Source of the DNA: a virus
Lineage: Duplodnaviria; Heunggongvirae; Uroviricota; Caudoviricetes
Reading direction: 5' to 3' (one strand)
Length of the DNA stretch: 13,418 bases
IMG/VR virus record: IMGVR_UViG_2778261416_000004
Coordinates: 1-13,418 of that record
Shown: positions 1 to 13,418 of the stretch, piece by piece
How the letters are laid out: the number at the start of each line of letters is the position of its first letter
How positions within the stretch are numbered: position 1 is the first letter of the stretch
The notes under the pieces: generated by a model
What the model was told of the DNA's origin: nothing
Databases searched by the model: none
Seen by the model: the letters and a program-made list of their open reading frames with translations, nothing else
Made by a program: the position numbers and the translations under genes

Positions 1-558
1 ATGAATACAGCTATAACTTTTTCTAACGAGTCACCAAAAGTCTTTTTCAAAGATGGTCGCCTGGTTACCACCTCTCAAGCTGTTGCCGACTACTTCGATA
101 AACAACATAAACACGTTTTAGCTAAGATTGACACACTCGACTGCTCTCCCGAATTTACATCAGCCAACTTTTCGGCCGATGTTCAGACTGTCGAAATTGG
201 CAACGGCGCAGAACGTGAATCACGATGCTACCTGATCACAAAAGACGGCTTCATGTTCCTCGTAATGGGATTTACTGGCAAAAAAGCAGCCAGACTAAAA
301 GAAGCTTACATTGAAAAATTTAACGCAATGGAAGAAGAACTCCACAAACGTCCTCCTGCAGCACAAAACTCCCCCGCCCCAAATAATGGATGCGCATTAC
401 TGATCCACTTCGATAAACACGGTCAGGTCGAGTTCACAGAAAAAGTCCCCGCCGATGCGATGGTATGCACGCTGGAACGGTTTAAATTTTATCTGGAGCA
501 ACATGGGTGGATCGTTGCCCGTAAAGAACAATTGGTGGAAAGGTTGATGCGGTTTTAA
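1..558 (+). CDS. rha: Rha-family phage regulatory protein (Phage_pRha-like)
   Basis: 185-aa ORF starting at window position 1. N-terminal 'LVTTSQAVADYFDKQHKHVL' and the 'DGFMFLVMGFTGKKAARLKEAYIEKFNAME' block match the Rha signature as I recall it. Stop TAA at 556-558, followed by a hairpin terminator. Confidence 0.7.
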   Translation: MNTAITFSNESPKVFFKDGRLVTTSQAVADYFDKQHKHVLAKIDTLDCSPEFTSANFSADVQTVEIGNGAERESRCYLITKDGFMFLVMGFTGKKAARLKEAYIEKFNAMEEELHKRPPAAQNSPAPNNGCALLIHFDKHGQVEFTEKVPADAMVCTLERFKFYLEQHGWIVARKEQLVERLMRF

Positions 559-567
559 TGAATGCAA

Positions 568-598
568 AACCCCGGATGATCACCGGGGTTAATTTTAT
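568..598 (+). terminator. Rho-independent terminator-like hairpin after rha
   Basis: Perfect 8-bp stem aaccccgg/ccggggtt with 7-nt loop (568-590), followed by aattttat. Confidence 0.55.
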
Positions 599-919
599 CG
601 AGCGTGATTGCCGCTAATCGCCATCGCTCTGATTGAGCGTAAATCATTCAGGTTATTCAGTTCTTCCTTCTGCTCTCGCTGACGTCAATAAATCCCATCA
701 TTGCGATCAACCTCATCCTTAACCATTGATGCGAGCAGTTCTTCCAGTTTCTGCGCTGACAGCTTTACCTGGTGATCTTCAGCATCTTCCCGGGCTATTG
801 TGGTTCGCGCAGTGGCTGATTTTGCTGACATCACCACAGGGGGCAGACGGACCATTGAACCATGGCCTCCGGAACAAATAAGGGCAAAAATAACAACCAC
901 TATCGAAAGCTCACAAACT

Positions 920-1137
920 AACCGCAGCACGTTCCTGCATACGACGTGTCTGCGGCATAATCCCAATGATTACTCCCTGACAGGATTTGCAGGCCACTCA
1001 ATATCAGGTGCAGTTGATGTATCAACACGATTCAACAATACCCGATATTTATTCCATGCCTCCAGCAACGATCTTTCTTCCTCCGTTGCGATTTCCAGAT
1101 CTACAGCATCCTGCAGTGGCGCAATATACTCACTGAA
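920..1137. repeat. Direct repeat copy 1 (~215 bp, tfa 3'-end derived), left flank of methyltransferase island
   Basis: About 88% identical by eye to 1970-2187 in the same orientation. Covers the 3' end of the short tfa-like ORF and a downstream hairpin (922-955). Confidence 0.8.
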
Positions 1138-1239
1138 TTCCTGGATGTAGAACTGTGTGGTGACGGTCTTCCAGCCATTCGGCTCCTGCTGTATCGAAGC
1201 ATACCAGGCTATTTCAATATCGCTATGCTGCGGCAGCAT
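970..1239 (-). CDS. Short tail fibre assembly (Tfa)-like protein; C-terminal Tfa domain with unrelated 38-aa N-terminus
   Basis: 89-aa ORF. C-terminal ~50 aa ('[45 protein letters not shown]') near-identical to the C-terminus of the full tfa at 2019-2603. ATG at 1239 is preceded by an AAGGGG SD-like motif. Confidence 0.55.
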
Positions 1240-1295
1240 TTAACCCCTTGTAATTCATCGCCATAATTGATTTAATTCACAAATAAAACTATAAC

Positions 1296-1964
1296 ATGGT
1301 GAAATCAATGAAAAAAAACACAGATGATGGGGCTAAAATTTACACACCACTTACCCTAAAGCTTTATGACTGGTGGGTTTTGGGAGTATCAAATCGGCTT
1401 GCATGGGGATGTCCTACAAAGGAACACCTTCTTCCACACTTTCTGGAACATGTAGGTAACAACCATCTGGATATTGGTGTTGGAACTGGGTTTTACCTTA
1501 CTCACGTACCTGAGAGTAGTCTGATATCTTTAATGGATTTGAACGAAGCTAGCCTGAACGCGGCATCTACAAGGGCTGGGGAATCAAAAATTAAACATAA
1601 AATTAGCCATGATGTTTTTGAACCTTATCCCGCGGCGTTACATGGTCAATTTGATTCCATTTCCATGTTTTACCTTCTTCACTGCCTGCCTGGAAATATA
1701 TCTACAAAAAGCTGTGTAATACGCAATGCGGCGCAGGCCTTAACTGACGATGGAACTCTATACGGAGCCACAATTCTTGGCGATGGAGTTGTGCACAATA
1801 GCTTCGGTCAAAAACTGATGCGCATTTACAATCAGAAAGGCATCTTTTCAAACACAAAAGATTCCGAAGAAGGCTTAACACATATACTCTCAGAGCATTT
1901 CGAGAATGTTAAAACCAAGGTTCAAGGTACTGTAGTAATGTTTTCCGCTTCAGGGAAAAAATAG
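1296..1964 (+). CDS. Class I SAM-dependent methyltransferase (moron; substrate unknown)
   Basis: 222-aa ORF with motif I 'HLDIGVGTGFY', an acidic post-I residue ('LMDLNE') and motif II-like 'FDSISMFYLLHCLP'. AT-rich relative to neighbours. ATG at 1308, with a GGTGA SD-like motif 6 nt upstream, may be the true start. Stop TAG at 1962-1964. Confidence 0.75.
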   Translation: MVKSMKKNTDDGAKIYTPLTLKLYDWWVLGVSNRLAWGCPTKEHLLPHFLEHVGNNHLDIGVGTGFYLTHVPESSLISLMDLNEASLNAASTRAGESKIKHKISHDVFEPYPAALHGQFDSISMFYLLHCLPGNISTKSCVIRNAAQALTDDGTLYGATILGDGVVHNSFGQKLMRIYNQKGIFSNTKDSEEGLTHILSEHFENVKTKVQGTVVMFSASGKK

Positions 1965-1969
1965 CATCC

Positions 1970-2187
1970 AACCGCAGCACGTTCTTGCTTAAGACGTGCT
2001 GCGGCATAATCCCAATGATTACTCCCTGACAGGGTTCGTAGGCCACTCAATATCAGGTGCAGTTGATGTATCAACACGGTTCAGCAACACCCGATACTTT
2101 TTCCAGGCTTCCAGCAATGAGGTTTCTTCCTCCGTTGCAATTTCCAGATCTGCAGCATCCTGAAGCGGCGCAATATGCTCACTGGCT
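1970..2187. repeat. Direct repeat copy 2 (~215 bp), right flank of methyltransferase island; covers 3' end of tfa
   Basis: Aligns with 920-1137 by eye. Contains a perfect 11-bp-stem hairpin (1972-2004). Confidence 0.8.
1972..2004. terminator. Hairpin between convergent methyltransferase and tfa genes (candidate bidirectional terminator)
   Basis: ccgcagcacgt / acgtgctgcgg, 11-bp perfect stem with 11-nt loop, in the 54-bp gap between convergent stops. No clean U-tract, so terminator function is uncertain. Confidence 0.4.
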
Positions 2188-2603
2188 ACCTGCATCAGGT
2201 TGTTTTTTGTTTCTTCCGCCTCCCGGATCCGGAACAGTTTTTCTGCTTCCGTATCCTTCACCCAGGCTGTGCCGTTCCACTTCTGAAACTCCCCTTCCGG
2301 CGATAACCAGGTAACATTTTCCGGTAACGGACCGAGTTCAGAAATAAATAACTCGTCCCCTGACGCTACGTCATAAACCGTTTTACCCCGATGGTCTTCA
2401 ACGAGATGCCACGATGCCTCATCACTGTTGAAAACAGCCACAAAGCCAGCAGGAATATCTGGTGGTGCAATATCGGTACTGTTTGCTGGCAGACCTGTAT
2501 GAGGCGGAATATATGCGTCACCTTCACCAATAAATTCATTAGTTCCGGCCAGCAGATTATAAATTTTTATGGTCCGTGGTTGTTCACTCATTCTGAATGC
2601 CAT
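2019..2603 (-). CDS. tfa: Tail fibre assembly protein Tfa (lambda Tfa-like)
   Basis: 194-aa ORF; '[39 protein letters not shown]...' matches lambda Tfa as I recall it. Start ATG overlaps the stf stop (TAATG at 2601-2605), a typical stf-tfa coupling. Confidence 0.9.
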
Positions 2604-3976
2604 TATGCAAGCCTCACAATATAGTTAAATGCGATGTTTTTGACGGTGTTTTCCGCGTTACCCGCAGCGTTAACGGTGATGGTGTGTCCATGTGAACCAA
2701 TCGCAACGGAGTGCGTATGCGCACCAATACCTACAGTATGTGCATGTGCGCCAGAACTTGCTGCAGTACCAGACAGCGAGTGGGTATGAGCACCTGCTGA
2801 CTGTGTCTGAATACGTTGATAATACGATCTATAGGAAGAAGTCTCCGGGCTTACTTGATACTGTGAATTCTGGACATAAGTGAACCCACCGCCATCATAA
2901 AATGCTAACGCAGAACCGCCGCCTCCTGGCCAACGAATACCATTACCATGAGTATGAACACCGGCAGACCCCGTAGAGCCACTCAGACTGTGCGTATGCG
3001 CCCCGGTGTTATTCGTGGATTTAGTGCCGTAATCAAACGACGATGTGGTTTTCGTCCCCAAATCCGTACTGGATGCGCTGGCGCTGTGGGTGTGCGATTT
3101 AATGCCGTCCTGTTCCTGAGACAATACGGCCCGGCCACTGGCGGGTTTGCCCTTGATTGTCCAGCCGCGCATATCTGGAATAACACCTGAAGGATAGGCA
3201 ATAGCCAGTTTCGGATATGCTGCCTTATCAAACGTCTGCCCCTGCATGATTGCATAACCTGCAGGTGGTGTATCTGATGGCCACGGCAGCGGAACACCTG
3301 GCGGAAACGCTTCAATATTTGCCGAGCCGTCAAATTTTACGCCGTTAATTGTCCTTGCAGTTTGCAATTTGGTTGCTGTGCTTGCATTACCCGATAAAGA
3401 TCCAGTGATACCACCACTCGCGTTTAATTTAGTTGCAATTGTAACATTGCCAGTATGGTTACTAATTATAAACGGCCTTAAGCTATTGTGCGTACCAAGA
3501 CTGTTACCCGAATCTGTCAACATAAAATATGTGTTTGATCCATCATTTCGGATAAAGAATCCATAGTTGCCATAGGCAATACGCAGACCATTTGCTGACC
3601 TTGAAATAACCTCACCAGCAGCAGTTAAACCACCTGAAAGAGTCCCTCCAGTTAATGCCAATGCCCCAATATTTGAAGGGGTCAATGTGATATTTGCACT
3701 ACCATCAAATGACACACCGTTAATCGTTCTGGCTGCCTGAAGTTTCGTGGCGGTCGCAGCATTACCTGTAGTGTTTTGATTACCGGTAGCGTTGACTCCA
3801 GGCAAGTTGATATCTGCCGATCCATCAAATGCCACGCCCCCAATCTTACGTGCTGTCTTGATCTTGGTCGCAGTATCTGCGTTTCCGGTCAAATTACCAG
3901 TAACACTACCACCAACTTTTAGTCCATTACCGATGGACACCAACTCATGCAGGCGTCTCAGACGACCCACTGACAC
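2603..3976 (-). CDS. stf: Side tail fibre protein Stf, C-terminal portion (5'-truncated; GTG start, no SD)
   Basis: 457-aa ORF with repeated 'GNA(S/D)TATKLQ(T/A)ARTINGV(K/S)FDGSANI' fibre repeats and a His-rich 'GAHTHS' C-terminal region ending '[11 protein letters not shown]', like lambda Stf. The frame stays open upstream to 4066 with no ATG; first start-like codon is GTG at 3976. Confidence 0.8.
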
Positions 3977-4020
3977 TACCGGTGAGTTTAACGATACCTT
4001 CCATTTGACTGGCTCACTTT

Positions 4021-5874
4021 TTATGATGATGCCGGTGCATTTATCTCCAGCACCAGACTTTCTATCTCAACGCCATACGTTGCATTTTTGGTAATATCCG
4101 TCAGCGTCAGTGCATTTAGTCCCACTGTCAGACTGTCTTTTATGACCTGGAATGCCGGGCCAGCCACTCCATTCAGTTTCGGAGTAACCGTGGCACTGCC
4201 GGCGGTGAACACCAGCTCCAGCGTCTGCCAGTCGTTACTGTAATTCCCGAACTCGCCCAACTTTGTGTTTCCGGCTTTCTTGTGATGCATCAGATTCAGT
4301 TTGCCGTCTGTGGTCTGGGTGAAGAACGACATCAGGAACGGGTTACCAGTCCCGGTCATCGCCACGACGTCAGGTAACGCTACATCGGTATACAGATAAA
4401 TTCCCAGACCGAACTGGTTGTTGGTCAGTGCGCCTGACAGTCGAAACTTACAGCTCAGTCTGCCACCCCGTGTCAGCAGGGAGACTGCGTCATCCACCGG
4501 GCGCGTCAGGGACCAGGCTTTATTGCTCTGCTTGGTGATCTTAAATACACCATCTGACAACTGAATTCCGCCATTCTTAATGCTCCAGCCCTGCGCAGCA
4601 GCATCTCCGGCTGTCGGCAACAGGGAGATTGTGCGTACGGATGCATCTTCAGACGGCCCCGATGGCGTGTCGCCGCCGGGCGAGGGTTTGATTTCCGGTG
4701 CCTTACCACTAATGAAGGCTAAGGTGCGACCGGCTACGTTCAGAATAGCAGTTGCCATACGATCGGGAATAATGCCACGACGCGCCCATGAGCTGAAATG
4801 CGTCGGGCGATTTGATGATACCCAGTTTTTGTTCGTTCGGGATGCCGAACCGTAATAACCAGACCCGGCAATATCAGGATCTTCTGACGGGTTGTTTGTC
4901 GGTGTATTAACTCCGCTACCATCGGTCATAAAGGGAACAAAATAAATCTGCTGGGATTCTTTACCTTTATATGCACCATATACCACTTCATATTGCGTAC
5001 CGTGTTCTTGTTTCCACGCGTATGTCGTGTCGCCACAAATCCAGGGGACTGATGCCGGACTTCCACCGTGACACTGCGCTGCCAGCCCGGCAAGGTCAGC
5101 ACGGAACTGCTGTACCATTGCAAGAAATGCTGCTGGCTGCTGGGCGTAACTGGCATTCGTCATATCGAATTCCCCCTGCATCCAGCATATCGCCAGCAAA
5201 ACGTTTTTCGGGTTTTTCTGCAATGCTGCCTTCGTGCGGAAAAGCAGATCCTGATATAACGGCTTACCCACTCCCCAGCGAGCCGAATCCTGACTGGCTC
5301 CCGTGGACTCGCTGAATGTCCCCTCCGTGCCCTGGGTGAATGCCGAACCACCACGACAGCATGGTACCAGCAGGATCCCCGCATTATTAGGGATATACGG
5401 AAGCAGTTTTTTGGCAATATGTAAGCCCTGTCCGACACAGCCGTACTGCCCTTTGCTCAGGTCAGCCCGGGGATGGTTAATCGTACTCATATCCTGAACA
5501 TCATGCAGACAATGGTCAGCAGGAATGATGTCGTTAAATACGCATACTTCACCACCGGGAGTCACTGTGTTACGACGGGCCAGTTGCTTAATGCGCGGAT
5601 GGGGCGCATCGTATGAATCCGGAAGCGGAAGCCCTTCACCGTAAGCCATGGCATTGGATTGCCCGGCCAGTACGATGACGTAGTACCACTCCGGCTCAGT
5701 TGCACCACTGACGACCACATCACCTTCTGCTGCAATCGCCTGCATCAGGGTATAAGGGGTTATGGCCACCGGACTACCAAACGGCTGCCAGCCCTCCTTC
5801 AGTTTTTGTGTCAGTCGTTTCGCAAGGTCTGACGGCGATGCCGCCCTGACCACGTCATAGTGTTTAAATGCCAT
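4021..5874 (-). CDS. Prophage sialate O-acetylesterase (NanS-p-like; DUF1737 + SGNH/SASA esterase + C-terminal domain)
   Basis: 617-aa ORF. '[16 protein letters not shown]' is the SGNH block I motif (GQSN). N-terminus '[21 protein letters not shown]' is the DUF1737-type start seen in EHEC prophage NanS-p esterases. GGAGG SD 4 nt before the ATG. Confidence 0.8.
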
Positions 5875-6067
5875 GAATCCTCCCGGGCGGGATAATGTTG
5901 TGAGTCAGATAAGGAGCAGGCTGAAGTCCGGAAGTTACAGGACAATGGCAGAAGGGAGACTACAGCCCGCAATTCGAAAAAGACCGCGCAGTTGCGCAGA
6001 GTGATTACTATGGGGTATTATTCGCCAGCTGAAATATTACTTCACGTTTTATTGTTTATTCCTTGCC

Positions 6068-6096
6068 GCCCGCGTCTCCCAGCGCGGGCTTTTTTT
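6068..6096 (+). terminator. Strong Rho-independent terminator on the plus strand (orphan)
   Basis: 7-bp GC stem gcccgcg/cgcgggc with 8-nt loop, followed by a T7 run (6090-6096). No plus-strand gene lies upstream. Confidence 0.6.
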
Positions 6097-6104
6097 GTCC
6101 ATAA

Positions 6105-6340
6105 GAAAGCCCCTCCGGAGAGGGGCTAAAGCCGCGTATCTGTATCATCATGCACATGGTGCCGGGTGCCTCCCGGTGAGTTCAGCCCGGTGCCACTAAA
6201 CCCGCGTCATTCTCGTTTTGATAATCAGAGATTATACCGTCACCAGTCGCCCCTCCGCTCAGGGGGATTCACCATGCGAAATTTTTTTAACAAATGCCCA
6301 GTCTGACAGGCAACTGTCAACTTACTGAATTGTGAGCAAC
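6105..6340. repeat. Non-coding direct repeat module A (~235 bp)
   Basis: Shares with module B a perfect 20-nt palindrome agcccctccggagaggggct (6108-6127), 'gcatggtgccgggtgcctcccggtga', 'gcccctccgc.cagggggattcaccatgc' and 'ctgaattgtgag' blocks. Also carries TTGACA and TATAAT hexamers on the minus strand and a CTGACAG-N4-CTGTCAA inverted repeat. Confidence 0.7.
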
Positions 6341-6591
6341 ATAGCATTTAACGGGGAACCTGTTTTCTGCAGTAAAAAGGCCCACCGGAGCGGATGGGCC
6401 TGGAAGGATAGCGGTCATGTGATGCCGGTTTCCCGGTAACTCAGCACCGGTATCTGAGTCAACGTTTTCTCTACTGGGTCATTTCCGATACGCCCTGCCT
6501 GCTGACAGGCTTTCATCACATCTGAAAATATAGCACCCTGACTGATACTGTAGTACCTAAGGTTCCAGAAACTGTGATGTATCCGGCACAG

Positions 6592-6808
6592 AAAAGCCCC
6601 TCCGGAGAGGGGCTGGAGAGTGGCGCTATGTGCCATTGCATGGTGCCGGGTGCCTCCCGGTGAATTCAGTACCAGCACCTGAATCCGCGATTATCCCATA
6701 TACCTACTCGCTGATTGCCCCTCCGCACAGGGGGATTCACCATGCCAGTTTCTTTTAACAAACTCCCCGCAAACCAGACAACAGTCAACCGCCTGAATTG
6801 TGAGACAT
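6592..6808. repeat. Non-coding direct repeat module B (~217 bp)
   Basis: Second copy of module A (roughly 75-80% identity by eye). The palindromic hairpin at 6595-6614 is followed on the minus strand by TTTTCTG. Confidence 0.7.
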
Positions 6809-6810
6809 TT

Positions 6811-6834
6811 AAAAAAAAGCCCGCAAAAGCGAGC
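6811..6834 (-). terminator. Rho-independent terminator of the tRNA operon (minus strand)
   Basis: On the minus strand: GCUCGC-UUUU-GCGGGC hairpin (one G.U pair) followed by U8, immediately 3' of the last tRNA. Confidence 0.6.
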
Positions 6835-6849
6835 CAGGGAAAATAAGTG

Positions 6850-6926
6850 TGGCGCGTTGTACTGGATTCGAACCAGTGACCGATTGCTTAGAAGGCAATT
6901 GCTCTGTCCGGCTGAGCTAACAACGC
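6850..6926 (-). tRNA. argO: tRNA-Arg (anticodon UCU)
   Basis: Manual fold of the reverse complement: acceptor GCGTTGT/ACAACGC, D-arm GCTC...GAGC, anticodon loop CTTCTAA, T-arm ACTGG-TTCGAAT-CCAGT, discriminator G, CCA; 77 nt. Confidence 0.85.
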
Positions 6927-6939
6927 AGGATACAGATAA

Positions 6940-7016
6940 TGGACCGCCTTCGGGGACCCGAACTCCGCGCAACCAGCTTCGAAGGCTGGCGCTCTTTCCT
7001 GATGAGCTAATGGCGG
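6940..7016 (-). tRNA. argN: tRNA-Arg-like (anticodon UCG), possibly degenerate
   Basis: Cloverleaf with anticodon loop CTTCGAA and 3' CCA, but an A.A mismatch in the acceptor stem, an A.C mismatch in the T-stem and an atypical T-loop TTCGGGT. Confidence 0.55.
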
Positions 7017-7023
7017 TATGTGA

Positions 7024-7099
7024 TGGTGGCCCTTGCTGGATTTGAACCAGCGACCTGGCGATTATGAGTCGCTCGCTCTCACCACTGAGCTAAAGGGCC
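7024..7099 (-). tRNA. ileZ: tRNA-Ile2/Met (anticodon CAU; ileX-like, likely lysidine-modified Ile)
   Basis: Reverse complement GGCCCTTTAGCTCAGTGGTGAGAGC...CTCATAA...GCTGGTTCAAATCCAGCAAGGGCCACCA gives a canonical 76-nt cloverleaf, closely resembling E. coli ileX as I recall it. Confidence 0.85.
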
Positions 7100-7108
7100 G
7101 GGAGCAGA

Positions 7109-7137
7109 ATAATAATGGTGCGTAATTAATTCTGCAA
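7109..7137 (-). promoter_or_regulatory. Candidate sigma70 promoter of the tRNA operon
   Basis: Minus strand: TTGCAG (-35, 7137-7132), 17-bp spacer, TATTAT (-10, 7114-7109), about 9 nt before the tRNA-Ile 5' end. Confidence 0.45.
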
Positions 7138-7148
7138 TCTCATCCGTT

Positions 7149-7577
7149 TCAAACGATTAAATCCTGAACTTCCCTGACTGTCTGCTCAAAACGTCCGGTC
7201 TCCAGTTCAACGCCAATCGCACGACGCCCGAGCGCCAGTGCCGCTTTTACCGTTGAACCTGAGCCCATAAAAAAATCTGCAACCAGGTCACCCGGACGAC
7301 TGCTTGCGCTGATTATCTGCTGCAGCATTTCTGCCGGTTTTTCGCACGGATGTTTCCCGGGATAGAACTGCACCGGTTTATGTGTCCACACATCCGTGTA
7401 CGGCACCTGCGCCGTCACACCAAAATACCGCCGCAGATGCTTATATTCACTCTGCAGCTCCACATACTGCCGGTTCAGTGACGTATACGTATCCACCAGC
7501 TGGTGGTGGGGCTTTTCCAGTTCACCGCGCTGATGTTTCTCTTCTGCTACCAGAACAGGTCGAAGTAATACCCGCAC
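7149..7577 (-). CDS. DNA (N6-adenine/N4-cytosine) methyltransferase, C-terminal portion (truncated or frameshifted)
   Basis: 142-aa ORF with 'GKHPCEKPAEMLQQIISASSRPGDLVADFFMGSGSTVKAALALGRRAIGVE', i.e. the HPxxKP and FxGSGST (SAM-binding) motifs of beta-class MTases such as YhdJ. No DPPY motif in this ORF; GTG start abuts the stop of the upstream ORF in another frame. Confidence 0.7.
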   Translation of the reverse strand: MRVLLRPVLVAEEKHQRGELEKPHHQLVDTYTSLNRQYVELQSEYKHLRRYFGVTAQVPYTDVWTHKPVQFYPGKHPCEKPAEMLQQIISASSRPGDLVADFFMGSGSTVKAALALGRRAIGVELETGRFEQTVREVQDLIV

Positions 7578-7578
7578 G

Positions 7579-7851
7579 TTACCTCCAGATGCGTTGCTGG
7601 AATGTGCGGGACGGACGCGGTGGGCGTTCAGAGTAAGGAAGCCTGACGGAGATTATCCAGTGACGATAATCGAGGCTGAGGGCTTTCTTAATCTCGTATC
7701 CGCGTCTGCGGTAGTTATGAATTAGCCATTCGGCCTGTTCTTCAGTACATGGTGGGTGTTGGTACCAGTCGGTTTTAAATGCGTGTGAACGCCGCCCATG
7801 CCGGATGGCAAGGTCGGTATCAGAATTGTGAAATTTGGTTTTGTGCGCCAT
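7579..7851 (-). CDS. Hypothetical protein; possibly the displaced N-terminal part of the DNA methyltransferase
   Basis: 90-aa ORF ending 1 nt before the MTase fragment start. Contains 'DWYQHPPC' where a DPPY-type motif would be expected, but this is not a convincing match. Confidence 0.4.
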   Translation of the reverse strand: MAHKTKFHNSDTDLAIRHGRRSHAFKTDWYQHPPCTEEQAEWLIHNYRRRGYEIKKALSLDYRHWIISVRLPYSERPPRPSRTFQQRIWR

Positions 7852-7922
7852 CTGTTTTCTCTGCTGGCGCAGCAGGTGTCAGGTGTTCAGGCTGACGTGC
7901 GAATTGTAAACCAGAATGCCAG

Positions 7923-7950
7923 AAAAAAACAAAACCCGCCGAACCGGGTT
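7923..7950 (-). terminator. Rho-independent terminator downstream of hok (minus strand)
   Basis: Minus strand: AACCCG-GUUCGG-CGGGUU hairpin followed by UUGUUUUUUU, about 70 nt 3' of the hok stop. Confidence 0.55.
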
Positions 7951-8018
7951 AAGTGCGGGTGCGTTGAGGATGCCTGACACATCAGAGGTGGCGAGGGATT
8001 TCTCCCCCGCCAGGTCTC

Positions 8019-8174
8019 TTACTCCTCAGGTTCGTAAGCTGTGAAGACAGCGACCTCCGTCTGGCCGGTTCGGAGTCGTACCTCGCAGAGGTCTTTCCTC
8101 GTTACCAGTGCCGTCACTATGACGGTTAAACAGATGACGATCAGGGCGATTAACATCGCCTTTTGCTGCTTCAT
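8019..8174 (-). CDS. hok: Hok/Gef-family type I toxin (HokD/RelF-like small membrane protein)
   Basis: 51-aa product 'MKQQKAMLIALIVICLTVIVTALVTRKDLCEVRLRTGQTEVAVFTAYEPEE' aligns with plasmid R1 Hok ([38 protein letters not shown]). ATG at 8174 has an AAGGGGAAG SD; an in-frame upstream extension to 8231 (70-aa ORF in the track) could be a mok-like leader ORF. Confidence 0.85.
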   Translation of the reverse strand: MKQQKAMLIALIVICLTVIVTALVTRKDLCEVRLRTGQTEVAVFTAYEPEE

Positions 8175-8411
8175 AGCCTGCTTCCCCTTGCCTTTCGGCA
8201 CGTAAGAGGCTAACCTACATTTGTGAGACATAGATTGGGCCTCAGATTAATGTTAAGCGTCTTGCAGGACGCGAAATGTTAACTGGGGCTTTTCTCTATC
8301 TGCCTTTCAGTGTTCATGCCTGAGACAGATAGCCTCAAGCACCCGCAGCCATTCTACTTAACTCACGTCACCTCGCCAATATGAAATCAATCAGAAAGGT
8401 GATCCATAAAA

Positions 8412-9098
8412 TCACTCCTTCTCTTCTTTTCCGTAGTGGAGTTGGCCAATTTTGATAAGAGGGCGTCCCTGAGATTTGCGGTGTAGATTGGTATCGCGCA
8501 GAGAATACACACAGCCACAATATTCCTGCTGATAGAATTTTTCGCGCTTGCTGATTTCAATCATACGGGACGAGCCGCCCTGCTTGCGCCAGTTATAATC
8601 CCAGTACACCATACCCGGATAATGCGCAACAGCTCGCCGCCCACACTCGTTAACCTGCTGCATATTTTTCCAGCGTGAAATGCCCAGTGAACTGCTGATC
8701 ACACTGAAACCATTTTCAGCAGCGTACAACGCTGTCCGCTCAAAACGCATGTCAAAACACATGGTACAACGGATCCCCCTCTCAGGCTCCCATTCCATTC
8801 CTTTGGCACGTTCAAACCAGTTGTCGGTGTCGTAATCAGCATCGATAAACGGCACGCCGTGTTGTTCAGCAAAGCGAATATTTTCATCCTTACGAATTAA
8901 ATACTCTTTCTGAGGATGAATGTTCGGGTTGTAGAAAAAGATGGTGTAGTCGATTCCCGAGGCCTGAAGCGCCTCCATCACTTCACCGGAACATGGAGCA
9001 CAGCAAGAGTGCAGTAGTAGTTTGTTTGCCCCGTTTGGGAGCTCCAATTTAGGCCGTTTGAAATCAGCAATAGTCATAAATATTTTTATTGGGGTCAT
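8412..9098 (-). CDS. queH: QueH-like protein (DUF208; putative epoxyqueuosine reductase)
   Basis: 228-aa ORF with motifs '[11 protein letters not shown]', '[13 protein letters not shown]', 'CTMCF' and 'CGC', which I recognise as the DUF208/QueH Fe-S signature. 153-bp intergenic region upstream; weak SD. Confidence 0.7.
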
Positions 9099-9251
9099 GA
9101 AAATAGCACAGAGTGTAGCATCAGAGCAGGGCTATCGGGAATATATGTCTAAATCTGGTAATATCTGGTTTTGACGCAAAGCGGACAACCACGCTGGCTC
9201 TACCCTGCGCCATGAAAATGTCAATTCACATCTGAACTAATGCTCTTTAAT

Positions 9252-9677
9252 CTAGTAACGTCTAAAATACCTAACATTTCCTTGATAAAATGCCAGTACA
9301 CGCTGCATAGCTTCGCTCTTCCGGCACTCGCGACAGATTATATTCAGGCGCCTGTCGTAGCGGCGTATTTCGCCGTCTGGTAACGACCAGATAAGGTCCG
9401 GATCAACCACTGCAGGTTTCTTCACCTTTGCCCTTGAGAGTTTTTTGCGAGCATTTTGCCAGTCCTTACGCGCCTGTTCAGACGGGAATAACCCGTAACC
9501 AGAGTTGTATACATCGCCACTGGCAACCAGCTCTCTGGCCAGAACGCTCATCAGATATCTTGTTGCCCCAGTTTTAGTTTCCAGTTGTCGTAACGTCTCG
9601 CGCCCACTCTGGCGTACGAGTTCAACAACCTGCCCTTTAATTTTCTCCCGCTCTTCTTGTGTAAAAACTTTTGCCAC
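9252..9677 (-). CDS. Hypothetical phage protein (141 aa; possible winged-HTH region)
   Basis: GTG start at 9677 preceded by AGGAGGG SD 4 nt upstream. 'TLRQLETKTGATRYLMSVLAREL' is HTH-like. Not recognised as Q, P or NinB. Confidence 0.6.
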   Translation of the reverse strand: MAKVFTQEEREKIKGQVVELVRQSGRETLRQLETKTGATRYLMSVLARELVASGDVYNSGYGLFPSEQARKDWQNARKKLSRAKVKKPAVVDPDLIWSLPDGEIRRYDRRLNIICRECRKSEAMQRVLAFYQGNVRYFRRY

Positions 9678-9717
9678 AAGCCCTCCTGAAAATTACCTCA
9701 TGACCAGAAATTAACAC

Positions 9718-10695
9718 TTACCCCCTGAAGCCCGGCGGAATTTCAGTGTCCGGTTCAGAAATGTGATTCACGCAACGCTGCGCAGGCGAACGCCCCAGGC
9801 GGATAACCAGTTCATCCCATTTTTCCCGGAGTTTTGCCGGACTCATGATGTTTTTTACCCAGAACGAATCCCGCTGGAGACGCCCAAACATTTCACAAAT
9901 TTGTCTGTGAGTTCTGCCATCCAGCATCCGCATTGTGCGAACGTCATTGGCCCATGCTGTCCAGTTGGGTTCTTTCGGTCTAGTGATCTCGCCATCATCG
10001 CTGGCCGCCTGCTCGTAAAGACTCACGATTCGTCCCCAGATCCACTGTGCGCACACCAAATCTTCCTGACTTCCCCACTGGCGTTTTTTCGCACTGAACA
10101 CAACCGCGTCAGGGTGTCGGGTTAAAAAATCCTGTTCAGCCGTCTGCGGGTCCGGTTGCGAAGCGTCCGGACAAGAAGATCTTTTATCTGACGGATCAGG
10201 TTTTAATACTGACGGATCGGGGTCAATCATCGCCCCCCTAATCGGCAGTTTTTTATCAACAGTTGATCCATCAAAATTTGACGGGTCAACCGTTGAGGGG
10301 TCAATATTTGACGGGTCAACTGTTAACGGGTCATTTTTTGCCGGGCTAATTTTTCTTTTCGGTTTATATGACTCACGCGCCGCCGCCGCAGCTGCTTCGA
10401 GTTTTTCCACATTAAGCCGATAGATATTGCTTACATTACGCCCACCGACCTTACGCTCTTCCTTCGTCAGCCAGCCCTCTTTCGCCAGTTCTGCAATAGC
10501 CGATTTCACTGTGGATTCACTTCTTGCACCGATCTGACGCCGGATAGTTTCAATGGCAGGCCATGACACGCCCTCGTCATTGCTGTAGTCTGCAAGACGG
10601 GCCATAACCGCCACCCTGGATAAGATCATGCCGGTGAAGGCGCACCCTTCCCAGACAAGACCATGAAGCTTGCTGCTCATAAAACCCCCGAACAC
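9718..10695 (-). CDS. Phage replication initiator (O-like; N-terminal winged helix, internal iteron-encoded repeats)
   Basis: 325-aa ORF; N-terminus 'AFTGMILSRVAVMARLADYSNDEGVSWPAIETIRRQIGARSESTVKSAIAELAKEGWL' is a typical replication-initiator wHTH. Internal 'DPSNIDPSTVDPSNFDGSTVD' repeats are encoded by DNA iterons. Likely true start is ATG at 10680 (GGGGGT SD); the track start is GTG at 10695. Confidence 0.8.
   Translation of the reverse strand: MFGGFMSSKLHGLVWEGCAFTGMILSRVAVMARLADYSNDEGVSWPAIETIRRQIGARSESTVKSAIAELAKEGWLTKEERKVGGRNVSNIYRLNVEKLEAAAAAARESYKPKRKISPAKNDPLTVDPSNIDPSTVDPSNFDGSTVDKKLPIRGAMIDPDPSVLKPDPSDKRSSCPDASQPDPQTAEQDFLTRHPDAVVFSAKKRQWGSQEDLVCAQWIWGRIVSLYEQAASDDGEITRPKEPNWTAWANDVRTMRMLDGRTHRQICEMFGRLQRDSFWVKNIMSPAKLREKWDELVIRLGRSPAQRCVNHISEPDTEIPPGFRG
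10185..10370. repeat. Candidate phage origin of replication: iterons plus adjacent A/T-rich stretch inside the initiator gene
   Basis: Four 15-bp-periodic units TTGACGGGTCAAC / TTGAGGGGTCAAT / TTGACGGGTCAAC / TTAACGGGTCATT at 10278, 10293, 10308 and 10323, plus degenerate copies at 10188-10228, followed by the A/T-rich 10336-10370. Confidence 0.6.
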
Positions 10696-10702
10696 CGTGC
10701 TT

Positions 10703-11020
10703 TTAGTGCATCACCACAGCATTCCCTGCCGGGCCGCCGCGATTCATCTGGTCATACAAAACAACCGCTGACGCAACAAAATCATCGACATCCTTCACCA
10801 GCCGATCCCTCCGTTCGACGATCTCACGATAATATTCAGAACTGTGGCTGCGCATACGGGCCACCAGCAAAGGCGGCATCGCCTTTTCGATCGCCGGTAA
10901 CAGAGCCTGCATTTTTTCAACAGCATCAGGGGTGTCTTTCTCTACCCAGCGGAAAATTTTCTGGGTATTGCGAGCCAGGGCTTCCGGATGGCTGTCGTCA
11001 TACAGTTCTGGGAACGTCAT
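10703..11020 (-). CDS. Hypothetical protein (about 105 aa) upstream of the replication initiator
   Basis: Plausible amino-acid composition, whereas the overlapping plus frame is a low-complexity P/S/H-rich read-through. ATG at 11020 (track start is TTG at 11026); weak SD. Function unknown. Confidence 0.5.
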   Translation of the reverse strand: MTFPELYDDSHPEALARNTQKIFRWVEKDTPDAVEKMQALLPAIEKAMPPLLVARMRSHSSEYYREIVERRDRLVKDVDDFVASAVVLYDQMNRGGPAGNAVVMH

Positions 11021-11064
11021 ACCCAACTCAAAATAAGCCTGGGTTAAGGGGAAATGAGGTCAGC

Positions 11065-11220
11065 ATGGATACTATCGATCTTGGCAACAGCGAATCTCTG
11101 GTATGTGGCGTGTTCCCCAACCAGGACGGTACGTTCACCGCGATGACGTATAACAAAAGCAAAACGTTTAAAACCGAAAATGGTGCCCGTCGCTGGCTGG
11201 AAAGAAACTCAGGTGAGTGA
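11065..11220 (+). CDS. ydfA: YdfA-like small protein (51 aa), first gene of dicB-type operon
   Basis: ATG at 11065 with GAGG SD. 'MDTIDLGNSESLVCGVFPNQDGTFTAMTYNKSKTFKTENGARRWLERNSGE'. The sizes and order 51-42-72-DicF-62-62 match the Qin dicB operon. It is the C-terminal end of the track's spurious 185-aa ORF. Confidence 0.7.
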   Translation: MDTIDLGNSESLVCGVFPNQDGTFTAMTYNKSKTFKTENGARRWLERNSGE

Positions 11221-11221
11221 T

Positions 11222-11350
11222 ATGGATTTCGACACAATCATGGAAAAGGCTTACGAAGAATACTTCGAAGGTCTTGCCGAAGGCGAAGAAGCTCTCAGCT
11301 TCAACGAATTTAAACAGGCGCTTTCCAGTTCGGCAAAATCTAACGGCTGA
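11222..11350 (+). CDS. ydfB: YdfB-like small protein (42 aa)
   Basis: ATG at 11222, 1 nt after the ydfA stop, with AGGTGAG SD. 'MDFDTIMEKAYEEYFEGLAEGEEALSFNEFKQALSSSAKSNG'. Absent from the ORF track because it is under 60 aa. Confidence 0.65.
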   Translation: MDFDTIMEKAYEEYFEGLAEGEEALSFNEFKQALSSSAKSNG

Positions 11351-11379
11351 TAAGCGAAACAGCACCGCGAGGAATCAGT

Positions 11380-11598
11380 ATGCAGAAACGAGAACCCGTC
11401 ATCATCGCGCCAGACTATACCGATGATGAACTTTATGAGTGGATGCACCAGAAAATTAATGCAGCGCAGGATCTGAAATGGGCCAATGAAGCCAGGGCTA
11501 AGCAGGCTGAAAATCTGTCCGCTCTGGAGCAGGATATCACTAATCTGGAAAAAGCAGCGGCATTAAGCATTGCCAGAATGATTACATACCCGCGTTAA
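11380..11598 (+). CDS. ydfC: YdfC-like small protein (72 aa)
   Basis: ATG with GAGGA SD; position and size match ydfC of the dicB operon. Confidence 0.7.
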   Translation: MQKREPVIIAPDYTDDELYEWMHQKINAAQDLKWANEARAKQAENLSALEQDITNLEKAAALSIARMITYPR

Positions 11599-11939
11599 TA
11601 GCTAACCAACGAAGCTAAGGTTGGTAATTAAGGAGTTCTCCACGGGTCAGGTGGAGTGCGTGCGCCGGACACGGGTGAGCATCCGGCACTGACAGCTTAC
11701 TGAAAGGATATGTCCCTGAAAAGTCAGGGCATAACGCGAAAGCGCACGGCGAAATTGGTCTCTCTGTACGGTGTCGTTAAATTTAGTTCGACCGTGCGCT
11801 TCCGGTTGTGGCACTCCGCGAAATGGCGCGGCGGTAAGTATGGCTGGGGTTTCCTCCATTGCTCCAGAAAATGCACCGGGTTGTCAGGTTGACCATACGC
11901 TTAAGTGACAACCCCGCTACAACGCCCTCTGTTATCAAT

Positions 11940-11997
11940 TTTCTGGTGACATTTGGCGGTATCAGTTTTACTCCGTGACTGCTCTGCCGCCCTTTTT
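11940..11997 (+). ncRNA. dicF: DicF small regulatory RNA (ftsZ-targeting sRNA of the dicB operon)
   Basis: 'tttctggtgacatttggcggtatcagttttactccgtgactgctctgccgcccttttt' matches the DicF sequence as I recall it, including the terminator stem GGCGG...CCGCC plus U-run. Confidence 0.75.
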
Positions 11998-12175
11998 AAA
12001 GTGAATTTTGTGATGCGGTGAATGCGGCTATGCGCACGCGGAACAGTTAAAGCAGTAAGGCGGTATTTTACGGGCGTAACGAGCATCAACTAACCCGGCG
12101 TTAATTGTTAACTGGTTAACGTCACCTGGAGGCACCAGGCACTGCATCACAAAATTCATTGTTGAGGACGCGATA

Positions 12176-12364
12176 ATGGAAACGTTATTACCAAACGTTA
12201 ATACGTCTGAAGGTTGTTTTGATATTGGTGTTCTGCTCAGTAACCGGGAGTTTACTGAAGATGCCATTAATATGAGGAAATATGAGCCTTATCTGCTCAA
12301 TGATAATTCCATACTTTCCCGAATTGCTCTTCTTGAACTTGGTATTTTCGGAGAACGTCAATGA
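12176..12364 (+). CDS. dicB: Cell division inhibitor DicB homolog (62 aa)
   Basis: 'METLLPNVNTSEGCFDIGVLLSNREFTEDAINMRK...' matches the DicB N-terminal half as I recall it. GAGGA SD. The C-terminal half looks divergent. Confidence 0.8.
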   Translation: METLLPNVNTSEGCFDIGVLLSNREFTEDAINMRKYEPYLLNDNSILSRIALLELGIFGERQ

Positions 12365-12549
12365 CTTCAGCATTTGCACTGATGATGACGGTTTTTCTTA
12401 TAACGGGTGAATCACAGAATGTGATTACCGGAATTTATGCAAGTAAAGAATCCTGCCTCCAGGCAAGAGACGAGCAAAAAATTTCTGGTGAATGCCTCCC
12501 GCTAAAAAAAGTATCGCTGTACCTGAATAACGAAACACCGGCTGGATAA
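12361..12549 (+). CDS. ydfD: YdfD-like small protein with N-terminal hydrophobic segment (62 aa)
   Basis: ATGA start/stop overlap with dicB and GGAGA SD. 'MTSAFALMMTVFLITG' is a TM/signal-like segment followed by a hydrophilic tail with two Cys. Confidence 0.7.
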   Translation: MTSAFALMMTVFLITGESQNVITGIYASKESCLQARDEQKISGECLPLKKVSLYLNNETPAG

Positions 12550-12644
12550 CCCTCCAGCCATATTAACACCATACCAACGGATTAAAAATGCCAGCAATGG
12601 CAGGGATTCGTTCACCCTGAAATCTGTAATGAGGTTAAAACAAA

Positions 12645-13418
12645 ATGAGTAAGGTCTTTATTTGCGCTGCTATTCCTGATGAACAGGCCATAAAAGAAGA
12701 TAGCGCTGTTGCGGTGGCCACTGCCATTGAAGCCGGTGATGAGCGTCGCGCACGCGCAAAATTTCATTGGCAATTTCTGGAGCAATTCCCTGCAGCTCAG
12801 GACTGCGCTTATAAATTTCTTGTTTGCGAGGATAAACCCGGTATACCCCGCCCTGCCCTCGATTCCTGGGATGCTGAATATATGCAGGAAAACCGCTGGG
12901 ATGAGGAGTCTGCTTCCTTTGTCCCGGTTGAGACTGAATCAGATCCGATGAACGTCACTTTTGACAAGCTGGCCCCTGAAGTACAGAACGCTGTCATGGT
13001 TAAGTTCGACACATGTGAAAACATCACCGTTGATATGGTTATTAGCGCACAGGAATTGTTGCAGGAAGACATGGCAACATTCGACGGACATATCGTTGAA
13101 GCGTTGATGAAAATGCCAGAAGTTAACGCCATGTACGCTCTCTGGCCTGGTGATGTGGATGCCGGAAACATTGACGGCAGCATCCATCGCTGGGCAAAAA
13201 ATGAAGTTATCGACAACGACCGCGAAGACTGGAAGCGTATCTCGGCATCAATGCGCAAACAGCCTGATGCCCTTCGCTACGACCGCCAGACTATTTTTGG
13301 CCTTGTCCGTGAGCGTCCGATCGACATTCACAAAGATCCCATAGCACTGAACAAATATATCTGCGAATACCTGACGACAAAGGGCGTGTTTGAGAATGAA
13401 GAAACAGACCTGGGCACT
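12645..13418 (+). CDS. ydfE: YdfE-like protein, 3'-partial (runs off the window end; at least 258 aa)
   Basis: Translated by hand from ATG 12645 (GAGG SD 9 nt upstream): 'MSKVFICAAIPDEQAIKEDSAVAVATAIEAGDERRARAKFHWQFLEQFPAAQD...'. Open to position 13418 with no stop; not in the ORF track because it has no stop in the window. Confidence 0.7.
   Translation, partial: MSKVFICAAIPDEQAIKEDSAVAVATAIEAGDERRARAKFHWQFLEQFPAAQDCAYKFLVCEDKPGIPRPALDSWDAEYMQENRWDEESASFVPVETESDPMNVTFDKLAPEVQNAVMVKFDTCENITVDMVISAQELLQEDMATFDGHIVEALMKMPEVNAMYALWPGDVDAGNIDGSIHRWAKNEVIDNDREDWKRISASMRKQPDALRYDRQTIFGLVRERPIDIHKDPIALNKYICEYLTTKGVFENEETDLGT

Follow-up and report, generated by a model that had tools for sequence, protein, structure and literature searches.

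The methyltransferase gene in this tail-fibre locus is ybcY, an already annotated and very common E. coli prophage gene that lies in its usual place, and the feature is not new. We propose, with a probability of about 0.72, that positions 1247-1970 of the window (the whole stretch of 13,418 nucleotides that was analysed) form a self-contained, horizontally mobile moron that lodged at a tfa hairpin, that a 79-aa prophage gene was later fused to a tfa end on its left, and that the resulting arms act as crossover sites. The novelty that the earlier note saw in the arrangement was overstated, since the layout is the known tfaD-ybcY-tfaX of the K-12 prophage DLP12. The analysis yields a corrected anatomy of this locus, with a moron at about 1247-1970, a probable start at the ATG at 1308, and a tfaX that is a fusion of the 79-aa gene and a tfa end. 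The features referred to below are as follows.

595-966, minus strand: remnant of a DUF4376 tail-fibre-related gene, a PGAP pseudogene with an internal stop
920-1146, minus strand: left direct repeat, with a hairpin and the last 59 tfa codons
922-955: left GC hairpin, a tfa-type terminator-like stem with one bulged T (stems 922-932/944-955)
970-1239, minus strand: chimeric 89-aa ORF, equivalent to tfaX
1240-1307, plus strand: predicted methyltransferase promoter and 5' UTR, 28% GC
1308-1964, plus strand: YbcY-family class I SAM-dependent methyltransferase, 218 aa
1970-2195, minus strand: right direct repeat, with a hairpin and the last 59 codons of the intact tfa
1972-2004: right GC hairpin, strong, 11 bp (stems 1972-1982/1994-2004)
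2019-2603, minus strand: intact lambda-type tail fibre assembly gene tfa, 194 aa, with a whole-profile match to Caudo_TAP (PF02413)
2062-2260, minus strand: Rfam IS009 (RF02111), matched over its full length within the tfa coding sequence, 225 bits
2603-3944, minus strand: C-terminal part of the side tail fibre gene stf, cut at the deletion junction 3944/3945

The methyltransferase gene and its product

The mechanically called ORF (1296-1964, plus strand, 222 aa) starts at the first ATG. All homologs and phrog_2132 start at the second, at 1308, which gives a protein of 218 aa, and the upstream ATG falls inside a conserved Shine-Dalgarno element (AAGGTGA in the homologs, ATGGTGA here); the true start is probably 1308 rather than 1296. 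The protein shows 100% identity to RefSeq WP_000240999.1, which belongs to a 90%-identity cluster of 6589 sequences, and matches phrog_2132 over the full length of the profile (E 4.2e-157, residues 5-222 against positions 1-218 of 218).

The Pfam profiles Methyltransf_12, Methyltransf_23, and Methyltransf_25 score 37.5, 29, and 27.7 bits, against cutoffs of 30, 27, and 27 bits, respectively. The AF2 model (pLDDT 88.9) shows the seven-stranded Rossmann-like fold of class I SAM-dependent methyltransferases. Motif I, D59-x-G-x-G-x-G65 (D59, G61, G63, T64, G65), is invariant in 28 sequences together with D81, D106, and D120, D81 being the acidic residue that this class carries at the end of strand 2. 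The gene has a GC content of 41.2% (GC3 35.6%), compared with 49.1% for the window and 48% for tfa, and YbcY homologs are likewise AT-rich relative to their hosts. No TM segment was found, the highest Kyte-Doolittle average over 19 residues being 0.95. The earlier note had read this gene as an AT-rich class I SAM methyltransferase without a TM segment, on the strand opposite to the fibre genes, and the profile search, the structure model with its Rossmann-like fold, the composition, and the hydropathy all bear this out. With dN/dS values of 0.09-0.17 against five homologs, the gene is, as judged from these comparisons, functional and under strong purifying selection.

Limits of the mobile unit

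The alignment with homologs from a Salmonella plasmid contig, from chromosomal sites in Salmonella, Citrobacter, and Enterobacter, and from IS-rich islands is confined to window positions 1239/1246-1970, and the homolog of the Salmonella plasmid contig shows 87.6% DNA identity over this unit. The unit shared with these non-phage homologs holds no tfa sequence. In the window, the tfa terminator hairpin borders it on one side and the start of the 79-aa prophage gene on the other. The true extra unit thus appears to be about 1247-1970, consisting of a conserved predicted promoter and the 218-aa ORF.

The candidate promoter has a -35 element TTGTAA at 1248-1253, a 17-nt spacer, and an extended -10 element TGaTTTAAT at 1268-1276, followed by a Shine-Dalgarno sequence GGTGA at 1298-1302. 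An alternative candidate combines TTGATT (1267-1272) and TATAAC (1290-1295), also with a 17-nt spacer. The TTGnnA and TTTAAT elements recur in each of the six homolog contexts that were read and the AAGGTGA sequence in five of them, the exception being the Salmonella chromosomal copy, while the TATAAC element is kept in the closer homolog contexts. A consensus promoter scan called neither candidate and called a third site at 1240-1267. For the K-12 ybcY/tfaX spacer, a constitutive RpoD promoter and H-NS binding are listed from SELEX data (PMC3946193).

Distribution of YbcY

Complete E. coli genomes carry ybcY in 3836 of 5426 cases (71%), at 4882 places in total, all at least 95% identical, and the prophage copies are often near ompT. 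Among 50,697 phage records, only 15 carry the gene; these are lambda-like, and most lambda-like phages are without it. Carriers among phages and prophages include PhiR26_1, whose copy is annotated as putative uncharacterized protein YbcY, 2G7b, and ev243. Homologs of 56-87% identity occur on chromosomes (Salmonella, Enterobacter, Citrobacter) and plasmids (Klebsiella, Erwinia) without phage genes, and no conserved neighbours were found around these chromosomal and plasmid copies, which stand alone. Both the small number of phage records and the homologs outside phages argue against a conserved core tail gene, which the earlier note had named as the finding that would overturn its reading.

A homolog is carried by 603 Klebsiella plasmids; the one examined is of IncFIB/IncHI1B type and has the gene, which encodes WP_011251259.1, beside the mucoidy genes rmpC and rmpD and beside peg-344. 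The Erwinia plasmids comprise 34 records, of which pEPIR37 was examined. The Salmonella ortholog is presumably STM1638, a locus tag on which we do not rely. Domain fusions were uninformative: ten longer relatives, taken from a search of 1.84 billion proteins, had generic methyltransferase domains only, plus one RCC1 fusion.

The gene varies in presence among close relatives and deviates in nucleotide composition, as is typical of morons. The unit is absent from lambda. E. coli strain 10 has a prophage at the same ompW-side chromosomal site, with the same left flank and a single tfa and without the unit; the DUF4376 remnant is this common left flank, and the strain 10 locus represents an empty site. 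In Ayreon, a phage isolated on E. coli K12, a 664-bp deletion has removed the gene, and only window positions 1929-1969 are left, joined to position 1264 and the sequence below it.

The left tfa-like reading frame

The 89-aa ORF had been described as a short tfa-like frame with an unrelated N-terminus and its own Shine-Dalgarno sequence. The description stands (AAGGGG lies 5 nt upstream of its ATG), except that the N-terminus can be assigned, as it is the start of the 79-aa prophage gene. The Caudo_TAP match is limited to residues 31-86 (profile positions 75-130), the N-terminal part of the domain being absent. Codons 1 to about 31-36 (1239 to about 1147) derive from the family of the 79-aa gene (phrog_3893, 125 hits), and tfa codons, about 136 through 194, continue in the same frame from 1146 to 970. 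The N-terminal 36 residues match phrog_3893 and, at 51% identity, a 79-aa ORF from the Klebsiella phage Kp4882-3.

We aligned four loci base by base, those of the window, PhiR26_1, 2G7b, and K-12, and all of them have exactly the same fusion junction. The far end of the chimera differs among them, with ORFs of 89, 101, 66, and 61 aa and a frameshifting 7-bp deletion in 2G7b. Because the far end varies while the junction is constant, we consider the 89-aa ORF to be probably a decaying, non-functional relic without a role in fibre assembly.

A functional short Tfa-like protein kept with the methyltransferase, for example a C-terminal-domain-only chaperone or a fibre-assembly regulator, is an unlikely alternative. 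It would account for the ORF being in frame behind a Shine-Dalgarno sequence, for the full-length match of phrog_2341 (88 aa), and for the 50 of 59 residues of the intact Tfa C-terminus that the tfa-derived part retains, but it fits poorly with the varying C-terminal end and the frameshift. PGAP, moreover, calls the ORF a pseudogene in the matching genome, the left and intact tfa copies differ at 8 nonsynonymous versus 11 synonymous codons, which is not clearly purifying, and B2-type strains have their left flank deleted up to window position 1210.

Function

The predicted fold is that of a small-molecule-type methyltransferase, and the structural neighbours of the model are mostly small-molecule or lipid methyltransferases. 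No neighbour stands out: identities to UbiE/COQ5-, JHAMT-, and PmtA-like enzymes are only 11-21%, and no curated family threshold is reached. The PmtA equivalog profile (NCBIfam PLipidMtase_Leg) scored 15.7 bits against a cutoff of 390, RquA scored 16.9 bits against 175, and 8ys9 is structurally no closer (TM 0.61-0.67, 16-18% identity) than many other families. We infer that the enzyme would be made in the lysogen from its own promoter, act in the cytoplasm, and methylate a small molecule or a lipid, not DNA, RNA, or the fibre.

Action on a macromolecule, whether DNA (for anti-restriction or epigenetic purposes), rRNA or tRNA, or the tail fibre or Tfa, is quite unlikely. YbcY matches no DNA-methylase or RNA-methylase family in Pfam or NCBIfam, it consists of a single 218-aa domain without a nucleic-acid-binding extension (predicted pI 6.9), its homologs stand alone on chromosomes and plasmids far from phage tail genes, and Ayreon and most lambda-like phages are without the gene. 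The effect on the methylome that the earlier note had suggested is also unlikely, given the lack of a DNA-methylase family match and the mainly small-molecule and lipid methyltransferases among the neighbours. No defence role was indicated by PADLOC, where the only hit was mad2 (E 0.009, 12.9 bits). Elsewhere in the window, a separate fragment at 7149-7577 does match N6_N4_Mtase.

Literature searches with ybcY, tfaX, the RefSeq accessions, 2G7b, and moron/methyltransferase returned no activity, substrate, or phenotype for YbcY. The sole mention found is that a K-12 ybcY mutant was like wild type under Hha overexpression, in a strain where ybcY is a pseudogene anyway. YbcY is among the most widespread prophage-borne enzymes of E. 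coli; K-12 is a natural ybcY null, which may explain the lack of study. It is conceivable, if rather doubtful, that the YbcY family is an overlooked fitness- or virulence-associated conversion enzyme, which methylates one host-derived, competitor-derived, or membrane molecule and thereby changes the phenotype of the lysogen. A toxic metabolite or phosphatidylethanolamine would be examples of such targets. This reading draws on the strong purifying selection and on the apparent capture, several times independently, of the same unit of promoter and ORF.

Direct repeats and probable recombination through the tfa ends

The direct repeats that the earlier note had seen on both sides of the methyltransferase gene, at 920-1137 and 1970-2187, are real, and alignment extends them to 1146 and 2195. 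Global alignment of 920-1146 with 1970-2195 gives 201 identical columns out of 227 (88.5%), with a single 1-nt indel in the hairpin, and the matching blocks are 920-948 with 1970-1998 and 950-1146 with 1999-2195. Beyond 1146/2195 the similarity collapses, and no other repeat family longer than 29 nt was found within window positions 1-4000. Each copy holds the last 59 codons of the tfa (Caudo_TAP) frame, its stop codon, and the GC hairpin; the two encoded tfa ends share 50 of 59 residues.

The right tfa is the intact gene (151.4 bits to Caudo_TAP, profile positions 1-130 of 131), and its region shows about 92.6% DNA identity to the lambda tfa region. The right hairpin, which tfa and the methyltransferase gene share at their convergent ends, sets the 3' limit of the methyltransferase unit, at 1970; it folds with -23.9 kcal/mol on the plus strand and -32.2 on the minus strand (z of -5.1 and -4.6, respectively). 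The left hairpin is weaker (z about -2.2) because of its bulged T. Lambda has the same hairpin element after its tfa.

Left breakpoints recur at window positions 898, 920, 993, 1015, and 1210, and right breakpoints at 2004-2010, 2088, 2113-2116, 2139-2150, and 2184, in a spread sample of 60 genomes. Over its distal part (920 to about 1029), the left repeat matches the solo tfa that is resident in the strain 10 prophage, and its proximal part (about 1015-1146) travels with the methyltransferase module. In 2G7b, the unit is associated with a different fibre module. The recurrent breakpoints in both repeats, together with the single-tfa relative and the Ayreon deletion, support shuffling of the unit via tfa-end homology. 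The recombination between tfa ends proposed in the earlier note finds support in the recurrent breakpoints.

Three other accounts of the repeats were rejected. The strain 10 locus is not a simple product of repeat-mediated deletion, as its solo tfa, with SNPs of its own, represents a third allele and not a clean left/right recombinant. An invertible fibre segment of the Rac/e14/Mu type would have inverted repeats, and those found here are direct; no invertase was matched among the window ORFs scanned against Pfam. An in-situ or target-site duplication is at odds with the 11.5% divergence and the chimeric left end.

Origin of the arrangement

The earlier note had the gene inserted between duplicated tfa ends. 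This does not hold: the unit lies between the tfa hairpin and the start of the 79-aa gene, and the left tfa end is a separate, illegitimate fusion of the 5' end of the 79-aa gene to a tfa 3' end. We hypothesize that the unit, comprising a sigma-70-type promoter, a Shine-Dalgarno sequence, and the 218-aa YbcY, and reaching as far as the base of the hairpin at the end of the lambdoid stf-tfa operon, lodged in an ancestral lambdoid phage between this hairpin and the start of the 79-aa gene, in the orientation opposite to the fibre genes. Later, an illegitimate recombination would have joined the first 30-36 codons of the 79-aa gene, in frame, to a 3' end from another tfa, creating the 89-aa chimera and placing tfa 3'-end homology on both sides of the methyltransferase gene. 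These homologous arms may then have served as crossover sites by which the unit passes between lambdoid prophages that differ in their fibres and downstream flanks, and the same arms could also delete it. The order, with the methyltransferase insertion first and the fusion later, is suggested by the four aligned loci and Ayreon.

A single event, in which a cassette entered a tfa gene or the space between tfa ends duplicated by the insertion, would make the repeats copies of one event, and two direct repeats of about 226 bp do bracket the gene exactly. We regard it as very improbable: the repeats differ by 11.5%, yet the methyltransferase core is at least 95% identical in all of its 4882 E. coli places, the left copy is joined to the start of an unrelated gene, the unit of the non-phage homologs ends at 1970 and about 1247 without tfa sequence, and the distal half of the left repeat matches the resident tfa allele of another strain and not the right copy. 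Identical left and right copies without the 79-aa fusion were found neither in the four base-aligned loci nor at the breakpoints of the 60 sampled records.

Equally improbable is a pair of IS009 small RNA genes flanking a cargo gene, as RF02111 matches both sides (225 bits for the full model at 2062-2260, and 112.5 bits at 1013-1216, both on the minus strand) but the right match falls wholly within the tfa reading frame (151 bits, full Caudo_TAP) and the left one, just below the gathering threshold, is forced across the fusion junction. The IS009 family reportedly originated from a screen of intergenic sequences of K-12, where tfa remnants were unannotated.

Comparison with known systems

The closest known counterpart is DLP12 of K-12, in which tfaD, a convergent ybcY (b0562), and a divergent tfaX have the same order and orientation, as established from the K-12 annotation and by base-level alignment. 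The locus shows about 97% DNA identity, and the junction of the 79-aa gene and tfa and the intergenic promoter region are identical. There are three differences: ybcY of K-12 is a pseudogene, with ATA in place of the start ATG and with an indel, whereas it is intact here; tfaD of K-12 is cut by a fusion to terminase-side DNA, whereas the right tfa is full length here; and tfaX of K-12 ends earlier (61 aa) and is followed by appY-ompT, whereas the left remnant here reaches its hairpin.

The unit resembles the lambdoid morons, such as lom and bor of lambda (in the sense of Hendrix and Juhala), in being an extra gene of variable presence and deviant composition beside a terminator, with its own promoter, which is predicted here. 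It differs from them in that its product would be a cytoplasmic enzyme and not an envelope protein.

The locus also recalls the modular exchange of fibre tips and Tfa genes among lambda, P2, Mu, and related phages, in that the conserved tfa 3' end forms a mosaic joint together with its hairpin, with several alleles and breakpoints within about 230 bp. Here, however, no invertase or site-specific recombinase is involved, the joint carries non-fibre cargo, and of its two tfa ends one is a dead remnant of a fusion. With its hairpin, the conserved tfa 3' end is a clear example of a recombination joint that is portable and takes cargo from one lambdoid prophage to another.

Identity and distribution of the methyltransferase gene

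The ORF between the two repeats (1296-1964, + strand) lies above the Pfam thresholds for Methyltransf_12, Methyltransf_23 and Methyltransf_25, matches phrog_2132 over its full length, and encodes a protein 100% identical to RefSeq WP_000240999.1, a "class I SAM-dependent methyltransferase" whose 90%-identity cluster contains 6589 sequences. The copy in phage PhiR26_1 is annotated YbcY, and in the cryptic prophage DLP12 of E. coli K-12, where ybcY is a pseudogene, we observe the same layout (tfaD, ybcY, tfaX, then appY and ompT). The methyltransferase DNA is present in 3836 of 5426 complete E. coli genomes, in 4882 places, all at least 95% identical, and about 3100-3400 of those genomes also show the right and left junctions of the window, these counts being upper bounds since the search can join pieces. 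Only 15 of 50,697 phage records carry the gene, all of them E. coli phages with at least 98.6% identity, and those examined are lambda-like. Therefore, this is a known, extremely common prophage gene and not a core tail or fibre gene; the latter agrees with the earlier note, whose presentation of the feature as new does not hold. The unit is under purifying selection (dN/dS of 0.09-0.17), and by sequence-based criteria this YbcY family member would qualify as a moron.

Direct repeats and hairpins

The proposed direct repeats flanking an AT-rich methyltransferase gene are borne out by the repeat finder, global alignment, Pfam and base composition (GC 41.2% for the ORF, 49.1% for the window), and the protein has no hydrophobic segment, consistent with the earlier note's statement that it lacks a transmembrane segment. 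The repeat finder pairs 950-1146 with 1999-2195 (197 nt, 89%) and 920-948 with 1970-1998 (29 nt, 90%), and returns no further long direct repeats in window 1-4000. In the global alignment of 920-1146 with 1970-2195, 201 of 227 columns are identical with a single 1-nt indel, and the likeness stops sharply at 1146/2195. Because the repeats are direct, an invertible fibre segment is ruled out. Each copy contains a GC hairpin, a stop codon and the last 59 tfa codons before it, 50 of 59 residues being identical between the copies. The right-hand tfa encodes a genuine lambda-type Tfa. The hairpins are as follows:

Stems 1972-1982/1994-2004, both strands: right hairpin, strong (-23.9 and -32.2 kcal/mol, z about -5)
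Stems 922-932/944-955: left hairpin, with a bulged T, weaker than the right one

In lambda, a variant of this hairpin immediately follows tfa, so the hairpin is part of the tfa 3' end. The Rfam "sRNA" family IS009 (RF02111) matches both repeats, at 2062-2260 (- strand, 225 bits) and at 1013-1216 (- strand, 112.5 bits, just below the gathering score of 117); this family appears to be tfa coding sequence and not a separate RNA gene. RefSeq also has a 45-aa "hypothetical protein" at 1922-2077 (- strand), named "nucleocapsid protein" in K-12-type strains, which overlaps the 3' ends of tfa and the methyltransferase gene as well as the hairpin; this annotation is very probably spurious.

Start codon, promoter and limits of the mobile unit

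The second ATG (1308) is the start in all 27 aligned homologs and in the PHROG profile. We read the upstream regions of six homologs from diverse settings: a Salmonella plasmid contig, another Salmonella contig that carries PerC and autotransporter genes, and chromosomal sites in Salmonella, Enterobacter and Citrobacter. TTG(T/C)(A/C)A and TTTAAT, separated by 17 nt, are conserved in all six, with slight variation in the TG(A/T) directly 5' of TTTAAT, and five of six have AAGGTGA followed by ATG, the exception being the Salmonella chromosomal copy. The upstream ATG at 1296 is the product of an A-to-T change within the Shine-Dalgarno element. The corresponding features in the window are:

1248-1253, 1268-1276, 1298-1302 and ATG 1308, + strand: counterparts of the conserved upstream elements
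1267-1272/1290-1295, + strand: second candidate promoter, TTGATT-17-TATAAC

A genomic SELEX study of K-12 lists the TTGATT-17-TATAAC promoter in the ybcY/tfaX spacer and records H-NS binding there (PMC3946193). A consensus promoter scan called neither candidate (1248-1276 or 1267-1295).

In a BLAST search with 800-2300, similarity to the homolog loci extends from 1239-1246 to 1970, where the hairpin stem begins at its base, and these limits hold for both an 87.6%-identical Salmonella plasmid copy and a 69%-identical Enterobacter chromosomal copy. They point to a mobile unit of about 1247-1970, comprising a candidate promoter and the ORF and free of tfa sequence. Except at one Salmonella site, it is AT-rich in all hosts examined.

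The left ORF

The Tfa profile covers only residues 31-86 of the 89-aa left ORF, which failed the whole-profile test, and residues 2-36 match phrog_3893. Used as a tblastn query, the N-terminal 38 residues hit a full 79-aa ORF of Klebsiella phage Kp4882-3 (51% identity; L021:4004-4243), which lies just upstream of a umuD-like gene. This 79-aa family gives 125 hits under the NCBI label "DNA polymerase V", probably a misannotation. By these split matches, the left ORF is an in-frame chimera, in which the 5' end of a 79-aa-family gene (window 1147-1239, with its own SD and ATG) is fused to tfa codons about 136-194:

Near 1141-1147: fusion junction of the left ORF

The junction is identical base for base in the window, PhiR26_1, 2G7b and K-12, and the four loci diverge beyond about 1015: the window reads on across the tfa stop codon and the hairpin, the DNA of PhiR26_1 and 2G7b becomes unrelated, and K-12 has another tfa allele, ending at about 993. 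With an additional 7-bp deletion in 2G7b, the lengths are 89 (window), 101 (PhiR26_1), 66 (2G7b) and 61 aa (K-12), and PGAP marks the ORF that matches the window's as a pseudogene. We read this as one ancestral illegitimate fusion that would then have decayed.

Relatives lacking the gene and shuffling through tfa ends

Lambda has tfa, the hairpin and then ea47, and no methyltransferase. At the same chromosomal site (beside the truncated ompW, adjacent to the trp operon), a prophage of E. coli strain 10 shares the left flank with the DUF4376 remnant, has one full-length tfa and lacks the methyltransferase; its matched length of 950 bp corresponds to window 622-1146 plus 2196-2620. Its tfa is identical to the left copy over 880-1029 and beyond that combines right-type SNPs with private ones in a mosaic. 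Given this identity, the distal half of the left repeat resembles a resident tfa's 3' end, the methyltransferase module having apparently recombined into that tfa. Phage Ayreon (L020:3880-4010) has a tfa remnant, the hairpin, window 1929-1969 (the final 41 nt of the methyltransferase region), followed by window 1264 and below with a fragment of the 79-aa gene, a scar of a 664-bp deletion that removed the gene and its promoter. Because Ayreon was isolated on E. coli K12, phage growth does not appear to require the methyltransferase.

In a spread sample of 60 genomes, matches to window 560-2620 start at 560, 607, 622, 898, 920, 993, 1015 or 1210 and end at 2004-2010, 2088, 2113-2116, 2139-2150, 2184, 2457, 2510-2524 or 2620. 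Many of these breakpoints fall within one or other repeat and are shared by unrelated strains, and the right-hand partners include different stf types, a different fibre module (2G7b) and terminase-side DNA (K-12). Crossing-over at the conserved tfa 3' end would be expected to leave such a mosaic, and no recombinase gene takes part. The earlier note thus describes the locus accurately, and its idea of a moron exchanged via tfa ends is largely right; its model of insertion between duplicated tfa ends does not hold, since the unit itself contains no tfa and the left ORF is chimeric.

Homologs elsewhere and possible role

Homologs stand alone in every case, on Salmonella and Enterobacter chromosomes, in IS- or PerC-associated islands and at a Citrobacter site beside sodC. 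Others, with 53-66% identity, occur on 603 Klebsiella and 34 Erwinia plasmids. In the K. pneumoniae IncFIB/IncHI1B plasmid examined (NZ_CP032241.1, L025:6995-7648), insertion sequences flank the homolog, which lies close to peg-344 and about 2.4 kb from rmpD/rmpC; in the Erwinia plasmid examined (pEPIR37, L026:5001-5660), it adjoins a choline transporter. For a lone enzyme that moves together with its own candidate promoter among many mobile elements, a role in modifying some common metabolite, lipid or xenobiotic would fit better than a pathway step. A literature search found no report of a function for this methyltransferase, and there is a modest chance that the YbcY family is a real conversion factor.

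Plasmids of Prescottella (38) and Rhodococcus (21) also match; the R. equi vap island contains the methyltransferase pVAPA_0470 (PMC5434932). Five Salmonella and E. coli contigs (L012-L016) have homologs (61-79% identity) near a PerC-family gene, with fimbrial or autotransporter genes close by in the two larger ones. In each, an 80-aa ORF of opposite orientation follows downstream of the homolog; the two that were translated are mutually unrelated.

Surroundings in the window

An intact lambdoid prophage of E. coli 2017C-4173W12 is collinear with window 1-3944 (99.98%). At 3944/3945, a deletion cuts stf and joins it to a SASA/DUF1737 (NanS-p-type) esterase region. Relative to strain 14EC017, the window lacks some 28 kb containing the head, tail, lysis and terminase genes; no complete E. 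coli genome among 5426 has this junction. Elsewhere the window consists of lambdoid prophage elements of early-region and moron type, including the following in the early region:

7149-7577: N6/N4 DNA methylase fragment, 142 aa
8019-8344: hok/sok toxin-antitoxin locus
8412-9098: QueH-like (epoxyqueuosine reductase family) ORF, 228 aa
11941-11992: DicF RNA

Two copies of the sRNA STnc100 and three tRNA genes (Arg-tct, Arg-tcg and Met-cat), at 6097-6306, 6584-6774 and 6850-7099, sit between the DNA-methylase gene fragment and the esterase gene.

Follow-up and report, generated by a model that had tools for sequence, protein, structure and literature searches.

Cryptic lambdoid prophages of Escherichia coli K-12 include Rac, Qin, DLP12 and e14, and a truncated stf gene beside an intact tfa gene is typical of such elements. 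Prophage decay by deletion is reportedly a general pattern, as Bobay, Touchon and Rocha are said to have described in PNAS in 2014. The lambdoid PR' lies downstream of Q. A paper on Stx phages is cited for this position (PMC10462455). In Stx phages and other lambdoid phages, NanS-p genes occupy the interval that separates Q/stx from the holin gene S (PMC10462455). In this study, we analyzed a DNA stretch of 13,418 bp (the window), which matches, at 100% identity, the final 13,418 bases of the 201,831-bp contig NOSF01000005.1 of the draft E. coli assembly GCA_002521955.1. One edge of the window is the end of the contig.

The window contains a lambdoid prophage at the ompW/yciE-trp locus. Past the window, the contig continues through ash, yciE, yciF, yciG and trpA. 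The intact relatives have an identical order of genes on their ompW side, which indicates orthologous descent with deletion. Apart from its deletions, the prophage is collinear with the intact ompW/yciE lambdoid prophages. Its lysis and virion genes are missing, and no lysis, terminase, head or tail genes were found in the window. The esterase gene, three tRNAs, tfa and other cargo genes are kept, all of them intact; they are simply what the deletion spared. As judged from its gene content, the element is predicted to be a defective, cryptic lambdoid prophage. The original prediction had also called it defective, and comparison with intact relatives adds to the loss of the lysis and morphogenesis block at least three further internal deletions. 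The prophage resembles Rac, Qin, DLP12 and e14 in its large internal deletions of lysis and morphogenesis modules and in the retention of hokD, dicB, tRNAs, stf/tfa fragments and the esterase as cargo or regulatory genes. In contrast to these elements, the deletion described here is private to one assembly and very recent. The coordinates of the features are collected in Table 1.

Table 1. Genes, remnants and deletion junctions of the prophage (window coordinates).
Feature	Position	Strand	Description
tfa (tail fibre assembly)	2019..2603	-	Intact, 194 aa; Caudo_TAP, E = 1.9e-44
stf remnant	2603..3944	-	Third base of codon 562, codons 563-1008 and stop of a 1008-codon stf
Chimeric ORF, 457 aa	2603..3976	-	GTG start; 11 esterase-flank codons, then 446 stf codons
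Main deletion junction	3942..3944		3-bp microhomology AAC (+) / GTT (-), common to the esterase 3' flank and stf codons 562/563
Esterase 3' flank, native	3945..4020	-	76 nt kept; holds GTG 3976 and GTG 3970
NanS-p-type sialate O-acetylesterase	4021..5874	-	Intact, 617 aa; DUF1737, SASA and DUF6645 (Pfam)
Second deletion junction	7547..7548		About 3.4 kb lost; middle of a DNA methyltransferase gene joined to a small gene upstream of DUF968
Third deletion junction	11043..11046		4-bp microhomology GTTA; 1.1-1.3 kb lost
Fourth deletion junction	13134..13135		2-bp microhomology; 274 bp lost, inside the exonuclease gene

The point at which the esterase flank meets stf is very probably the scar of a single illegitimate, homology-independent deletion of the microhomology type, which removed about 26 kb from a lambdoid prophage at ompW. 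To place the junction, window positions 3500-4600 were compared by megablast with 5426 complete E. coli genomes. Positions 3942-4600 were matched in hundreds of genomes, at up to 100% identity, under the annotation 'SASA family carbohydrate esterase'. When positions 3000-4020 served as the query, positions 3000-3944 were matched at 100% identity within genes annotated as 'prophage tail fiber N-terminal domain-containing protein'. The matches on the esterase side stop at 3942 and those on the stf side at 3944, both with 100% identity in many genomes. In genomes that carry both pieces, about 26-28 kb lie between them within a single prophage. We then compared the window base by base with the esterase flank and the stf gene of strain 14EC047. 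This three-way alignment tracked the esterase flank exactly to 3942 and stf exactly from 3944, with only GTT (minus strand) common to both, and it revealed no inserted or filler bases, IS element, long repeat or other similarity at the breakpoints. Few shared bases, with no long repeat, IS element, site-specific recombination site or filler, characterize a microhomology deletion, and this is the anatomy observed at 3942-3944. The breakpoints were identical against strains 14EC047, BR1220 and 142, and the scar is therefore placed at 3942-3944. It had been predicted to lie within 3960-4070; the alignment with the intact relatives moves it to a position 16 bp below that interval. The event is very recent. 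The retained prophage sequence is 99.7-100% identical to that of the intact ompW prophages, and for this reason the deletion can be mapped to 3 bp.

The deletion measures 25,939 bp against strain 142, in which the flanks are near-identical, and 27,645 bp against 14EC047. In the latter, an IS3-family element sits within the terminase small-subunit gene, and the interval exceeds that of strain 142 by 1,706 bp. It removed 27 complete annotated CDS and the first 1685 nt of stf. The lysis genes lost are those for the holin, DUF1327/YdfR, the lysozyme/endolysin and an Rz-type lysis protein; two cargo genes ('sce7726 family' and 'beta family') were lost as well. The lost packaging and head genes are Nu1, A, W (head-tail joining), B (portal), C (S49 protease), D (decoration) and E (major capsid), and those of the tail side are FI, FII, Z, U, V, G, T, H, M, L, K, I, J and lom. 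The absence of the genes that normally separate the esterase from stf had been noticed from the window itself. Comparison with intact relatives, in which these genes are present at the same locus from holin to lom, now defines the deleted block between esterase and stf as one of about 26 kb.

The fibre gene had been described as 5'-truncated and as beginning inside the fibre shaft, and both descriptions are borne out. Alignment with full-length Stf locates the truncation at codon 562/563 of the 1008-codon gene. Residues 12-457 of the chimeric ORF correspond to Stf 563-1008 of an intact relative (L002), with 446 of 446 residues identical. In the full-length relative, the N-terminal tail-attachment domain PF08400 occupies residues 1-134 (E = 1.1e-68), and a Pfam search gave no match to PF08400 in the ORF of the window. 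The domains detected there (Gp34_trimer, Collar and Phage_fiber) belong to the C-terminal part of the fibre. The break falls in the repetitive middle of Stf, within the first of two internal modules that are about 42% identical to each other (Stf 501-612 versus 667-779). Phage proteins annotated as side tail fibres share 58-82% identity with the ORF. Compared with lambda-type Stf, the remnant retains the C-terminal 446 residues at 100% identity to the full-length 1008-aa protein and is followed by an intact tfa, which overlaps the stf stop codon at 2603 as in intact relatives; on the other hand, it lacks residues 1-562, the native start codon and the ribosome-binding site. The stf remnant is a pseudogene fragment, not a short fibre variant.

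The 5' end of the ORF is of a different origin. The ORF starts 44 nt downstream of the esterase on the same strand, and its fibre frame is open upstream to 4066, next to a TGA at 4069-4067. The original prediction had read this whole open stretch as stf. The frame is indeed open from 4066, whereas the assignment of 3945-4066 to stf is not upheld. This segment, which holds GTG 3976 and the 11 codons that open the ORF, is native esterase flank and not stf, and the flank down to 3942 is identical to that found after the esterase in intact prophages and Stx phages. Openness of about 41 codons in the stf frame would arise by chance with a probability of about 0.14 by our own arithmetic. GTG 3976 is, as stated earlier, the first start-like codon. 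The reported lack of an ATG and of a Shine-Dalgarno (SD) sequence is also correct: there is no in-frame ATG before 3523, about 150 codons into the ORF, and the early SD pairing is weak. The early GTG/TTG candidates at 3976, 3970, 3943 and 3940 form anti-SD duplexes of -2.7 to -3.2 kcal/mol, compared with -5.6 kcal/mol at the tfa start. GTG 3835 was considered as a start and rejected; the G-run upstream of it reaches -8.4 kcal/mol, yet it abuts the start codon and the spacing is wrong. The interpretation of the original prediction holds in substance, with corrections to the position of the scar and to the 5' end of the chimeric ORF. The source assembly calls the fibre remnant as a 455-aa protein from GTG 3970. 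Annotations of the 455/457-aa 'tail fibre' ORF should describe it as a 5'-truncated pseudogene that opens with 11 non-fibre codons.

The junction is known from one draft assembly only. When 5426 complete E. coli genomes and 50,697 phage records were searched by megablast, no match extended across it, and exact scans with 36-mers and 22-mers of the junction (22-mer, ATGGACACCAACTCATGCAGGC) gave no match in contigs from metagenomes, in GTDB representative genomes or in contigs from IMG/VR. In a set of about 15 billion proteins, the 455-aa version of the ORF product was matched exactly on one contig, and the 457-aa version from GTG 3976 had no exact protein record. No phage fibre homologue aligned before residue 14 of the ORF. 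The original prediction had raised the case of a full-length fibre with the same N-terminus; no such gene was found in any phage or genome. The junction can serve as a lineage marker, unique to the lineage of this strain.

Its occurrence in a single draft assembly also fits an assembly chimera, in which the draft contig wrongly joins the esterase region to an stf gene of the same or another prophage while the morphogenesis genes are really present. The esterase and stf families are multi-copy in E. coli (median 2, up to 8-11 places per genome) and assembly-prone, and the window ends at a contig end. Such a chimera is nevertheless improbable, because graph assemblers need k-mers in common to join sequences, and no more than 3 bases are common to the two sides. 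In addition, the flanks are collinear for 3.9 kb and 3.6 kb, with the gene order expected of such a prophage and an unchanged chromosomal locus, and the same prophage contains other clean deletions, one of which appears independently in an SRA-run assembly and in two assemblies of metagenomes.

These other deletions resemble the main one, with similar overlaps of 2-4 bp at their junctions. The second deletion removed the 5' two-thirds of the methyltransferase gene, a small ORF, Q, rusA, DUF968 and the stretch expected to hold PR'. The hybrid 142-aa OR­F created at its junction is present on 4 contigs. Besides the source, the junction occurs in two metagenome contigs and one SRA-run assembly (SRR3971774), and an eroded prophage lineage therefore exists outside one assembly. 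The third deletion removed the 3' end of ydaT, a cro-like gene and the repressor gene (racR-type). None of these further junctions was found in complete E. coli genomes. A gap at 9686/9714 relative to BR1220 was considered as another deletion and rejected. Because strain 142 has the same adjacency of DUF977 to the replication gene, this gap represents module mosaicism.

With a true deletion as the preferred reading, the remaining question concerns the fate of the truncated gene (stf'). In the intact relative (strain 142, L008 31219-31191), a 12-pair intrinsic-terminator hairpin follows the esterase. In the sequence of that relative, the breakpoint on the esterase side lies 3 nt before the base of the hairpin, which is deleted in the window, and the window scan found no minus-strand terminator between 4021 and 2019, from the esterase stop to the end of tfa. 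Loss of the native terminator might thus have fused esterase, stf' and tfa into a functional unit, in which translation from an internal or non-canonical start would yield a Tfa-folded receptor-binding fragment of about 446 aa. If so, the fragment could act as a receptor-masking decoy against superinfection or as an adhesin, or its gene could supply incoming phages with a donor for recombination. The coding sequence of stf' and tfa is undamaged, and over the final 15 codons of the esterase a -1 shift would lead from its frame into that of stf. We consider such a unit very unlikely. The early starts have neither ATG nor SD, the second deletion took Q together with the region expected to hold PR', and several terminator-like sites precede the esterase. 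The privacy of the junction to one assembly gives no sign of retention by selection, and the intactness of stf' and tfa is equally explained by a recent event. A programmed -1 frameshift from esterase to stf' was rejected; the two frames would allow it, but their overlap contains no slippery heptamer of the form X XXY YYZ.

We conclude that stf' is most likely a silent, recently created pseudogene, because a usable translation start is absent, Q and the expected PR' are gone and terminator-like sites stand upstream, with Q no longer there to allow read-through. Six of these sites, on the minus strand, are located at 5984-6835, ahead of the esterase; the scan as a whole gave 14 terminator-like sites versus 5.2 expected. 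No minus-strand promoter-like site was detected in the scanned region 1900-7700. As the N-terminal domain is gone and the prophage has no tail, stf' would have no role in a virion. At the protein level, the retained part of stf shows 100% identity to functional relatives, and decay is therefore not readable from its sequence.

The idea that nothing was deleted and that a short fibre gene naturally follows the esterase draws on the mosaicism of lambdoid phages, of which the apparent deletion at 9686/9714 relative to BR1220 proved to be an instance, but it is effectively refuted, since the esterase-fibre adjacency occurs in no phage, genome or contig searched, no fibre homologue starts before query residue 14, and the break lies mid-codon-series in a domain repeat with esterase flank as the first 11 codons of the ORF.

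For the deletion itself, the anatomy of the junction suggests that RecA-independent slipped mispairing or end joining may have joined the ends, and the terminator hairpin adjoining the breakpoint possibly helped. A microhomology of at least 3 bp arises in about 5% of random joins by our own arithmetic, so that the 3 bp are only mildly above chance and the molecular mechanism is one that we infer. Loss of the lethal lysis cassette would probably have been neutral or favoured in a prophage that is also without Q and the immunity region. The locus is an example of ordinary prophage decay, a textbook erosion whose wider significance is small. A young prophage lost its lysis-morphogenesis block, Q region, immunity region and part of the exonuclease gene through separate deletions with 2-4 bp of microhomology, and the genes it kept are still 99.7-100% identical to those of its relatives.

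The esterase gene on the other side of the scar is, by domain content, a predicted full-length NanS-p/SASA sialate O-acetylesterase. It shares with the NanS-p genes of phages the same three-domain protein and a position downstream of tRNA genes, and in intact relatives the holin gene follows immediately. It differs from them in that everything from the holin onward is gone, its own terminator is deleted and no stx genes are present. Its start has a strong SD, with an anti-SD duplex of -10.3 kcal/mol. The exact 617-aa esterase sequence is present on 281 contigs.

Besides the large deletion that joined the esterase 3' flank to stf, the prophage has sustained further internal losses (table below). 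At the second junction, the DNA methyltransferase gene is cut short and now forms a 142-aa hybrid ORF, while Q, rusA and DUF968 are gone. The hybrid ORF was also carried by two metagenome contigs from ENA and by a single SRA assembly from Logan, and was absent from complete E. coli genomes. The third deletion removed the immunity region with its cro-like and RacR-type repressor genes; ydaT was shortened to 105-107 aa. The exonuclease gene, which bears its own internal deletion, passes off the contig end at 13418.

Deleted segments and accessory genes of the prophage and its intact relatives (L002, strain 14EC047; L008, strain 142)
Feature	Position in window	Position in relatives	Strand or orientation	Remarks
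Class I SAM-dependent methyltransferase gene and partial tfa region	970-1239 and 1296-1964	L002 42467-43836		
tRNA genes (n = 3): Arg-TCT, Arg-TCG, CAT-anticodon tRNA	6850-7099		-	
Second deletion junction	7547/7548			inside ORF 7149-7577 (- strand); ~3.4 kb lost
QueH (epoxyqueuosine reductase, PF02677)	8412-9098		-	prophage cargo; adjoins hokD
Third deletion junction	11043-11046			4-bp microhomology GTTA; 1.1-1.3 kb lost
Exonuclease-gene deletion	13134-13135			2-bp overlap; 274 bp lost, inside gene
'sce7726 family protein' and 'beta family protein' genes		L002 15235-16864; L008 27528-29157	convergent	

The block lost between the esterase gene and stf included the sce7726/beta family pair, which is missing from the window and may represent a defence or accessory module. 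In the intact relatives this pair is non-structural cargo, with lysis genes on one side and terminase genes on the other. Within the native 3' flank of the esterase gene is a small open frame, not taken as a gene, at 3945-4004 (- strand); it runs from an ATG at 4004 to a TGA at 3947-3945, ends one base short of the junction and is also found in the intact relatives.

Other parts of the prophage are shared with these relatives. The class I methyltransferase gene lies on the opposite strand, with the intact tfa on one side and, on the other, a further, partial copy of tfa that is ~89% identical over 216-227 bp. Because the window and the intact relatives have this order in common, the arrangement is older than the deletion that created the stf junction. 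QueH was called as 228 aa in the window vs 221 aa in relatives, a difference that is due to the choice of start codon. The three tRNA genes make up the ileZ-argN-argO-type set that is usual in lambdoid and Stx phages; the CAT-anticodon tRNA was assigned to Met by ARAGORN, and its counterpart in relatives is annotated as tRNA-Ile in RefSeq.

A scan of window positions 1900-7700 found 14 terminator-like sites vs 5.2 expected. The stretch upstream of the esterase gene (5984-6835, - strand) holds six terminator-like hairpins, two of which have the identical sequence AGCCCCTCTCCGGAGGGGCT (6614-6595 and 6127-6108, - strand), and an imperfect repeat of ~230 bp pairs 6106-6336 with 6593-6804.

Follow-up and report, generated by a model that had tools for sequence, protein, structure and literature searches.

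The question raised by this locus is whether a tRNA trio lying upstream of a sialate esterase gene marks the position at which Shiga-toxin phages carry stxAB and, if so, what the position holds. In the window (the whole 13,418-nt stretch of DNA analysed), the minus strand carried tRNA-Ile2(CAU), tRNA-Arg(UCG) and tRNA-Arg(UCU), followed by a 975-bp interval and a gene for a 617-aa NanS-p-type esterase (Table 1). Very probably, this region represents the moron slot in the late operon of a Qin/Sp4-like lambdoid prophage, which in Shiga-toxin phages is the stxAB locus and here has no protein cargo. Read in this way, the minus strand would present, in order, a methylase remnant, ileZ-argN-argO, an intrinsic terminator, the empty cargo junction and three tandem STnc100-family sRNA units (two canonical, with one diverged between them), followed by a convergent EcOnc08-type sRNA on the plus strand and nanS-p. 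The stx locus is the archetype of the phage "moron" site, and knowing the content of this site in toxin-free relatives helps to explain the movement of toxin genes between phages as well as other contributions of such prophages to the host.

Table 1. Features of the tRNA-to-esterase region and its borders (window coordinates)
Feature	Position	Strand	Basis or remark
NanS-p-type sialate 9-O-acetylesterase gene, 617 aa	4021..5874	-	Pfam DUF1737 + SASA + DUF6645
tRNA-to-esterase interval	5875-6849		975 bp
Convergent (antisense-oriented) sRNA region, EcOnc21/EcOnc08 type	5931..6096	+	EcOnc08 match; terminator scan
Convergent sRNA, promoter-like TTGCGC-18-TATTAT	5992-6021		
Convergent sRNA, terminator + T run	6068-6089		
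STnc100-family sRNA gene, copy 2 (Stx-phage-like allele)	6097..6351	-	Rfam RF02076, 165.4 bits at 6097-6306
Copy 2, TTAAATG	6351-6345		
Copy 2, CTCACAATTCAG	6336-6325		
Copy 2, terminator	6127-6106		
Diverged STnc100-like unit ('spacer') between copies 1 and 2	6372..6545	-	Rfam STnc100 30.1 bits, E 2.4e-4
Middle unit, extended -10-like TGCTATATT	6535-6527		
Middle unit, closing helix	6521-6514 / 6424-6417		
Middle unit, own terminator	6400-6374		
STnc100-family sRNA gene, copy 1 (EcOnc05 allele)	6584..6815	-	Rfam RF02076, 136.3 bits at 6584-6774
Copy 1, TTAAATG, -10-like	6812-6806		
Copy 1, conserved CTCACAATTCAG start block	6804-6793		
Copy 1, terminator	6614-6593		
Protein-cargo (moron) insertion point A, empty	~6810..6815	-	Breakpoints of loci L001, L010, L011; base-level boundaries
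Intrinsic terminator after argO, GGCTCGCTTTTGCGGGC + T8	6811..6835	-	Terminator scan; boundary comparison
tRNA-Arg, anticodon TCT, argO-type	6850..6926	-	ARAGORN; Rfam 70.1 bits
tRNA-Arg, anticodon TCG, argN-type	6940..7016	-	ARAGORN; Rfam 43.4 bits
tRNA, anticodon CAT, ileZ-type tRNA-Ile2	7024..7099	-	ARAGORN; Rfam tRNA 72.5 bits
Promoter-like TTGCAG-17-TATTAT, just upstream of tRNA cluster	7109..7137	-	Inferred from sequence only
Remnant ORF, 142 aa	7149..7577	-	Pfam N6_N4_Mtase, profile positions 111-219 of 221 only
Second deletion junction	3942..3944	.	~78 bp past esterase stop; base-level reading

The CAT tRNA was called Met by ARAGORN and is given as tRNA-Ile or ileZ (ileZ1) in RefSeq records and in the Sakai annotation. 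It was identical to the Stx2a phage copy at 76/76 positions and the TCT tRNA at 77/77, while the TCG tRNA, whose acceptor and T arms contain non-standard pairs, was identical at 69/77. Judging from their anticodons and established knowledge, the three would decode AUA, AGA/AGG and CGA/CGG-type codons. The terminator after argO was the last block common to Stx2a, tciAB-carrying and other slot variants. The promoter-like site preceding the cluster was missed by the consensus scan because its -35 matches at 3 of 6 positions only; the promoters proposed for the sRNA and tRNA genes are weak consensus matches and thus putative, and the promoter scan, with three plus-strand sites as its only output, picked up none of those on the minus strand.

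The domain set of NanS-p was complete in the esterase, consisting of the N-terminal DUF1737, the SASA catalytic domain and a C-terminal lectin-like domain. Residues 59-379 matched NanS in the PDB (3PT5, E 4.5e-122) and residues 421-613 the C-terminal domain of NanS-p (6YP6, E 8.9e-31), and the DNA was 95.7% identical to that of Stx2 phage 86 over the 3' 1.76 kb. The ARAGORN, Pfam and PDB matches bear out the first-pass annotation, which had described an Ile(CAU)-Arg-Arg tRNA cluster followed by a NanS-p-type esterase. NanS-p prophage esterases have the same domains, the C-terminal one being homologous to that of phi24B NanS-p (6YP6), and their genes likewise lie downstream of the stx position, but the usual late promoter is deleted here. 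Based on family membership and the published enzymology of NanS-p, the enzyme would remove 9-O-acetyl groups from sialic acids; Neu5,9Ac2 esterase activity has been published for the NanS-p alleles of EDL933 and O104:H4, and NanS-p has been documented in non-Stx prophages.

A total of 390 phage records matched the region, most of them from Stx1- or Stx2-converting phages, and chance resemblance to Stx phages was rejected on the basis of these records and the flank alignments. In Stx2_95 (Stx2a), the annotated order is methylase, tRNA(CAT), tRNA-Arg, tRNA-Arg, stx2A, stx2B and esterase; this phage aligned at 92% over window 7551..6812, which takes in the 3' end of the methylase together with the tRNAs and terminator, and again from 6335 through the sRNA and the esterase. 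Since the flanks align with Stx2_95, the tRNA-to-esterase interval cannot be regarded as unrelated to Stx-phage late regions. The likeness to such regions that had been proposed at first pass was thus upheld, the alignment against Stx phages suggested there as a check having revealed synteny with Stx2_95 and orthologous tRNA-terminator and sRNA-esterase blocks. Stx2a phages (933W/Sp5 type, e.g. Stx2_95) have the same left block (methylase, ileZ-argN-argO and terminator) and the same right block (one EcOnc27-type STnc100, convergent sRNA and nanS-p), but differ in that they carry stx2AB (~1.3 kb) at the junction, have a single STnc100 and retain intact Q/PR' and lysis genes. Present in the window were the ileZ-argN-argO cluster upstream of the cargo position, a convergent sRNA pair between this position and the esterase (STnc100 on the minus strand; EcOnc08-type on the plus strand, 6022-6094), and the nanS-p gene directly downstream of the slot.

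In the Stx2a phage, stx2AB lies exactly between the argO terminator and the sRNA unit upstream of the esterase, and the junction corresponding to window 6810..6815 is occupied in relatives by stx2AB, stx1AB, tciA/tciB or a DUF3927 gene. Here, the T-run of the argO terminator is followed directly by TTAAATG/CTCACAATTCAG, with which the sRNA unit starts. Searching the window by tblastn with Stx1A/B and Stx2A/B revealed no stx gene at the cargo position, the best hit (E 0.44) being a 16-residue match elsewhere, and the coding potential of the interval was confined to a spurious PGAP pseudo-ORF antisense inside STnc100 copy 1. Hence the interval, estimated at first pass as roughly 1 kb and measuring 975 bp, indeed contains no A- or B-subunit ORF, and stx is not replaced by anything: the protein-cargo point is empty and the sRNA module is duplicated. 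It had also been said to be filled only by non-coding repeats; the repeats are real, but they are STnc100-family sRNA genes plus a convergent sRNA.

A similar slot is found in Sp4 of O157:H7 Sakai, a lambda-like, non-Stx prophage carrying ileZ1-argN1-argO1, EcOnc05, EcOnc08/21 and the ECs_1088 esterase. Sp4 shares with the window the tRNA trio, terminator, empty junction, STnc100 allele (98.5% identity over window 7116..6593), convergent sRNA and esterase family, but has a single STnc100 in an interval of 489 bp, whereas the window has copy 1, the middle unit and copy 2 in 975 bp; the Sp4 slot is preceded by an AraC/HTH regulator gene in place of the methylase. Locus L009 likewise contained the tRNAs, a single STnc100, the convergent RNA and the esterase, and F7386 has the same slot as Sp4 with the Q gene kept upstream. 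Locus L011 had tciAB at the junction followed by a multi-copy module of the window type (91.7%, contiguous), and locus L010 had a DUF3927 gene at the junction and iraM in antisense. Among the 80 loci closest by esterase (at least 86% identity), 23 had DUF3927, STnc100 and iraM in this order, 12 were of the window type, 11 were minimal, 10 had STnc100 followed by iraM, 9 had the multi-copy module plus iraM, and 4 had tciA (one without the tRNA block in the locus); none of the 80 carried stx. Tree et al. 2014 (PMC4104026) described a site of moron insertion, with convergent sRNAs and 3' of PR', in Sp5 and in lambdoid prophages Sp3, 4, 9, 10, 11, 15 (the stx1 carrier among these) and 17. As the common breakpoints suggest, the tRNA block and the sRNA/esterase block would serve as recombination anchors, between which lambdoid phages would exchange cassettes, i.e. 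stx1, stx2, tciAB, the DUF3927 gene, iraM (in antisense position) or nothing.

STnc100 copies 1 and 2 were both full length (model positions 1-206; Rfam gathering score 47 bits) and are members of the Rfam STnc100 (RF02076)/PasD group. PasD is situated directly upstream of a sialate esterase, like the units of the window, and its relation to STnc100 has been reported by Zhu, Shabalina and Storz (2026 preprint); no description of tandem multi-copy arrays was found in the publications consulted. Within copy 1, window 6713-6605 matched without a difference the Hfq-CRAC peak that EcOnc05 shows in Sakai Sp4, and the only copy in phage JLK-2012 shared 94% identity with copy 1. From window 6335 through copy 2 into the esterase, the identity was 83% to Stx1 phage YYZ-2008, 78% to Stx2 phage 86 and 74% to Stx2a_95. 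Stx2a, Stx2-86, Stx1 and stx-negative phages each have one STnc100 immediately before the esterase, just downstream of stxB in the Stx1/Stx2 phages; in Stx2-86, EcOnc27 maps onto this STnc100, and in Stx2-86 and Stx1 phages AsxR or AgvB adjoins it in antisense. EcOnc05 (~222 nt), EcOnc08/21 (~271 nt) and EcOnc27 (~235/247 nt, Hfq-dependent) have been detected experimentally, and Tree et al. 2014 (PMC4104026) showed Hfq binding and transcript sizes for O157 Sakai alleles that are the same as, or nearly the same as, those here. The sRNAs of the window would be Hfq-binding trans-regulators in which a folded scaffold is conserved and a single-stranded linker varies.

The convergent RNA matched the EcOnc08 Hfq peak with 2 mismatches (window 6022-6094), and its allele was also found in the Stx2a_95 phage (L001 5320-5440), near-identical over the common stretch. 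AgvB (RF02702) and AsxR (RF02703) are likewise convergent RNAs located between STnc100 and the esterase, and they share with this RNA an upstream GGCCGCGCAGTTGCGCAG block bearing the -35-like TTGCGC, but its body is EcOnc08-type and lacks the ~42-nt 3' region conserved in AgvB, AsxR and EcOnc03. Identity with AgvB/AsxR was rejected, no match to RF02702 or RF02703 being obtained at E <= 1 in 5750-7150.

For the middle unit, the second allele scored 30.0 bits, and the unit was not filed as an STnc100 member because both alleles, at about 30 bits, fall below the gathering score. Its MFE fold has the STnc100 topology (z = -2.66), and comparison of independent MFE folds with by-eye pairing revealed that every helix is kept via compensatory changes, with a ~100-nt core near-invariant between the two alleles, which were the only ones found for covariation across E. 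coli genomes and phages. Pair counts were not taken from the MAFFT alignment of the STnc100-like units because some helices were one column off and the PasD closing helix was misplaced. The fold topology and a few compensatory pairs, in two alleles, suggest that the unit is a distant relative of STnc100. Its identification with PasD was rejected, BLAST having given no similarity to the middle unit in the loci of phages 2B8 (NC_049952) and 434, taken as PasD proxies. The PasD of 2B8/434 scores 38-41 bits with the STnc100 model, and copies 1 and 2 gave only short motif-level matches to the 2B8 PasD locus.

The prophage itself is heavily eroded. In the 142-aa remnant ORF, the first 10 DUF968 codons continue in frame into the last ~132 aa of a DNA methyltransferase, and at this junction (~7542-7551) about 3.4 kb is gone, comprising DUF968, RusA, antiterminator Q, the PR' region and the 5' part of the methylase; read at base level, window 7700..7542 corresponds to 14893-15051 and window 7551..3942 to 18492-22101 of locus L003. 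At the second junction, the sequence jumps into a tail-fibre gene, with holin, endolysin, spanin, terminase, head and most tail genes missing, and the two sides are ~27 kb apart in APEC E12049. Thus Q/PR' upstream and holin/endolysin/spanin downstream, which are present in intact relatives such as BR1220, are absent in the window. The window matched GCA_002521955.1 at 100%, and exact-protein look-up located the DUF968-methylase fusion protein there and in three other assemblies; the deletion junctions were not found in GTDB species representatives or among all loci retrieved. Because Q/PR' and the lysis/morphogenesis genes are deleted, remaining expression would have to use the genes' own promoters, not Q-antiterminated late transcription, and the esterase and tRNAs may be silent with Q/PR' gone. 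The arrangement is an ordinary and already known one, a slot with sRNAs only in a remnant prophage unable to make phage. The tRNA trio and nanS-p in non-Stx prophages, as well as convergent Hfq-binding sRNAs at the moron site, have been published before; to these the window adds a precisely mapped empty junction, an eroded prophage keeping the tRNA/sRNA/esterase block and an unannotated third sRNA-like unit common in E. coli, only the last being modestly new.

The first-pass annotation had further proposed an stx-free relative or a progenitor state of the toxin insertion site. The slot is a homologous, toxin-free one, in agreement with the former, but the progenitor idea is unsupported for the window prophage, which is not itself a progenitor because it is degraded (having lost Q/PR' and every lysis and structural gene as far as the tail fibre); furthermore, the toxin-free state is widespread, including O157:H7 Sp4, and the slot alternates many cargoes. 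That a toxin-free slot of this kind represents an ancestral unoccupied site later receiving stx is, in our judgement, unlikely. The clean junction, with the argO T-run directly beside the sRNA start, would fit such an origin, as would the commonness of empty or minimal slots and the occurrence of several unrelated cassettes at one point in different phages, which repeated acquisition predicts. However, gain and loss of stx both fit these data, and tciAB-type cassettes end with AAATTTTTAAATAC, so that deletion between its T-run and the terminator T-run yields an identical empty junction. The identities of the flanks to Stx2a are only 92% (tRNA side) and 74% (sRNA/esterase side), so the window slot is no near ancestor, and an element without Q/PR', lysis and structural genes cannot be a transmissible progenitor. 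Far less probable still is an Stx phage that has recently lost stxAB by deletion: no stx remnant is seen at any level, and the empty junction recurs, 98.5% conserved, in Sakai Sp4 and in numerous other prophages outside the Stx group. Although the ileZ and argO tRNAs are 100% identical to those of the Stx2a phage, the convergent sRNA allele is common to Stx2a_95, and stx loss from STEC prophages has been proposed (Zhu et al. preprint), the survey of closest esterase loci contained no stx carrier, and the junction-side sRNA copy is the EcOnc05/JLK-2012 allele, not the Stx-phage allele.

We regard as scarcely credible a further possibility, that the repeats are non-functional duplication debris from unequal prophage recombination, decaying non-coding DNA that gives no consequential RNAs. 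Copies 1 and 2 both match a structured-RNA family over its full length and with high scores, sequence identical to copy 1 binds Hfq and gives northern-blot signals in Sakai, the middle unit retains its helices and core as described above, and the module is retained in hundreds of genomes, ATCC 11775 being one of the carriers. These observations stand against the facts that PGAP annotates a spurious pseudo-ORF only and that multi-copy and single-copy slots differ by the segment between identical 22-nt terminators (6614-6593 and 6127-6106), as recombination predicts. Within the reading of the region as a moron slot holding sRNAs and no protein cargo, we tentatively put forward, as an idea falling somewhat short of probable, that the middle unit is an expressed and previously unrecognised third member of the STnc100/PasD scaffold family, equipped with a promoter, a seed and a terminator of its own, and that ~12% of E. 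coli genomes have, in the slot equivalent to that of stx, a tandem array of scaffold-conserved, seed-variable Hfq sRNAs, an RNA alternative to protein morons that diversifies by prophage recombination. The middle unit was present, unannotated, in 673 of 5426 complete E. coli genomes.

On the minus strand, an Ile(CAU)-Arg-Arg tRNA trio is followed, after an interval of 975 bp (5875-6849), by an esterase ORF of the NanS-p type, and all the elements of the layout named in the first-pass annotation were thus present. Residues 59-379 of the esterase matched the solved NanS esterase 3PT5 (E 4.5e-122), and residues 421-613 matched the NanS-p C-terminal domain 6YP6 (E 8.9e-31). A search with region 4021-7600 returned 390 matching phage records, among which Stx1- and Stx2-converting phages predominated. 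In the Stx2a phage Stx2_95, the annotated order is methylase, tRNA-Met(CAT), tRNA-Arg, tRNA-Arg, stx2A, stx2B and the yjhS esterase; local alignment paired window 7551..6812 with bp 3001-3741 of its locus (92%; methylase 3' end, tRNAs and terminator), ending 54 bp short of stx2A, and window 6335..4741 with bp 5081-6730 (74%; sRNA and esterase). The 3' part of the window esterase was 95.7% identical to that of Stx2 phage 86. The alignment that had been proposed as a possible refutation, when run against Stx phages, instead supports relatedness of the tRNA-esterase interval. Tblastn with Stx1A/B and Stx2A/B found nothing in the window (best E 0.44, outside this interval), in agreement with the claim that the interval of about 1 kb holds no A- or B-subunit-like ORF. 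Compared with the Stx2a phage copies, ileZ (tRNA-Ile2) and argO were 100% identical and argN matched at 69/77 positions. Besides its 8/77 differing positions, this argN-type gene has non-standard pairs in its acceptor and T arms, and it may be a tRNA in decay or one that evolves fast; the same weak allele is shared by prophages closely related to Sakai Sp4 (42.9 bits in F7386).

Features of the tRNA-esterase region and of the two deletion junctions in the window
Feature	Position	Strand	Evidence or remark
tRNA, anticodon CAT	7024-7099	minus	
tRNA-Arg, anticodon TCG (argN-type)	6940-7016	minus	Rfam tRNA, 43 bits
tRNA, anticodon TCT	6850-6926	minus	
STnc100 (RF02076) copy 1	6584-6774	minus	Rfam, full-length, 136 bits
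Middle unit	6372-6545	minus	Rfam STnc100, full-length, sub-threshold, 30.1 bits, E 2.4e-4
STnc100 (RF02076) copy 2	6097-6306	minus	Rfam, full-length, 165 bits
Convergent sRNA	6022-6094	plus	terminator 6068-6089
Esterase ORF, 617 aa	4021..5874	minus	Pfam DUF1737, SASA, DUF6645
Fusion ORF, 142 aa	7149..7577	minus	first 10 codons of DUF968 gene in frame with methylase C-terminus
ORF across deletion-2 junction, 457 aa	2603..3976	minus	5'-truncated tail-fibre gene; Gp34_trimer, Collar, Phage_fiber
Promoter-like TTGCAG-17-TATTAT	5' of ileZ		weak consensus match
Promoter-like TTAAATG	5' of copy 1 and copy 2		weak consensus match
Promoter-like TGCTATATT	5' of middle unit		weak consensus match
Promoter-like TTGCGC-18-TATTAT	for convergent RNA		weak consensus match

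The description of the interval as filled only by non-coding repeats did not hold, as it contains STnc100 sRNA genes and a convergent sRNA, identified by Rfam and by matches to published Hfq peaks. The EcOnc05 peak was identical to window 6713-6605, inside copy 1, and on the plus strand 6022-6094 matched the EcOnc08 peak except at two positions. The two STnc100 copies shared about 70% identity. Copy 1 was 94% identical to the single copy of the stx-negative phage JLK-2012, whereas copy 2 was the Stx-phage-like allele, alignments from its 5' end into the esterase giving 78% with Stx2 phage 86, 83% with the Stx1 phage and 74% with Stx2a_95. All reference phages fetched (Stx2a_95, Stx2-86, Stx1 phage YYZ-2008 and JLK-2012) had one STnc100 directly 5' of the esterase, and in the Stx2-86 and Stx1 phages an AsxR or AgvB antisense RNA followed right after this STnc100. 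The EcOnc27 northern probe mapped inside the STnc100 of Stx2-86. Identification of the window's convergent sRNA as AgvB or AsxR was rejected, there being no Rfam match to either at E <= 1.

Tree et al. 2014 (PMC4104026) described the DNA downstream of the Q-antiterminated late promoter PR' as tolerating morons and carrying convergent sRNA genes, with Sp5 as the example (EcOnc02/AsxR and EcOnc27 placed 3' of stx2B) and a comparable organisation reported for Sp3, 4, 9, 10, 11, 15 and 17; their Table S2 lists EcOnc27 (about 235/247 nt, the 247-nt form being Hfq-dependent) and, for Sp4, EcOnc05 (about 222 nt) and, on the opposite strand, EcOnc08/21 (about 271 nt). PasD, a structural relative of STnc100, lies directly 5' of the esterase (Zhu, Shabalina, Storz 2026 preprint), and NanS-p genes are documented in non-Stx prophages. 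The non-Stx prophage Sakai Sp4 is annotated with ileZ1-argN1-argO1 and, 489 bp on, the esterase ECs_1088. The flagged architecture is therefore published, and the layout of the slot is a known one in a degraded prophage; what is modestly new is only an unannotated third STnc100-like unit, together with a picture of the slot as several sRNAs in tandem that share a conserved scaffold and differ in their linkers.

This middle unit lies in the 250 bp that separate copy 1 from copy 2, which are more than a plain spacer. Its only other allele, from the nine relatives that combine the multi-copy module with iraM, was 85.5% identical and scored 30.0 bits. Independent minimum-free-energy folds gave the STnc100 topology (z-scores -2.66 and -2.21), in which an 8-bp closing helix surrounds hairpins and is followed by a single-stranded linker and a terminator. 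The closing helix reads AUGUGAUG/CAUCACAU in the middle unit versus GCAUGGUG/CACCAUGC in STnc100, with four pairs altered on both sides, and the third hairpin ACUCAG/CUGAGU versus AUUCAG/CUGAAU; the fourth hairpin is CCGG-GAAA-CCGG. Of the differences between the two alleles, seven fell in or beside the first hairpin, and all five at helix positions keep pairing as read from the sequences, while the core of about 100 nt and the extended -10-like TGCTATATT were nearly invariant and the sequence upstream of the latter was variable. Of 5426 complete E. coli genomes, 673 contained the unit, in every case unannotated, and it was also present in five phage records; E. coli ATCC 11775 (DSM 30083) has it at 100% identity. 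These sequence comparisons suggest that it is a real, diverged sRNA gene, of which two alleles are known. In one IMG/VR relative it is split by an insertion of about 1.26 kb (bp 2703-3966 of that locus), which may be an IS element.

Base-level comparison revealed that the slot variants all diverge just past the T-run of the argO terminator (window 6811) and all rejoin at TTAAAT..CTCACAATTCAG, the start of the STnc100 unit (window 6812-6793). At this junction, 1) O157 F7386 and Sakai Sp4 have nothing, the two blocks abutting, followed by one STnc100 and a convergent RNA, 2) FCI17 has tciA/tciB, followed by the window's multi-copy module (91.7% contiguous) and an AsxR-like RNA, 3) WP4-W18 has a DUF3927 gene, one STnc100 and, in the antisense position, iraM, and 4) Stx phages have stxAB, one STnc100 and an AsxR, AgvB or EcOnc08-type antisense RNA. 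In the window, the protein-cargo junction (about 6810-6815) is empty and the sRNA module is expanded, with no stand-in for stx. In a set of 80 IMG/VR relatives whose esterases showed 86% identity or more, DUF3927, STnc100 and iraM followed the tRNAs in 23, the window-type slot occurred in 12, a minimal slot in 11, STnc100 with iraM in 10, the multi-copy module with iraM in nine and a tciA-containing slot in four (one without the tRNA block in its locus), loci outside these classes being incomplete or singletons; none of the 80 carried stx in the slot. Slot genes listed across the 5426 genomes included iraM, TerB/tciA, DUF3927 and TolA-like genes. The stretch of the window from the tRNAs to the esterase was covered to 80% or more in 319 genomes. 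It was also observed that the stx2 cassette of Stx2_95 (bp 3742-3760 of its locus) and the tciAB cassette of FCI17 (bp 2885-2900) begin, directly after the argO terminator T-run, with similar leaders of about 12 nt, ATATCTGCGCC and GTATCCGCGCC, a likeness that hints at a common cassette boundary.

The window was 100% identical to contig NOSF01000005.1 (GCA_002521955.1), in which the remnant adjoins genes for DUF892-domain (PF05974) and KGG proteins and trpA, whereas the intact prophage in relatives adjoins ompW. Relative to intact relatives, about 3.4 kb are gone at a first junction (about 7542-7551), comprising DUF968, RusA, antiterminator Q, the PR' region and the 5' portion of the methylase gene; the resulting 142-aa fusion protein occurs in four assemblies, GCA_002521955.1 and three metagenome/SRA assemblies. 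At a second junction (about 3942-3944), some 78 bp past the esterase stop, the sequence runs straight into a tail-fibre gene with loss of holin, endolysin, spanin, terminase, head and most tail genes, the two sides being about 27 kb apart in APEC E12049. Both junctions together were found in no complete E. coli genome of the collection searched. Late transcription antiterminated by Q is no longer available to drive the slot, which leaves local promoters as the source of any expression; a promoter scan of the window reported none of the candidates in the table.

The first-pass annotation had offered two readings of the empty slot, an stx-free relative or the progenitor state of the toxin insertion site. 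The cleanness of the junction and the diversity of cargoes found at a single point are consistent with a hotspot, lying between conserved recombination anchors, that has acquired cargo repeatedly. Against this, cassettes of the tciAB type terminate in a T-run with TAAAT after it, and loss of the DNA from that T-run to the one of the terminator would leave an identical empty junction. In addition, the window flanks are 8-26% diverged from those of Stx2a phages, no stx carrier was present among the closest relatives by esterase, and the element is a non-transmissible remnant. On these grounds we take the element for a toxin-free relative whose slot has the same architecture, neither a demonstrable progenitor nor a recent ex-Stx phage. 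The earlier interpretation as a whole is partly supported.

Elsewhere in the prophage, a gene for epoxyqueuosine reductase QueH, a tRNA-modification enzyme (8412-9098, minus), adjoins a hokD/sok type I toxin-antitoxin locus (8169-8344, minus; sok, Rfam 120 bits). The early region carries the DicF sRNA (11941-11992, plus; Rfam 77 bits), and in the relative BR1220 a dicB gene is annotated there, features that place the element among the Qin/Sp4-like lambdoid prophages. Two copies of a tail-fibre assembly gene are marked by a 216-bp direct repeat of about 90% identity (920-1135 and 1970-2184), with a class I SAM-dependent methyltransferase gene between them (1296..1964, plus), and an Rfam IS009 match (225 bits; 2062-2260, minus) lies inside a tail-fibre assembly gene.

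Follow-up and report, generated by a model that had tools for sequence, protein, structure and literature searches.

Three tandem units of the STnc100 scaffold, probably small RNA genes, in the tRNA–esterase interval of a lambdoid prophage remnant

Layout of the tRNA–esterase interval

The window, i.e., the whole stretch of DNA analyzed here, comprises 13,418 nucleotides of a Caudoviricetes record in IMG/VR (IMGVR_UViG_2778261416_000004, positions 1 to 13,418). The genes around the array described below all lie on the minus strand and follow one another in the order tRNAs, terminator, array and esterase. Upstream of the array, ARAGORN detects a cluster of tRNA-Ile2(CAT), tRNA-Arg(TCG) and tRNA-Arg(TCT) (6850–7099); an intrinsic terminator of this ileZ-argN-argO-type cluster (6810–6836; stem 6835–6818 followed by T8) ends the upstream transcription unit. 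The downstream gene (4021–5874) encodes a 617-aa carbohydrate (sialate O-acetyl) esterase of DUF1737/SASA/DUF6645 composition, as assigned by Pfam and RefSeq. The array occupies the ‘moron’ slot in the late region of a lambdoid prophage, on the late-gene strand and between tRNA genes and the SASA esterase gene. The prophage itself is a remnant with a truncated DNA methylase and with the esterase gene abutting tail-fibre genes; hok/sok, QueH and DicF come next.

The first-pass annotation of this interval described two non-coding direct-repeat modules, A and B. They do align, with 80% mean column identity over about 260 columns, and share blocks of 88 nt at 80% identity and 31 nt at 97%, as well as a 22-nt terminator block at 100%. 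The count of two has to be revised: the interval 6521–6371 between A and B is a diverged copy, termed here unit M, giving three homologous units. Minus-strand hairpins followed by T-runs are located at 6127–6108, 6614–6595 and 6401–6378, and terminator-like sites are frequent in the region (10 observed versus 1.2 ± 1.0 in shuffled sequences). In both modules a hairpin precedes the U-rich tract, as initially described; it has an 8-bp stem and a 4-nt loop. The 20-mer agcccctccggagaggggct that forms it had been called a perfect palindrome; its 8-bp inverted repeat (AGCCCCTC/GAGGGGCT) is indeed perfect, but the 4-nt loop is non-palindromic. An additional minus-strand hairpin reported at 6378–6402 is real as well and represents the terminator of unit M. 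None of the listed ORFs is common to the A and B copies, as had been stated; the only ORFs listed at the array, 6415–6678 and 6691–6972 (both on the minus strand), each straddle different units.

All three units read on the minus strand. Unit B (6588–6745) opens its closing helix at G6745 and ends in a terminator hairpin (6614–6595) and a U-tract (6594–6588). Unit M (6371–6521) has its terminator hairpin at 6401–6378 and its U-tract at 6377–6373. Unit A (6101–6277) starts its closing helix at G6277 and carries the terminator hairpin and U-tract at 6127–6108 and 6107–6101, respectively. The closing helices are formed by GCAUGGUG and CACCAUGC in unit B and by AUGUGAUG and CAUCACAU in unit M; the linkers ahead of the terminators are GCAUGAUGAUACAGAUACGCGGCUUU in unit A, AAUGGCACAUAGCGCCACUCUCC in unit B and GACCGCUAUCCUUCC in unit M.

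The left edge of the repeat region, as first drawn (6060–6096), does not belong to the modules. A terminator scan assigns the hairpin at 6068–6089, followed by T7 (6090–6096), to the plus strand, where it is the intrinsic terminator of a separate sRNA gene (5915–6096) with a promoter-like site at 5868–5896. This plus-strand sRNA is antisense to the 5′ leader of the esterase gene. The first-pass annotation had overlooked both unit M and the sRNA on the opposite strand.

Family membership and common fold

Units A and B are full-length members of Rfam family STnc100 (RF02076; gathering score, 47 bits), scoring 165.4 bits (6306–6097, model positions 1–206) and 136.3 bits (6774–6584, model positions 1–206), respectively. 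Our own covariance model R1, built from A, B, M, three units of strain 4/2-1 and PasD2, gives 167.3 bits for unit B and 133.8 bits for unit A. It also gives 115.5 bits for unit M, a score that is not independent because M was in the model seed. Against Rfam STnc100, unit M aligns over its full length at a permissive threshold (6545–6372, minus strand; 30.1 bits; E-value of 6.5e-4 in a 3.8-kb search and 4.4e-5 in a 261-nt search). Since this lies below the gathering score, we file unit M as a diverged relative of the scaffold and not as a member of RF02076.

Judged by its sequence, unit B is an orthologue of EcOnc05, an sRNA experimentally validated in E. coli O157 Sakai. Flanks included, it shares 98.5% identity with the EcOnc05 locus of Sakai prophage Sp4, and the published EcOnc05 Northern probe matches exactly at 6682–6716, antisense to the minus-strand RNA. 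In Sakai, EcOnc05 yields an Hfq-CRAC peak and a Northern band of ~222 nt (Tree et al. 2014, PMC4104026), and EcOnc27 yields bands of 235/247 nt. The probes for EcOnc05, EcOnc06 and EcOnc27 all fall within matches of the family model in sense orientation; those for EcOnc04 and EcOnc13 had no exact match in the fetched loci. The small-RNA genes considered as one option in the first-pass annotation are therefore the right reading of A and B, which lie on the minus strand with their own intrinsic terminators and match RF02076 at full length with high scores. They are STnc100-family prophage sRNA genes, and the family is already known; being copies of a known element, the repeats are real but ordinary, and the finding amounts to a correct observation of something already described.

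The family is indeed well known from its Rfam model, Hfq and Northern data, and reports on EDL933, vesicles and disease. In EDL933, eleven STnc100 copies are listed, all of them with RNA-seq reads and one confirmed by Northern blotting, and ribosome footprints are reported on some. STnc100 has been detected in outer-membrane vesicles of STEC, where it is located 75 nt downstream of stx2, and its variants were flagged as predictive of HUS. In EHEC, members of the family rank among the more abundant RNAs bound by Hfq; EcOnc06/27 and PasD1/2 are also expressed and Hfq-associated. EcOnc27 (sRNA103) adjoins the 3′ end of stx2B; its reported effects, on fimZ and espA transcripts, come from overexpression, and we found no validated direct target in the literature examined. 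The units described here share with STnc100/EcOnc05/06/27 (sRNA103) the fold, the orientation with respect to the late genes, the moron position between tRNA and esterase genes, and the Rho-independent terminator. In contrast to Sakai Sp4, where the slot holds one unit (B), it holds three tandem units here, and EcOnc05 and EcOnc27 have other linkers than units A and M.

Similar modules are present in other lambdoid prophages, as the first-pass annotation proposed to check: Sakai Sp4, where the same tRNAs, annotated as ileZ/argN/argO, precede the same esterase gene, PP2 of E2348/69, and strain 4/2-1 all have the same layout. For a broader comparison, R1 was run on 91 loci, i.e., 80 IMG/VR contigs retrieved by a 20-nt pattern, 7 species-representative genome loci and reference loci. 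No Salmonella copies were among the 7 loci from the species-representative genome scan, and with so few loci from this pattern scan the breadth across species is thinly sampled.

Among 116 matches (74 distinct), 95.4% of the cells are paired. Changes on both sides occur at 26 of 38 pairs (227 cells, versus 10–34 in slid controls), and none of 500 shuffles reaches the observed level; the check for covariation proposed at the outset yields a strong signal across 74 distinct relatives. All eight pairs of one internal helix vary on both sides, as do all eight of the terminator. In this alignment, itself fitted to the model, the structure of the STnc100/EcOnc/PasD scaffold is conserved; the pattern used to retrieve the viral loci lies in one conserved hairpin, so the conservation of that hairpin appears inflated. 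Columns of the closing helix and of two hairpins have the lowest entropy; the highest values are those of one internal arm and of the linker that connects the closing helix to the terminator.

Minimum free energy (MFE) folding of B, M and A, each alone, returns the same architecture with a largely unpaired linker. Unit M matches unit B helix for helix, from the closing helix and hairpins through the unpaired linker to the terminator. Unit A adopts the family fold when given the ends of the model; with slightly long ends its CCCCUC/GAGGGG elements pair and a non-family MFE structure results.

The linker before the terminator occurs in 39 distinct versions among the 116 units, and those of A, B and M are mutually unrelated; it diversifies while the scaffold stays constant. 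In units M and B it ends in C/U-rich tracts (CCUUCC and CUCUCC, respectively), which could pair with ribosome-binding sites. In PasD, the seed UGUGAG, as inferred from its RIL-seq targets, sits in the equivalent linker, and we consider the hypervariable single-stranded linker the likely seed of the present units as well.

These observations bear on whether the RNAs matter at all. Four consecutive minus-strand terminators separate the tRNA genes from the esterase gene, and the units might act in cis as a terminator stack silencing the esterase and lysis genes in the lysogen, with the RNAs as by-products; this would also agree with the fact that the effects reported for EcOnc27/sRNA103 are those of overexpression and that the literature examined contains no validated direct target. 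However, a terminator needs only ~30 nt, yet 120 nt of upstream scaffold are conserved with compensatory changes. Moreover, the linker diversifies on a constant scaffold, family members are abundant among Hfq-bound RNAs of EHEC, and PasD has RIL-seq partners. We therefore regard a purely cis-acting role as unlikely; blocking of read-through is likely a side effect of what we take to be genes for trans-acting RNAs.

PasD1 and PasD2 of EPEC E2348/69, homologues of EcOnc13 (Pearl Mizrahi 2021; Zhu, Shabalina, Storz 2026 preprint), offer a further comparison. PasD2 is a 172-nt RNA with Northern validation and RIL-seq targets. PasD shares the scaffold (closing helix GCAUGGUG.../...CCAUGC, GAAUCC-hairpin and GGGAGGC hairpin), the position directly upstream of the SASA esterase gene, the promoter geometry and the site of the seed in the linker ahead of the terminator. 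Unlike these features, its linker and seed (UGUGAG) are different, and BLAST similarity to the units of the window extends only across the first 30–40 nt; PasD2 is not reported by Rfam STnc100 at the gathering score.

Upstream elements and RNA ends

Directly upstream of GCAUGGUG, units A and B share the position-conserved element TTG(C/T)CT-N18-TG(T)TAAAA(A/G). Together with PasD2 they follow one geometry: TTG(C/T/A)CT, 18 nt, TAAAA(A/G), and then 6–7 nt to the first G; in A and B, a TG stands two bases ahead of the −10-like hexamer. The upstream region of unit B (6746–6804, minus strand) contains CTCACAATTCAG (6804–6793), TTGACT (6788–6783), TTGTCT (6781–6776) and TGTTAAAAG (6760–6752). That of unit A (6278–6336, minus strand) is arranged alike, with CTCACAATTCAG (6336–6325), TTGACA (6320–6315), TTGCCT (6313–6308) and TGTTAAAAA (6292–6284). 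Unit M carries a putative extended −10 element of consensus sequence, TGCTATATT (6527–6535, minus strand), which ends 5 nt ahead of the closing helix, at the same position as TGTTAAAA(A/G) of A and B, and is kept in a variant of M described below.

We infer that the upstream elements of A, B and M are promoters. Their position is conserved across the family, as seen in 63 distinct upstream sequences of relatives, and diverged relatives have canonical TTGACC-N17/18-TAACTT promoters that stop 4–5 nt short of the closing helix. In both A (TAAAAA) and B (TAAAAG), the −10-like hexamer is without the usual T at −7, and a simple sigma-70 scan returned no minus-strand promoter in the region. The TTGACA/TATAAT-like hexamers pointed out in the initial description exist. 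However, TATAAT at about 6238–6233 sits within the RNA body, and TTGACA at 6320–6315 was rejected as a −35 element, having no acceptable −10 hexamer 16–18 nt downstream. The latter is also replaced in relatives (GCGATT or TTGATG), whereas the proximal TTG(C/T)CT is kept.

RNA-seq coverage places the 5′ end of PasD2 at GCAUGGUGAAUCC, in agreement with the size seen on Northern blots, and the same block opens units A (6277) and B (6745). Together with the upstream geometry, this speaks for a separate promoter for each unit and for transcription starting at the closing helix, taken here as the putative 5′ end. Lengths predicted from this start are 158–181 nt, as against Northern sizes of 222–247 nt in Sakai, and the Rfam STnc100 seed begins ~29 nt further upstream than the closing helix; the primary 5′ end may therefore lie upstream and be followed by processing, or the terminators may be leaky. 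A TCACA(A/T)TTCA block conserved at about −58 of STnc100-type units hints at shared control by a transcription factor. Its position resembles that of a class I CRP site; if it is read as one, A, B and M have a good half-site only on the right.

Late-operon orientation, promoter-like hexamers and intrinsic terminators would also fit duplicated pR′-tR′-like units, the other option of the first-pass annotation, in which short leader transcripts would be read through by a Q antiterminator, as with lambda 6S RNA or StxS, the sRNA from the 5′ end of stxAB that arises by early termination of the Shiga toxin transcript (PMC7873438). However, the lambda interval 43800–45300 reaches at best 1 bit (E ~2) with the family model and has no match to Rfam STnc100. 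The position does not fit either: the units follow the tRNA genes with their terminator instead of adjoining a Q gene, no Q-family ORF is among the 10 window ORFs scanned, the relative PasD2 is located >1.2 kb downstream of Q in E2348/69, and in Stx phages the place of the family member is 3′ of stxB and not pR′. Visual inspection shows no clear −10-like pause element after the presumed starts. With a covarying multi-helix fold of 150–180 nt, neither placed beside a Q gene nor similar to the lambda leader, the units have next to no chance of being such leaders, and we return to them as sRNA genes.

The array and its relation to known systems

We consider it highly probable that the interval 6100–6810 is a head-to-tail minus-strand array of three paralogous sRNA genes on the STnc100/EcOnc05-06-27/PasD scaffold, their products being most likely Hfq-associated and trans-acting. 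Each unit would form its own transcription unit, with an extended −10 promoter-like element, a structured body of ~150–180 nt and a Rho-independent terminator. In the predicted RNA, an 8-bp closing helix would sequester the 5′ end and enclose a multibranch core, in which two of the four hairpins are nearly invariant, to be followed by a single-stranded, hypervariable linker of 15–26 nt. The conserved scaffold would confer stability and chaperone binding, and the variable, partly C/U-rich linker beside the terminator would serve as the seed of an Hfq-associated, trans-acting base-pairing regulator; since the linker varies, each of the three copies would act on different targets. The four minus-strand terminators in succession should also, as a side effect, keep unmodified transcription out of the esterase and late genes. 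With the plus-strand sRNA included, the interval should be annotated with four ncRNA genes.

Decay of the locus deserves consideration, as the prophage is heavily deleted and its copies of the sRNA genes could accordingly be silent. If they are inactive relics carried passively in a defective prophage, it would come as no surprise that RefSeq annotates only a pseudogene fragment at the identical locus, and the many identical copies in other genomes may reflect clonal descent. Against this, the promoter-like elements are intact and the folds and terminators complete in all three units. The same B-M-A array is found in six IMG/VR contigs with near-identical hairpin spacing, match scores and linkers, and 1271 bp around the array are 100% identical in many complete E. 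coli genomes from different sources. A 76%-identical three-unit array, X-M′-B′, in strain 4/2-1 and one contig also retains all folds. We thus deem inactivity improbable, marginally more so than a cis-acting terminator stack, and favor an array of probably functional sRNA genes.

Sequence of the M type is carried by 673 of 5426 complete E. coli genomes (12%) in two versions, one 100% and the other 85% identical to that of the window, and is unannotated in all of them. In the 85%-identical variant, M′, both changed hairpins re-form with different sequences. Arrays are found elsewhere too: 14 of 90 loci with a strong match (E < 1e-7) carry 2–4 such units, 2 of these 14 including non-adjacent copies 0.7–1.7 kb apart, and one contig has four units, all over the Rfam threshold. 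As a recent survey of Pas sRNAs describes the copies of PasA and PasD as distal and not tandem (Zhu, Shabalina, Storz 2026 preprint), adjacent arrays in the STnc100 branch are a small addition. A relative retaining only the scaffold sits between dicF and dicB in Qin-type prophages, including that of K-12.

Paralogous sRNA genes that sit side by side and have separate promoters and terminators are familiar from OmrA/OmrB and PrrF1/PrrF2, and in OmrA/B the seed end is common to both copies. In the array described here, by contrast, the copies have a conserved scaffold in common and differ in the presumed seed; neither pair has sequence or structural kinship to the array. The Zhu et al. preprint refers to the two pairs as tandem duplicates.

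Taken jointly, these features invite a more general proposal, which we put forward tentatively and expect somewhat more readily to fail than to hold in full: the STnc100 fold as a reusable chassis, with M as a third branch, a cis leader at dicF-dicB and shared transcription-factor control. Lambdoid prophages may graft different seed linkers onto this conserved, 5′-end-sequestering scaffold and assemble it, at the moron site, into arrays of 2–4 independently promoted units. On such a reading, unit M would be an unnamed branch beside STnc100 proper and PasD, invisible to Rfam-based annotation, and the scaffold would serve in cis as well, as the dicF-dicB leader of Qin-type prophages, including that of K-12.

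Late regions of prophages are dense with Hfq-binding sRNAs linking phage genes to host regulation, and little biology is added here beyond the work that established this (Tree et al. 2014; Pearl Mizrahi et al. 2021; Zhu et al. 2026). The increments are tandem arrays with differing likely seeds, the sub-threshold third branch M and the scaffold-only copy in the dicB leader. These increments could guide seed-swap and target-mapping work on a family for which validated direct targets are scarce.

At its downstream end, the array converges on the plus-strand sRNA, with the end of unit A facing that of 5915–6096. This sRNA is 92.9% identical over 182 nt to the EPEC candidate E2348C_1409.E2348C_1408.IGR, for which its authors give EcOnc08/21/42 as EHEC homologues; the EcOnc08/21/42 probe had no match in the window at up to 3 mismatches. 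In Sakai Sp4, EcOnc08/21 occupies the equivalent position on the opposite strand, directly after EcOnc05. The anti-sRNA class is defined by a 51–60-nt RNA with a conserved ~42-nt 3′ domain on the strand opposite an STnc100-type sRNA. Identity of the plus-strand RNA with AsxR (RF02703) or AgvB (RF02702) was considered and rejected, as Rfam gave no match to either in 3900–7700 at E ≤ 5.

Unit A and the plus-strand sRNA together are a known ‘convergent sRNA dyad’, an arrangement described at the moron site of at least eight Sakai prophages (PMC4104026, PMC7873438). As in the dyads AsxR/EcOnc27, AgvB/EcOnc06 and EcOnc05/EcOnc08-21, the two RNAs meet terminator to terminator upstream of the esterase ORF. 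The dyad of the window differs in that its antisense partner is of the long EcOnc08/21/42 type (~180 nt or more), not a 51–60-nt anti-sRNA, and in that its sense side is expanded to three units.

A conserved block upstream of the STnc100 units

The block CTCACAATTCAG lies on the minus strand at 6336-6325 for unit A and at 6804-6793 for unit B, with a counterpart at about 6578-6567 for unit M. This places it approximately 58-47 nt 5′ of the presumed RNA start. It is kept in nearly all STnc100-type units, even those with diverged flanks, and is missing from the PasD/EcOnc04-type and distant relatives. Since TGTTA-N6 precedes the block in several relatives, it resembles a CRP site in class I position, making it a candidate for this function.

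A perfect 13-nt inverted repeat, GCGGGCTTTTTTT/AAAAAAAGCCCGC (6084-6096 and 6812-6824), flanks the entire three-unit array on both sides; its arms are the 3′ halves of two terminators, those of the convergent plus-strand sRNA and of the tRNA cluster. Four successive STnc100 units are found in another IMG/VR contig, downstream of two tRNAs (IMGVR_UViG_2861053794_000003, 2269-3350; locus L010). All four exceed the Rfam gathering score, and for two of them the model alignment shows no recognisable terminator hairpin.

Relatives of the scaffold

A scaffold-only relative of STnc100 lies on the plus strand at 12004-12160, in the interval that separates DicF (11941-11992) from the start codon of dicB (12177). 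Its closing helix is present, as is the GGAGGCACC hairpin, which has a compensatory CCUGG/CCAGG stem; a terminator is lacking. It reaches 35.7 bits with our own covariance model; Rfam STnc100 aligns to it over model positions 21-154 at 30.9 bits, which falls short of the gathering score. The Qin prophage of K-12 carries the same element (NC_000913, 1649455-1649593; 34.7 bits).

A distant scaffold branch scoring 38-46 bits is represented in IMG/VR contigs by loci L033 (5881-6053), L012, L018, L062-L064, L072 and L073. Their linkers, e.g., CAACAACAAUACAGUUUCAAAUUCCUUGA, are CA-rich at the start, similar to the GcvB target consensus CACAACA that is mimicked by AgvB, hinting that these RNAs may possibly act as sponges.

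The esterase start and the remnant prophage

The promoter-like site of the plus-strand sRNA (ATGCCA-17-GATAAT, plus strand, 5868-5896) overlaps the start codon of the opposite-strand esterase gene (5872-5874), and this sRNA covers the entire esterase 5′ leader in antisense. Such an arrangement suggests that the two genes may interfere with each other.

The prophage in the window is a remnant (regions concerned: 2019-5874, 7149-7577, 8019-8344 and 8412-9098). It contains no lysis genes, and its DNA methylase is cut down to 142 aa. The esterase gene is directly followed by tail-fibre and tail-fibre-assembly genes, the latter containing an Rfam IS009 match at 2062-2260. Upstream there is a hok/sok module, along with a gene for QueH.

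Follow-up and report, generated by a model that had tools for sequence, protein, structure and literature searches.

An apparently intact hok/mok/sok toxin-antitoxin cassette in the nin-equivalent region of a Qin/DicF-type lambdoid prophage of Escherichia coli

The locus at positions 7923-8411 of the window (the whole 13,418-nucleotide stretch of viral DNA that was analysed) contains a small toxin gene on the minus strand, which follows a homologue of QueH (ORF 8412-9098). The hok coding sequence, 8174-8019 (-), specifies 51 amino acids and a stop codon, the peptide being MKQQKAMLIALIVICLTVIVTALVTRKDLCEVRLRTGQTEVAVFTAYEPEE. The Hok product, which the first-pass annotation had called clear, matches the Pfam profile PF01848 HOK_GEF across its whole length (profile positions 1-42 of 42) with E=1.6e-22 and 79 bits at a cut-off of 22. 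The in-frame ATG at 8231, noted before as a mok-like extension, lies 57 nt 5' of the hok ATG in the same frame with zero stops between, and opens a 70-aa reading frame. This ATG is kept in 96/99 aligned sequences and is in frame and reading into hok in 82/99, and ORFs homologous to mok carry the annotation mokW in phages. The features recognized at the locus are as follows:

8351..8379, minus strand: hok/mok mRNA promoter, -35 TTGGCG (8379-8374), 17-nt spacer, -10 TAGAAT (8356-8351); from the promoter scan
7926..8344, minus strand: predicted full-length hok mRNA (about 419 nt) with +1 at GGGUGCUUGAGG and its end in the U-run of the terminator; deduced from the start of the Rfam model at 8344 and the fold
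8333..8344, minus strand: tac (translational activator element), GGGUGCUUGAGG, at the mRNA 5' end; pairs with fbi in the full-length fold and is nearly invariant in homologues
8285..8291, minus strand: ucb (upstream complementary box, anti-SD), AAGCCCC; partner of tac in the Rfam consensus and in the fold of the truncated mRNA
8240..8243, minus strand: mok Shine-Dalgarno sequence GAGG, read from the sequence, 8 nt 5' of the mok ATG; the GAGG column block is conserved
8019..8231, minus strand: mok ORF of 70 codons, in frame with hok and thus an N-terminally extended Hok; from the ORF list and translation
8223..8239, minus strand: target of the Sok tail (sokT-like), mok start codon and hairpin loop CUCACAA; in the full-length ensemble the unpaired fraction of loop 118-124 is 0.97
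8206..8210, minus strand: dcb (downstream complementary box), GCCUC, bound to the mok SD in the Rfam structure as well as in the folds of both mRNA forms, full-length and truncated
8184..8189, minus strand: hok Shine-Dalgarno sequence AAGGGG, read from the sequence; AAGGAG in most relatives, CAAGG nearly invariant
8019..8174, minus strand: hok CDS, HokD-type peptide; Pfam HOK_GEF, RefSeq hokD label on identical DNA, alignment with K-12 HokD shows 1 substitution
7989..8012, minus strand: 3'-UTR stem-loop UGGCGGGGGA-GAAA-UCCCUCGCCA; 10-bp stem in both folds
7957..7969, minus strand: fbi (fold-back inhibitory element), CCUCAACGCACCC, complementary to tac in the MFE structure and the ensemble; also retained in K-12 hokD
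7923..7950, minus strand: intrinsic terminator AACCCG-GTTCGG-CGGGTT followed by TTGTTTTTTT; from the terminator scan, and homology to many loci stops here
8188..8216, plus strand: Sok promoter, -35 TTGCCT (8188-8193), 17-nt spacer, -10 TAACCT (8211-8216); 29/29 identical to the sokW promoter
8223..8293, plus strand: Sok antisense RNA with a predicted length of 71 nt; colinear without gaps to the sokW misc_RNA (71 nt) of VT2-Sakai

The interval 8175-8411 had been described as a non-coding leader of about 235 bp. The distance between the QueH stop codon and the hok ATG is 237 nt, of which only 8344-8175 belongs to the 5'-UTR, 8345-8411 being hok promoter and spacer. Consensus scanning of 7800-8500 found the hok promoter as the sole sigma-70-like site (9/12 matches). 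A TAnnnT -10 sequence stands at equal distance from GGGTGC in nearly all 98 homologues aligned (see below), and homology to distant loci starts at the -10/+1 of this promoter. The terminator scan of the same region found one terminator-like site, the stem AACCCGGTTCGGCGGGTT at 7950-7933 followed by TTGTTTTTTT, and none between QueH and hok. The terminator begins 68 nt past the hok stop codon, as expected from the earlier estimate of about 70 nt. Both ends of the hok mRNA are predictions.

The Rfam family RF01794 ('sok') matches 8344-8169 over the full 157-position model with 120.5 bits (gathering score 59) and E=1.4e-27. Because this match sits on the hok-sense strand and stops at the hok AUG, it models the conserved hok leader, and it was rejected as the Sok gene. 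An extra hairpin of approximately 18 nt in this leader (about 8258-8275) makes the Sok hairpin longer; the Rfam consensus does not have it, nor do many chromosomal loci.

Folding of the minus-strand transcript, suggested earlier as a check for the conserved elements of hok mRNAs, revealed tac, fbi, ucb, dcb, both Shine-Dalgarno sequences and the 3' stem-loop, all of them conserved. The predicted transcript 8344-7926 has an MFE of -170.8 kcal/mol (z=-6.8 relative to shuffled sequences), which, like the Rfam score of the leader, is much more than chance would produce. In the full-length MFE structure as well as in the ensemble, nucleotides 1-12 (tac) pair with fbi at 7969-7957, with a pairing mass of about 12 bp, which is essentially complete. 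In the full-length ensemble ucb pairs partly with the SD of mok and partly with that of hok. When the 3' end was trimmed in silico to remove fbi, tac moved to ucb, the tac-ucb pairing mass rising from 0.0 to 6.0 (approximately 6 bp), and the fold of the truncated form with tac-ucb is the Rfam consensus structure. Of the two rearrangements only the tac switch was reproduced: the expected opening of the mok SD on 3' truncation was absent in the thermodynamic ensemble, where the mok SD is predicted to stay paired with dcb (P(unpaired) of 0.09 for the full-length RNA, and of 0.04 or 0.09 for the two truncations examined). The dcb/mok SD pairs 143-146/181-184 are G-C or A-U in 95-97 of 98 sequences. 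The stem-loop at 8012-7989 is presumed to be the protective 3' hairpin of the processed mRNA, a role assigned by analogy with plasmid R1 (PMC9841398).

Comparative data are in agreement with these structures. Searches with the Mok/Hok protein yielded 142 loci, and 98 distinct full-length homologue units with 58-100% identity were aligned. In Escherichia, Kluyvera, Photorhabdus, Pantoea and Erwinia the conserved block extends from about -10/+1 to fbi or the terminator, and these limits of homology show that the conserved unit is the transcript. When the MFE structure of the window was imposed on the 98 homologues, 89.3% of the cells were paired versus 34-43% with the 3' partners slid, a control that is generous to the structure, and biased, since the structure derives from one of the aligned sequences. 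Double-change cells numbered 360 versus 134 ± 9 in shuffles, and changes on both sides were seen in 41 pairs. Helices 1 and 2 of the tac-fbi pairing are paired in 95% and 92%, respectively, across the 98 sequences; pair 44/468 changes from U-A to C-G in 12 of them, and Photorhabdus has its own version, GGGCGCUUGAGA with UCUCAAGCGCCC. In helices 17 and 18 of the 3'-UTR hairpin 5 pairs have changed on both sides, GC being replaced by AU in 36 and in 21 sequences. As judged from the alignment, compensatory changes maintain the helices of the hok mRNA. Helix 4 of the full-length MFE structure (CCCC with the GGGG of the hok SD) is allele-specific, its second pair being found in only 9/98 sequences, and was discarded as a conserved element.

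A cognate Sok-type antisense RNA had been expected on the plus strand of the leader. The Sok RNA could be assigned to 8223-8293 (+) and its promoter to 8188-8216 because this stretch is colinear with sokW of VT2-Sakai (71 nt, 5' end 8 nt into mokW); the RNA ends are thus predicted, having been transferred by homology. The body of the two RNAs is identical at 65/70 positions. A probe used for the hokW mRNA, YO-597 (Takada 2021), matches 8186-8215 of the window at 30/30 positions. Comparison of the mutagenic primer YO-421 with the wild type indicates that the 'pro-less' construct has GAGCCG in place of TAACCT, and a 'promoter-less' sokW construct with an altered -10 was reported to have lost antitoxin activity (PMC8621323). 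The complementarity between sokW and the mRNA is 71 nt (PMC8621323). In the aligned homologues the Sok promoter has a -35 of TTGCCT in 80/99, a 17-nt spacer in 98/99, and a -10 of TAACCT or TAATCT in 78/99.

The search of the plus strand for a short terminated antisense RNA, as proposed by the first-pass annotation, succeeded by homology to sokW and by conservation, but not by generic means: consensus scans of 7800-8500 detected neither the Sok promoter nor the Sok terminator. The reason is that TAACCT matches TATAAT at 3/6 positions, so that the promoter appears weak by consensus, and that the terminator stem is interrupted. The placement of Sok therefore relies on sokW and on the conservation among homologues. 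In the calculated fold (-28.1 kcal/mol, z=-4.9) the predicted Sok RNA leaves its first 14 nt single-stranded as a 5' tail, followed by a long hairpin with imperfect pairing and a terminal UUUU. The 5' tail has complementarity to the mok start codon and the loop following it, and the cognate tail-target duplex has a predicted energy of -30.9 kcal/mol. A YUNR (U-turn) motif occurs in the target loop of 81/96 sequences, but in 18/28 distinct 10-mers against about 38% in shuffles; we regard the motif as suggestive and did not use it as evidence. The entropy of the whole transcript peaks at 8220-8239, with values of 0.64-0.66 against about 0.05 elsewhere (58 close relatives).

The closest well-studied relative is the mokW-hokW-sokW locus of the Stx phages 933W and VT2-Sakai (Sp5). 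It has equal architecture and is colinear with the window over promoter, leader, CDS and fbi, with 157/168 identities in the 5'-UTR and 147/156 in the CDS; both Sok RNAs are 71 nt long, and mok is in frame with hok in both. HokW and the Hok described here are identical at 47/51 positions, whereas HokW and Hok of R1 are only 44% identical (PMC8621323). The C-terminus of the present peptide is HokD-like, VFTAYEPEE, in contrast to VFVDYESEK of HokW. The position differs as well: the present cassette follows QueH in the nin-equivalent region, that of Sp5 lies close to the right end of the prophage. Between the Sok RNAs there are eight differences, of which six fall within the first 16 nt. On the present target the SokW tail is predicted to bind with -13.2 kcal/mol versus -30.9 for the cognate tail, i.e. 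the non-cognate tail reaches under half of the cognate duplex energy, and by this calculation cross-protection between SokW and this Sok seems doubtful. Experiments have shown that hokW-sokW functions as a toxin-antitoxin pair and that it depends on both RNase III and Hfq (PMC8621323). Takada et al. (2021) observed that sokW vanishes after mitomycin C treatment in a RecA-dependent manner, that HokW appears about 1 h ahead of the endolysin R, and that phage yield of a hokW-sokW deletion mutant is halved, Hok speeding lysis (PMC8621323).

The hok/sok (parB) system of plasmid R1 has an equal set of elements in equal order and at nearly equal distances. The two AUG codons lie at about nt 114 (mok) and about nt 171 (hok) in the present mRNA, as compared with about nt 116 and about nt 174 in R1, and the GAGG mok SD (at about nt 105 in R1; PMC9841398), tac/fbi, ucb, dcb and the protective 3' stem-loop of R1 all have counterparts here. 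The switch of tac to ucb after 3' trimming was described for R1 (PMC9841398). The systems differ in the extra hairpin of about 18 nt at about 8258-8275 and in the reading frame: here an offset of 57 nt keeps mok and hok in one frame, whereas the R1 coordinates (PMC9841398) imply a 58-nt offset and hence, as we infer, another frame.

The absence of relBE upstream of hok had been noted as a peculiarity, with the Qin-type order relBE-hokD as the reference. This view had to be reversed. Upstream of the present hok there is a QueH gene (Pfam PF02677, E=1.1e-65) and a full leader. K-12 hokD (relF) of the Qin prophage belongs to one prophage family with the window (dicF and dicB are nearby) and is near-identical in the hok SD, CDS, 3'-UTR hairpin, fbi and terminator, but it aligns to 7925-8188 only, from approximately 14 nt before the hok ATG to the terminator (97.7%); upstream of about 8188 K-12 has the 3' end of relE instead. 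Since the match starts only about 14 nt before the hok ATG, K-12 hokD has kept fbi but lacks the hok promoter, tac, ucb, mok and both target and promoter of Sok. The relE-hokD junction was found in 1173 of 5426 complete E. coli genomes, versus 3815 with the intact form (at least 80% of a 521-nt region covering the locus). The K-12 arrangement is thus a 5'-truncated minority form, and the absence of relBE is the ordinary and probably the ancestral state. Pedersen and Gerdes are said to have described hokD as rearranged already in 1999.

Chromosomes of E. coli O104:H4 and others (at least 15 genomes) carry the 521-nt region with 100% identity, and 446 records have it at 99% identity or more; a single E. 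coli genome can contain up to 9 matches to the locus, partial ones included. The O104:H4 copy belongs to a lambdoid prophage in which dicB is also found and where the gene order is cro-like, YdaT, O-like, DUF977, QueH, hokD, 90-aa ORF, DUF968, RusA and antiterminator, all in one orientation. The label 'nin-like region' is fair in view of this gene order, which leads from replication genes through hok to RusA and Q. The prophage of the window has undergone a deletion of about 3.4 kb and is without Q, RusA and DUF968; it probably cannot complete a lytic cycle. At this locus RefSeq labels the hokD CDS only and omits mok, Sok and the transcript structure. RefSeq also calls a 59-aa ORF antisense to the hok 3'-UTR, which is probably spurious.

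The elements found in the sequence, their conservation, the covariation of the long-range pairing and the tac switch obtained in silico make it very probable that 7923-8411 is an intact, canonical hok/mok/sok type I toxin-antitoxin cassette with an R1-like mechanism, located in the nin-equivalent region of a Qin/DicF-type lambdoid E. coli prophage. Such elements are already known. The present one is very closely related to a phage locus that has been annotated and tested, and most E. coli genomes contain it. By analogy with its relatives the cassette would work as follows. The promoter at 8379-8351 would give rise to a stable mRNA of approximately 419 nt, extending from 8344 to about 7926, in which tac is locked to fbi and which would be translationally silent. 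Slow trimming of the 3' end would remove fbi and allow tac to re-pair with ucb, producing a translatable form that is sensitive to Sok. Ribosomes starting at mok (8231) would then cross the hok ribosome-binding site, and through this presumed coupling the 51-aa membrane toxin Hok would be synthesized. The convergent promoter inside mok (8188-8216, +) would in the meantime supply an unstable 71-nt Sok RNA (8223-8293), whose 5' tail would pair with the mok start region, blocking translation of mok and hence of hok and marking the duplex for RNase III. If the supply of Sok ends, Hok would be made and would damage the inner membrane. Exonucleolytic 3' processing, cleavage of the duplex by RNase III, instability of Sok and toxicity of Hok are known for R1 (PMC9841398) and in part for hokW-sokW (PMC8621323), and overexpression of the HokD CDS was reported to be toxic (bioRxiv 10.1101/2025.08.07.668861).

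A locus could look like hok/sok and yet be an inactive remnant that has lost its expression or toxicity, as in K-12, whose decayed hok loci have been described as inactive (PMC1635323). Native chromosomal hok/sok loci tested earlier did not cause post-segregational killing (bioRxiv 10.1101/2025.08.07.668861), so that an intact sequence is no proof of activity; the 3.4-kb deletion that removed Q from the host prophage and the poor consensus match of the Sok -10 point in the same direction. The first-pass annotation would have taken the lack of both an antisense RNA and conserved folding elements as the sign of such a remnant, but the folding elements are conserved and Sok could be placed via sokW. 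Furthermore, there is no IS element, frameshift or truncation in the locus, every regulatory element is intact, the helices are kept by compensatory changes, the sequence is preserved in the many genomes listed above (full length in 3815/5426), and hokW-sokW, 93-94% identical, is functional (PMC8621323). The reading as a remnant was rejected on these grounds as very unlikely. What an intact cassette does for the prophage is a separate question, for which three roles can be weighed. It may help lysis at prophage induction, when Sok would be lost and Hok would precede holin and endolysin and make the release of progeny faster. The behaviour of hokW-sokW in Sp5 after mitomycin C (PMC8621323) speaks for this, as does the co-orientation of hok with the early-right operon (cro-like, O-like, QueH, hok, then Q in O104:H4). 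Because hok is co-oriented with QueH and the scan found no terminator between the two, read-through at induction could in addition titrate Sok or interfere with it. However, hokW occupies another place in its phage, near the right end, so that the context differs, and with the Q region lost an induction-linked role may be moot for this copy. We consider a function in lysis possible but rather unlikely.

The same reserve applies to addiction or retention, in which the stable hok mRNA and the unstable Sok would kill cells that lose the prophage segment, so that the (cryptic) prophage would be kept in the chromosome. This is the canonical function of R1 hok/sok (PMC9841398, PMC1635323); the loci of 933W and VT2-Sakai are annotated with 'prophage maintenance', a survey found hok about 4-fold enriched in prophages (bioRxiv 10.1101/2025.08.07.668861), and the cassette persists here in a prophage without Q. 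The prophage enrichment fits other roles equally, though, and the chromosomal loci failed to give post-segregational killing in the tests cited above. Superinfection exclusion, the third role, would have an incoming phage stop host transcription, whereupon Sok would be depleted and Hok would kill the cell ahead of the end of the phage cycle, as in abortive infection. An enrichment of hok near defence systems was not found in the survey (bioRxiv 10.1101/2025.08.07.668861), and we regard this role as improbable.

The intact hok/mok/sok cassette may have a further property, which we propose tentatively. The Sok 5' tail and its target at the mok start could form a fast-evolving 'address', with the result that cassettes of co-resident prophages would not cross-protect and each would have a private kill switch. 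By entropy, the tail and target make up the most variable stretch, of 17-20 nt, in a cassette that is otherwise about 95% conserved, and this variability fits a specificity-determining region. In each of five genomes the Sok tails differ between copies, while the promoters are near-identical. However, 14-nt windows in the 3'-UTR/terminator region have haplotype counts as high as or higher than that of the Sok-tail target, for which reason the diversifying address is put forward as a conjecture only. Linked to it is the equally hypothetical titration of Sok by induction read-through, which co-orientation with the early-right genes and the missing terminator would permit.

A possible cross-reaction of Sok among the multiple copies in a genome matters for attempts to trigger Hok by antisense inhibitors (PMC1635323). 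With respect to evolution, the direction is corrected: the textbook relBE-hokD of K-12 is a decapitated copy of the cassette described here. The main value of these results is the annotation of a widespread but under-annotated locus.

Comparison of the two sequences showed that the window's prophage lacks approximately 3.4 kb that are present in the prophage of E. coli O104:H4, with the junction at 7548-7551; apart from this deletion the window is 99.97% identical to the O104:H4 prophage. The genes lost with the missing segment are those for RusA, a Q-type antitermination protein, one hypothetical protein and, except for about 30 nt, DUF968. A DNA methyltransferase has lost its N-terminal part to the same deletion. 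The following features flank or overlap the hok cassette:

7149-7577, minus strand: chimeric remnant ORF of 142 aa, matching only positions 111-219 of the Pfam N6_N4_Mtase profile
7798-7977, plus strand: 59-aa 'hypothetical protein' of the RefSeq annotation (8944-9123 in the O104:H4 locus, L001)
8412-9098, minus strand: homologue of QueH, epoxyqueuosine reductase (Pfam PF02677, E=1.1e-65)

Among the complete E. coli genomes of the collection, the deletion junction was not found as a single piece. Late gene expression is therefore probably defective in this copy of the prophage.

The 59-aa ORF runs antisense to the hok 3'-UTR, to fbi (the 3' element that pairs with the 5' end of the mRNA) and to the terminator. 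Because it overlaps conserved RNA structure, it is probably a spurious gene call. The prophage-borne QueH homologue, a phage-cargo enzyme of tRNA modification, belongs to the early-right operon and lies directly upstream of hok. The other RNA features of the window are:

2062-2260, minus strand: IS009
6097-6306 and 6584-6774, minus strand: two copies of STnc100
6853-7099, minus strand: three tRNA genes, whose counterparts in O104:H4 are annotated as Ile, Arg and Arg
11941-11992, plus strand: DicF sRNA (77 bits)

Qin-type and Stx-like lambdoid prophages typically carry this set.

Aligned with the Rfam consensus, the leader of the cassette shows an insertion:

about 8258-8275, minus strand: extra leader hairpin of about 18 nt, GCGUC-CUGCAA-GACGC

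In the predicted fold the insertion makes the hairpin of the antisense RNA Sok longer. The extra hairpin was found in the prophage hokD/hokW clade and in some Kluyvera loci; many chromosomal Escherichia loci lack it, as do the loci of Photorhabdus, Pantoea and Erwinia. In the coding region, the sequence UUACGAA around the Tyr47 codon TAC (8031-8037, minus strand) is nearly invariant in the alignment of 98 homologues. The TadA target contains UACG, and the Tyr47 stretch is thus probably a hokD-type TadA editing site. A survey describes A-to-I editing by TadA for the hokB, hokC, hokD and hokE mRNAs, in which it recodes a tyrosine to cysteine (bioRxiv 10.1101/2025.08.07.668861).

Near-identical E. 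coli-type hok loci (L008, L011, L036, L049, L058 and hit H22) were also found under the labels of other organisms, namely a Veillonella parvula MAG, Xanthomonas pisi, Acinetobacter idrijaensis, a 'Candidatus Scatousia' MAG, a Haemophilus MAG and an Actinobacillus phage. The records are very short contigs in some cases and MAG bins in others, and the labels are likely to result from contamination or mis-binning. In two homologous loci (L021 and L048) the aligned similarity ends before fbi, and a third (L034) contains runs of N; these copies may be broken by insertions or assembly gaps, and would then represent naturally inactivated cassettes.

Between the homologous loci L003-L144 the flanks are unrelated both just upstream of the hok -35/-10 elements and downstream of the terminator, and upstream flanks of at least five different kinds could be distinguished (alignment columns 1-30). 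These unrelated flanks argue that the cassette behaves as a discrete movable unit whose limits are its own promoter and terminator.

Follow-up and report, generated by a model that had tools for sequence, protein, structure and literature searches.

A lambda-like prophage of E. coli carries a gene whose product is a genuine QueH, judged by every family-defining feature that could be tested in its sequence and predicted structure. The gene lies on the minus strand of the window, by which we mean the whole 13,418-nucleotide stretch of DNA that was analyzed and which is itself a defective, degraded prophage. With active-site residues intact and the fold of the family, the product is predicted to be a catalytically competent QueH. 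We think it likely that the queH module would serve lysogens as a B12-independent backup epoxyqueuosine reductase, captured together with its native promoter and drawn upon when B12 is scarce; activity of the enzyme in E. coli, expression in the lysogen from its own promoter and a fitness benefit under B12 limitation are what we infer as the parts of this proposal. The module is probably prophage cargo of a moron-like kind that affects host tRNA modification, and the gene is an uncharacterized member of a known enzyme family, carried in an unusual vehicle.

The open reading frame at 8412-9098 on the minus strand encodes 228 aa, and the Cys-rich motifs named in the initial annotation, CGC among them, are present in it. 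The 228-aa frame described there is real, but the conserved start gives a product of 221 aa. The RefSeq entry WP_000150294.1 is a 221-aa product that begins at the second ATG, at 9077, and this is probably the true start of queH, because in the GF47 Rac-type allele an ATT stands in place of the first ATG and is followed by an in-frame TAA (leader alignment), and because the upstream codons have diverged while the rest of the protein is conserved: between the window and the E. coli B allele, five of the seven upstream residues differ and the remaining protein is ~96% identical. The two parts of the frame are as follows.

8412..9077, minus strand: queH coding sequence, 221 aa plus stop, ATG at 9077-9075 (open reading frame, Pfam, 666-nt RefSeq coding sequence and leader alignment).
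9078..9098, minus strand: seven in-frame upstream codons (MTPIKIF) belonging to the 228-aa frame, probably 5′ UTR (allele comparison).

Searched against the frame, the Pfam model PF02677 (QueH, formerly DUF208) gave 221.5 bits (E = 1.1e-65) over profile positions 1-174 of 175, a significant full-length match which, at a cut-off of 23.5 bits, is far beyond chance; no NCBIfam model matched the product. When PDB sequences were searched with phmmer, T. maritima QueH (TmQueH, 7lc5) and its mutants alone were matched (E = 7.8e-22, residues 27-203), and the identity between the two proteins is about 31%. A HMMER search of 1.84 billion cluster representatives returned 4774 matches at E ≤ 0.001. Conservation was scored in two alignments, the first of 59 diverse QueH members spanning the whole domain plus the T. 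maritima sequence, the second of 47 diverse sequences with 18 invariant columns. Numbered in the 228-aa frame, C32, C33, C111, C114, C194 and C196 of the prophage protein correspond to C9, C10, C87, C90, C169 and C171 of TmQueH, and none of these six cysteines varies among the diverse members of either alignment (59 of 59 and 47 of 47). In TmQueH they reportedly bind a [4Fe-4S] cluster and an adjacent iron, as Li and colleagues are said to have described in 2021. All 18 invariant columns of the second alignment are retained; apart from the six cysteines, they include N59, E65, Y66, R69, E106, R110, R118, K144, Q191, G195 and S199. At one motif position the protein departs from the T. maritima enzyme: the column of Asp13, in the TmQueH motif CCAPD, is occupied by Cys36 in the prophage motif CCAPC. 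A broken active site was considered and rejected on this point, since Cys is the majority form at that column (55 of the 59 diverse members, against 4 with Asp). The titles of PDB entries record that the TmQueH mutants C9S and D13N were studied.

The predicted structure agrees. An AlphaFold2 model built on the 47-sequence alignment reached a pLDDT of 94.9 and a pTM of 0.90, and its best Foldseek matches were 9d86, 7lc5 and 7lc7 (TM 0.92, rmsd 1.2-1.3 Å, E about 3e-14). Five T. maritima QueH entries were the best PDB matches altogether (target-normalized TM 0.90-0.92, rmsd 1.2-2.0 Å), while the next fold family, the TtuA-type tRNA thiolases, followed at E = 1e-4, ten orders of magnitude worse. 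The predicted fold is thus adenine-nucleotide-alpha-hydrolase-like, as in solved QueH. Relative to the family as defined by IPR003828 and PF02677, the prophage protein therefore has the full-length domain, the six invariant cysteines and the same fold. The homology to QueH/DUF208 claimed in the initial annotation was borne out by the profile match, by the ligand positions, all of which aligned, and by the comparison with T. maritima QueH (TM 0.92, rmsd 1.2 Å at best).

The name "epoxyqueuosine reductase QueH" is already in place in RefSeq and stands in every E. coli record listed; with about 1000 complete genomes of the species already annotated in this way, the novelty was overstated at first. 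Of 5426 complete E. coli genomes, 995 (~18%) have queH, and in 985 of these carriers no less than 80% of the gene is kept. O157:H7 isolates are among the carriers, and the B-type allele is found in E. coli B (REL606, B, ATCC 11303), E. coli C and ATCC 8739. K-12 is without queH, and the equivalent interval of its Qin prophage holds relBE, ydfV and flxA. Escherichia phage HannyBb, an isolated temperate phage, has queH in the same slot under the label "hypothetical protein"; it is the only isolated phage with queH on which we relied among the tblastn matches, the others having been set aside, either as metagenomic "Bacteriophage sp." fragments that lack annotation or as overlong records whose viral nature is in doubt. 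In PHROGs the family is phrog_3217, of "unknown function"; its profile starts at residue 34 of the 221-aa protein, so the gene calls behind it were truncated and did not include the CCAPC motif. A survey of queuosine-pathway genes in viruses, published in 2019, recorded no QueA, QueG or QueH among the viruses analyzed (PMC6884629). Our own literature search on prophage QueH, by name variants and by accession number, turned up no published characterization, so that the earlier statement that no function of such a gene has been characterized in lambdoid prophages stands.

Every one of the 5426 genomes also has queG. The initial annotation was right that E. coli normally uses QueG, and queH is consequently always an extra gene, never a replacement. 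To our knowledge, E. coli makes no B12 de novo. QueH genes of other bacteria are said to complement an E. coli queG mutant, as Zallot and colleagues reportedly showed in 2017. The QueG step, oQ to Q, is cobalamin-dependent in E. coli and Salmonella according to PMC4646009, which cites Frey et al. 1988. PMC5372724 and PMC6063277 describe QueH as the non-orthologous, cobalamin-independent replacement of QueG, and the full queuosine (Q) pathway of E. coli is given as established in the former. QueG (YjeS) and the prophage protein would both turn oQ-tRNA into Q-tRNA, with four substrate tRNAs in common; QueG, however, has an unrelated fold, uses cobalamin and two [4Fe-4S] clusters and belongs to the core genome, whereas queH is accessory. 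The prophage copy, in a host that already has QueG, is redundant beside it. Genomes that hold both a cobamide-dependent and a cobamide-independent isozyme are common, and MetH and MetE, or class II and class I/III ribonucleotide reductases, are non-homologous pairs of this sort (PMC6461909); here, in contrast, the B12-independent partner sits on a mobile prophage module found in ~18% of strains.

The mechanism we favor can be put as follows. The prophage QueH would be a cobalamin-independent iron-sulfur enzyme that converts oQ to Q at position 34 of host tRNA-Asp, tRNA-Asn, tRNA-His and tRNA-Tyr. A lambdoid phage may have taken queH, with its short native promoter and leader, from another Enterobacterales chromosome, and the gene would since have traveled as a self-contained cargo of 0.7-0.8 kb at the replication/nin boundary. 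Its expression would probably come from its own promoter in the lysogen, supplemented by early-operon read-through after induction. Because E. coli lacks de novo B12 synthesis and QueG needs cobalamin, a lysogen so equipped could complete Q when cobalamin is limiting, backing up QueG in the way that MetE does MetH. Two considerations temper this proposal. In the gut, corrinoids are usually available to E. coli, and this would weaken the need for a B12-independent backup. Furthermore, we know of no established phenotypic difference between oQ-tRNA and Q-tRNA, so that the selective benefit is unproven and any effect is likely to be subtle. We regard the gene as a sensible but modest accessory function, useful rather than surprising.

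The relatives of the prophage protein point to its origin. In a search of 5.8 billion proteins, the best matches were QueH proteins of other genera at 78-86% identity, among them Erwinia, Providencia, Proteus, Photorhabdus, Gibbsiella, Ewingella, Sodalis and Dickeya. In Erwinia, queH lies between purL and glrK-glrR-glnB; in Providencia it adjoins tmcA, near purC; and in five further genera it stands amid ordinary metabolic genes. None of the chromosomal neighborhoods inspected was prophage-like. In Erwinia, Providencia, Proteus and Photorhabdus queH is a core locus, whereas in E. coli it rides on lambdoid prophages and a temperate phage. Because of the high identity and the non-prophage neighborhoods of the relatives, the E. 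coli gene is best read as the result of phage capture of a housekeeping Enterobacterales queH.

We delimited the mobile unit from blastn breakpoints against E. coli B, HannyBb and GF47, and list it here together with a conserved element at its upstream edge and with the genes on either side.

8406..9193 (minimal 8408-9126), minus strand: mobile queH module common to different lambdoid backbones (blastn breakpoints).
9111..9124, minus strand: invariant 14-nt block CTCTGATGCTACAC(T) with the candidate extended -10 element TGcTACACT at 9119-9111 (comparative, from the leader alignment).
9252..9677, minus strand: gene for a DUF977/Ren-like exclusion protein, the upstream neighbor and last gene of the replication module (Pfam DUF977, 99 bits; PHROG 142).
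8019..8344, minus strand: downstream neighbor, comprising the hok/mok toxin reading frame at 8019-8231 (HOK_GEF, 79 bits) and the hok/sok RNA region at 8169-8344 (RF01794 sok, 120.5 bits).

The module measures 720-790 bp and its mosaic boundaries are sharp. Its 3′ edge falls 4-8 nt past the queH stop codon (8406-8408). The 5′ edge depends on the comparison, being at 9126 for GF47 but at 9193 for E. coli B and HannyBb, which places it 28-95 nt ahead of the first ATG. Every context that we examined has queH in one lambdoid slot, downstream of the DUF977/Ren-like gene that closes the replication module; next after queH come either hok/sok and then DUF968, rusA and Q, or a restriction-modification pair of the Dcm plus NgoMIV type. 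Prophage backbones with queH are of the Qin/DicB type, the Rac/YdaSTUV type and an O157:H7 prophage. A scan of IMG/VR yielded 184 relatives, and as the best 80 of these 184 all carry the identical E. coli allele, they add statistics on context only: among these best 80, hok/sok lies downstream in about 52, the restriction-modification pair in 18, and DUF977 upstream in most. Sharp boundaries, a single slot and variable backbones and downstream partners uphold the earlier description of queH as a discrete prophage cargo. Calling it a moron was right in part, in that the gene is a discrete insertion present in some relatives and absent from others; a terminator of its own was not found. Like lambdoid morons, queH is inserted discretely between conserved phage genes, dispensable for phage growth and kept in cryptic prophages, and it has a candidate promoter of its own, but it differs from them in the absent terminator. 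As cargo it also stands apart from known lambdoid morons and auxiliary metabolic genes in being a tRNA-modification enzyme, a type that the 2019 viral survey did not find.

Next to the 5′ edge of the minimal module lies the invariant block, which is unchanged in four prophage contexts. It contains the candidate extended -10 element TGCTACACT (TGnTAnnnT), which lies 34 nt upstream of the ATG at 9077. Erwinia has an identical TGCTACACT 31 nt ahead of the ATG of its chromosomal queH, in a leader that has otherwise diverged. Related -10 elements are found at similar places in other genera: TGCTATATT at 40 nt in Sodalis, TGATATATT at 27 nt in Gibbsiella, TATACT at 32 nt in Providencia and TATAAT at 31 nt in Photorhabdus. 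The candidate is without a good -35 element, and the pattern TGnTAnnnT is expected by chance in about 10% of 100-bp stretches. A consensus scan of 9099-9251, which needs a -35 element, returned no sigma-70 promoter on the coding strand. The same kind of scan gave no terminator on either side of queH, the queH-hok interval included, and an Rfam search of the leader at a permissive E ≤ 1 gave no riboswitch (such as preQ1 or cobalamin) or other known RNA. No recognizable Shine-Dalgarno sequence precedes the ATG at 9077. Because the -10 element is common to prophage and chromosomal queH leaders, we suggest that the phage may have acquired queH with its native promoter, and that its transcription would then be independent of phage regulation.

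The sequences of the prophage alleles speak to whether the protein matters to its carriers. Three prophage allele lineages, compared over the 221-codon coding sequence, differ by a dS of 0.27-0.46 and a dN of only 0.013-0.022, giving dN/dS of 0.04-0.06; queH is under strong purifying selection. It is also intact in prophages unable to grow lytically, namely that of the window and that of E. coli B, in which the queH prophage has suffered an IS3 insertion and has truncated tail and DUF968 genes. This bears on a role in the lytic phase, in which queH would be transcribed from the delayed-early (pR) operon after induction, be near-silent in the lysogen, and supply Q to aid decoding of NAU and NAC codons in late genes. 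The arrangement of the locus lends this some support. The gene shares the orientation of the early-right operon, stands between the replication genes and the gene for the Q antiterminator, and may therefore be expressed mainly after induction and not in the lysogen; no terminator-like site flanks it, no sigma-70 promoter was assigned to it in the consensus scan, and the temperate phage HannyBb, which has been isolated, has it in the same slot. Nevertheless, we judge a lytic role to be unlikely. The gene has stayed intact and under purifying selection in cryptic prophages without Q, lysis or structural genes, the -10 element common to chromosomal homologs argues for autonomous transcription, and a single lytic cycle would seem short for remodeling a stable tRNA pool.

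Selection and intactness in non-lytic prophages argue also against a neutral passenger, kept in place by linkage to hok/sok or to the restriction-modification pair and by a lambdoid recombination hot spot. Although the downstream neighbor is nearly always one or the other of these two, and the host already has QueG, linkage would maintain the presence of a gene and not its protein sequence. The low dN/dS at a dS of up to 0.46, the retention of at least 80% of the gene in nearly all carriers and the preservation of all invariant catalytic residues make this explanation very improbable.

Scarcely credible, finally, is a neofunctionalized QueH acting on something other than oQ in tRNA, such as a 7-deazaguanine- or epoxide-bearing DNA base, or in defense or counter-defense: Q-pathway homologs of the DpdA/QueC type have indeed been recruited to DNA modification or defense (PMC6884629), QatC is another such recruit, and queH keeps company with methyltransferase and restriction-modification genes, but its product shares 80-86% identity with housekeeping QueH and has lost none of the invariant residues, PADLOC gave no match for it, and oQ is formed only on tRNA, by QueA, as general knowledge of the pathway has it. 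Membership of a defense system was rejected for lack of that PADLOC match. Phage 7-deazaguanine clusters are likewise phage-borne and concerned with queuosine/7-deazaguanine chemistry, but they consist of preQ0-synthesis enzymes (FolE, QueD, QueE, QueC) and a DNA transglycosylase (DpdA), without QueH. No DpdA/TGT-like, FolE, QueD, QueE or QueC protein was found among the Pfam matches of the ten largest reading frames of the window or in annotated intact relatives. Together with the identity to housekeeping enzymes, this led us to abandon the earlier suggestion of an unexplored phage use of 7-deazaguanine chemistry.

Returning to the reading of queH as a B12-independent backup, several consequences would follow if the enzyme is active. 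Roughly a fifth of E. coli strains would finish queuosine without B12, unlike K-12, and B/REL606, C, ATCC 8739 and O157:H7 isolates would differ from K-12 in this hidden respect, which would matter for tRNA modification, for translation fidelity and for recombinant expression in B12-free media. It would also explain why a screen of K-12 knock-outs could find queG (PMC4646009), which in B strains would be masked. A tRNA-modification enzyme would also join the auxiliary genes that phages carry. A more far-reaching version, which we offer as speculation and to which we give little credence, is that prophage QueH uncouples Q maturation from B12 uptake, and that temperate phages tune the oQ/Q state of the host as a form of lysogenic conversion. 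BtuB is both the B12 transporter and the receptor for E-group colicins and phages such as BF23. Were the uncoupling real, lysogens might lose or repress BtuB at no cost in tRNA modification. Were the tuning real, the oQ/Q state of tRNAs with GUN anticodons could affect competition or susceptibility to toxins of the colicin E5 type that target Q-tRNA, and QueH would be the first tRNA-hypermodification enzyme shown to be a phage auxiliary gene.

Close to queH in the window are two further features, which lie downstream of hok/sok.

7149..7577, minus strand: C-terminal fragment of a DNA N6/N4 methyltransferase (Pfam N6_N4_Mtase, positions 111-219 of 221 only).
6850..7099, minus strand: phage tRNA cluster, Arg-UCU, Arg-UCG and Ile/Met-CAU, outside the queH unit (ARAGORN and Rfam tRNA).

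The initial annotation had taken the neighborhood of tRNA genes, methyltransferase remnant and hok as a clue to the function of queH. All three neighbors are real, but the adjacency of the tRNAs and the methylase is the product of a deletion. Comparison with strain BR1220, whose prophage (locus L005) is intact, showed that the window has lost 3,440 bp, with the methylase gene's 5′ portion, one small open reading frame, the Q antiterminator gene, rusA and nearly all of DUF968; the deletion, whose junction has a 10-bp overlap at 7542-7551, is specific to the window prophage. In that intact prophage queH and the tRNAs are about 4.7 kb apart, with DUF968, rusA, the Q antiterminator gene and the full methylase gene between them, and the tRNAs belong to the late region past Q. 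Both the proximity of queH to the tRNA genes and the methyltransferase remnant therefore stem from this deletion. Queuosine is limited to tRNAs with GUN anticodons (PMC9508795), and none of the cluster anticodons, UCU, UCG and CAU, is of that form, so that the cluster tRNAs are not queuosine substrates. The CAU (CAT) tRNA is annotated as tRNA-Ile in RefSeq. A functional link between queH and the adjacent tRNA genes was accordingly rejected on both grounds, wrong tRNA species and adjacency from the 3.4-kb deletion. The window has lost other parts as well. Between 9686 and 9714 it is without 1,545 bp that carry DnaC-like and DUF1627 genes, and on the downstream side of its NanS-p-like esterase gene it lacks the holin and lysozyme genes of the BR1220 prophage, a tail-fiber gene following directly.

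The gene queH (minus strand, 8412-9077) lies in a slot between a DUF977/Ren-like gene upstream and, downstream, either a hok/sok locus or a restriction-modification pair. Among 80 IMG/VR loci (the best 80 of 184 relatives, all with the identical E. coli allele), 18 carry a Dcm-type cytosine methyltransferase and an NgoMIV-family restriction endonuclease downstream of queH in place of hok/sok; this arrangement is seen, for example, in a prophage of E. coli O157:H7 (L001, 9806-11816; Z1832). The gene is also present in the Qin-type prophage of E. coli B/REL606 (L003/L098 for E. coli B), C and ATCC 8739. In Qin of K-12 (L093, NC_000913.3 1645119-1647850), the corresponding interval holds relBE, ydfV and flxA, and queH is absent. 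The queH slot is a hot spot for cargo genes of the addictive or defensive kind.

Additional features of the window, with the strand where assigned, are as follows.

1296-1964, plus strand, class I SAM-dependent methyltransferase of 222 aa (Methyltransf_12/23/25; phrog_2132, 'unknown function', 521 bits)
2062-2260, match to Rfam 'IS009'
4021-5874, minus strand, protein of 617 aa that combines DUF1737, a SASA carbohydrate esterase domain and DUF6645
6097-6306 and 6584-6774, minus strand, STnc100 sRNA family (Rfam RF02076), two full-length members scoring 165 and 136 bits
10703-11026, YdaT-family ORF
11941-11992, plus strand, DicF antisense sRNA (Rfam, 77 bits)

Because it carries DicF, the element is assigned to the Qin/DicB-type lambdoid prophages. 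Compared with the intact prophage of strain BR1220 (L005), it lacks 3,440 bp (L005 5111-8550), a loss that removes the 5′ part of a DNA methylase gene, a small ORF and the Q antiterminator, together with rusA and almost the whole of DUF968. The two sides of the junction overlap by 10 bp (window 7542-7551), which suggests that this deletion was microhomology-mediated. A second deletion, some 1.5 kb long (window 9687-9713; counterpart L005 10697-12241) eliminated a DnaC-like ATP-binding gene and a DUF1627 gene, and as a result the O-like HTH gene (9718-10695) almost abuts DUF977.

The 617-aa protein is similar to the 9-O-acetyl-sialate esterases of the NanS-p type that Stx-type prophages carry. 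Its gene is directly followed by a tail-fibre gene, which means that genes for lysis and morphogenesis are absent. Both STnc100 copies lie between the esterase gene and the tRNA cluster, a position similar to that of the stx genes in Stx phages. Two tail-fibre-assembly-like ORFs (970-1239 and 2019-2603), which have C-terminal sequence in common, flank the methyltransferase gene and lie on the strand opposite to it. The methyltransferase may represent further cargo within a tail-fibre region that is invertible or duplicated.

In phage annotation, the family of the window's queH corresponds to PHROGs phrog_3217, labelled 'unknown function', and queH of phage HannyBb is annotated as hypothetical. 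Since the 188-position phrog_3217 profile begins at residue 34 of the 221-aa product, it is derived from truncated gene calls that lack the CCAPC cysteine motif. Finally, a HMMER search of cluster representatives identified several much longer proteins with a C-terminal QueH domain (P0125, 1398 aa; P0129, 761 aa; P0135, 719 aa; P0138, 824 aa); these domains are 54-59% identical to the window protein, and the long proteins may be either fusions or gene-calling artefacts.

What the first reader, a model, noticed from the sequence alone, without database searches (positions are those of the whole stretch)
10703..12549. dicB-type operon present without dicA/dicC immunity genes and abutting an oppositely oriented replication-module gene
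ydfA-ydfB-ydfC-dicF-dicB-ydfD are intact with good SDs and tight coupling. The repressor pair that flanks this operon in Qin-type prophages (dicA/dicC) is not in the window. Only about 45 bp separate the ydfA start from the start of a minus-strand gene, leaving no room for a divergent promoter-operator region. Either the operon is promoterless or silent, or it is driven from within the neighbouring coding sequence. Unrepressed DicB and DicF would block cell division.
Basis: partly seen in the sequence, partly recalled or inferred. Interest (0 to 1): 0.5.

Follow-up and report, generated by a model that had tools for sequence, protein, structure and literature searches.

The report
Promoterless dicBF operon after immunity-region deletion
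The cell-division-inhibitor operon is intact but lacks its repressor because a 1,114-base deletion in a decaying E. coli prophage removed the repressor genes together with the operon's own promoter, so this is ordinary prophage decay rather than a regulatory puzzle.

Summary
ydfA, ydfB, ydfC, dicF, dicB and a ydfD-like gene are intact on the + strand. No dicA/dicC-type gene is in the window. Only 44 bp separate the ydfA ATG from the first ATG of a minus-strand ORF.

Comparison with near-identical prophages (99.5% identity) explains it. The window carries a clean 1,114-bp deletion at 11046/11047, with 4 bp of microhomology (GTTA). The deletion removed:
- the first 27 codons of ydaT (a CII-like regulator);
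- the cro-like gene;
- the 139-aa repressor gene;
- all four operator palindromes;
- both divergent early promoters.

Only 18 nt, carrying the ribosome-binding site, remain before ydfA. The minus-strand neighbour is therefore a ydaT stump, not a replication gene.

No sigma-70-like promoter above chance remains upstream, and published work on K-12 found no promoter other than dicBp. The operon is most likely promoterless and silent, which resolves the toxicity paradox.

The element is a heavily decayed prophage between yciEFG-trp on the left and probably ompW on the right. It has at least three further deletions.

The junction is absent from 5,426 complete E. coli genomes. All ten sampled contexts of an identical YdfC keep a repressor upstream.

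Low interest; already known biology.

The parts
9718..10695 (-). O-like replication initiator gene (320 aa from the ATG, 325 aa from the GTG). It appears intact, but its upstream promoter (pR equivalent) is deleted.
   Evidence: Pfam HTH_36 2.2e-06. 99.5% identical to the 'helix-turn-helix domain-containing protein' of BR1220 and O157 Z570.
10703..11046 (-). ydaT remnant (CII-like regulator). Residues about 28-141 of 141 are retained. The native start and first 27 codons are deleted. The remaining ORF starts at ATG 11020 or TTG 11026.
   Evidence: Pfam YdaT_toxin 1.3e-09. tblastn with full-length YdaT aligns residues 24-141 to window 11059-10706; residues about 24-27 of that alignment lie past the junction and are fortuitous. 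Alignment A1. phrog_163 'CII-like transcriptional activator' for the full-length reference.
11043..11046 (.). Deletion junction. The 4-bp microhomology GTTA is shared by both deletion endpoints. 1,114 bp are missing relative to L001 3648-4761 and L011 16076-17189.
   Evidence: MAFFT alignment. blastn segment coordinates overlap by 4 bp.
11047..11064 (+). The 18 nt of native ydfA leader that survive (AGGGGAAATGAGGTCAGC). They carry the Shine-Dalgarno region only.
   Evidence: Alignments A1 and A2.
11065..11220 (+). ydfA (DUF1391, 51 aa)
   Evidence: Pfam DUF1391 8.3e-27. phrog_751.
11222..11350 (+). ydfB (42 aa)
   Evidence: phrog_2061 2e-27. Identical DNA to the O157 ydfB.
11380..11598 (+). 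ydfC (72 aa)
   Evidence: phrog_1744 1e-39. The exact protein is listed in 13,600 blocks of the collection.
11941..11992 (+). dicF small RNA gene. It is the K-12 type, with one G-to-A difference.
   Evidence: Rfam RF00039, 77 bits, model positions 1-52 of 52. Alignment with K-12 dicF.
12176..12364 (+). dicB (62 aa)
   Evidence: Pfam DicB 6.4e-37, 62 of 62 positions. The DNA is 100% identical to the BR1220 dicB region.
12361..12549 (+). ydfD-like gene (DUF1482, 62 aa). It overlaps dicB by 4 nt.
   Evidence: Pfam DUF1482 1.5e-14. phrog_1092.
12645..13418 (+). 5' part of the ydfE/RecE-like exonuclease gene. It is cut by the end of the source contig.
   Evidence: phrog_2082 exonuclease 2.1e-187. 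The window end equals the contig end.

Best explanation
The window is a heavily decayed lambdoid prophage of E. coli. It sits next to yciEFG-trp on the left and, by comparison with intact relatives, next to ompW on the right.

The dicBF-type operon is the leftward early (pL-equivalent) operon of this prophage family. In intact relatives it is preceded by a repressor gene and a pL-type promoter carrying two operator palindromes. A cro-like gene and ydaT diverge from a second operator and promoter region.

In the window, one 1,114-bp deletion with 4 bp of microhomology (GTTA) removed everything between codon 27 of ydaT and position -18 of ydfA. The lost material is the ydaT 5' end, the cro-like gene, OR/pR, the repressor gene and OL/pL.

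Shown directly:
- the deletion and its endpoints;
- the loss of all repressor and operator sequences;
- the intactness of the operon;
- the absence of any sigma-70-like promoter above chance upstream.

Inferred:
- The operon is transcriptionally silent, or nearly so, because its only known promoter is gone. That is why an unrepressed DicB/DicF/YdfD module is tolerated.
- A deletion of the repressor alone would be counter-selected, because derepression of the dicBF operon (and, in Rac, of ydaS/ydaT) is reported to be toxic. Only deletions that take both promoters with the repressor would survive.
- The ORFs look intact because the deletion is recent. The flanks are 99.5-100% identical to intact prophages, so intactness does not indicate selection.
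For: Deletion and lost content:
- Alignment to O157:H7 Z570 (L001) is essentially identical on both sides of a single 1,114-column gap.
- blastn against BR1220 (L011) gives the same gap, 16076-17189, with a 4-bp overlap.
- The gap in the references holds the start of 'toxin YdaT family protein', a 93-aa 'transcriptional regulator' and a 139-aa protein. These match phrog_163 (CII-like), phrog_35 (repressor, Cro-like, YdaS-like) and phrog_5736 (transcriptional regulator).
- The operator palindrome TACCYAYRGGTA gives 7 strand-counted matches at four positions in L001 (4024, 4048, 4557, 4582), against 0.1 expected by chance. All four lie inside the deleted segment. The window has none.

Promoters:
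- The best promoter candidates of the references lie inside the deleted-equivalent DNA. They are O157 TTTACT-17-TATCCT (9.9 bits, inside the OL palindrome) and K-12 dicBp TTGACC-17-TAATCT (11.8 bits).
- The consensus scan finds 0 promoter-like sites on either strand in 9600-12700, against 3.2 expected.
- The best + strand PWM hit in 9700-12180 scores 9.2 bits, below the 10.2-bit median maximum of shuffles. The best hit in the 215 bp before ydfA scores 4.1 bits.
- Ragunathan et al. 2023 (PMC10448788) report that dicBF transcripts start at dicBp upstream of ydfA. [quoted passage not shown] Deleting dicA induced dicBp 22-fold.

Distribution and context:
- All ten sampled contexts of the identical YdfC protein have a repressor gene directly upstream and a divergent cro-like gene plus ydaT. 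These span four immunity types.
- No place in 5,426 complete E. coli genomes covers the junction.
- The same element carries further deletions: 3.44 kb (Q, rusA, DUF968), 1.55 kb (dnaC-like, DUF1627), and the lysis/head/tail genes.
Against: - No transcription data exist for this strain, so silence is inferred, not shown.
- Simple sigma-70 scans miss weak, alternative-sigma or activator-dependent promoters.
- Weak + strand candidates exist inside the operon: 11755-11783 TTGGTC-17-TAAATT upstream of dicF, and 11975-12002 GTGACT-16-TAAAGT upstream of dicB.
- Ragunathan et al. note that one older study (Cam et al. 1988) suggested a promoter upstream of dicB.
- The sequence comes from a draft assembly and the junction was found only in that assembly's contig. 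The junction has not been confirmed independently.
Confidence: 0.85

Rival explanations
1. The operon is still expressed at a low constitutive level. The source would be a weak cryptic promoter in the antisense of ydaT'/O or inside the operon, for example upstream of dicF or dicB. It would then act as a domesticated module, freed from phage control, that supplies some DicF and DicB (phage exclusion through ManXYZ, metabolic regulation).
For: - All ORFs and dicF are intact.
- Weak PWM candidates lie at 11755-11783 and 11975-12002.
- An older report of a promoter upstream of dicB is cited in PMC10448788.
- The same paper discusses DicB and DicF as having host-beneficial roles.
Against: - The candidates score below the median best score of shuffled sequence, and none passes the 9-of-12 consensus scan.
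- Primer extension and Northern data in K-12 gave no evidence of internal promoters.
- Intactness is uninformative, because the flanks are 99.5-100% identical to intact prophages, so the deletion is recent.
- The allele is seen in one assembly only.
Confidence: 0.1
2. The junction is an assembly or sequencing artefact of a draft genome with several similar lambdoid prophages. The real locus would then keep its immunity region.
For: - The window is the terminal 13.4 kb of a 201.8-kb draft contig that breaks inside the exonuclease gene, a typical prophage repeat.
- The junction is unique to this assembly.
Against: - The endpoints share only 4 bp, far too little for repeat collapse by an assembler (general knowledge of assemblers). 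The sequence on both sides is collinear with a single reference prophage.
- The index records the contig for two samples.
- The same element carries several other clean deletions typical of real prophage decay.
Confidence: 0.04
3. The operon is controlled in trans by a repressor of the same immunity type encoded by another prophage elsewhere in the genome.
For: E. coli genomes commonly carry several copies of this module: a median of 2 and up to 12 places per genome.
Against: - No operator site (TACCYAYRGGTA, one mismatch allowed) and no promoter remain in the window for a repressor to act on.
- Trans repression is therefore unnecessary and has no target.
Confidence: 0.01

Closest known systems
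[quoted passage not shown]
   Same: - Same gene order.
- ydfA, ydfB and ydfC are near-identical.
- dicF is K-12 type with one substitution.
- Same ydfC-dicF spacer architecture.
- Both are followed by a ydfE-type exonuclease gene.
   Different: - K-12 keeps dicA, dicC, three operators and dicBp (TTGACC-17-TAATCT, about 78 bp before ydfA). All equivalent DNA is deleted here.
- The dicB and ydfD alleles diverge from K-12 after about codon 17 of dicB.
Intact-immunity prophages of the same lineage: E. coli BR1220 (NZ_CP093068.1, next to ompW) and the O157:H7 Z570 copy (NZ_CP062771.1)
   Same: 99.5-100% identity across ydaT, the O-like gene, DUF977, queH, hok, the tRNAs, the NanS-p-type esterase, dicF, dicB, DUF1482 and the exonuclease.
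   Different: - They retain the 139-aa repressor, the 93-aa Cro-like gene, four operator palindromes, full-length ydaT, the dnaC-like gene, DUF1627, DUF968, rusA, Q, the full methyltransferase and the lysis genes.
- The window lacks all of these.
RacR-YdaS-YdaT switch of Rac, and the PaaR2/YdaS/YdaT switch of CP-933P (repressor, Cro-like and CII-like regulators)
   Same: The deleted module has the same layout: a repressor divergent from a YdaS-like Cro and a YdaT CII-equivalent.
   Different: - The immunity specificity differs. The 139-aa repressor has no Pfam hit.
- Here the module is destroyed, not functional.
Defective lambda-type prophages that have lost the immunity and early-promoter region by deletion (classical survivors of prophage induction; from general knowledge, not tested here)
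   Same: The repressor is lost together with pL and pR, so toxic early genes become harmless. The element then persists as a cryptic remnant.
   Different: The history of this strain is unknown. Whether the deletion was selected by induction is an inference.

Membership tests
dicBF (Qin-type pL) operon of lambdoid prophages | Gene order ydfA-ydfB-ydfC-dicF-dicB-ydfD on one strand, followed by an exonuclease gene | tested here: met
   ORFs, Pfam and PHROG hits, and alignment to K-12 Qin and O157 copies.
dicBF (Qin-type pL) operon of lambdoid prophages | DicF RNA gene matching the curated family model | tested here: met
   RF00039, 77 bits against a gathering score of 48, model positions 1-52 of 52.
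dicBF (Qin-type pL) operon of lambdoid prophages | DicB protein | tested here: met
   PF05358, 125.5 bits, full length.
dicBF (Qin-type pL) operon of lambdoid prophages | Operator-controlled promoter (dicBp / pL equivalent) upstream of ydfA | tested here: not met
   Only 18 nt of native leader remain. There are no operator motifs and no promoter-like site. The equivalent DNA lies inside the 1,114-bp deletion.
dicBF (Qin-type pL) operon of lambdoid prophages | Adjacent CI-like repressor and divergent Cro-like gene | tested here: not met
   tblastn is negative for DicA, DicC, the 139-aa repressor and the 93-aa Cro-like protein in the window and in 20.8 kb of the source contig. Both genes are present in 10 of 10 sampled relatives.
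Lambdoid immunity switch with YdaS/YdaT (Rac / CP-933P type) | Full-length YdaT (CII equivalent) downstream of a Cro-like gene | tested here: not met
   Only residues about 28-141 of 141 remain. The start codon and the Cro-like gene are deleted.
Cryptic (defective) prophage | Loss of genes essential for lytic growth relative to close intact relatives, while embedded in the host chromosome | tested here: met
   Missing are Q, rusA, DUF968, the dnaC-like gene, DUF1627, the immunity region, and the lysis, head and tail genes. Host genes yciE/F/G and trpA-E lie directly to the left in the source contig.
Cryptic (defective) prophage | Transcriptional silence of the remaining early genes | not testable with these tools
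   This needs RNA data from the source strain. Only promoter-motif scans were possible.

The most novel reading that the evidence does not exclude
The promoterless dicBF module is not dead. A weak cryptic promoter, either antisense within ydaT'/O or internal upstream of dicF or dicB, would give low constitutive DicF and DicB. That would make it a domesticated phage-exclusion and sRNA module uncoupled from any prophage switch, and such immunity-region deletions would be a route to domestication.
Probability: 0.08. Interest if true: 0.35.

Novelty: already known. Interest (0 to 1): 0.12.

Why it matters
It matters little beyond annotation. The case shows that a toxic prophage operon found without its repressor should first be checked for a deletion that also took the promoter. 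It also illustrates how a lambdoid prophage can lose its immunity switch without killing the host.

For annotators:
- The 105-aa 'YdaT family toxin' call here is a 5'-truncated pseudogene.
- This dicF copy should not be assumed to be expressed when counting functional dicF or dicB copies in a genome.

Tried and rejected
- **Is this a natural alternative module arrangement?** I searched a 201-nt query spanning the junction against 5,426 complete E. coli genomes. No place covered 80% or more of it; matches stopped at the junction. Rejected.
- **Is the junction found elsewhere?** Exact junction strings gave 0 hits in species-representative genomes and 0 hits in JGI metagenome contigs. Spread of the allele could not be shown.
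- **Is a repressor just outside the window?** The left flank of the source contig is yciE/F/G and trp. The right flank is the contig end; in relatives it holds exonuclease, xis, int and ompW. Rejected.
- **Does the 105-aa YdaT product mark the deletion?** No. The same 105-aa product is called from the internal ATG in several assemblies that lack this junction, two of which (L006, L008) visibly keep a full immunity region. Only L005/L016, the source contig, has the junction.
- **Does the junction create a fusion promoter?** The best PWM score in the 215 bp before ydfA is 4.1 bits. Rejected.
- **Is the 185-aa ORF 10663-11220, in frame with ydfA, a real extended gene?** It is the antisense of ydaT' read through the junction. 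Rejected as an artefact.
- **Reading Cam et al. 1988 (PMC338298) for the proposed promoter upstream of dicB.** The paper is not held.

Full report
**What is in the window**

On the + strand, from 11065 to 12549, lie these features:
- ydfA, 11065-11220 (DUF1391);
- ydfB, 11222-11350;
- ydfC, 11380-11598;
- dicF, 11941-11992 (Rfam RF00039, 77 bits, full length);
- dicB, 12176-12364 (Pfam DicB, 125.5 bits);
- a ydfD-like DUF1482 gene, 12361-12549.

The 5' part of a ydfE/RecE-type exonuclease gene follows, from 12645 to the window end.

On the - strand, immediately to the left, lie:
- a 105/107-aa ORF, 10703-11020/11026, with a YdaT_toxin domain;
- an O-like replication initiator, 9718-10695 (HTH_36);
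- DUF977, queH and hok.

The distance between the ATG at 11020 (-) and the ydfA ATG at 11065 (+) is 44 bp. tblastn finds no DicA, DicC or other repressor or Cro homologue in the window. The abutting gene, however, is a ydaT fragment, not a replication gene.

**Why the repressor pair is missing**

A megablast of 10400-12600 against 5,426 complete E. coli genomes gave best hits in O157:H7 and other strains. In those hits the 2.2-kb query is spread over 3.65 kb of record.

Alignment to O157:H7 Z570 (L001) is essentially identical on both sides of a single gap of 1,114 columns. blastn to the closest relative, E. coli BR1220 (L011), gives the same gap. Window 9714-11046 matches L011 14742-16075 at 99.55%. 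The alignment then resumes at window 11043 = L011 17186. The two segments overlap by 4 bp, the GTTA microhomology.

In both references the missing DNA contains:
- the first 27 codons of ydaT (phrog_163, CII-like activator);
- a 93-aa Cro-like regulator (phrog_35, weak YdaS_toxin hit);
- a 139-aa repressor (phrog_5736);
- about 250 bp of the roughly 265-bp non-coding stretch between the repressor gene and ydfA.

The palindrome TACCYAYRGGTA gives 7 strand-counted matches at four positions in L001, against 0.1 expected by chance. Two lie between the cro-like gene and the repressor gene (4024, 4048). Two lie between the repressor gene and ydfA (4557, 4582). All four fall inside the deleted segment. 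The window has none.

**Promoters**

In the O157-type reference, the best sigma-70 candidate between the repressor gene and ydfA is TTTACT-17-TATCCT (9.9 bits). It is embedded in the OL palindrome pair. In K-12 Qin, the corresponding TTGACC-17-TAATCT (11.8 bits) lies about 78 bp upstream of ydfA.

Homology among the three loci upstream of ydfA starts only about 37 bp before the ATG. The window retains just 18 nt of that, AGGGGAAATGAGGTCAGC, which carries the ribosome-binding site.

In the window:
- The consensus scan finds no promoter-like site on either strand in 9600-12700, against 3.2 expected.
- My PWM scan finds nothing on the + strand of 9700-12180 above the median best score of shuffled sequence (9.2 against 10.2 bits).
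- Nothing scores better than 4.1 bits in the 215 bp before ydfA.

Ragunathan et al. 2023 (PMC10448788) report the following for K-12:
- The polycistronic transcript starts at dicBp, upstream of ydfA.
- Operator sequences lie between dicA and dicBp.
- Deleting dicA induces dicBp 22-fold.
- They found no evidence for another promoter.
- An older paper had suggested a promoter upstream of dicB. I could not read that paper.

**Most likely mechanism**

Shown: one microhomology-mediated deletion removed the repressor, the Cro-like gene, both operator regions, both divergent early promoters and the start of ydaT.

Inferred: the dicBF-type operon on one side, and ydaT'-O-DUF977 on the other, are now promoterless and essentially silent. 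This explains how a cell tolerates intact dicB, dicF and ydfD without a repressor. Derepression of the dicBF operon is reported to be toxic (PMC10448788, abstract). Derepression of ydaS/ydaT is reported to be toxic in Rac (abstracts). A deletion of the repressor alone should therefore be counter-selected, and one that takes the promoters too would be tolerated. The intact ORFs do not argue for selection, because the flanks are 99.5-100% identical to intact prophages, so the deletion is recent.

**Context**

The window is identical (0 mismatches over 12,716 bp) to the end of draft contig NOSF01000005.1 of assembly GCA_002521955.1. Its right end is the contig end.

About 0.65 kb to the left of the window, the contig continues into host genes yciE/F/G and trpA-E. 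In BR1220 the right side continues with exonuclease, xis, int and ompW.

Relative to BR1220, the element has also lost:
- 3.44 kb holding Q, rusA, DUF968 and the 5' part of a methyltransferase gene;
- 1.55 kb holding a dnaC-like gene and DUF1627;
- 276 bp, in frame, of the exonuclease gene;
- the lysis, head and tail genes. The NanS-p-type esterase gene is followed directly by a tail-fibre gene.

It is a small cryptic remnant.

**How unusual the arrangement is**

In ten diverse genomic contexts of the identical YdfC protein, a repressor gene lies directly upstream of the operon in every case, and a cro-like gene plus ydaT diverge from it. These contexts represent four immunity types:
- 139-aa repressor with the 93-aa Cro-like gene;
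- PaaR2-like with paaA2-parE2;
- DicA-like HTH_3 with P22_Cro;
- S24-peptidase CI with P22_Cro.

The junction itself is found in none of 5,426 complete E. coli genomes. It is also absent from species-representative genomes and from metagenome contigs. It is a private deletion allele, not a new architecture.

**Rivals**

- **Low-level expression from a cryptic or internal promoter** cannot be excluded without RNA data. Weak candidates lie at 11755-11783 and 11975-12002, but both score below chance level.
- **An assembly artefact** is unlikely. Four base pairs of homology cannot cause repeat collapse, and the index records the contig for two samples. The junction still lacks independent confirmation.
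- **Trans repression from another prophage** has no target, because no operator remains.

**Verdict**

The biology is known: a dicBF operon in a lambdoid prophage undergoing ordinary decay. Interest is low.

Noticed in passing
window 7542-7551 (junction); truncated methyltransferase ORF 7149-7577 (-): A second deletion of about 3.44 kb relative to BR1220 (L011 7611-11050). It removes the 5' part of a DNA methyltransferase gene, a small ORF, the Q-type antiterminator, rusA and most of DUF968. The blastn segments overlap by 10 bp at the junction, which suggests a short direct repeat.
   Followed up: partly
window 9687-9713: A third deletion. The 1,545 bp of BR1220 (L011 13197-14741) that carry the dnaC-like ATP-binding gene and DUF1627 are replaced by 27 unaligned bp. 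The O-like gene is therefore followed directly by DUF977.
   Followed up: partly
window 2603-5874: The NanS-p-type SASA esterase gene (4021-5874, -) is followed directly by a tail-fibre gene (2603-3976, -) and a tail-fibre assembly gene (2019-2603, -). The holin, lysozyme, head and tail genes found in relatives are absent. The same 455-aa tail-fibre protein occurs in only one other contig, from a metagenome (L017), in the same yciEFG-trp context.
   Followed up: partly
window 13134-13135: A 276-bp in-frame gap (92 codons) in the exonuclease gene relative to BR1220. The window ends inside this gene because the source contig ends there.
   Followed up: no
window 11599-11940, compared with L001 5336-5710: The locus is a mosaic. 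The ydfC-dicF spacer is of K-12 Qin type and lacks the 124-aa ORF, about 340 bp, present in the O157 Z570 copy. The window's dicF is the K-12 type with one G-to-A change. The Z570 copy has a dicF variant 17 nt shorter in the terminator hairpin region. BR1220 carries a different module in place of ydfB and ydfC.
   Followed up: partly
window 10663-11220 (+): A 185-aa ORF in frame with ydfA runs antisense through the ydaT stump and across the deletion junction. It is an accidental open frame, not a gene, but a gene caller could extend ydfA into it.
   Followed up: yes
window 11134 (ydfA codon 24): A C-to-A substitution changes Thr to Asn in YdfA. K-12 and O157 Z570 both have ACC here.
   Followed up: no
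window 2062-2260, 6097-6306, 6584-6774, 6853-7099, 8169-8344 (all - strand): Rfam hits: IS009 inside the tail-fibre assembly gene, two STnc100 copies, three tRNA genes (annotated Arg, Arg and Ile in BR1220) and sok next to hok (8019-8231). This is a typical Q-proximal cargo region of Stx-like lambdoid prophages, retained although Q itself is deleted.
   Followed up: no
window 1-558 (+), and L016 13415-13690: A Rha-family (Phage_pRha) gene and, just outside the window, a Phage_ASH gene sit at the prophage end next to yciEFG-trp. This antirepressor-like pair is extremely widespread: the exact protein is listed in 24,460 blocks of the collection. A SAM-methyltransferase cargo gene lies nearby at 1296-1964.
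   Followed up: no

Follow-up and report, generated by a model that had tools for sequence, protein, structure and literature searches.

A common dicB–ydfD allele with a diverged DicB C-terminal half

A pair of overlapping small genes in a tailed-phage sequence raises the question of whether they encode an unusual division-inhibitor and lysis pair or a known form of DicB and YdfD. We analysed the window, i.e., the whole stretch of DNA around these genes (13,418 nt; IMG/VR record IMGVR_UViG_2778261416_000004), for its gene content, for its relation to the dicBF operon of the Qin (Kim) prophage of Escherichia coli K-12, and for the history of the segment in which the two differ.

Gene content and assignment of the two proteins

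The right part of the window, read on the plus strand, has a gene order that agrees with those of the K-12 Qin dicBF operon and of UTI89. The first gene of this dicBF-type operon is a ydfA-like gene (DUF1391, 51 aa; 11065..11220), upstream of which only the ribosome-binding site is left; its translation agrees with K-12 YdfA and is 95% identical to the DUF1391 protein of the ompW-adjacent prophage of E. coli AR_0013 (L002; BLAST). Two frames from the list of open reading frames follow: a ydfB-like small ORF (42 aa; 11222..11350), recognised by its place in the K-12 operon layout and with a translation that we take to be like that of K-12 YdfB, and a ydfC-like ORF (72 aa; 11380..11598), placed as in the K-12 and UTI89 layouts. 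The DicF sRNA gene (11941..11992) matches the full model of Rfam RF00039 (positions 1–52; 77 bits, gathering score 48), has one mismatch to K-12 dicF, and lies 184 nt upstream of the start of dicB. The spacer between dicF and dicB contains a variable patch (12052..12095) that is 33–57% identical to K-12, between flanks that are 97–100% identical; the conserved dicB leader (12096..12175) also shows 97–100% identity. This variable patch lies in the untranslated leader and has the look of another small mosaic segment, in addition to the one described below. Then come dicB (62 aa; 12176..12364), the ydfD homologue (DUF1482, 62 aa; 12361..12549), both of the allele class that we call B, and the 5′ part of a large prophage exonuclease gene of the ydfE/exoO type (12645..13418; PHROG 2082 ‘exonuclease’, 626 bits, in agreement with the L002 annotation), which extends past the end of the window. 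At 13134–13135 the exonuclease gene is without about 275 bp that are present in AR_0013 (L002 15237–15510), yet no stop codon closes the frame before the window ends, which suggests an in-frame length variant. Overall, the locus is very probably the canonical early-left ‘dicBF’ module of a lambdoid prophage, ydfA-ydfB-ydfC-dicF-dicB-ydfD-exonuclease, carrying the second of two widespread classes of dicB-3′/ydfD alleles.

The two overlapping genes almost certainly encode members of the DicB and DUF1482/YdfD families. The window DicB matches the Pfam DicB profile PF05358 over its whole length (positions 1–62 of 62; 125.5 bits, cut-off 27) and NCBIfam NF049927 (DicB) with 114.2 bits (cut-off 100). 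The protein downstream matches PF07358 (54 bits, cut-off 25), with its residues 4–61 on profile positions 1–57 of 57, and PHROG 1092 (114.8 bits). It aligns with K-12 YdfD without gaps at 44% identity, has an N-terminal hydrophobic segment (AFALMMTVFLITG; mean Kyte–Doolittle value of 2.1 over residues 4–16), and carries two cysteines, C32 and C45, both conserved in K-12 YdfD. The start and stop codons of the pair overlap as ATGA at 12361–12364. The K-12 genes share the same 4-nt overlap, and it reads GTGA in some class-B subvariants. A preliminary description of the window had reported the first 62-aa ORF, whose translation is exactly as it was quoted, and an ATGA-coupled second one, also of 62 aa, with a hydrophobic helix and two cysteines; these features are all present. 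It had also noted an AT-rich patch. The GC content is indeed 0.37–0.43 over 12150–12650, against about 0.49–0.5 around it, but this is not special to the variant, as K-12 dicB (36% GC) and ydfD (43% GC) are AT-rich to an equal degree. We thus rejected the idea that the patch is a foreign insertion specific to this form.

Deletions around the module and its probable silence

Compared with the intact ompW prophage of AR_0013, the window lacks about 1.1 kb (L002 11769–12880) at a deletion junction with GTTA microhomology (11043..11046). The missing segment comprises the N-terminal part of ydaT, a Cro-like gene, the gene of a DicA-like repressor, and the promoter/operator region, and it stops 22 bp short of the ydfA ATG. 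A tblastn search of the window returned no DicA, cI-like, or Cro-like repressor homologue, and the junction is absent from all 5426 complete E. coli genomes. In K-12, no promoter of the operon other than dicBp, upstream of ydfA, has been detected, and dicBp is derepressed when DicA is lost (PMC10448788). Because the dicBp region is deleted, the dicF-dicB-ydfD module is probably transcriptionally silent in the window copy, or weakly read through. This argument combines one intact relative with a crude consensus scan, in which 10400–12700 held no sigma-70-like site (2.8 expected), and is compatible with read-through or a weak cryptic promoter. The joint loss of repressor and promoter in a single deletion would be tolerated, and the window copy illustrates a way in which a prophage may keep a toxic module, namely by losing both together. 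The same deletion leaves the frame of ydfA open for about 134 codons upstream, giving a 185-aa ORF (10663–11220, plus strand) antisense to ydaT and an HTH gene; this potential fusion product is probably meaningless.

Further junctions are found to the left. Around 7542–7551, relative to AR_0013, the Q antiterminator, RusA, DUF968, and part of a DNA methylase gene are lost, and at 9686–9714 the DUF1627 and DnaC-like genes. The methylase gene is truncated and the tail-fibre genes abut a SASA esterase gene. From this context, we read the window as what extensive deletion has left of an ompW-type prophage, apparently without most of its late genes. Positions 1–3976 are not joined to the ompW-prophage matches among the complete E. 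coli genomes listed; they contain a fragment of a Rha-family regulator (1–558), an ORF for a SAM-methyltransferase (1296–1964) and, on the minus strand, a tail-fibre assembly gene (2019–2603), which contains the Rfam element ‘IS009’ (2062–2260), and the tail-fibre gene that directly abuts the esterase gene (2603–3976). The late-regulatory region of the prophage, read on the minus strand, holds two copies of the STnc100 sRNA family (6097–6306 and 6584–6774; 165 and 136 bits) with three tRNA genes beside them (6853–7099). A hok/sok-type toxin–antitoxin locus, also on the minus strand, lies at 8019–8344 (Rfam sok at 8169–8344, 120 bits), and its 70-codon ORF (8019–8231) corresponds to the region annotated as hokD in AR_0013.

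These deletions bear on a reading in which the dicB–ydfD pair is here an unexpressed passenger of a decaying prophage, one that survives only because the loss of the promoter made it harmless. We regard this as evenly balanced between true and false. It fits the removal of the immunity and promoter regions, that of Q, RusA, DUF968, the DnaC-like region, and most late genes, and the outcome of the sigma-70 scan; the junction, being unique when compared with the 5426 genomes, is probably recent. On the other side, the two ORFs, the DicF gene, and the leader show no damage and do not differ from their counterparts in intact prophages; they are hence functional if transcribed, a point that is silent on expression itself. 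The two readings do not compete: an inert copy is compatible with the preferred reading, that of a canonical dicBF module with a class-B allele.

Two allele classes and the boundaries of the diverged segment

The members of the DicB family retrieved in a search of 5.8 billion proteins sort into two classes by their C-terminal half (C-half): class A, the K-12 form (...ERELLNKICIVSMLARLRLMPKGCAQ), and class B, the form of the window (...EPYLLNDNSILSRIALLELGIFGERQ). Class-B-like C-halves are also found among the DicB homologues of Salmonella and Citrobacter. The window DicB aligns with K-12 DicB without gaps, with 39 identical residues out of 62 (63%), of which 28 fall in the 35 residues of the N-terminal part and 11 in the remaining 27 (36–62). 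The divergence thus lies where the preliminary description had placed it, in the half following a DicB-like N-terminal part; it was also right about the K-12 C-terminus, as the pairwise alignment shows no full-length identity to K-12 DicB. Its further statement, that this half is unrelated to the K-12 protein, was too strong. Taken alone, the 27 residues match positions 36–62 of the Pfam DicB profile with 36.7 bits (E = 3.4e-9), where the C-half of K-12 itself scores 48.8 bits. Their gapless BLOSUM62 score against K-12 is 26, against −25 ± 11 for shuffled sequences (n = 100,000; p = 5e-5). The alignment of 29 family sequences shows that E37, S48, and A51 are invariant in both classes and L41 and I46 nearly so; the other positions invariant over both classes are M1, L5–N7, N9–S11, G13, F15, G18, F26, D29–I31, R34, and K35. 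Two proteins, P0058 (...YERYLFNDICIVSLLALFGLVLFGCGQ) and P0112, are intermediate between the two forms. On these sequence comparisons, the C-half is homologous to that of the family.

At the DNA level, the window and K-12 are 90–100% identical from DicF to about codon 16 of dicB, except for the spacer patch, and 70–80% identical in a variable patch at about codons 19–26. Identity then drops to 27–73% over a mosaic cassette of about 320 bp on the plus strand (from about 12275 to about 12590; 12275..12590 in our feature list), made of DicB codons ~34–62, ydfD, and the 3′ spacer, with flanks that are mostly 87–100% identical. Ahead of the exonuclease gene, at ATGCCAGCAATGGCAGG, it climbs back to about 90%. 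A small inverted repeat, TGCCAGCAATGGCA (12589..12602), lies at the right edge of the cassette, exactly at the point from which the window resembles K-12 again; our scan flagged it on the minus strand only. The repeat, which precedes the exonuclease gene, is conserved in class A as well as in class B. Relative to K-12, dS is 0.33 in codons 1–35 of dicB, 2.1 in codons 36–62, and 1.4 in ydfD. As dS is low in the first 35 codons and saturated beyond them, the locus is a recombinational mosaic of a young and an old segment, with one breakpoint inside dicB. The divergence of the cassette from K-12 is old and sharply bounded, and the cassette is inherited as a block.

Both classes are widespread. 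Counting the best copy per genome rather than all copies, 1017 of the 5426 complete E. coli genomes (about a fifth) have the class-B cassette and 3946 have that of class A. In nearly all matching records (1018/1021 for class B, 3955/3981 for class A), 80% or more of the cassette is covered by the best match. By inclusion–exclusion, several hundred genomes probably carry both classes, which is a soft bound. Short megablast queries of 84 and 185 nt found 710 and 824 genomes, respectively, instead of 1017; they lose subvariants that are about 90% identical and are uninformative on recombinants. Variants of the N-terminal half combine freely with either class of C-half (recombinants P0005, P0011, and P0068). 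Within the cassette, the 80 best IMG/VR matches, all of them with a class-B DicB, included no A/B recombinants; wherever the ORF downstream of dicB could be read, it was a DUF1482 gene of class B, overlapping by ATGA or GTGA. That the DicB C-half and ydfD are so linked is most simply explained by homologous recombination, which can resolve only in the conserved sequence on either side. Class-B sequences compared with one another give a dN/dS of about 0.12 for the DicB C-half and 0.2–0.27 for ydfD, values based on small counts, which argues for purifying selection: both are maintained coding sequences, and the C-half is no decayed tail.

The class-B allele is also well represented in public data. 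The exact DicB and DUF1482 proteins of the window each occur, under these names, on at least 1000 public contigs. A stretch of 751 bases around dicB–ydfD is 100% identical to the ompW-adjacent lambdoid prophage of AR_0013, where RefSeq annotates the products as ‘cell division inhibition protein DicB’ (WP_000449175.1) and ‘DUF1482 family protein’. In a phage collection, the class-B allele occurs in ‘PPompW’ prophages and in the Stx2a phages integrated into them, annotated as cell division inhibition protein. The ‘dicB’ primers used in a study of O157:H7 end in TCATTGACGTTCTCCGAAAATAC, the reverse complement of window positions 12342–12364, so that earlier work has already deleted and quantified the class-B gene as dicB (PMC6915034). 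In the literature we searched, we found no paper that sets out two DicB classes and no experiment on class-B division inhibition, filamentation, or dependence on MinC or ZipA. We considered the dicB gene of the UTI89 filamentation screen as a functional test of class B and rejected it, since the UTI89 gene is of class A. Hence, the class-B dicB–ydfD pair is a common, already annotated, and essentially ordinary allele. The preliminary description, which proposed a variant division-inhibitor and lysis or exclusion pair, possibly with altered partner specificity, holds in that these are variants of DicB and YdfD, diverged where it said; they are not unusual homologues.

Function of the class-B proteins and comparison with known systems

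Mechanistic work on DicB and YdfD has been done almost entirely on the K-12 allele. In K-12, DicB binds the C-domain of MinC, and the complex goes to ZipA at the septal ring and dismantles FtsZ rings; the same DicB–MinC interaction, for which MinC E156A and R172A were studied, lies behind the exclusion of ManYZ-using phages (PMC6832061). The N-terminus of K-12 DicB is essential, as each N-terminal truncation tried, or L5A, abolishes toxicity, while mutation of K2 is tolerated. Its last 8 residues are dispensable (ΔC8 is active), and ΔC12, ΔC16, and ΔC20 are non-toxic, so that the segment 43–54 is needed (PMC4967827). Lysis by K-12 YdfD, which binds IspG, depends on division and is masked while division is blocked, by DicB as well as by SulA (PMC8835842). 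By homology, the class-B DicB would act via MinC to dismantle FtsZ rings and block division, it may also block the entry of phage DNA that depends on ManYZ, and the downstream DUF1482 protein would be a lysis protein of the YdfD type. The window DicB conserves the N-terminus essential in K-12, including L5, along with R34 and K35: its residues 3–15 are those of K-12, with E instead of K at position 2. In residues 43–54, 4 of 12 are identical (I46, S48, A51, and L53), most hydrophobic positions are kept, and the basic residues are lost; over the C-terminal helix, the hydrophobic positions L40, L41, I46, V/L47, L/I50, A51, L53, and L55 are retained. We find it fairly likely that the class-B DicB would prove to be a MinC-dependent division inhibitor. 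AlphaFold single-chain models of both classes are helical and of modest to low confidence, and we give little weight to the difference in helix geometry between class B, with a broken C-terminal helix (helices 24–36, 38–42, and 46–54; pLDDT 74), and class A, with a single long helix (24–60; pLDDT 66). No relative was found in the PDB by sequence or by Foldseek.

About one fifth of complete E. coli genomes, including those of O157:H7 and other STEC, carry a C-half that is 59% different from that of K-12 and oppositely charged, and the transfer of K-12 results (MinC/ZipA dependence, ManYZ-linked phage exclusion, IspG inhibition) to class B is not to be assumed. The class-B C-half might retarget DicB, the two classes then being non-equivalent modules kept by selection; for instance, MinC binding by the N-terminal half might be kept and the septal/ZipA or ManYZ-related interaction altered, or the C-half might be matched to its own YdfD. 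We think this unlikely. It would agree with the change at 16 of the 27 positions of the C-half, with the turn in net charge from +3 in K-12 DicB to −5 in the window protein, and with the functional requirement for segment 43–54 in K-12. It would also agree with the near-constant pairing of DicB C-half and ydfD allele, with the conservation seen inside each class, and with the several hundred genomes that probably hold both, within the soft bound given above; distinct modules, if real, would explain the joint inheritance and the genomes that seem to keep both classes. However, inheritance as a block is expected anyway from recombination in the flanks, with no need for functional coupling, and the hydrophobic positions of the helix are retained. 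SulA also masks lysis by K-12 YdfD, which makes a direct contact between DicB and YdfD unnecessary (PMC8835842). A real change of partner specificity in class-B DicB is about as improbable or slightly more so, and we consider improbable the specific proposal of functionally distinct classes in which an acidic C-half redirects the DicB–MinC complex with respect to ZipA or the septal ring, to ManYZ-linked exclusion, or to its own YdfD.

The proposal that the C-half arose by a frameshift or non-homologous replacement, leaving a DicB N-domain fused to unrelated sequence, could appeal to the mere 11 of 27 identical residues and to DNA identity down to 30–60%, but we rejected it as practically without chance, given the gapless, statistically significant in-frame alignment, the profile match of the C-half alone, the shuffle test, the intermediates P0058 and P0112, the class-B-like C-halves in Salmonella and Citrobacter, and a within-class dN/dS of about 0.1.

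Among known systems, the closest is DicB of the K-12 Qin (Kim) prophage (b1575, NP_416092.1). Like the window protein, it has 62 aa, belongs to the same Pfam and NCBIfam families, aligns without gaps at 63% identity, is preceded by a near-identical leader and shares the first ~34 codons almost unchanged, and is encoded downstream of DicF in ydfABC-dicF-dicB-ydfD. The window protein differs from it in a C-half that is 41% identical and contains Pro38 and Gly56/Gly59, in its net charge (−5 vs +3), and in its setting, since the window allele is found in ompW-type lambdoid prophages, here without DicA and dicBp. Qin YdfD (b1576; DUF1482, PF07358) resembles the second protein in its 4-nt overlap with dicB, its length of about 62–63 aa, its hydrophobic N-terminus, the two conserved cysteines, and a C-terminal ‘E.PAG’ motif. 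The two are 44% identical, the C-terminal domain is neutral in the window protein and acidic in K-12, and PGAP names the former ‘DUF1482 family protein’, not ‘lysis protein YdfD’. The dicB–DUF1482 pairs of PPompW and O157:H7 prophages (e.g., LC567836, WP_000449175.1) are of the same class as the window pair, with an identical copy in AR_0013 and 95% identity in the PPompW phage copies; these prophages keep the immunity region, Q, and the replication genes, whereas the window has lost all three. Lambda Kil, Rac KilR, and e14 SfiC/YmfM are likewise small proteins of prophage early regions that, according to the literature, block FtsZ-ring function. Unlike the window DicB, they have other targets and mechanisms and are not linked to DicF, and we saw no sequence relationship between them and it.
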